A DNA stretch of 63,896 nucleotides, filler included, from Collodictyon triciliatum (GCA_043381765.1; 14 parts of 14 records of this genome joined end to end with filler, not necessarily neighbours in it); one strand, 5' to 3'. Positions 1-63,896 are shown, counted from the first letter of the whole stretch. The notes: a model not told the origin generated them from the sequence alone. Numbers and translations are program-made.

Positions 1-11238: not shown

Positions 11239-12540
11239 TTTTTTCCTTTGTTCGATTCAAAGTGCAGCGAGGTTATGCCATACAAAGGGGCGGGATGGGA
11301 GCGCACGGGAGAGAGCAAACGCGAGGAGTAGAAGACACTACCGTGGAGAGTGTAGCACTGGAAAGAAGTCAGTGATAGCGAGTTGGTCAGATGAGCGACC
11401 CAACTGGTTGATTAGTTGCGTGGGTAGAAGGGTTTGCATATGCTGAAGAGATATCGCACGACACATTCCCACATCTCTCGGAAGTGGTTTGCAAGGTAGT
11501 CAGCGACAAAGTTGAATAGCAGTGGTGCAAGTGGGCAGCCTTGATACACCCCGCTCTGTCTTTGGATTGCATCCGTAGGTCCGTGTGCCGTAAGTACCCT
11601 CGCTGTTGCATCGTCGTGCAATTTCTTGATAAGACTGGTGAATTCGGTGCAGAAGCCTCTTTTGTGTAGGATGGTTTCCAGTGCTTCGTGGTTCACATAG
11701 TCGTATGCTTTCTCCAGGTCGTAGAAAATCATAGCGCGGGGTGTCCCGCTTACTTGATATTCCATGTGCTCTTTGTTGACAACCCAGATGTTTGTGTGGA
11801 TGTTTCTTCCGTTCATGAAGCCAATCTGCTTTTGGATATGAGTTTGTCAGCGATGGGTGATATGCGATTTCTGAGTAGCGTCGTAAATATCTTGTAGTCG
11901 TTATTCAACAGTGATAATGGCCGCCAGTCTGCAAGATTGCTTGAGTTTCCTTTCTTTGGTATCAGCCGCACTGTGGCCTCTGTAAATCCTTGCGGTAGGT
12001 CGCCACCAGACATGATTCCATTCAGAAAGGCCACCAAGGATGCCTTGACCTCATTAAAGAAAGCAGAGTTTATTCTGTTGGGCAGCCTATCTAAACCTGG
12101 CGCTTTGAGCCTCCCCGTCATCACCAAGTGCTTTACTGGCCCAGAGCTCTTTCCTGGTTCTGGATTGGGCTTTATTTAGGTTGTAATAAGTTCCAAGAGT
12201 GCGGAGTGCTCGGACGGAGAAGGTGTGGTTTGTTGTTTGACGTCGGACTGCTTTGAACAAGATATTTTTGAGCAGAGATATTCGTTCCTTGGAGAAGTCA
12301 AAGAAAACTACACAAAACATGGTGAGCTTCAATCTTTAGGCATTTGAGAATGAATTTGGGCTCGTCATTTCATTTGGATATTGTGGCAGTTATGTTGGTT
12401 GGTGCTGACGCTGTTTGCCAGAACTCATCATGCAATCCAGGTATTTGTGTCGTAATTCCATTTGGGCCAGAGGCGTCTAGCAAAGAGTCTGTTGTCTTTC
12501 GACAGCCTTATTGATTGGTTCCATTTCTTTGTCGTGCCCC
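11239..12540 (-). mobile_element. Degenerate L1/Tx1-like non-LTR retrotransposon (RT domain, frameshifted) followed by a putative 3' UTR and tail
   Basis: RT motifs KAPGLD, LIPKKG..WRPLSLLNNDYKI, DLEKAYDYV and GVYQGCPLAPLLF. There is a frameshift near 11820. YADD is replaced by YANP near 11430, followed by ~190 nt of non-coding sequence ending CTTTGAATCGAACAAAGGAAAAAA. Confidence 0.9.
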
Positions 12541-12722
12541 TCTCTTATTTCTAATATCTGGATTGTTATAGCACGTTATCGTTGACCCAGCAATAGTTCC
12601 TTTGGCAATCTTGAATTAATTTTTTTTTTCTTCCACTCCCGAGATTTCAAGGGAGAGACCTGGAAGATAGAGATATAATCGCAACAGTACCAGGATACCA
12701 CTTTATTTCGTTGTTTCATCTT

Positions 12723-12727
<5 letters not shown>

Positions 12728-12803
<76 letters not shown>
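12728..12803. repeat. (AAC)n microsatellite
   Basis: Direct reading. Confidence 0.95.
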
Positions 12804-13065
12804 CCCATGCTCGTCTCTAAAACTCGCTCACGCAACAAATGAAAAAATGAAAATGGAAATAAAGTAAACACAAATGATACTCGGGAATCCCCTTATCATT
12901 GGTTTCACATAATATTTACTTTATCGAGCTTAACTGTCCATTTAGCTCCTATCCGATCGATAATTAAATGCCTTTTACTAGACACAATAACAAGTCCTTG
13001 ATTAAAAAGGAAATGGTATAAAGAGGGTGAGTGCATTATTACGATATAAACAGGCTGCAACAGAC

Positions 13066-13340
13066 ATCTACTTTGTCACATTGTGGGTTTTCCTGTAGGC
13101 TACAATCTCGGCCCATATCTCTTCCATTTGTGCTTCCAATCTCACGCTGCAAGGCAGTTGCGTCACAAACGGGCCGAACTTTAGGTGAACTGTGGCAGTG
13201 AATCTCCTTGCAAGAAGAATAACCAGGTTGCGGACTGTTGGCTCCATGATTGTAAGTTCCCCAGGTACAAAAGAAAAACTTTCGATGCGCAGTCGGTCGA
13301 TGTGAGGGTTCGATTCACCCGTGATAAGGAGCGACGATGC
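13066..13340 (-). CDS. Probable terminal exon of an unidentified gene
   Basis: A branch-point/acceptor (gctaacgacag) is followed by ~90 open codons (ASSLLITGESNPHID...RKTHNVTK*). No family recognised. Confidence 0.4.
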
Positions 13341-13880
13341 CTGTCGTTAGCAAACTTACAATAAGTACACAGACAAAATATGTCGCTGCCTGCAGTTTCT
13401 TGTCTATTTTTCTATTGTTCTATTCTTTGTCTTTTTTTTGTCTTTTTTTGTCTTTTTTTGTCTTTTGTCTTTTGTCTTTTGTCTTTTGTCTTTTGTCTTT
13501 TGTCTTTTGTCTTTTGTCTTTTTTCTTTTTTCTTTTTTCTTTTTTCTTTTTTCTTTTTTCTTTTTTCTTTTTTCTTTTTTCTTTTTTCTTTTTTCTTTTT
13601 TCTTTTTTCTTTTTTCTTTTTTCTTTNNNNNNNNNNNNNNNNNNNNNNNNNNNNNNNNNNNNNNNNNNNNTTAATTAATTAANNNNNNNNNNNNNNNNNN
13701 NNNNNNNNNNNNNNNNNNNNNNNNNNTTATATTTGTATTATGTTTGTATTATGTTTGTATTATGTTTGTATTATGTTTGTATTATGTTTGTATTATGTTT
13801 GTATTATGTTTGTATTATGTTTGTATTATGTTTGTATTATGTTTTGATTCTATTGTGTTTCGTTTTTAGATATAATTTCC

Positions 13881-16800
13881 ATGGATTTCCATAAAATCGC
13901 AGGACTTTTTTATCGCCATAGATGCATGCACGTATTCAAATACATTTCTTTCACAAATACCATCAGATATATATCCTCCAGGAACAGAGCCGGTTGTTTG
14001 GTCTGCAAATGCATCCGAAATGAATGGCAATTTCCAACCCAGTCCATTTTATGAACCAAATAATACGGGTTACTCACTTGCTGATATACACGCTGCCTTA
14101 CAGCCAAACCAATCATTTTTTCATCCTTATCAACACCAATTACACCACTTTTATAACCATACGGACCAAAATATTCTTTCTCAGCAAGGCTATGCCTTGT
14201 ATCACCCTGAAGCACACTCGGGGATGGACTATGCATTTGAGCAGAATAAACAAGTCAACTCCGTCACACATCAAAGTACTGCCATATACCATAAAATAAA
14301 GCATTGTAATCGATACTAGACTTTTTTTTTAAAAAAAAAAAGCATATGTAATAAACGAAATCTTTGAACCTTTTCAAAACAATTAAAAAAATAACTGTAT
14401 ATTAGTTCATTCAGGGAATTCTACAAACTATGCAGAACACCCTCACTTTCCTTCGGCGCAGGAGAATCTCGGTTTAAACTCTCTTTGCCAAGAGAAGGAA
14501 AATCATATAACAGTTGTGGAGATGGAAATTGATGATAGCAACCATGCTCCGCCTGCCTCTTCATCGACTATGTCTGAGCTGCGTAAGATATATAACCTCT
14601 TCAAAAAAATCGCTTTGCAGCATATAGTTATATGCATTACTTTCTAATGGAATATGTGACATATATTCTGGTGTATTAGCTCCCCTGCCCCTTGAGGAGA
14701 GCATAGCCGAGAACTCCTCGACTGCAAACGAAACGAAGATTGCTGAAAGTGAATCCATCGAAAATAATGACCAAACTAGCGATGTAATTGATTTTGCCGA
14801 TGAAATAGACTATGAACAAGCCCCAGAATATCAACAATCAGACGTTTTCAACGCTGACGAGGAAAATGGGATTCCAAACGCTGGTATGGAGAATCAACCT
14901 TCTTTAAACGCTGGAGAACATCTGGCTTCCAATATAAGCAACACACAACATACTTTGCAAGACACAGGAAACTTCCAAGAGGCAGTACAAAATATATGTA
15001 AGGCTGGATTCATATGTTTAATACGCTTTTTATTATATTTGTTATTTAAATAAATAAAAAAACTGTTCCGATTCTCCCACAGCGAAGACTGTCCCTTCAG
15101 ATAATTCGCAATCGGTAGAGAACCATAAAGTGGTAAATAAACCACATATTGGTTCCGTCCAGTCGCCATCTCTACCAAGAAAAGTTCCAGCAATTCGAAA
15201 ATCTGTCCAAGAAGTCCAAATAGCGTCCACTGTCCGTAAACATATTTTGTCACCGAAAGGGTCTGTTGTGGCTACAAGCAACGAGAAGTCAAGCACCCCA
15301 CAAAATACGCTTGCCAAGGGAACGAAGTCTTTGCCAGTCCTAAAGAAAAGTTTAAGTAAGAAAATGATTCTTATGGACATCTAATTAAAATGTATAGAGC
15401 TGAAGGGAGTGTGCAGTTCAATTCAGATTCTTTTTCTAATATCTTTTTTTTTTTGCCTCGGTATACCTAATCCGAAATATGAATGTGACTTTTTATTCAC
15501 TTCTAAACATTTCAATCCTGCAGAGCCCAATGATGACAGTTTAAGCTACCAAGTGCCGTTTGTTTTCTATCTCGACCACGCCACAGACCGCAATCCTGAC
15601 TCCAATAGTGAGCTCTCAAGCCAACTGTCATCCGATGAAGAATATGAAGACCTATCTAAAATCTCGTTCCAATCCACAGTTTTACTCGAAGATTTGACAG
15701 GTAACACTAAATCACCCCGGCGTCCCACAAATATAATCACAAAAGAAACAAAACCACTGCAGTTGAGTACACCGGCGGATATAGATTCAAAATCACGCTC
15801 TTTTCCGTCGAAAAGAGCTTTTCAGTCAACTCCACATGAAAGGAAAAGCACCTCAGAATTAATCATACCAACTGATGTCCCTAGAAGAGCTCATGAAATT
15901 GAGAAAGAACCGAAATCATATGTTCCGCAATGTACAACAGATAATCATAACATCGAAGAGAAAAATACCTTAGAGGAAAATCATGTTGTATCCTTCGTAA
16001 CAGAAGTAGCGGGCCCGTCTGATTTAACTGTAGATGAGAAGGGGTCTTCTGAAACGACTATTCACAAAGATTCAAAAGTTTTATCAGAACCCTTCATTGC
16101 GACATGTTTTAACGAAACTGCAGCCCTGCCACTATCTGATGATTTATCCGTATCGGTTATCCCAGAAGTTTCTGAATCGCTGGGTGTCTCAAGAGATGAA
16201 ATCCCAACTAATGATACAAACATTCCACCCCAGAGTACGGCCAAAGATTCAATCATTGATGACACCTATGAAAATCAGAATGCTGACACCCTGGAGCTGT
16301 CTGAGTTGCGTGCCCAGGAAACCACTGCTGACATCGAATCTCCTAGTACTCTAGTTTTTTTTTAAAAAAAAAAAAACATATATCACGAGCTATGAGACAA
16401 TTGTCTCGTACAAAACGAAATATGGTTTGAACATTCACGCACTCTTCCTTTCTAACCTAAAATACTCGTTTTAATTTTGAAAGTAGCCTCACAGGATGTG
16501 AATATCTCAAGCCCCTCAAAAAATGGCAGGGAAAATACCAGCGCATGCATAAATCCTGTCTCGACAACAGACATGAAACTTGCATCTAAAATGCAGCCAT
16601 TGGAAGCAAGTATGGTTTGATTGTGTCTATAAATTGTTATTTTATTCCTTTATTTAATTCAAAGATTGCGTCGATAGATTAAAACTTCGGTGCATACCCT
16701 TCTCTTATCTTTTAACTCTGTTTTGCTTTGCTCTCCTTTTTTAAAGATAATAAATCAATCTCCAATTAATGCGCATTCTCCCAGACTCCTTTTCTTGCCC

Positions 16801-17521
16801 TCAAGATACTGCAGGAATCGGCCGCGAACCAACGAAAGGGACCACAAGCAAACCGACCGAGTTCACCCACAACGCAACGCCCGCACACAGAGGAACCATG
16901 GATGTTGTCATGGCCGCCGATGATGTTGTTTTTATGCAATCTGTTCACTTTCCGAGTGCCTCTAGCGACCTTGTGAGCTTCAGTCCCGCGAAAAACCAGG
17001 ACGAATCCTATCGCACACTCCTCCAGCACCAGCAACTCCTCGAAGTCGAGGTTTCTCGATTGAATCACGATTTGTTTGAATCCTGCCTTTCCCTCGAGCA
17101 AGCAAGCCAGGCCGAAAGCATACTGAAAGCCCGGCTTGGACTTGTTGAGGCTCGGCTCGAAGAGGAGGAGAATCGCGCTCAGGATATGGAGGAGAGTCTG
17201 AAGGCGATATCGAGGGAGTTGGGAGAAGCCAAGACCAACACAATCGTTATCAAGGCCAGGATGGGACACAAGGAAATGATGAAATCCATCATGGCCCAGC
17301 CAGGAAACCCTGCTGCTGCTTCGTCCTCTGCTCTGATGCACAGTCCCTTTCTCGCGAGCTGCTTCTTGTCGCCGAGAAGTATTTCCGACTTGAAATCTAG
17401 TTTGTCGTCCACACCTCAGAATTGTATCGGGTTGCAAATCCAGTCACATCTAGCTTCACAACCAGAGCAAGAGGACTTGACCCCAAAAAAGACAAAACTG
17501 CTTCATGAAAAATCAAGCTAG
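13881..17521 (+). CDS. Hypothetical multi-exon S/T/E/Q-rich protein with a C-terminal coiled coil
   Basis: Long same-strand open frames (14020-14319, 15130-15384, 15409-16365, 16769-17521) are separated by AT-rich intron-like segments, and a heptad-rich segment runs LLQHQQLLEVEV...LKAISRELGEAK. Exon boundaries are not fully resolved. Confidence 0.55.
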
Positions 17522-17675
17522 ACTCATTTATATCAAAGGAGATGATTAAAAAAATATTTTTTGGACGTTTTTCGTAGTGTGCTCCCGTGTTATTCAATTT
17601 TGTGTCAAGAAAAACGCCATGTTATGGTTCCGCTCGGTTTTGTGAGAACGTGTGGATATTAGCAATAATTAATAT

Positions 17676-17740
17676 AGGCGTTCCTATCAAACCTTTTTTT
17701 TCTTTCGTTTATTCGATTCAAAGAGGCGCGCCTATCAACC
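17676..17740 (-). mobile_element. Micro-insertion (retroposon 3' tail) with imperfect ~17-bp target-site duplication
   Basis: AGGCGTTCCTATCAAACC (17676-17693) and AGGCGCGCCTATCAACC (17724-17740) flank TTTTTTTTCTTTCGTTTATTCGATTCAAAG. Confidence 0.6.
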
Positions 17741-18122
17741 TTTTTTTTTTTTTTTTCATTTTCTTTTCAAAACACAACTTGAAGATGAGGCTTTCCTGAC
17801 AACCCCACAGGAAGTGATGACAACTGCAATTTTATTTATTTATTTAATATTATTGTTGTTATTGTTGTTATTGTTGTCATTGTTGTCATTTTTGTTATTG
17901 TTGTTATTGTTGTTATTATTTCTATCGTTATTTGAGATGAATCAGAAATATGTGCATCACTCACAGGATTCTTGGATAGGTTCAAGTACTTTAGTTCCTC
18001 CATCTTTTCCAAGAAGCTCGGAATCTCCGTTAGCTTGGAAGAAGATATAATTCAGAGACAGAAAGATGTAAGGTTTATAACCCAATGCAAATTAGACGAC
18101 TTCAACAATAAGGGTATGTAAG

Positions 18123-18198
<76 letters not shown>

Positions 18199-18564
18199 NN
18201 NNNNNNNNNNNNNNNNNNNNNNNNNNNNNNNNNNNNNNNNNNTTAATTAATTAANNNNNNNNNNNNNNNNNNNNNNNNNNNNNNNNNNNNNNNNNNNNAA
18301 TAATAAATAAATAATAAATAAACAAAAAATAAACAAAAAATAAACAAAAAATAAACAAAAAATAAACAAAAAATAAACAAAAAATAAACAAAAAATAAAC
18401 AAAAAATAAACAAAAAATAAACAAACAATAAAAAAATGTATAACACTTGAAATACACAAACACCTTCTGATATATTGCTTTTTTAATTCAAATACAGTAT
18501 GCAATGTTTCACCCTAAATGTAAGCGAGCTCGTAGAAATATTTTAAAATCACTGTAAATCGAAC

Positions 18565-19972
18565 CTTTTGCAGAATGTAGCGTGGAAATCACTACAGCTT
18601 CCCTCCCTTCCCCATTTTCGTGCCCAGTCAACAAACTGATATATTGCATAAAGCGTGTCAACGGTGTAGCACCTGGGGGCTAAACGTCACAGTTTAAATT
18701 TTTTTTTTTCCCCTCTCAGGATACTATAAAAATTTAAAGTATGCCAAATTATGGTTACTGTACTGACCTCTTCTCGAGTTTCTTCGTAATTAGGCTGCTG
18801 TCCAGCAACATGGCGCAATTCAAGAACGTTGTCCCATCTCTGTTGAAATGTATCTGCATAAAACCACATGAATTATACAATAAGGAAGGAATGCGCAGGG
18901 GTAATACAATAAAGATATATTCTACTCACCCATATCTTTTTTCAAATATTCTTCAAACCCAATCTACAAATTGAGTGTTAAAATTAGAATTTTTTTGAGA
19001 CAAATCGACTTTATTTTCTATTTTTCAGATGCCTGATAGATTTTTATATTCATGTAAAAGAAGAAACGAACAGTAGGAGTCAATATTAAAATGAACAGGT
19101 TTCACGTAATTAATCGTGATTATTTACAAACCTCTCGAATTAGAAAATCTAGAATATCACTCGGCATAGAGCCTCTTGTTGCCATACCCGATATTCGGTC
19201 AACTATATCCCAACCGTTGCATATATAGTTGAGTCCTTACACAGGGAAACACCACTTTTATTTGTCCAGTTTCATTTTATCGGGAAAGGTGATAATAAAA
19301 CATTATCACATACTTAAATTCACAAATAAAACGACTGTTTTCCTCTTATTTTCTAACAGCCCGTCTTGCTTATCTCCTTGGGCAATTCGACCGGCAATCT
19401 TTTTTAAAAAGAGGACATAATTAGGAATGAATATAGAGTTAGAGTTAGAGTTAGAGTTAGAGTTAGAGTTAGAGTTAGAGTTAGAGTTAGATAGAGATAA
19501 AGGCGATAATAGAATTAAAATGGAAGCTCAATAAAGGGTGAATTTTTTTTTTAAAAAAGAATAATGAATAAGGAGGGCATTCAAATATTCAGGTGGGGTA
19601 ATCCTACGTCTATTTCTTTCACGGGGCTACTGAAAAAGTCAAACTTACTTCAAACATCGATGTTGACTTGACTTTTGCTGTCTCTTCAATATGTTCGATA
19701 CTTTTAGGCCCGATACCTCTTGCAGGGGTATTTATCTTATAGAAAAGAAGTAACTTTCTAAGAATACATAACCAAGAGTTGCTTTCGTTTGATTAGTGCC
19801 ATTACAAAAATGACTACAAAATTAAGCGAATGTGGACTTACAATCCTTCTAAATGAGAAATCATCTTTCGGGTTCATTGCAAGGCGGAGGTAGCTAAAAA
19901 GAAAAAAAGGAGAATATATTGTTACATCATTTACATAAAATACCTTGATGGGAAATTTACATATTTGAAAGC

Positions 19973-20069
<97 letters not shown>

Positions 20070-22569
20070 CATGATTAAATAACAGTAATAACATAGAAAT
20101 AGAGGAATGTGAGAAGAGAGGTATTTCAAATTACCAAAGCAAATCCTTAATTTCTTCTCGGTCATAGAATGCCACTCCACCAACAAGCCTGTACATAATG
20201 CCCTTTCGAATAAACTCTTCTTCAATCACACGAGTCATATAGTGGTTCCTAAGAATATACTTTATCAGTGAATGAATATTCTGACAAAACAAAACAGACA
20301 AAAAAAAAAAAAAAAAAAAAACACAACAATGAAACTCTTACGAAAAAATGGGAGCGATAAATTCTCTATTTTTCAACAACACGTATTATTCTCATCTTAT
20401 TTACATAGACTCTCAAATACCACTACCGTGACCATAAGGAGAAAAAAAAAGAGGATTTTTTTTTTCACCTGCACAAGACAGCAACATCTCGAAAACTGAT
20501 AGCGTCATATGCCTTTAACTCAAGGATTTCTTTAGCAATCAGCCTCGCTTCATCATCAGGACTCTCTCTAGCGATTAAATAAACAGGAGGACCCCTAAAA
20601 TTGCAATATCTCATTATAAATAAACATATGATATAAAACAACTAGGAAAAAAAAAAGCCAAGAAAAAAAGGAGAAAAATCTGATAATTATAAATGTAGTC
20701 TACTATTCCAGGGAACAGGCGATCAATGCATTTTTTTGTTTTAAATTAAACCAACCTTGTGTTATCGGTCCACATATTTCCACGCTTGTTTTCTTTTAGG
20801 TCTTTCATAATAGAATTGGTACATCTAAAACCCACGTTAATTTTCAAGGTCATTACTAAATATATATTTGAGAAAATTCACATATTTTTTTTTATTTTAG
20901 TACCTTAGTAAATGAGTGGTTGAGCGATAATTTTGGTCTAAAAATACAGTTTGACAATTATCAATTTCCGAGAAGCGTTTAATATTTGTGAAATCAGCAC
21001 CTCTCCAACTATGAAAAATTAAATCATCAGACCATACTTTAGAAGATTTGAAAGTGACTTGATGATTTTTTTCTCTCTTTCTTTCTCTTTTATATGTTAG
21101 AATTTTAAAATTGAGTATAGCGATTGATCAAAATTGTACCTATATATACACTGGTATGGGTCACCTTTGACACGAAAAAAAAAGATTTTTAAAAGTTAAA
21201 CAGGTAACAATAAAAGAGATATTCACTGATCCCGACTCAGCAGCCCACAAGGACTTTTAAGAGACAAAGCAATACTAAAGATATTAGGAGATTCATTCTT
21301 CTCTTTATCATTACATTCTTCTACACGAAAAATAAAAAGGTATTATGAATCCTTACAAATGAAAAGAAAATAGAAGGGAAAAGGGTAATAAATATGAATG
21401 CTTGAAAGAAAGAAAAAGAAAAGAGTTTGTATAAAATTTTCCAATTAACACAAACCAACAGCAGTCACATTCTTATGAATATAAGACAGATGTTTGCATA
21501 TTTCAAATTGAAGCATATTTGTATCCTATTAGAAATTGTCCTCTCTCATTGAGATATCATATTTCCATGATACCAACAAAAATAAAACATAACAAAAAAT
21601 AGAAAAATAAAGATACATACATGAATAAATGAAAAAGTTACCTGAAATTCATCAATAAGCAAGTACCGGCATCCCATGGCAAAACGGTCTTTGACATCAG
21701 GGTGATTCTCGAAAATCTCCACAGTCTATTAAAAAATAGGATTAGATTCTCCAGGGTATTTACCAATAATATATAAAACTCATCAACCGTTAAATATATA
21801 ATATCAGATGATAAATAGATGATTACTAAGGACCTTCGTACACTATAATGTTTAGTTTCAAAGGTGGAAAAAAAAGAAAGAAAGAAGAAATAAGGCACTA
21901 TTAAACAAAATGGCTTATCGCTTTACTAACTTTAATCAAAAGATCATTAAAGTCCAGACCACCCATTCTTGTTAGGGACGCTTCGTACTTTATGGTAGAA
22001 TTAATTTACAGATTTTTTTACAGGGACGATAATGAGATAATACAACCAAAAATTTTATGTTTTGATAGAATGCATATACTTGGAGTGTAAGAATATAGAT
22101 TTAAAATTTAAATATGAATCTTATATTATACTAAGATGCAGCCATATTGACTTTAATTAATTGGATCAGAATTTTCAGAGTATGGTGAAGAAATTCGGGT
22201 TCGTATGTGCTTGTATAATTAACCTTATGCTAATAAAAATGACATACCTCAGTGTGGATTAGGTCGATCTTCTGATATAAATCCCGATGAAATATACGCC
22301 CGGTTTGAGATTTCATGTACTACAGATATAAAGGGCTCATAATTCACAGCAAATAAACAAAATTTATTTGAGATATTACAAATAACAGGTAGATGTATAC
22401 TCATTAGAATTTCTTTCATTCGACACACCTCCAAAGGACTCATTCTCAATCCTTTTGCAGAGTTGATAACGCTATTCGACGGTTCATGCAAATGAGATAA
22501 AGATAAATCTTTGCAAATTTTACTGACCAGATTTGAGCTATCCGCGGCATCACAAATAAAAAAGTTGGC
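18565..22569 (-). CDS. UvrD/PcrA/Rep (SRS2-like) SF1A DNA helicase, internal fragment, intron-rich
   Basis: Spliced exons give LDFNDLL, YLLIDEFQ|DTNMLQF, VG|DPYQCIYS|WRGAD, LDQNYRST, DVAVLCR, GGVAFYDREEIKDLL, INTPARGIG and VVISTLHSAKG. Confidence 0.92.
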
Positions 22570-23086
22570 CTTTTTTTGAATTCAAATTAATAATAAAATT
22601 AATAATAAAATTAATAATAAAATTAATAATAAAATTAATAATAAAATTAATAATAAAATTAATAATAAAATTAATAACAACAACAATAACAACAACAATA
22701 ATAACAACAATAATAACAACAATAATAACAACAATAATAACAACAATAATAACAACAATAATAACAACAANNNNNNNNNNNNNNNNNNNNNNNNNNNNNN
22801 NNNNNNNNNNNNNNTTAATTAATTAANNNNNNNNNNNNNNNNNNNNNNNNNNNNNNNNNNNNNNNNNNNNACATACATACATACATACATACATACATAC
22901 ATACATACATACATACATACATACATACATACATACATACATACATACATACATACATACATACATACATACATACATACATACTAATATATCTTGAATG
23001 AATATCTGAAATATTTAGACAAATTCATCTCAAGAAAAATCTCAAGTCAATATATTAAGATTTAAATAGGTTCTACATTATTTTAC

Positions 23087-24431
23087 CCTTTTGGAAGTGA
23101 GGAAGAGTTCTGTGCTTGAATCCTAAGGGAATACGTTCTCCTTTGACAGTTTGTTGACCCACGGCGGCAATCATTCGGCAAATGTTGATTTCACTTCCTT
23201 TGGAACCAGCTTTTTGCATGTGAAGGAAGCTGTTTGTGGATTTGAGGTTGTCAGAGATCCGCTTTCCTTCCATTTCCACGACTAGACCAAGGGAAGCAAT
23301 CGTTTCTCGCTCAGCGCTAGAGATAAAAAGGTCTTGGTTCCCTCGAGGCTGCTCTCGTAAAATTCTTCTTATATTTCCTACATCACTTATCTATGTTTAT
23401 CCTCAATACCAGGTAATCATATTCTCGCAGAATGAATAAATGACCCTACACAAAAAATAACAAAAGAATCGTTCACCATTAGCATATCCATTACTCGCTT
23501 GAACTTATCTTTGCTGTTCTGATCCACAATCATATCAGAAACGCCAATTCTGCATCAATAGTATGATTATTTAGATATAGGGGAAACATCGCGCACATGG
23601 AAGAGATGAAAAATAGGGTAAAAAGGAAATTATTACGAGAAACCTGGAGTCATTAACCAAATATTGACCAGCTGCTGAATTTGGCTCAAGAACCGACGAC
23701 ACAGTTCAACCCCATAGTCCAGGAAAATGATATGAATTAAACTCCCTGTGTAAAGATTTTTTTAATATATGTGCATCGAATGAATAAATCATAAGTATAG
23801 AACACGATGCTAATATTTAGAATCCTATTGTATGACCTCCTACGGCTCCTATCATTGATTTGTTCAATCTCCCGCAAAGAAGTTGACCATCCCGAATGAT
23901 AATGGACATATCATCAGTTTGAAAATATTGGTCAACTGATGCTCTGGTATGAAGTGAGTTAGAGCCAAGTTTGATAAAGCTTAAGTCCGGGAGTATCATA
24001 TAGATGATTTGCTTTCCACTCCAAAGTGGCTTCGGCTTTAAGATAGCTGGAGTTGGAATCTTGAAATTGAAGTCTAGTATCCAAGTGAGGATGTTCATCA
24101 AAATATCCTATAAAAAAGGTGTCGCAAGAATCAAACAAAAATGGATGAAATATTATCCTTATCTTTTCGAATAATCAAATTACTTCCTCAACATTACTGA
24201 TTTTATGGAAGTTATATAAAACCCATAGTAATACACTATTTATTTTGGAATCATATCACATGTTTTCTTGGAAGAAAATTTTTCACGAAATGTACCTTTG
24301 TGATGAAAGTATCCCGGCTGGTAATGAGATAACACGCTAGCAAACTGTCTTGAAAGATACCCATAATAGGTCTACCCAGCAAATGGAATATAGATTGGAT
24401 ATACTTAACGTCTGACGTAGTGTGGCGCATT

Positions 24432-24469
<38 letters not shown>

Positions 24470-24810
24470 AAGAAAATGCAACGTTATTTAAATTTGAATT
24501 TGTGTATATACGAATTATTCTGTGGCGTCATGAGCTGGCGAGGAACCATCATGATTTCTTCAATTTCAGATCTAATTACAAAGAGAGTACTTTTTTATAG
24601 TCTTATACACAGACATATCCTTTAGTGGAACTGTTTTACTTTATCGAAAATAGGATAGGTTTACTGCAGCTTAAGTGCTTGAAAAAATAACCTGGACTCT
24701 AGTGTCTGAGGTACATGGAGATTCATCTCATCTCCATCAAAGCGAATATTGTACGGGACAGTGACGAACAAATTCAGTCGAAAAGTCGAACAGGGCATAA
24801 TTCTTATACG

Positions 24811-24870
<60 letters not shown>

Positions 24871-27133
24871 TCAATGTTTTGATTAAAATTGTGGGATATC
24901 TGATTTTTATACAAGACCTCCGAAATTCAAATGACTGAGTTGTTTAAGAAATAGATATACCCCATCATTGACATTTTGTGAAGAGAAGGCTGACGATTAA
25001 GTATGCAAACATCTCCGTCGACAAGATGTCTCTCAACCTTAAAATGCATGAGAAAGCATGTCGATAAAATAAGTAGAATTTGATATGAATTTCACATAAA
25101 ATCGAGTATATAGCTTGATTGATCTGAAAAAAAATCCTTCATTCGATTGAAGGAATTTGATCTGAAAATATAAAGTACATGGTAGTGATGAATTTTTAAT
25201 TATAATAATGATGATTATGGCTTACAACATCTCCATAATTTAGGGGAATATAAAAGTAGTCTTGTTTGAGGTTCAAATCCTCTCTAACACCATTCTCAGA
25301 GGTAATGTATCTAGCCCCAGGGTACTGGCTCGGACCCCTGTCAACCATCTTCTGGAGCTTGTTCTACATATGGTGGGGCGTTTCGTAGGGAAAAAAATGA
25401 ACACCCTAAAATAAAAATAAATTCCATAATAGACATATGCAACCATTCATTTTCGGTTAAATTTATTTACGATGACAAATTGAACTATGCATATTGTATA
25501 AAAGAGTGAAGCAAAAAGATATATGAAATGCGGCATTACCTTGTTGTGTTTGTTTGTTTTTTTTTCCTTTATTCGATTCAAAGTCCTTGTTGTGTTTGTT
25601 GACAATTTCAGGAACGGTCAATATATTCGCTATGGAACGAGGAACTCCAACCTCATCAATCTCAAGGTTTGGGTCTGGTGAGATGACTGTGCGGGCAGAA
25701 AAATCAACATGTTTTTCCGTGAGATTTTCTCGAATTCGGCCTTCTTTTCCTATCAGTCTTTGTTTGATTGACTTTAGCGGTTTTCCATTTTTGCAAAGCT
25801 TCTTCAACTCGCTATCATGATTTTCGTCGTTATCCATATATGTCGCCACGAGAAACTGCAGTTCTTCCAAGACGGTTTTGAGTTCATGCTCTGGACTTCC
25901 CTTCTCCTCCAGTTCTTTGTATTGCGCATTTAGCTTAAGAATCCCAGAAATGAAATAGGTCAGGTCGTCTTCTGTTCGCAAGGATGAGCCCACCGTCACA
26001 AACGGACGAACGCAGATTGGAGGAACTGGTAGATTTGTGATGACGAGCCACTCAGGGCGGCAGAACTCTGGATTCAAGCCGAGGACAAGGCAATGTTGGT
26101 CTGATATTCCCTTAAATACGTCGTGGACACATTCTGCAGAGAATTCTGACCCATTCAGAACGGGTTGTCGGTTTTGGGTCGCAGCTGCGTTGGCCTGGAC
26201 TTCAGCCCCAGTGTTTCCTGCCTCAGTACCACTGTGTGTTGTTCTCGGGCGCCACTTTGCGCGGATCTTAAGAACTTTCTTAGAGAACTTTGGCTGCTCA
26301 TAATTGCAGTGAGGGCACCTTCGAACAGCGGTGCATCGTTTCCTGATTTCCTTGAATCAGTTTTTTCTGTTCCCTGTGGATGCAACGAAAAGATGCCTGT
26401 TTTCGTCATGATTCTGATTGTGGTTTAAATAATTTTCACATATTGCAACCATAAATTGCAGATAAAAAAAAAACAGGATACCGTATATTAATTGAAAATG
26501 AAATACAGTTACATAAACAAGAATGTAAATAAGTAGAATGAAAGGGAGAGAGTGGAAGAGAAAATAATGTGCTTTGTATGAGAAAAAGTGATATGATCGT
26601 ATTTAACTCAAGTCTTAAAACTATTTAGTACTAAATTTTGATGAGAATAAATCAGAAAATTCTAAACAACTTTTTTTGCTTCATAAAAATAAAGTTAACC
26701 TCATCCAAAAGAATTTTGGAGCAATTGATGCAGACACACTTGAGGATTTCTACACAGGCATTCATGAATCCAATGTGAAAGACACGTCTGGCTAGTCTTA
26801 TGTACCCGAAATGACCAGGGCAAGAGTCGTAGTCCAGGTGGCAAGTTTCACCATTCAAACTATAATGTGGTTGTGAGTGAATGAATTCATGACTGAACTT
26901 ACAATATCTAAAATAAAACTATAAGACACTACTTTATTTAAATTTGATAAGCGTCATAGAAAACATGGATAGAAAATGAATCAGAAACAAATGATTTCCC
27001 TAAGAAAAACTATTCAAGGCTTTTACCTATGGTGTGCACCAATCTTCAGGTCATACGAACCTTGGGAAACCGGCTTCGCACTCACAGGATCAAACAGGTG
27101 ACTCTCAGTAACTTCCACAGCCCCCATATCGGC
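23087..27133 (-). pseudogene. Divergent RNA polymerase II largest subunit (RPB1)-like paralog, N-terminal half; probably inactivated
   Basis: Motifs [65 protein letters not shown] and RTLPHF. The active site reads [11 protein letters not shown]. There is an in-frame TGA at 26357-26359 and a 46-nt frameshifting insertion at 25539-25584. Confidence 0.85.
25539..25600 (-). mobile_element. 30-nt retroposon-tail insertion with a perfect 16-bp TSD
   Basis: CCTTGTTGTGTTTGTT occurs at 25539-25554 and 25585-25600. The insert between them reads ACTTTGAATCGAATAAAGGAAAAAAAAACA on the minus strand. Confidence 0.85.
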
Positions 27134-27621
27134 CTAATACACATGGAGTATGAAGGTGTATATATGACGAAATTATGAAAGGGAGATAATATTTATGTGT
27201 ATAAAAAGTTTCATGCAGATTCTCTGAAGGATTACCAAGGTGTAACCCCAAAGACTCCACAAGAGGCTCCCCTTCCACTGCGGACAAAGACCCAAACGTG
27301 CCCTCCAACTCGGCAGGCACGCTCACAGGCAAAGCCGCACCCNNNNNNNNNNNNNNNNNNNNNNNNNNNNNNNNNNNNNNNNNNNNTTAATTAATTAANN
27401 NNNNNNNNNNNNNNNNNNNNNNNNNNNNNNNNNNNNNNNNNNTCTTCTTCTTCTTCTTCTTCTTCTTCTTCTTCTTCTTCTTCTTCTTCTTCTTCTTCTT
27501 CTTCTTCTTCTTCTTCTTCTTCTTCTTCTTCTTCTTCCTCTTCCTCTTCCTCTTCCTCTTCCTCTTCCTCTTCTTCTTCTTACCCTCTCTTTTGCTACCC
27601 GGACCAGATTTTTCCTTCCAG

Positions 27622-28290
27622 CCTATCCGCGAAAGCCGCGGGTGGAATCTGCGAGACTGCCGCCCGGCATTCCCATGGGAAACGGACGTGAAGGGGATGT
27701 GGGTTCTGATGGCAGCCGTTTCCAGCGATATCGGACTCATCTCATACACCATCCGCAAAGCAGGCGTGAATCCTGCGTTCATGAGCGACTTCCTCAACGG
27801 CGTCGTGGCCCTTGTAGAGCGCAACAGTGGATTGGCGTCCCATAGACTCTTTGTGGTGGACGCGCCTTCAGGCGACTCAACCCGTGACGGACGAGAATGC
27901 TACTTCCCGGGCCTAGTCGGAATCCACATTGCCACGCTCCCGCCATACTCTGCTTTTCTGAGCCCCCTGGACGAGGCCTTTGCCGCGTGGAAGCATCGCT
28001 TCTGCGAGTTCATCCACCAGACCGACGAGATTGCGGGTCACCGCACGGCCGAGGATCTGATTCGCGAGGCGTCCAAGGAACTCACCAGTGCCTGCTGCTT
28101 CAAGTGGATGGACACTGTCCGTCGCTTCTGGCCCGAATGTGCAGACTCGAAGTCCATCTCGGCAGAAATGATTGTGGAGCGGGCACAGGAAACACCCGAT
28201 GTGTTCCCACTACATCACCACCCGCGCACGCTGTATCTCTCGGAGAACGAAGTGTCCTTCATGGCGCCGCCTCTTGCCCATGATGGCTGA
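27622..28290 (+). CDS. IS630/Tc1-mariner DDE-domain-derived terminal exon
   Basis: VLMAAVS...GL, FVVDAPS and LPPYSAFLSPLDEAFAAWK match the DDE_3 pattern (DNA; LPPYSPxLNPIE). It is preceded by a pyrimidine tract and a cag acceptor at 27621. The frame is uninterrupted and no TIR was seen. Confidence 0.7.
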   Translation, partial: PIRESRGWNLRDCRPAFPWETDVKGMWVLMAAVSSDIGLISYTIRKAGVNPAFMSDFLNGVVALVERNSGLASHRLFVVDAPSGDSTRDGRECYFPGLVGIHIATLPPYSAFLSPLDEAFAAWKHRFCEFIHQTDEIAGHRTAEDLIREASKELTSACCFKWMDTVRRFWPECADSKSISAEMIVERAQETPDVFPLHHHPRTLYLSENEVSFMAPPLAHDG

Positions 28291-28673
28291 CCTGTCTGCG
28301 CTGCTACCTCTTGTCTTGGGCTTGCCTTTCATTATTGCAAACTTAACTTTTAGGATATCTCCAGTTTTTCTATAGTCCCGACTTTTTTTTTTATCACTCT
28401 ATATTGTTTTGTTTTGTTTTTCGTCTTAATCTTTGTCTTGCCTTTTTCTTTAGTTCTTTGATAAAACGAAAAGGGGATATGGATAGTGCAATTATACTAA
28501 TTTCGTTCAATGTTGTTCGCCGCTGCTGATGTTGAAAAATGGCGCTTGAGTTGCCCTTGCGTTGGTGATGTATATTTGGATTTATTTGGTTTATTGTTTG
28601 GTTTATTGTTTGGTTTATTGTTTTGTTTATTGTTCTTGTTGTGTGCTTGTCGATGGGATGTTTCGGTCCTTGC

Positions 28674-31600
28674 TCACATGCGAGAGCGCGCGATGGCTCC
28701 AATCACCACAACACCAGCCAAGATATAGGGGAGAATGCGTGAATTTTGCAGAGTCTCGATCAATTGGATGCGTCGGAGCTGTGTTGCATAATAAAGAAAC
28801 GGAAAGATTACATAGACAGATTGAAATATCGATAAGTCATCTTAAAAAAGAGAGAGAAAGAGAAAATGAAAGAGAGCTAAATTGTGCATGACGAATATGC
28901 GTCATTAAAAAAAGAAAAGCCAGGGGCACTTTTGTGTAGAAGATTTTAATCACAACTATATTTCCTTGTTATCTTTTTTGGTACAATACATAAGGGTGTA
29001 AAGAAAGCGATGCTTAGAGTGTTAGGTAGATAAACACCTTCTCATCCGTGTACGGTGGATAGCGCAGAGATGGGTCGAGAAAAGTGCCCTGTTAATATAG
29101 AAACTGCATATTAACTAATCGTCTATATTTACATAGTCATTTTGTATCCTATTATTTTAGGCTCGGTACGCAGCCTAGGGTGTGTTTTGTTTCATTTAAA
29201 ATTGTTTTCATAAAACTTCCAACTTGCACTAATTTATAGGAATGTACCGTTCGAAAGATTGGTTTGTAGTGGCTAAACGCATCAAATCCGGCCTACATGT
29301 GAACGAGTAATCATATTTTACGTTTTAGTATTCAAATGCGGTGGGCATTCCGACAACATGGTGTGATTGGCTCAAAAACCTTTGAGTGGTAGGCCCCCAT
29401 TCCGCTGCTTCCTACTCCGCCAAAGGGCAATGCGCCCGCAATTTGCATGATGGTATCGTTGATGGCAACGCCTCCGGAAGAAGTGCGAGCAATTACCTAG
29501 TTTTCGAATTTATCAGCATATGTATTGGAATATAACCGTTATGTGTAGCATTCTCTTCTTTGACAAGGTATTAAAGAGAAAAAAATGAGCCGAATCATAG
29601 AAAGGAAAAAGGTAAGTTTCTACACCTTTTCTTGTATCTTTTGGTCAGAGGTGAAGAGATAGAGGGCAAGAGGCTTCTCTCTAGGCGCATAAATTCACAG
29701 GTGCATGAATAGTGTTAGCATAGTCATTCTTTAAAATAAAATAAAAATGAAAATATAATAATTGAAAAGTAAAACTCCATGATAACTTTTATGCAATTGC
29801 ATTATAAATCAAATTTATTTAACCGGCAAGAACATTATGTTTTGTTGGATTAGTCATATCTCTATACAATTGTGTTTTGTTTGTCTCAAACCTTGCGTTG
29901 ATGAACCGAATAGCCTCATCAACATCCTTGATTGTGAGAACTGCGATGATTGGACCGAAAATTTCGGATTCCATCAGTTTCGACTCTGGCTTCACAAGTG
30001 CGATTGTAGGAGAGATGAATTTTTGGGCAACGTCAACGACTCCCCCGTGGACAATTTCGATGGAGCTATCCTCCAGCAGGCTGTGGCAAGTTTAAATTAA
30101 GTTCGAAGAAAGTGTATACATGTCAGATTCTGAAACCAGGGAGGAATATATAAATGCAGCAATTCATATCAAGTTGAAGCAACATATTTATATATGTACT
30201 TGGCCAGTCGCTTGCAGTGTCTCTCGTTGATTATGCGGGAGTAGTCAGAGCTGACCTTGGGGTCTTTCGAATAAAACTCTGCAATCGTTTCTTTCATATT
30301 TGCGATCTGCATATGAAAATAAGGGAATAAGACCAGTCGCTTCATGTTTGTATTGTGCCTTGAACGATAATACATCAAAAAGAAAAATCCATGAAGGATA
30401 GGCATTTTTTTTCTTTAAAGTAACATAACACAGCGCGAATGAAATCAAAGAAAAGCATACAAGTTCATCTCGAACACTTTCTTCCACCAAAATGTAATCA
30501 GGAGACACACAAGTTTGACCGTTGTTCATAGAATACTACGAAAAAAATCAAAAATATCAATCCCTGCGCTTTTTCTTTAAAATAATATTAATAATCGGCA
30601 ACATGCTGTGTTTTACACCGATTTTTATATTGTCTTGGTAGCATGATTGAAACTAAAATTGAAATGACCAACCTTTCCCCATACAATTCGGCGAGCGGCA
30701 ACTTTCAGATTGGCATCAGCAGTAACAATAGTTGGGTTTTTACCTTAATGGGGGAATAGGAGATAATGAAAGGAAGTGGCACATCAAAAATAATCTGATT
30801 AGATATAAAATCGAGAGGGATAACAGACATAGGAGAAGTGGGATGCCTGACAAATTTTTGTAATAAAAAGTAATAAAATACTACTAAATAGAATTTAAAT
30901 TTTTTTTTTAAAAAAAAAAAAAGAAAGGAGAGCTTCATTTTGCCAAAGTACCTCCAAGTTCCAACACAACAGGAGTCAAATGTTTTGCTGCTGCTTGCAT
31001 AACAATACGACCAACCTCGGTGTTTCCTGTATAGAAAATAAGATCGTATCTTTCTGCAAGAACAATGGATGTAACGCCAGCGTCCCCTTCAACCTATTTA
31101 GACCAGTGTTGCATGTTAAGATTCTAAATCAAATTTTTGTCATATGTAATGGAAATCGTGCTCATTTGTCTCTTAGTTAGCATGTGTATACCACAGCGAA
31201 GCAGTCATTATCCAAATACTTTGGAATCAGTCTTGAAATCAGCGCACTCACATTTACGGATACCTGTTTTAATTGTCAAATTCAAGAGTATTTTGTCAAA
31301 ATTAGTGACTGAGTATGCGAATCAAAAATGATATCGGGGTGCTTTTAAGTTGATGGTACCTCGGAGGGTTTGATGAGCACGCAATTTCCAGCACAAATGG
31401 CAGCAATCAGGGGGGAAATAATGAGGCTCACTGGATAGTTCTATACAGCATTTTATGAACGAATAACAGATATAAATGCGCAACAATACAGTCAATCTTA
31501 TGAAAAATGCTTCGGCCTTCTATAAACCCGTTAGGATAGGATAATTTTAAAAAAAAATTGTATATTATCTGGGTCAATTAAAAGTTGGGAGAAACTTACC

Positions 31601-31731
31601 CAAGGAGAGATAATCAGCACCAAGCCATATGGTTCAGGTCTGCAATAAGACTTTGCAAAGGCAGCAGCTGGCGGATTAGGGTAAACGACTTCCTTGACCC
31701 ACTGATGAACGTGCTCCCTCGCCTCCTTTAG
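28674..31731 (-). CDS. ALDH3: Aldehyde dehydrogenase family 3 (fatty aldehyde dehydrogenase-like), 5'-partial
   Basis: [48 protein letters not shown] (catalytic Cys), [20 protein letters not shown] and LRYPPY. The last exon ends ...[12 protein letters not shown]. Confidence 0.92.
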
Positions 31732-31817
31732 CTGGTGAGATAATTAAGTGGTTGTGATTGTAATGTGGATATTCAGTAATGAATGGTGATATTAATAAAT
31801 AAATAAAAAAAAATATT

Positions 31818-31913
<96 letters not shown>

Positions 31914-32170
31914 NNNNNNNNNNNNNNNNNNNNNNNNNNNNNNNNNNNNNNNNNNNNTTAATTAATTAANNNNNNNNNNNNNNNNNNNNNNNNNNNNNNN
32001 NNNNNNNNNNNNNCTTTCTCTTTCTCTTTCTCTTTCTCTTTCTCTTTCTCTTTCTCTTTCTCTTTCTCTTTCTCTTTCTCTTTCTCTTTCTCTTTCTCTT
32101 TCTCTTTTTTTTCCTACCCTTTCCCTTCCTTCCCCTTCTAAATAACGTAAAGATCCATCGTCAGCAGAAA

Positions 32171-36240
<4,070 letters not shown>

Positions 36241-36602
36241 ATTAGAAATGAAACCAAACAATTTTCTCTGCCTTCTTGATAGTATCAACATTTTGCGTAA
36301 TATGCTGCCAACATCTGAACTAATCCCACATGATTATACGTCAATCCTCATCTAGATTTCAGATTTATCCCTGGCGTACATCATCCCACACAAAAATGAA
36401 GTGATATCACCAAGAAAGCCATTAAAATCAAATCCGATTCTTACATGCCCTTTTCAATCCTGGTCAGACAATATAACCTCCCTGNNNNNNNNNNNNNNNN
36501 NNNNNNNNNNNNNNNNNNNNNNNNNNNNTTAATTAATTAANNNNNNNNNNNNNNNNNNNNNNNNNNNNNNNNNNNNNNNNNNNNTTTTTTTTTTTCCTAT
36601 AG

Positions 36603-37045
36603 GAAAGAGCTGCGAACGTCAAGCGCCGTCAGGGCAGCGCGGTCGAAATTGATGACTGTACATTCCACCAATGCGTGCGTCTTGGAAAGTTCGACAGTGA
36701 CCGCACCATCAGCTTCATCCCACCAGATGGAGAGTTTGAGTTGATGAAGTAAGCATGGATGGAATATACCTTATTGAAGTCAACGCTAATGGTGTCCCTT
36801 GAGAAAATCAGAGCACTCTGGATGCCCCAAAGCGAGCATACTGATTTTTTTTTAAAAAAAAATGATGCTGTGTCGCAGGTATCGCACCACCCAAACAGTC
36901 AATCTCCCCTTCAAGGTCATCCCTCTCATCAAGGAGCTCGGTCGCACGTGAGTGCCAAAATAATTGTTATAGCTATTTACTTTCTGTTCGGAAAGGACCA
37001 CCATCTGTAGGTTCATGATTTGATAATCGTACACGACTTTTGTTT

Positions 37046-37099
<54 letters not shown>

Positions 37100-37991
37100 T
37101 ATCACCACATTTCAGCCGTGTCGAAGTCAAGGTTACAGTGAAGTCTCAATTCGGGCCCCAACTCTACGCAAACAACGGTATTAAACCGCCTATATGTATT
37201 CTTGGCACCCTTTATCCGATTTCTTTTCGTTGCTTTGTAACAGCCAAGGATTAATTTCTGTGATATAATATATCACCTGTGGTACAAGATACAATGTTAA
37301 TCACTACCATATATACTCTAAACAAACAAACAAACAAACAAACAAACAAACAAACAAACAAACCCCCACTCAGTGGTGGTCAAGATTCCCACTCCAAAGA
37401 ACACTGCCATTTGCCGCATCTCCACCCCTGTTGGAAAGGCCAAGTACACGCCTGAGACGTCTTGTATTGTCTGGAAGTGAGTAGCAGAACAGTCGACATG
37501 CTGCATCATCCTGGCTCCTTCCACACATTTTTGTTTTTGCTTCTTTTTTTTCTTCTTTTCTTTAAATGAAAAAAAAGAGAAGGCTTTTCTCCTGCCCCCG
37601 AAGAGAACTCGTCACCAACATACGCGCCTCGCAATAGGATCAAAAAGTTTGCCGGGGACAGCGAAGTCACCCTCGGAGCCGACGTCGAGCTCGTCGCCAC
37701 CACGCTGGATCGCAAGCCGTGGTCGCGCCCGCCAATCTCGATGGAGTTCCAAGTCAACATGTTTGCGGCGTCGGGCCTGCAAGTGAGTGCGAGGCAAATA
37801 GCAATCTCCACGCCAAGGCCACAATCGGAGTCAATCCCTTCTAACCCTCATCTCTCTTTTCTTCCCCCTCCCTGCGCTGCCGCCACCATCGCCAGGTTCG
37901 CTTCCTCAAGATCTTTGAGAAGAGCAACTACATCCCCGTCAAGTGGGTGCGCTACCTCACCAAGGGCGGCGTCTACGAAGTCCGCATCTAA
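36603..37991 (+). CDS. AP2M1: AP-2 complex subunit mu, 3' part
   Basis: [64 protein letters not shown] and [16 protein letters not shown]. Confidence 0.93.
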
Positions 37992-38236
37992 GCCGGCCTC
38001 GTCCCTGAACCGCGGCAATAAAGACAAAAGAGGCGGGACACACAGCGCAGCCCGCTCGCAAAATATGCGATGCGATGCAAACTTTCTTGTGTGTTTGTGT
38101 GTGTCTGCTTGTCTGTCTGTTTTGTTTGATTGGCCGACGCCTTCGAGAGGGAGTGGAAGCCAGTTGCAGCAGATCGGCCGTTGCCCCAGCCTGGCGGCAT
38201 GTGCGGTCTGCGGTTTTATTCTCTGCGGCGTGCGGG

Positions 38237-40221
38237 TTACTTGCCAGCCGAGTCCAGGCCGACGAGGATGTTGCCGGACGGGGGAAGGTAGGTGATGTTT
38301 CTGCTGCGGGCGAGTGCCTCGGCAATTTCGCGGGCGGCCTCTGTCGAGAGAGAAGGATGGAAAGAAGCATTGAGCAGAAATGGCCATGAGTGTGAATGTG
38401 CGTGTGTGTGTATGTGTGTGTATGTGTGTGTATGTGTGTGTATGTGTGTGTATGTGTGTGTGTATGTGTGTGTATGTGTGTGTGTTAAAACCTATGCGGC
38501 GCAACGTGATGTACTCTCGGCCGTAGGATGACATGGCGTCGTTAATCTGATTGGGGTCATGCGCCTCAGTTTGTAGGGTGGTGTGTATTGTATTGTATTG
38601 TATTGTATTGTATTGTATTGTATTGTATTGTGTACCAGCTTAGCTGCCTCTGTTTGACCCTCAGCCTGGATGACAGCAGCGAGTTGTTCTTGCTCATTCT
38701 GTGCAGACAAGTAAGGAGTGGCAGTGTCAGTTTTTTTTCTCTTTGGGTGGTGGCTAGACTTTTGCTCGAGAGAGTTGCCGAGTAAGTATTTGCAACAACA
38801 ATTGGTCAATAGCCAACCTTCTGTACGACGTATTTCTGGCGCTCGGCTTTCTGTTGCTCTGTAGAATATTTTGCGTGTTTATTTGGACATTCAAGTGCTC
38901 ATTTATTTTGTGACATTTCATAATAGCTTTAATAATCCAACACCGATTCATGAGCCTAATTAGGAACATGAACATAGAAGGAAAAAGAGAGGCAGAAAGG
39001 GGCTGGTTTCTCCCCCCCCCCCCCCCCCCCATCAATATACTTCATACTCACCGACTTGCTTTCTCTCAATAGCAAAAGCGAAATCGTTTCCAAATTTCAA
39101 ATGGGTCTACATGAATGAAAGGGAATGGAAAGAAAGCAGCATTACGAGAAAAAAAAAATAAGATACTTAAATTTAAATAAGCTAAATTGGATATTCATCT
39201 ATAAAAATAAAGTCATGGAATTCAATAAGGTTGTCCCTCCATAGCCACAAGAGGATAAATCATGATACACTTACGATCGAAACGTCGTCCAACTCAATAC
39301 TAAACTCAGATGCTCTTTGAGTGAGATTTTCACGGATCTGACGGGAAACTTGCTCTCTTTGGGTGATGAGTTCTCCAGCATCATACTGCGCAACAACAGC
39401 CTTGATGACTTCATTGCCAATGTACGGAAGGATGTTACCTTGGTAGTCTTGTCCATACTTTTTGTGGATTTCAGGGATGTCCTGAATGCGCGGTCGGAAG
39501 AGGACTCTGACGACAAGGTTAACAACCTGCATATCTGAAAACGGGAAGTTTTAGGGAAAATGTAAACATATTCAAAAATGAAATAGAATGCAATAAAGTT
39601 TCTTCTATAATTTTTTTTTTTTTTTTACAAAAAAGAAAAAAAAAGCCTCGTTATTCAAGTTATGCAAGGGTATTCTTCTAAATTGCTCTGGATATACTTT
39701 AGAGAAAACCAAAGTCGAGAAAAATATAACAGCCAAAATACTATTGATTTTCTCGCCAATATGGTGTTTACAATAAGGGTATGAGACTGTATAGATCAAG
39801 GTCACAACTGACCTTTGCATCCAGTGCTTGCTTGGATTTGGAAGGGTTGAGTTCTCACGTCATAGATATAAGCTCTCTCGACCCATGGAATCAAAAAGCG
39901 AAACCCTTCGTCGTAGACTTTGTTCTGAACACCATCGAATCTGCTGAAAATGATGCTTCGATGTCCAGCGTCGACTGGAAGATGTAGTTGTTGAGAGAGA
40001 TAATAGAGAGGAACCGAAAACCCACATAGGATTCTTGTCAAGTCGTTGTTTTTTTTCTTTCATTTTCTTAACTTATCCTAAAGTTTTAGATGGAATAAAA
40101 AAAAAAAAGGGATGGTAAAAAAACTTGTGCACAACTTACCTAGGTATAGAGAGGAGGCAACGGCACCAATGCCACCCAAACCAACAAGCCCAAACAAACC
40201 TCGGAGTACGGGCGACGCCAT
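38237..40221 (-). CDS. PHB: Prohibitin, complete and multi-exon
   Basis: [12 protein letters not shown]...|[69 protein letters not shown]...NITYLP; stop at 38237-38239. Confidence 0.93.
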
Positions 40222-40779
40222 GTGTATTCTCTTCCTTTTTTTTTTCTCTAAGTCGGTATTATATTGTTAAACGGTTTACTCTCTGCGAGGCCACGGACAA
40301 AGCAAAGATAATCCCAGACACGAACTTATGCCGCTTAAATGTAAAGAAATGGGACGGCTCGTTCTTGGCTGGACTGGATCTCCAAGCCGACCCTCACTTG
40401 TGGCGCTCGCCTTCTTAGAGCCCACATTCTCAAGGACACGCTCCTGTTTCTTTTGGATGGTGATTCATCTGCGATCTGATGGTCTTCTGGATATGGAACA
40501 AACAATGAAAGAGTCCCAATCAAGCATTTGGCCACACTTAGCAAATTAAGTTAGGTATATAATATGTACTTATACTGAATTCTAGTTTATCAAGGGATAA
40601 TATTGAATATTATAGAAATTTGACACAATAGATATATATTTTCCGCATATAATTTAAACCTTTTCTTCCTTCACAAGGACAAAGGGTGGAAGCGAAGCTT
40701 ACTTGTTGGGCGACCGAGCAGAAGTACCCAGGCCATGGCGGTTCTCAACTTCGCTTCACTTGCTCAAAGACATAGAAAG

Positions 40780-41054
40780 TACATGGAATATCAAGTAAGC
40801 GGGACACTCCGTGCTATGATTTTCTACGACCTGGAGAAAGCATATGACTATGTGAACCACGAAGCACTGGAAACCATCCTACACAAAAGAGACTTCTGTA
40901 CCGGATTCACCAGTCTTATCAAGAAACTGCACGACAATACAACAGCGAGGTACTCACGGCACACGGACCTACGGATGCAATTCAAAGACAGAGCGGGGTG
41001 TATCAAGGCTGCCCACTTGCACCACTGCTCTTCAACTTTGTCGCTGACTGCCTT
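40780..41054 (+). mobile_element. Second copy of the L1/Tx1-like RT fragment (5'-truncated, frameshifted)
   Basis: It is near-identical to 11493-11767 (minus strand): about 13 substitutions and one deletion in ~275 nt by manual count. Confidence 0.92.
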
Positions 41055-41156
41055 NNNNNNNNNNNNNNNNNNNNNNNNNNNNNNNNNNNNNNNNNNNNTT
41101 AATTAATTAANNNNNNNNNNNNNNNNNNNNNNNNNNNNNNNNNNNNNNNNNNNNCG

Positions 41157-41187
<31 letters not shown>

Positions 41188-41388
41188 AAAAAGGGCAAAA
41201 AAATGGACAAAAAAAAGTTAATTCTAACTTCAAAGGACCTAGATCCTCGAAAGATTGAAAGGGCTGCCTCTCTAAAATCGGGCCTTCATATTCGCTATGT
41301 TTTCTTTGGATAATAAGCTGCGCCAAAGTGGAAAGCTTTGTCTTTTTCTTATTTTTCTCTGGTTCAGGGTTGCTCGGGCAACGCCGCT

Positions 41389-41789
41389 ATGTTTCACACA
41401 CACCACGAAAAGACGGACGCATTCACGAAGAAGGCGTGGTCTCTTGAAGAGGATCGCATACTCGTCGATTTGGTCGTCTCTTTTGGGGCGCAGAAGTGGA
41501 ATGCCATCGCCACAAAACTCCCTGGGAGAACGGGGAAACAATGTCGAGAAAGGTCTGAAGTCTCAACCCAGCCAAAAAAATGCTTTTGTTGTATACTTAG
41601 TCCAAAAGAAGAGATGACTGAAGTCGCCTTTTTTTCTTTTTATCAATTTTGCAACATACATATTACGAGGTTATTTTTTTAAGTAAGCGAAAAGGGAATC
41701 ATAATCATTCAATTTAACATAGAATAGACCATCACCATTTAAAGTGTATATTTAGTTTTTGTTTTTTTTTTTGTTTTTTTGTTTTTTTT

Positions 41790-41850
<61 letters not shown>

Positions 41851-42440
41851 CTTTTCGTTTTTTTCTTTTCGTTTTTTTCTTTTCGTTTTTTTCTTTTCGT
41901 TTTTTTCTTTTCGTTTTTTTCTTTTCGTTTTTTTTTTGTTTTGTTTTTATATCTTCAACAGATGGCACAACCAACTGGATCCTGCAATCAGAAGAGAACC
42001 TTGGACCCAGGAGGAAGAACATACTTTGACTCAAGCCCAGAGTGAACTAGGGAACAAATGGTCAGAGATTTCCAAGCTGATTCCTGGAAGGTTTGCAGCT
42101 CACTTTACTTTTAGAAGGAAAGAAAAATAACCTACACAATACCCCTGGATGAAGCTATGTTTAGTTAAGTGTGAAGGAAATAATTGCAGCTAAATCTGTC
42201 TAGTATGTATACCCTCCTATTCTTATTCCATCTTTACCATCACAAGAAGTCGTGGGTATTTAATTTGGAATATGTCTCAGGACTGATAATGCGATAAAGA
42301 ATCACTGGAACTCTCTTGCCCGAAGAAGATTGATGGACTCGCCCCAAACTAACCTCCATTCACTGAACAGTGATTCGATTCCGTATCGCGTGAATGGAAC
42401 ATTCACGCTGAAACCAAGTAATAATTTATATGATTTATAA
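41389..42440 (+). CDS. Myb DNA-binding protein with two visible Myb repeats (ends uncertain)
   Basis: KAWSLEED...KWNAIATKLPGRTGKQCRER|WHNQLDP...WTQEEE...GNKWSEISKLIPGR|TDNAIKNHWNS. Confidence 0.92.
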
Positions 42441-42659
42441 GTGCGCCATGTCTCATATTCATGACCTTTCGGACTGAAATAACTTTGCGCCCTCTTTTTT
42501 AAAAGTGTATTTTATAGTAAATGCTACTTTCTCTTTTATATCTTATAATATTTACCATTCAACCTATTGAGTATAAATATTTACCATAACAAATAATTTT
42601 AATCTTTATAATTATTTTCATTATTCTTATTATTATTCTTATTATTATTATTATTATTA

Positions 42660-42744
42660 NNNNNNNNNNNNNNNNNNNNNNNNNNNNNNNNNNNNNNNNN
42701 NNNNNNNNNNNNNNNNNNNNNNNNNNNNNNNNNNNNNNNNNNNN
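42660..42744. other. Internal scaffold gap (85 N, no linker) flanked by (TTA)n
   Basis: This N run lacks the TTAATTAATTAA linker and has TTA repeats on both sides. Confidence 0.9.
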
Positions 42745-42747
42745 NTA

Positions 42748-43273
<526 letters not shown>

Positions 43274-43899
43274 GAAAATGGGAGCTCTTCATGATTATTG
43301 TCTACTTTTATCCAGCATCATAAATGCAAGTGGTAAAAATAAACGTGGGATGTGATGGGGTAATTCTGGTGTATTTGAATAATTTCCTTCTGATTCTATG
43401 GTTTATTTTTTCCCGTATCAATAAAAAAGCTATACCACAATGCTATCATGTTTGCTAGAATTGATTGAGAATATTTATGTCGCTTTACTCCTTACTTTTT
43501 TATGGTTTGTTTGTTTGATTTGTTTTTTGCGTGAAAAGTGAATATATTTAGTTTATGCGACAATAACACAAGCAAACTATGTATGTAATCAAACAAAATA
43601 TGGGGAGAAAATCGTCATGGTAGATGCCTACAGATAGAAAAAAGACAAACAAACGAACAAAACCATATTTTCTAGAAGGCAGGCTATCATATTCAATCAG
43701 GCATAACGGTTTGTGGTAGCGGTGAAGGGGTTTTCATTTTTGTGTATATCAGACCCGCTAAGGGATTTCATTTTAGATTGTGAGAGACCATCACAGTGAT
43801 GAAGCATGGCGCAAAAGAAGGATTTATCATGGGCATTGTCCATAGGGTCCAAAAGAATTGGGCGCCAGCGTAGAATGCAGGGCTGTGGTGGGATGTTGC

Positions 43900-45480
43900 T
43901 TAGTCAAACTTGTTTTCCAGGACGAAGCGGTAGCGGACACCACCAGCACGAACGCGCTCGAGGGCAGTATTGATGTTTTGGATGGGCAGAACTCCAATCC
44001 AAGGACTGACGTTGTACTAGGAAGCAAATTGCAACATTTCTTTGATTTCGAAAGTGGAGCCGATGACGCTGCCATATAGGCCGACATGGCTCATGATAAG
44101 ATTGAAGGGCGCGATTTTGGTGAGTTCCTCAGGGAGACCAACCACGACCATTTTTCTGTGAGTGTGGAGAAGTGAAAGATACCCGCCCCAGTTCATGTCG
44201 TTGCTGTTGGCTGTCACAAGGATAACATCCCACTAACAAATTCTGATTGTAAAAGAGTACACTTTCTATATTTTAGCAATAGACAAGCCCATATTAACGG
44301 ATTTTTGTGTTTGATTCGCAAACGGTCTTTGCAGCAGCAGCGATTTCGGCAGGGTTGCTACTGTTGATGAAGCGATGCGCTCCAAGCTTGATGGCTTCCT
44401 CTTTCTTTTTCTCTGAGTGAGAAATGGCGGTTACTTCGCCTCCTAGGGCCTGCATTATTTATTTTTGTTTTAAATATATGAACACATGAATCCTCTTTAA
44501 AGCGATATATGCCATGAAGTTATTTTATTTTGCAACATAAATGTCATAGTGAAAACAAACCTTGGCAAACTGAATTCCCAAATGCCCATGTCCTCCGATA
44601 CCAATGATTCCCACCTTGATTCCGTTGCTTGCACGGTCGCTGCTTATAAAAAAAAGCGTATATGTATTGCGCGTCGTTTCTTGTATCAAGAAATTATATA
44701 AATTAGGCATCTGTGAGTCTAAATGATGTCCCTACCGCCTCAGAGCAGCGAAAACTATGATTCCAACGCATAGAAGAGGAGCAGCAACATCAGAAGGGAT
44801 ACTCTCTGGGAAGAGGAAGGCGAAGTCGGACAAGAGACGGATGCGGTCGGCATATCCGCCCCTTGAGAGCTCACCGTCAGCGTAGGGTATATTGTAGGTG
44901 ATGACTTTCTTTGGGTACGATTGGTTATCCTTGTTGCTGCACTCATAAAATCGGGCTTCAGACAGGCAAAACACTGAGCGCCCACGCCCACTCGGTCTCC
45001 TGCCTTGAATGAAGGTCGATATTGATGAGAGGTGAGCGCAAGACTACGTAACATGCAAAGCTTTATATGAATGGAATCAATTTTATGAAACTTGACATCA
45101 GGTTCGTCATGTTAGGGCCTGTGGCAACAACCTCGCCAATAATCTCATGTCCAACAACCACAGGATAGACTGACCTCTTCCAGTCGTTATCGATGGTATG
45201 AGTATCTGTAAAGTTGTGGATAATACAGATAAGTGGAGCAACAACATCAGAGTCTACGGTGCGGCATTGGTTCTCATCACAAGATGAGCTTTACAACCTG
45301 TTGCTGCCTCTGTGTGTTTGTGACAAAGGCCACTCACCCGACCGCAGATTCTCAGTGGCTGATTTTGAACTCAATCTTGCGCGGGCCAAGGATGCGGGGG
45401 TGATATGTCCATGGCTCAAGAGCTGCTCCGGCACTCAATGCGGCATAGGAGTGGAATGAAACGCTGGTGTCAACGGCCAT
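43900..45480 (-). pseudogene. NADPH-dependent zinc alcohol dehydrogenase (ADH6/CAD-like) pseudogene
   Basis: YPVVVGHEIIG, GDRVGVG, GGYAD, AAPLLC, GIGGHGHLG and RYRFVL. There are 1-nt deletions at ~45352 (CGIC motif) and ~44950, and a premature TAG at 44017-44019. Confidence 0.88.
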
Positions 45481-46717
45481 GTGGCTGCTTTTTATATGGG
45501 ATAGAAGCGGGGTAAGTTGAAAGAAAATAAAGCAATCTTGATGGGCATTATCATTGGCGTGCTGGGTTGAGAAATCATTCCCAAGCTGTTCTGGCAAGGT
45601 TGAGGCGGGGTGATGAAAAATNNNNNNNNNNNNNNNNNNNNNNNNNNNNNNNNNNNNNNNNNNNNTTAATTAATTAANNNNNNNNNNNNNNNNNNNNNNN
45701 NNNNNNNNNNNNNNNNNNNNNTGGTAGCATCATAAAAAAAAAAAAAGACACGTTAATTCAGAAAAAGACATCAAAGCCTACAAAAAAAAAGAGTTCATTG
45801 GGATGAAACTTAAGAGGTAGACGGCATAAACAAAATTCTGAATCTTTATTCAGAAGGAAATCGCGAAGTTGCGTCATTTCAGAAAAAAAGAAAAAAAGAA
45901 AAGAAAATGAAAATGAAAAAGAAAAAGAAAAAGAAAATGAAAAAGAAAAAGAAAAAGAAAAAAGAAAGGGATTGCCCAGAAGGTCCCGAAAGCAATTCTC
46001 ACAAGTTCAGAAAAAGTGCACAGGCCAGCTCATCTACAGCAGCGGCGCCAATCGATCGACCAAATGAATATGAAAAGCTATAACCACCTTGACACAATCC
46101 AAGGAACGAATATAAAAAAGATAAATAAAAATAAAGAAAAAGCAAAGCAGGAAGATAGCTGGGAAGAAAAGAACCACACATAACATGTTGTTCGCATGTA
46201 CAGCAGAAGACAAGCAGCGTATAGCACTTGGCGTCCATCTGATTCCAGTGGCGACAGCAAAGTGCAGTGATTGGTTAAGCGAGAAAAGTGATTGATTGTT
46301 TTGCAGCGGAAACTGGCGATTTGATCGTTGTGCGGTTTAAGCGAAAAAGAAAGAATGAAGCCGTTGGCTAATCCTTTTGTGGTAGTGTCGAAAAATCAAT
46401 AAATCTCTGCGTAGTTCTAATTGTGGGGTTTATTCTCTATCATATATATAAATACTACCTGTCGGTCATATTTCTATAGGTTTGTAATAATTAATAAGAA
46501 AACACAATTATGCATTTGTTAATTGATATCGGTTTTAGTTTTCGAATGGCAACTCCCTTTTCTGTGGTCTAACGGCATTATCGTTCATTCCGCTAATTAG
46601 CACATTGTAGGCCTAGACTTCAATCAACATCTTCGGTTTATGGAATTGTTGTGCGGTGCGTGCGTTTTCTCCTGCGGTCTGTGTTATGAAAACTAGACTA
46701 CCCATAAAAAAAGGGAC

Positions 46718-48500
46718 TCATATCGGCTCTGGTGCGCTCTCTTCTGAAGAAAACTCTTGCACAAAGATACACGGCAGGTTATCCGGCTCATAAAATCGGT
46801 CCCCGTTTACATCGACAATCAGGCCGGTGATTTTTTGCACGCCAGGAATCAGAGGGAATAAATCGATTGTAATAACTTTACTCGAGCCAGGCGTTATTTC
46901 TCCAAGGTCCTAAATTGAATCAACAACCTGGTTAAATAACGTGTGCAGTTTGAATCAACAAATTAAAAAACAAAAGAATTATTTTTTTTCACTCCCCCTT
47001 TCAATTTTGTGCAGAACAAGAAAAGAGAGATAAGCAAAGAGATAGAGAAATAAAGGAAGTGCAGCTGAAACAAATGATAAGTAAGGCATTGAGTGCATGC
47101 CAGAATGCTGATAGAACTTTGTCAAAAAAAAAAAAAAAAAAAAAAAAAAAAACAGCATATTAGATGGGATGATAGAAGTCTTACTTTTCCCGATAAACCA
47201 TTGACGGTAATTCCGCTCATCTTTGAGGGATTTGTGGATAAGCGGCCAGTGATTACTCTTTCCGACTTATTCGTGACGGTGCAATGTATGGTGAAGGGAG
47301 CTTCAAGGTATATCAGTGATGGTATTTTTGTGACTACGAGTTCGATACTATCAGTCGTCGTGACCTTGATTGTGTAGTGAATTAGATGAAAACGAACGCA
47401 ATAGGCTCAAGTAACGAAAGTAATCCAACAAGTGGTATTTCGAGAAGCAGGAAAGTAGAAAAATCAGACTTGACTTTCGTAAAGATGGTATTAAATGTGA
47501 TCATTTTTTCGTTGGTGGGTGAGGTCAATTCTAGAAACTATTATCTTCTCACAATCACAAAATTGAAAGGAAGAATAAAAAAAATTATCTTCTCACAATC
47601 ACATACACAAATAGAGACAAAAGAAACAAAAAAGAAACAACAAGAAAAGAATGGAAAATTATAAGAACCTTTTTCTGTAACTGGTTAGTTTGTAGTCTCC
47701 CAGGAGCACCCATAGGTTGCCGCCAGAGCACATCAATTCTTCCATAATTAATATTTGCCTGTAAATGTGAATCAGTTTTGGAATTGCCTCTGGGAATTAT
47801 TTGAAACGTTTTGTTAAGTTGATTCATACACTCAATTACAAATGTGCTTTAACAGAATTATATCGCATATATGAGAATAAGAATCGTAGTCAAATCATTG
47901 AACCTTGGAGCTTCGGTCAGCTGTTCCTTTCGGTGCAACTTTGAAAAGGTACTGACGAACTTCTTCTGGTTTGATATAAAACATTTCCCCAAACACTGAT
48001 CTACACAAAAATTGAACAAACATGCGAGTCAATCCCTCACAAACATATTTTTTTCAAAGAGAACAAATAAATAAATTAGTACAACAGGAGTATTTAAGAA
48101 ATTAAAATAAAATCATAATAAATATGAGAAATTGAGATTGCCGATTGTTAAAAGTTTATTACTGAATTTGAAATATATTGAAATAATATGAACATAAAAA
48201 CATAATTATATAATAACCTATCGTTCACTTTTCCAAGAATCTCAGTTGATTCTGGAGGTTGACTGCTTCCTTGAGTACTTGCGTCCAGTACATTCAAATC
48301 CACACAGGAGTAGGAGGTAGAGGGCTCAAATCGGACAACATCCAAAAGTATAGGAAAATGTGTTGAATTTTGGATGTGAGCCTCTACGAAAACATTCTCC
48401 TAAATGGGAGAGATGAGATGCGACTTGAATTACATAGCATGTCTATTATCGATATTTCCATGCACCAGCTATTAAAAATTTTGTTCTTAAGCCATCGCAT

Positions 48501-48578
<78 letters not shown>

Positions 48579-49915
48579 ATATTTACTCGATGAACAGGAG
48601 CAAGACTCCTAAATGGTCTGAAAAAGAAAATATACAGGATTTACACAGCTTGTTGGTCTAAAAAGTGATATGATAATAGATGCATACGTTGACATTGAAC
48701 ATTTTTGTTCGCACAGACAACGGTGAAGTCACATTAAATCGAAAGAATTTTCGAAACTGCTTCTTTTCGCCGTCATACTTGGAGTACGATATGTTACAAA
48801 CGAGACTAAATATGTTTCAGTTCCCATTTGATAACGCAGACGAAAATTAACCATTGGTAAACGCACTTAACTGAAGAAATATTGAGGCTAATACAGGGTT
48901 GAAATATGAACACTGATCAATATGTTAAATGTTTGTTATTGATTACATGTGCAAGCCGAGTTCCTTGACTTCGTAGTTGACGATAGTGTCGTATCTTTCC
49001 GTTGATGGAATCTTTGGAATGGGGGTCGATGTGTTATCAAACAACGGGAATCTCTGAGTCTGGGTCTGGATTTCAACCTAGAAATGTATTCAGGATTTAG
49101 AAGAGACAAATGCTAACACGAAATATCTGACATGCGAAACATTAATGACTTAATGTGCTGATCACTGTTAAAGAAATGTAAAAGGACAAACACGTAGGCC
49201 GAACTGGAAGATGTCAAAGTAAGAATTGTTGTAAGTGCTGATGTAACTAACAAATGCCTCACCCAAGTACAGTTGTCTTTAATACAGTTTATAAATAGGA
49301 GAAAATAATATCAGAACATGATAAATTCAGAAGGTGCAACCAAATATTAGCCATCGTTAAATAGATACATTCATGGTATCCTAACAACTATTACATTAAA
49401 ATCCACATTTCGAATATAGGAAAAAAAACATTAAAATCCACATCTTTCAAAAAAATAAATTATATCTGGTAGCGGGAATAAAATGTTAATAAGAAAAATT
49501 AAAAAAAATAATTGACGGACATACACGAAAGTCTTTGGCAGGCAAAGGGCATCTGAAAGTGAAAATAAATCAGATGTTGGTGTTGCGTTGGCAGAGCCTC
49601 TCTGGAAGGAGTCAAATCCATACATATGCTCTCCTTGAAAAGCGAAGTTGGTGTAAAATAACGGTCTTGAAAGTCGAGTTACTATAGAAACATCAATTAT
49701 TGTTATGACTCATGAGCAAATGATTTTTTAAAAAAATTATGTTAGAACAAGATAACAATCGCAGAATACTATTATGTGCAGAGATGGTGATTGAAATAAC
49801 AGAGCAAGTTGCGGCTCCAGGATGATTTGACCTTTCAATGACAGATTTTGATCCTTGCTGTCTGTCGACTGAGAGTTCTTTGGGGGTAAACATCCATTTG
49901 GAAAGAAGAACGCTC
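46718..49915 (-). CDS. TRAPPC13: Trafficking protein particle complex subunit 13, 5'-partial
   Basis: LSLKV|TRLSRP, LCLPKTF, LGEAFVSYIS, YEVKELG, LVCNISY..GEKKQFRKFFRF, VFVEAHIQN and PLIPGVQKITGL; TGA at 46718-46720. Confidence 0.88.
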
Positions 49916-51852
49916 TTTTAATTCAAATTATTCATACAAATATAATGAACTGTTATAAAAATGAGGGGAAAATAGTTTTTATTGATGTTATAAAACAAAT
50001 ATTGGCAAAAAGAAAAGAAAGAAGACAAAAAGACAAAAAGACAGAAAGACAAAAGAAAAAGAAAAAGAAAAGAAAGGAAAAGAAAAAAGACAAAAGACAA
50101 AAAGACAAAAGACAAAAAGACAAAAAGACAAAAAGACAAAAAGACAAAAAGACAAAAAGACAAAAAGACAAAAAGACAAAAAGACAAAAANNNNNNNNNN
50201 NNNNNNNNNNNNNNNNNNNNNNNNNNNNNNNNNNTTAATTAATTAANNNNNNNNNNNNNNNNNNNNNNNNNNNNNNNNNNNNNNNNNNNNCAAAAAAAAA
50301 CCAAAAAAAAACCAAAAAAAACCAAAAAAAAACCAAAAAAAAACCAAAAAAAACCAAAAAAACAAAAAAAACCAAAAAAAACCAAAAAAAACCAAAAAAA
50401 ACCAAAAAAAACCAAAAACAAGAAAGGAAAAAAGAATAACAATACCTGTGACTTTAGGGATGCTAAACTTCTTGAGGATGACCATTCGGACAATGACTCG
50501 TTTTATAAAGGTGCTGTTGTTTTCGAGGAGATATGTAAGGAACTGATGGGATTATTCAGCCACTTTTTCTACTACCTGGATGGATTCAGCACCACTGAAC
50601 CAACTGGGTTGTAGGACAGAGATAGCACCATGAACTGAAACAAAAATACCTCCTTTCAAGAATCATGATTAAAGTCACTTTTTTTTTTTCATTTAAAAAC
50701 CCATGACATACTTAACTCAGACACATATCCATATTGTTTTTTTCACAACGACACCCAACCAAATAATAATAAAAAAAACCGTGCGTTATTTCCATTCAAG
50801 ACCATAAAAATCTCGAGAAACCAACAAACGAAGCAACAATACCCATGTTCCCCCACAACGAATGCCTTCTAAACAAGCATATATGTACTAGAATATTCCA
50901 GAATTTCACAAATCCACAGAATATAATTGTCCCCACAGCAAATAAACATCCTGGGGACATAATTATATTATTTTCAATAGAAATAATACATAAATAGCAT
51001 GATAAAACAAAATAGCCAACGAACCCACTTGCCGGGTTTTGATCAATCTGCATCCACAAAGTCCTTTGCTTTGATCGGCCTCGTCTCGCGGCCGCGGTGC
51101 AGGTTCACAGCCACAGGCAGAGCCACACAGAGAAGCGATCAAGTAGAAGCAGGCGACGAAAAGGCTGTGTTATTTTTTTGTCTCACATTATTGGGACTTT
51201 TCAATGTATATATATATTTTCAAGGCCACTTTTTCTTTGTTGCCTTTTTCTGACACAACGAGGTTCTTTTTCTTACCCGGCGAGGAAGTACTACAGCCGC
51301 GTGCAGTCCGCTCGATATATTGTGCTGTAGCGCTGTTGTTTGTGGGGTGGTTTCTTCTTTTGGCGCTTTCTTTTTTCTTTTCTTTTGTTGTTGCTATAAC
51401 CTTATTTGTTTCTCTCTTAGATTTATTTATAAAAGACCCTTTCTTTTCTCTTCATTTCAAGTGGTCGTTTCTTGTATTGATGCCTCTCTTAATTCGTTCC
51501 TGGCTGCGGCAGCTGAGCAGCTCGTCGCACTGTCTTAAAATTATATAGAGTTATGCTTAAATATCTGTTACATCAATTTGACACACATATCAACTTTATC
51601 TTTTGGAGTAGAAACAAGGTCTGTTTCTTCTCCGTTATGATTACTTGGGGGTTGCACCTTAGTTGAATGAACGGAGTCAAAGACCTTGATTTCATTTTAT
51701 TTAAGTTTTAACAACCTTAAACATAAGATTTGGAAACTTCGGATCTACCCCAAACTTTTGATCTTTACTTGTTGACTCGAAGGTTAATAAATAAGATCAT
51801 TTTGGTGACTTTCATATTACATATACTGTGATAAAATAGATATGCTCATATA

Positions 51853-52064
51853 TCATCACATCAGATCACATCACATCAGATCACATCAGATCACATCAGA
51901 TCACATCAGATCACATCAGATCACATCACATCAGATCACATCACATCATATCACATCACATCAGATCACATCACATCACATCACATCATATCACATCACA
52001 TCAGATCACATCACATCAGATCACATCACATCACATCATATCACATCACATCACATCACATCAC
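51853..52064. repeat. Compound pentanucleotide repeat (ATCAC/ATCAG/ATCAT)n directly upstream of the PRP43 ATG
   Basis: Direct reading; the repeat ends a few nt before ATG 52072. Confidence 0.93.
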
Positions 52065-52071
52065 AGCCACG

Positions 52072-54601
<2,530 letters not shown>

Positions 54602-54642
54602 TAAACCGAGATATATGCTCGATAATATTGAACAAGAACATA

Positions 54643-54759
54643 CCATAAAAAACCCCATAAAAAACCCCATAAAAAACCCCATAAAAAACCCCATAAAAAA
54701 CCCCATAAAAAACCCCATAAAAAACCCCATAAAAAACCCCATAAAAAACCCCATAAAAA
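54643..54759. repeat. 12-bp minisatellite (CCCCATAAAAAA)n in a PRP43 intron
   Basis: Direct reading. Confidence 0.93.
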
Positions 54760-55183
54760 NNNNNNNNNNNNNNNNNNNNNNNNNNNNNNNNNNNNNNNNN
54801 NNNTTAATTAATTAANNNNNNNNNNNNNNNNNNNNNNNNNNNNNNNNNNNNNNNNNNNNCAAAAAAGAAACAAAAAAGAAACAAAAAAGAAACAAAAAAG
54901 AAACAAAAAAGAAACAAAAAAGAAACAAAAAAGAAACAAAAAAGAAACAAAAAAGAAAACAAAAAGAAACAAAAGAAACAAAAAAACAAACAATTATCAA
55001 AGAACAATAAAATTGTCAACCAAAACTCAAAGTTAAGAGCTATATCATCTTTACTTCACAAGTTTTTTTAATATAATATCAATTATGCTTTTTTTTTTAA
55101 TATCAAGTATGCTTAACCAGTTTCACCGCCAGTGCATATATCTTATTTATTCTTGAAATATTATATTAACAATTTTCTAATAG

Positions 55184-58100
55184 GAAGAATTTGATCGATA
55201 TACGGGATATTGGTGGTCCCCCAGCACTACAGAAAGAGAGGCCGGAATTACTTCCTACTGCATCGCATATATTGAAATTAATGAAAAGGATGTTGAGAGA
55301 ATTTTTATCCCATCCGGCTCGCATGATGGAACTGTAGACGAATATATGTTCCCAAAACCTGGTTTAATATCTATATTCCTTGCATGCATATGCTCTCCCA
55401 ATATTTGAGAGATAATATATTTATATAATAGCTATACGTTAAGGAAAAGAAATAAGTGAAACTTTGTGTAATATTTTTTTAAAGGAAACAAAAATGCTAC
55501 GTCAAAGCTCTTTATTGCATTCGTGGATGTCCAATTCAACGAAAAAGGAGTAGAGGTTTGGTATTCCTTTTTCAAAAAGCAGCCATATGCAAATAAAAAT
55601 TTAATTTAAAGTCGACCATGTTACCTGATACTTTCTTTCTCTTTTCATATTTCCTCAAGACGGTCTCTGTGAGCCATCGTGAGATACTATCGTTCAAATC
55701 TGACAATTTTTCTTGGGTTGAGTATATCGTGACGGCGGGATGGACGAGCGATGGTTCTGGGTAGTTGAGCTACACATTATTGTACCATTATATGTTCGTT
55801 GTTAGACCACTGCCGTTTGAATTTTACACTTATAATCACGTTTATCTTCCTTATCTTTTGTATAATTTCAGAGTTTGGTTTCAGTTTATCGACCGAACTC
55901 AGCAAAAGGTTCAACTTGCCCTCTTTGACCTTCATGATTCAACAACTATTGGAGCAGGTTTTTTTCTTGCTATTTGTAAGCATAATACCAATGATAATTC
56001 GTTCACTCTTTTGTGAGCTGTATGCATGTCATTGAATGTGATGCATTGATGCCCTATCTTGATGAAATTTAACAAATTAACAGATTATTACCCCGTTGTT
56101 GTCTGGGAGGAAACATCCAATCACTGGATTAATGTAATATTCCAATAATATGTCCTCATCAGATAAAAATCAAGAAGTAATTGGCTTTATTTTATACTAG
56201 TGTGGGACTGGCCAAATTAACTTTTTATCTCGTAAAAATGCTGCGAGTGAGAAACTTTCAGAGTCAGGCCATATGATTTATGCGTCTGAGAAAAGTGGTT
56301 TCCGTCATTTTTACATGGTCAACTATTCAAAAGGAAAAGAACCATCTTCTTTCCAAATAACAGGTTTACATCCCATTCAAAATCACTTTAACAACGATGT
56401 TTTATCGTGGTTAAGAGATTCAAATATTGGTATATTGATTGATTTTTTGAAGCACCAAAAATAATATTTCAAAACCAAAATCCAGAAAATGAAGTGTTTC
56501 GATTTTTCTTTTATGTTCATTTCATCGGACAATAATATCGAGTTATATATCGACGTCTATTTTTTTTTTTAAAAAAACAAAAAACAAAAACCAGCATCAA
56601 TAAAAATTGAAAAGAATAAGAAAATATAGCTCATGTGTTCAATATTTCTATTTATTTCATTATAACATTAAGCATGGTAATTGTAGATGGACGTTGGGTT
56701 GCACTTCCATTTTCCGTTATAATCGATGAGGAGAAGGAAAACATATTCTTTACTGCAAATATAAATAGTCCTACTGAGCGCCAGCTCTGTGTTGCATCAT
56801 TCAAAAAGACTGAGGGAGAACCCAAAGTCACTCAGTAAGTCACACTTATCACAGCCATGTATATCCCTTTTTTCTTTTTTTCTCTTCTTTTTGCTTATAA
56901 AACAGTATATTACTCGGACTCCTTGCATATTCCGATTGCTTTATGACGGTGCTATTAAAATAATTATATAGATAATTTAATATAAAATACTTGATATAGT
57001 GTGAAAAGAATTTTCTACATTATTTAATTTCCCATACTAACTCTGGTGATGCAAAATATTGTACAAAGACTTAGCAACACCGGATTTACTTGCTCATCCT
57101 CTTTAAGCAGCAATGGCAAAATTGCAATCATCACAGAGTCTAATCTTACCACTCCGTTCCATACTTTTGCTTATAAAATATCTGATAGCGATGGCAGAAT
57201 TTACCTGGAGCAGTTTTGTTTTGTTTTGTTTTGTTTTGTTTCGCCTGCTCAATCATTCTCTCATATTTATATCTCAACATTCTCTGATGTAACTAGTAGT
57301 GTGCTGTATATGTGTGTTGTAATATATTTCTTATGCGTTCTGTAAAAAAATTTTCGCCCTTGGGATTGCTTATCGACCTTACTCTCGCCGATGAACAACC
57401 AGGCTCCGTCAAATTGAACACCCAGAGTCTGCGACATATTCTGTTATACCGAGCAATGTCCCCGAGATGTTCACATTCTTGACCAAGGATGGTATGATAC
57501 ATTTGTGGATGAAAAGGACATGCAAGCGCTTGCTTATCTATACCACTTGAACTATACTGAACTGCAAGAGAGAAATAAATATATGTTAATTCAACCAACT
57601 TTCCAAGACTTGCAACTTTATGGGCTGTACTACAAACCAGCTGGATACCAACCTGGCCGAAAGTACCCCACGATTTTATATGTGTATGGTGGACCACATG
57701 TTCAGGTATTTTCTCTTTTCTCCTTCCTCCTTCCTCTTTTGTTTATTTCGTTTATTTTATCTTATTTTATTTTGAGAAAATTACGTCACTCCCGCCAATC
57801 TCCTTTTGAGTTGGTGGCCGAGATATGATGCTTCACTATTATTGGTACGTCCCATTCACCTCGTGATGCGTCTTCTGTTCTCTCATACATGATCATTGTA
57901 CAATTATAGCTGGTGCTTCAATCATACGCCATGAGTCGACATGCCGAATTCCAAATCATGAGTTCTCAGGGCTACTTAGTCGTTGTTTTGGATGGACGCG
58001 GCTCAAATCATCGTGGTTCGGTTTTTCTCTGCAACCCTCTTCTCTTTATATATTCTCATCACGGATAGTGTAAAAGAACGCGCACTATACATATTCATAT

Positions 58101-59216
58101 GTTCATATATTACCTTTGAAAGTTTAATTTGAATGTCATATCTTCACCATCCTGCACAAAATTGAAAGGAAGAATAAAAAAATAAATTTGAATGTCATAT
58201 CTATATTTTTCTGTTTGTATACACCGACTGTATCTTAGAAGTATGTAACCACAGGATTTGAATTCGAATCTCATATATACCAGAAGATGGGAACAGTGGA
58301 GCTCCAAGACCAGGTAATTTTGATTTTAACAATCATTTTGGTGTAAAATAATTGTATCTTTTTTTTTTTTTTTTTGCAACTAGTAGTAGTGAAATGCAAT
58401 CGACAAAACCTTTTTATTATTCCAATGCGATGTAGATTATCTTACTTTTAATCTATTTCATCTGATTTGTACCCATGCTATTTAAAATTATCTCACTGCC
58501 TACTTGAAACTGTTTATGGAGCTACTCATGTTTATTTTGATAATGAAATATGTCTATCAACCATGCAATAAATTATGATTGCAGTGACACGAAACTAATT
58601 TTTTCTTGTTCCTCGGAACCCCATAGATTCAAGGGCTCGAGTACTTAAATGCTCAAGGACTGGTCGACACTGAGCGAATCGCAATCTATGGATGGTTTGC
58701 TTGTCATTACTTTGATAAAAACAGACAATTATATCAATAATTACTTCATGTACATTTTGTTTGTCATACCAGGTCATATGGTGGTTACATGTCCCTAATG
58801 GGCCTCTGCCAGCATTCCGACGTATTTCGTGTAAGAAAAGCGATAACATCGATGAGGGCCATTTCCCCCCTTTATTCGATTCAAAGACCTATGACATCGC
58901 TCATATTAACGCAAGCACAAACGATACTTTGACAAATAATCGTCCATAATCAACCTCCCAACCACAGGTCGGCATATCATGTGCTCCGGTTACTGACTGG
59001 CAACTCTACGACACAGCATACACAGAACGGTATTGTCTGTTATCATGCATGTTAATATATACCCACGCCGCTTGGTAATATCTACAGCAACCGCCCCATA
59101 ACTTACAAGAAACAATACTTTTATCCAAAATCAAGATATATGAATTTACCGTCTGTTAATGCCACTGGATATTCGAATGGCTCCGTCCTCACACGGGTCA
59201 ACGGGTTTCCGAACGA
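55184..59216 (+). CDS. DPP9: Dipeptidyl peptidase 8/9-like (peptidase S9B), internal fragment
   Basis: EEFDRYTGYWWSP, KYPTILYVYGGPHVQ, LDGRGSNHRG, GW|SYGG (catalytic Ser) and APVTDWQLYDTAYTER|YM. Confidence 0.92.
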
Positions 59217-59224
59217 GTACTCTG

Positions 59225-59327
59225 AATACAATACAATACAATACAATACAATACAATACAATACAATACAATACAATACAATACAATACAATACAATACA
59301 ATACAATACAATACAATACAATACAAT
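59225..59327. repeat. (AATAC)n microsatellite at a contig end. Other SSRs lie at about 4347-4478, 9156-9265, 13430-13626, 13727-13845, 18125-18198, 18299-18430, 19434-19490, 19974-20068, 22585-22770, 22871-22985, 27443-27580, 31818-31913, 32014-32105, 35185-35335, 37049-37097, 38400-38485, 38585-38630, 60773-60846, 62205-62310 and 63760-63892
   Basis: Direct reading; most contig ends coincide with SSRs. Confidence 0.93.
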
Positions 59328-60770
59328 NNNNNNNNNNNNNNNNNNNNNNNNNNNNNNNNNNNNNNNNNNNNTTAATTAATTAANNNNNNNNNNNNNNNNN
59401 NNNNNNNNNNNNNNNNNNNNNNNNNNNGGTGGTTGGCGGGGATTCATTGTGGAAGTTTATCCCACCCAGCAATGGTTTAGTTTCCGGTTTTTGAGAAGTC
59501 ATTGTTATTGTTTTCTATAATCTAGTGTCTAGATTGTCGTTGGTCTTCAATTTAAAAAAGTAATACAATCATGCTAAAATTAAAAAAAGTGCATATTTTT
59601 AGCCAGGAAAAAACTAGTCCTAAGTACCTCACCAGCAATTATTCTGATTGCTTTTTGGAAAATATATATGACAAATAAATAAATATCCGGCAATGAAGAA
59701 AATATATGACCACTTACTTTACTGGCTCGTAATTATGACCGCTGACCAAATATGCAGCTTGGTAAATCCTCGCACCAATTAATAAGTTAAGGAAAGGATA
59801 TTGTTCAATAAAATTATTGAAAAAATTAATATCTCTTTCCAATAGGGATATTCCAAGAATCCTCTTATCTATGTTGTAATATTTATTTTAAATTCGATGA
59901 ATGAAATGTAAATAGTGTTTATTTTAATTATTAATGAATCAACTTTTACTTACGTACAATATTCCACCAGAGTCTTGCACCTGACTAAGCTATGATGAAC
60001 ATAAATAACTTAATTCTGCAAGGTTTCTTGGAAGGAAAAGATTTACGCGCTACTGGTTGTTGTGCATTATTTTTTTATTATTGTTATTTTTTTGTCCACA
60101 AAACACAATTAATATTGAGCACTCGCAACAATGAAATTCATAGCCAGGCAAAAGGATAGAAAATGACTCCCAGGGAACCACTGCAAACCGGGCGATTGAA
60201 GCAATGGATTAGGTACGATAGTAGATGCGTCTTGCACGGTAGATATCAATGGGTCAAGAAACATCTTTTCGATTCATTCTTTGCTTGCCAACTTTATTTT
60301 TAAATGTTGTTGTATCGTTTATATTTTCAATCATTTATTTGGATGTGCCCCTCCTAAGGTGGAGAGAATGGGCTTGTTACCATCGCGGCAATAAAGAAAG
60401 AAAAAAGACTTTCGCCCTTGGGAATCAGAATTGGGTTCGGGGTTGAATTTCAATCCACGCTTGGACATCTGACAAACACCATCTGCCAAACCCACCTCCC
60501 GCGTGGTTGGGGTTTCCTTTGTTTCTGCAATGCCTTGATCACACCTGGGAGTAGGACGATATTTGTGTAAAAGATAGGTCAGCCTGCGTCAAAGAGGAGG
60601 ATAAGCATAAAAGAAGTGGGGATTGTGGTATTCACAACTAAATGTTTGGTCGTTTAGAATACCACAGGGATAAATTAAATAGTCCTCCTGAAAAAAGGAT
60701 ACCAAGCCTAATTATCCTTGCGATTGGATCACAATATAACTTGACTGAGCTTCATTTTGTGAGGTGAAAG

Positions 60771-60849
<79 letters not shown>

Positions 60850-62203
60850 CAGAAGCTATGGAATTGTATTATTATCTATGGTAAGCGCTCCTCTCCTTAT
60901 GGTCCCTGTATATCAATTCATTACGCTCCATTAATCATAAGATCGCAAACACGCAGTCCTTTTTTTTTCTAGCGACATTCACCGTAGTTTTTTTTTTAAA
61001 AAAAAAAAAGAAGGAAATGCTTTGTATGCTTAATTATTATCTCCATGATATTAAAAAGAAAAGACATGCTTTCATTTAAAAATTCACTGCATCAAATAAT
61101 TAAGCAAACTTTTTCAGAGCCCATGCCTCTCGCCATACTTAAGGTTGTTTTCTTTTATTAGTTGAGGCCCCTTTGAAGATATTACAAAAAAAATGATCCA
61201 TGCTATATACGGCATTATGAAAATATGAAATTATCACATTCACCTGAAAAATCATAACAATAGATAATTGCTATGGTAATGAAACATACATATACATTTT
61301 GATGAGATATAGTGTTACCTCATTGACACTGAATGTTTCTAATAGTTATTATTCGATATATTTCTCGGGTAAGTATCATTGGGAGCGACTTGCTTGAGAG
61401 ATCCATCGACATTTTTTTAATTAATACGGATTCGAATGTTTCTGCGCGTAGGAAGAGCTACCTCGTTTCAAATATTTAAATCTGCCATCAATATTTATAT
61501 TTTTTTCATTATACATTTCAATTTGCGCAATATTAAATGTCTAAGCTTTAGTTTGTCAGCTGTCACTTGCATGGATGTAATTCAGGGTCGGGTGACGAAG
61601 AAGTAGTTGATCCCCAAGAATTGCGTCATACCGTTCGGTTGGTAGTATTTGCTGTGTACTTGCATTTTAGTTTAATCAAAGAAATGTTGCATGATTTATA
61701 CATGCGACCCTCGATACTGCGATATCTTGCAATAATCCAAAATTATCGATCTTAAATGTATCTTCCAATTTAATCTGATTGATATGTATCTTCTGGTGTT
61801 TAGATTTTATTATGAGAACATAAATTTTTTGGTGCTAAGATATTGCTTTTCGAATGTTCCTATTTATACGTCTTATTTCTCTTGCAAAGTCCACCTTAAA
61901 ATTCATGGAGTGCGCGTTTATAGTATATTCAAGCTTATCCAAAAAATTGTTTGCATATAAACTATCATAATGTAATTCATATGAAACCAAAATAGCTTTT
62001 GTTAAAAAAAGTACCAAGTAAAGTGCACATGTTAGAAACTGCACCCTCAGTGCTCGGGTGATCTGCATAGAAACGATATCCCAAAAATAAGAAATACAGG
62101 TAATATTGGAGTCGTAGAGACTCGTTTGATTTAATATAGATATGAATATCTGCACCTCATAGTTTTAAATGAATTTTACTGTTTTTCCCGTTATTAGATT
62201 CAA

Positions 62204-62309
<106 letters not shown>

Positions 62310-63896
62310 TGCTATTAACCTAAAATGTATCGAGAGAAAACCAGAGCAAGGAAATACTACCACTTCTAAGACAAGACACGAGATGCGGAAGACATGGAAA
62401 CCCCCTACAGATCGCATGGCTGTAACTATTATGGTTTGGAAATGAGAAGATAAAATAAGGTGGAGAAGAAATTGATCACAAAAGGAGAGGGGAGAAAGTT
62501 TTTTACAATATATTCTATCATATTGTCGTCTTTGTATATTGTAATCTCTAATCTTTTCGATTTTTGTAATATGATATGTTTCTGTCCAGATGGTATTGCA
62601 TTCAATTCCTTCTCATTTCTTAAATATATTTGCACAAATAGAATTGTAAAGGCATTCTTGAAAATCGATAGCTATCGTATATGTTAAAATGATGCATTAC
62701 TGGCTCACACTTTTCTCCTTTGTATGATTCAAATATTTTGATTTGTGTTAACATGATTGCAAGTGCCTGCTAAATACAAAAAAAAAATCCACCTTGATAT
62801 TATAATTGTAAAAATTATTTTTTGTTGAAATTTTAGCAACATGATTAGTTACTTTTAACACCTTTGGAGAAGTTGTCATTCTCATAGTTTTCTTATCAGT
62901 CTCTTGAAAAAAATTAATCATATATTTTTGAACTCATGTAGTAGCATAACAATTCAGAAAACAAAATTTTCACATCTACAAATTGTTAAACCTTCCCTTT
63001 GGATTTTTTGGTTTTTGGTTTTTGGTTTTTGGTTTTATTTTTGTCTATTTTATTTGGAATGAATAGAAAAAGTACCTTTTTTTTAATCGAAGTAACTATT
63101 CATTCCGGAACAATTCGCCTTTTTTTAAAAAAAAAAATCCATTCATCTGTGTTTTCTATTTTCTCAAGTTGAACGATGTAGTTACCCATTTTTTTCAAAA
63201 AATTAAAAAAAAATCAACTTTTGCTCAGATTTAATGGCTGTTAAATATCCCTTAGAGTTGAGAAATAGATACCAACGTAGGCTTTATAGGATGTTACGAA
63301 ATCCTATTAACGCACCACCATCCGGTTGCAGCCTAAGGCAAAAAGTATTATTTCATTTTGTAAAATACAATATTGCATCTCAATATGTGCTTTGATGTAT
63401 CTTGATTTAGTCCCTTAATGTCTGTTATTTTCGCAGAATTTTTCTGAAGAACCTTACTATCATCTGCACATGTCTACTACTCAAGAAAGGTACTTAACCC
63501 GAAAAGAAAAAGAATCGCTCAAATATTCAAATTATATTTCAAACTTATAAAGCATTGAGTCAATTCGTAAGGTTTAAATATTAATATGAATATTGAATTA
63601 TCTACGCTTTAACCCAATTAACTAAAGAAGCCAAAGTTTATTTACCAGTCCAAGTAAGCCTCGATTTTAATGCATATTTTTCTTTGGTTATATGGAAGAG
63701 TTGATATCTAAATATACTTTATATTAACTATATATCGATATTAATGGTAGAGAAACATTCTTTATCTTTTTTATCTTTTTTATCTTTTTTATCTTTTTTA
63801 TCTTTTTTATCTTTTTTTATCTTTTTTATCTTTTTTATCTTTTTTATCTTTTTTATCTTTTTTATCTTTTTTTATCTTTTTTATCTTTTTTATGTT

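Follow-up and report, generated by a model that had tools for sequence, protein, structure and literature searches.

A gene on the minus strand of positions 22871-27342 of the window, by which we mean the whole 63.9 kb stretch of DNA analysed, appears to encode an RPB1-type polymerase subunit with a rewritten catalytic centre. Its metal-A motif reads NIRFDGD for NADFDGD, and further changes are found in switch 2. We slightly favour the explanation that selection maintained this gene as a non-catalytic Pol II-like paralog and that the assembled copy was damaged recently.

The RPB1-type gene and its contig

Fourteen contigs make up the window, apparently in order of length. Thirteen of them measure about 4.47 kb and the last one ends short at the window's end. 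They are joined by linkers of the form N44-TTAATTAATTAA-N44, for example at 22771-22870 and 27343-27442, and according to the table of N runs the contig with the RPB1-type gene comprises the 4472 bp at 22871-27342, with a linker on either side. As the contigs are separate, which genes lie next to each other across a linker is meaningless and not usable as evidence; the contigs adjoining 22871-27342 are unrelated to it.

The gene model consists of 12 exons with 2284 nt, or 761 codons, contains no stop codon and spans approximately residues 20-809 of canonical RPB1, i.e. RPB1 domains 1-4. A tblastn search with a canonical RPB1 (P0001) matched residues 68-809 as separate pieces in different frames. 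Enumeration of splice sites yielded a frame-keeping GT-AG pair at the place predicted by homology for all junctions except that between exons 3 and 4. Ten of the 11 introns are GT-AG, and in the eleventh (exon 3/4) the AG acceptor is kept and the GT donor has been moved by an insertion. The introns are 86-328 nt long and have a G+C content of 18-33%, compared to 44% for the exons. These data show that the exon-intron structure is real. A processed pseudogene (retrocopy) is ruled out by the presence of 11 introns of this length.

All exons are on the minus strand. Exon 1 (27027-27133) aligns approximately with residues 20-55 of canonical RPB1; its first in-frame ATG is located at 27127-27125, with a TAG stop immediately upstream. 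Exon 2 (26671-26859) holds the Zn site and the CPGHFG block and matches the Pfam family RNA_pol_Rpb1_1, and exon 3, in its extent before the insertion (25586-26342), covers domain 1 and the beginning of domain 2. Exon 5 (24961-25037) retains the invariant Arg and Pro, and the metal-A loop lies in exon 6 (24692-24814), which matches RNA_pol_Rpb1_2. RNA_pol_Rpb1_3 was found in exon 9 (23837-24107) and RNA_pol_Rpb1_4 in exon 12 (23087-23390). Exons 4 (25226-25363), 7 (24512-24571), 8 (24296-24371) and 10 (23637-23745) were placed by tblastn together with splice-site enumeration, and exon 11 (23477-23549) by splice-site enumeration. Exon 12 ends with ...HRTLPHFQK plus one G at the donor GTAAAA in phase 1, and therefore the gene continues past the contig; beyond the exon there is a (GTAT)n repeat followed by the contig end. 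Hence, it is the contig end that interrupts the gene, which is not truncated. The bridge helix, the trigger loop, domains 5-7 and the CTD are off the contig.

The opposite contig end (27244-27342) is rich in G+C. Its first 57 nt, 27244-27300, adjoin the 5' end of the gene and are a repeat or mobile sequence outside the gene: they reach a depth of up to 48 in both freshwater metagenomes that were searched, where the sequence below 27244 differs. A possible upstream exon at about 27236-27300 was rejected, because it is frame-incompatible with exon 1 and belongs to a repeat that has another continuation in metagenomes.

The RNA_pol_Rpb1 domains of Pfam occur in order and all exceed the gathering cut-offs, with 63 and 169 bits for domain 1, 55 and 58 bits for domain 2, 49 bits for domain 3 and 72 bits for domain 4. 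Among solved structures, Pol II RPB1 matches the model with 194 bits (E 3e-56), archaeal Rpo1N with 171 and RPC1 with 114 bits, and none of the 60 structure matches listed is a chain named as the largest subunit of Pol I. The best database matches are CTD-bearing eukaryotic RPB1s. Judged by these matches, the gene is to be classed as RPB1-type and not as RPC1.

Several other contigs of the window carry recognizable coding sequence. An exon similar to DHX15/Prp43 at 52066-52389 (plus strand) has its best match, at 67%, in the EukProt transcriptome of the collodictyonid Diphylleia rotans, with plants next at about 55%. Judged from this one exon, the host is probably a protist that has been sampled little, and not an animal. 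The remaining assignments were made by eye. The contig at 18299-22770 contains pieces of a UvrD-type helicase-like ORF at 20465-22581 on the minus strand (LLIDEFQ..., ...NYRS...). The contig at 27443-31913 shows a G+C-rich ORF at 27443-28290 (plus) with a DDE-transposase-like motif, ...PPYS..L.P.., and aldehyde dehydrogenase-like exons at 29300-31750 (minus). Two intronless ORFs at 3428-4312 (minus) and 6425-7363 (plus) correspond to a protein-kinase-like sequence of 294 aa and to 312 aa of tandem WD40-like repeats, respectively. A scan of the window against Rfam gave no match.

Catalytic centre and zinc site

The metal-A motif is located in frame within exon 6 at 24730-24750 on the minus strand. 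The plus strand reads atctccatcaaagcgaatatt, and its reverse complement, AAT ATT CGC TTT GAT GGA GAT, is translated as NIRFDGD. In comparison with NADFDGD, the first metal-A Asp is replaced by Arg and the Ala by Ile; tblastn aligns the region with P0001 without gaps. In switch 2, ENLTEKHVDF takes the place of GNLMGKRVDF at 25700-25729 (minus), as aligned to solved Pol II chains and to P0001. Two Gly, a Met and an Arg are lost here, the Arg being exchanged for His. At the canonical first Zn ligand, a Cys, the panel alignment places the codon GGT (Gly39) at 26850-26852 (minus). The sequence GETC at 26852-26841 (minus) stands against C-x-T-C in the panel, and the Zn site of the window is consequently G-E-T-C...C-P-G-H, the canonical arrangement being C-x2-C-x6-C-x2-H. 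All three departures had been read from the sequence by the first-pass annotation, which left the strand of the metal-A motif unstated. The alignments described here bear them out, at 25729-25700 for switch 2 and at GETC for the Zn site, and the codon table agrees with the annotation that at least four base changes separate GCN GAY from ATT CGC.

Among the universal invariants that are retained are NRQP (N411, R412, Q413, P414), the second and third metal-A Asp, the switch-2 Lys of GKEGR and the SKGS of the funnel. A set of eight residues that do not vary in any two-barrel RNA polymerase, even the most aberrant ones, is reported to include the three metal-A Asp, R446 and P448 (PMC2919709). The same source describes switch 2 as gripping the template strand and the yeast mutants K332A and R344A as prone to abortive transcription (PMC2919709). 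The yeast numbers K332, R344, R446 and P448 were assigned to the present sequence by motif position. [quoted passage not shown]

Among the 150 nearest cluster representatives, a regular expression detected the metal-A motif in 102 (no motif in the other 48), and D-x-D-G-D is kept in all 102. For switch 2 the motif was detected in 100 of the 150 (no motif in the other 50), with G-K-R kept in every one of the 100. The statement made earlier that DFDGD is essentially invariant, plant Pol IV and V included, agrees with the 102 of 102 representatives and with the passages of PMC2919709 and PMC2605557. Judged from these comparisons, the changes at metal A and switch 2 are most probably real and exceptional among the nearest homologues.

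The reading of the motif comes from the assembly alone: among the pieces shown from two freshwater-metagenome runs, no read or contig of the same organism over 24730-24750 was seen. Short metagenome matches at 24730-24750 and 24961-25000 are less than 90% alike, and their continuations are canonical NADFDGD genes of other organisms.

Damage to the assembled copy

The donor of exon 3 is displaced by an insert of 30 nt at 25555-25584 (minus). The insert is the 3' tail of a retroelement and consists of a 19-mer with AATAAA followed by A9. It is flanked by a target-site duplication of 16 nt, one copy of which (25585-25600, minus) comprises the last 15 bases of exon 3 and the G of the donor. The other copy (25539-25554, minus) is 100% identical and precedes the displaced donor GTAATG with its GT at 25539-25538. 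The direct repeats are perfect (16/16) and spaced by 46 nt. With up to three mismatches the 19-mer, [A/T]CTTTGAATCGAATAAAGG, was found at five further sites in other contigs (11245-11263, 16647-16665, 17706-17724, 58869-58887 and 62188-62206, all minus), with 0.03 expected by chance. At several of these sites it is followed by an A-rich run, and one site lies downstream of reverse-transcriptase-like ORFs. Such ORFs were noted at 11412-11846 (minus) and 40624-41106 (plus). The repeated 19-mer probably represents the 3' terminus of a family of retroelements, and since it is common to several contigs it ties the RPB1-type contig to the same genome as the other contigs. By its structure the insert is a young, heavily 5'-truncated retroelement insertion with target-site duplication.

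Splicing at the retained GT (25539) adds 46 nt and shifts the frame, with a stop at codon 374 as the result. The first-pass annotation, which took this copy to be disabled, was right in so far as the retroelement insertion is a frame-shifting lesion of the disabling type. The insertion could be bypassed by way of GTCAAC, a cryptic donor after 25604 that keeps the frame at the cost of six residues.

Among the sequencing runs listed there was no RNA run; two freshwater-metagenome DNA runs, which contain 5-6% of the words, yielded three contigs with 97-100% identity to parts of the gene. One of 239 nt differs from 26744-26982 by two substitutions (about 99% identical), one of them synonymous and the other one being GGT (Gly39) versus TGT (Cys). 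A contig of 151 nt matches exon 3 exactly, and the third one shows one exon change and three intron changes relative to 23294-23444. Over all, differences amount to 3/364 positions in exons versus 4/177 in introns, which is not significant (P = 0.22). We read the change from Cys to Gly as a second young lesion that is private to the assembled copy. Since a metagenome contig carries Cys39, the organism, a close relative or a sibling copy exists in which at least one of the lesions is absent. Probably a gene that worked until recently is represented here by an allele or copy with fresh damage, and with a frameshifting insertion and the Cys-to-Gly change this copy may already be dead.

Relatives, constraint and rival explanations

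The search for relatives covered 1.84 billion cluster representatives, drawn from about 15 billion proteins, of which the best 150 were examined, and two word searches over 5.8 billion proteins, with the best 120 matches each. The best 150 representatives show 39-59% local identity to the model; no sibling or orthologue is among them and none shares the changes of the catalytic centre. The lists of both word searches are equally flat and contain no sibling. In JGI metagenome contigs, 154 pattern matches led to six confirmed relatives with 39-42% identity, five of which are intronless across the matched region. The canonical NADFDGD is present in five and GNLMGKRVDF in four of them, and the altered motif in none. 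A search of IMG/VR for close relatives found none, and one motif pattern gave no match there. A second pattern gave a single match, which was rejected: it is a viral RPB1 in which an inserted element splits NAD|FDGD, without a true exchange of Asp for Arg. This IMG/VR contig (L007:1-1942) codes for a giant-virus-type RPB1 interrupted inside the metal-A motif, as ...YNAD is followed by ...FDGDEMN in another frame about 0.8 kb on; this points to an intron, or to insertion of a mobile element, at the catalytic loop. The intact siblings that had been thought possible were thus not found among the best 150 representatives, the best 120 matches of each word search, the JGI contigs or IMG/VR.

The identity of the model to 108 full-length RPB1s is 42-49%, compared to a mean of 76% within the panel. 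Some of the divergence from other RPB1s (about 45-49% identity) may predate the paralog's own branch. For the phylogeny that had been suggested as a check, 93 sequences were selected and those covered by less than 60% were dropped, leaving 88 tips and 691 columns. FastTree places the model on a long branch (0.82) together with four CTD-less metagenomic sequences, which are intronless and come from contigs of 5-75 kb; local support is 0.95 for the group of five and 0.62 for the sister pair. The pairwise identity of the model is 42-44% to the CTD-less group versus 46-49% to CTD-bearing animal and fungal RPB1s. Since its identity to the CTD-less group is the lower one, long-branch attraction is likely and we do not trust the placement.

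Constraint was assessed by the columns that the model keeps: 91 of 101 panel-invariant, 115 of 159 near-invariant and 128 of 458 other columns. This profile is within the range of 74 divergent, catalytically intact homologues, and the gradient may largely come from a parent gene. A set of 49 universal invariants was defined as columns invariant in 183 aligned sequences with one exception allowed. The model keeps 44 of them and has five private changes (G308E, R310H, A446I, D447R and E676R), whereas the other 182 sequences have a mean of 0.19 and a maximum of three. The alignment around E676R is poor, and this change is less certain. The other four form two tight pairs, one in switch 2 and one in the metal-A loop (resampling P = 0.02). 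The clustering is also seen at the level of bases and residues, with four base changes in six bases at metal A and four residue changes in seven at switch 2, and the flanking invariants are intact. In line with the annotation's remark on conserved structural blocks, the remainder of the sequence appears constrained: the 761 codons contain no stop, GT-AG is found in ten of 11 introns and 44 of 49 universal invariants are kept. In our reading, selection acted to keep the product open, spliced and folded, and it was specifically in the catalytic centre that constraint was presumably lost or changed.

How far this carries depends on the alternatives, the most serious of which is an unprocessed pseudogene. 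It would be a decaying DNA-level duplicate of a divergent RPB1 of the host, in which all changes are neutral and a non-catalytic function never existed. The frameshifting retroelement and the private loss of a Zn ligand are what such a copy should show, no sibling or orthologue turned up in the collections searched, and the part of the gene that is available is one half, on a contig of 4.5 kb. The conservation gradient, too, could stem from a functional parent, as divergent genuine RPB1s show the same profile. However, if neutral, the change of five out of 49 invariants implies about 10% amino-acid divergence, and in a neutral simulation this divergence produced about 3.9 stops on average with a probability of 0.005 for no stop in 761 codons (0.14 at 5% divergence), under a simple mutation model in which the present sequence stands in for the ancestor. 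Moreover, GT and AG are intact in all introns but one, the changes are clustered at metal A and switch 2 next to untouched invariants, and the insertion, with its perfect duplication and pure A9, is young and does not explain the older changes of the active site. Taken together, we regard neutral decay as unlikely, although it deserves to be taken seriously.

Two further explanations have considerably less in their favour. A gene of foreign origin, endogenised from a giant virus or another source, provided with introns and now degenerating, would fit the tree grouping with CTD-less, intronless metagenomic sequences, but several observations argue against it: the pairwise identity is higher to RPB1s with a CTD, the 2.3 kb of coding sequence are split by eleven introns of the spliceosomal type, a retroelement family is common to this and other assembly contigs, and the searches of IMG/VR found no relative and, as the sole motif-pattern match, a false positive. 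We consider it improbable. Even less credible is a sequencing or assembly artefact, in which the odd codons would be errors or the contig a chimera. The assembly is indeed very fragmented, this contig ends in repeats and the metagenome runs showed no same-organism read over the motif. On the other hand, the substitutions affect several bases in frame within well-aligned exons, other parts of the gene recur in three metagenome contigs of two independent runs, and the insertion has the anatomy of real retrotransposition.

A selection-maintained, non-catalytic Pol II-like paralog thus remains the explanation that we prefer. Its product is predicted to fold and could assemble like RPB1, and polymerisation of RNA by it is very unlikely. 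Purifying selection would have kept the gene for its fold, and probably also for assembly with partner subunits, after RNA polymerisation was lost, and the protein might act, or have acted, without catalysis, as a Pol II-like scaffold, a competitor or a binder of nucleic acids. The annotation had gone further and postulated a non-catalytic or neofunctionalised lineage that diverged under selection. In this proposal the RPB1 type, catalytic-centre changes unique among the nearest homologues and the constraint on the rest are supported, whereas a lineage was not found: there is one member, and the sole hint of a further copy or allele is the 239-nt metagenome contig with Cys. We tentatively propose a more specific version, which we would not yet expect to hold: a freshwater, deep-branching protist keeps a catalytically dead paralog, a 'pseudo-polymerase', under purifying selection, with Arg in place of the first metal-A Asp and a remodelled switch 2; intact alleles circulate, as hinted by the metagenome variant that retains the Zn-site Cys, and the product serves as a non-polymerising scaffold or competitor on DNA or RNA.

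Compared to canonical RPB1, the copy has domains 1-4 in order, RPB1s as its best matches and most of the universal invariants, but it differs in the first metal-A Asp and the Ala, in ENLTEKHVDF, in the Zn-site Cys and by an identity of only 42-49%. The largest subunits of plant Pol IV and V (NRPD1, NRPE1) are likewise derived from RPB1, strongly diverged near the catalytic centre and, as described in passages of PMC2605557, engaged in a non-mRNA role. In contrast to the present copy their Metal A is kept, and neither a plant ancestry nor the C-terminal domains of these subunits are in evidence here. A second RPB1 gene is also known from a protist, the ciliate Oxytricha; of its development-specific paralogs RPB1b and RPB2b, the latter has been suggested to serve in RNA binding or trafficking, outside transcription (PMC5312943). 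RPB1b/RPB2b are expressed, and passages of that paper do not report loss of catalytic residues, whereas here a catalytic Asp is lost in a gene known from sequence alone. The Rpb2::Rpb1 fusion of yeast killer plasmids, Qde1-type enzymes and phage enzymes are extremely divergent relatives of Rpb1 that, according to passages of PMC2919709, keep all eight invariant catalytic residues; the present copy does not, though it is far closer to RPB1. Finally, an unprocessed pseudogene would resemble it in the retained introns, an insertion that shifts the frame and a harmful missense change, one of each, but not in the absence of stops, the splice dinucleotides intact in ten of 11 introns and the concentration of changes in the catalytic centre. 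A full-text literature search found no report of an RPB1 paralog without one of the metal-A Asp. By its sequence the copy is best described as RPB1-derived and lacking one of the three metal-A Asp that mark a catalytic subunit, and would be a novel variant if functional.

If it is merely a decaying duplicate, the gene amounts to an ordinary pseudogene of a protist for which sampling is poor. If the preferred explanation is true, an RPB1-derived protein without one of the metal-A Asp has been kept by selection, i.e. a pseudoenzyme form of a central subunit of transcription. This would raise the question of what a Pol II-shaped complex does without catalysis, for which promoter occupancy, competition for shared subunits and the handling of RNA or DNA are possible answers.
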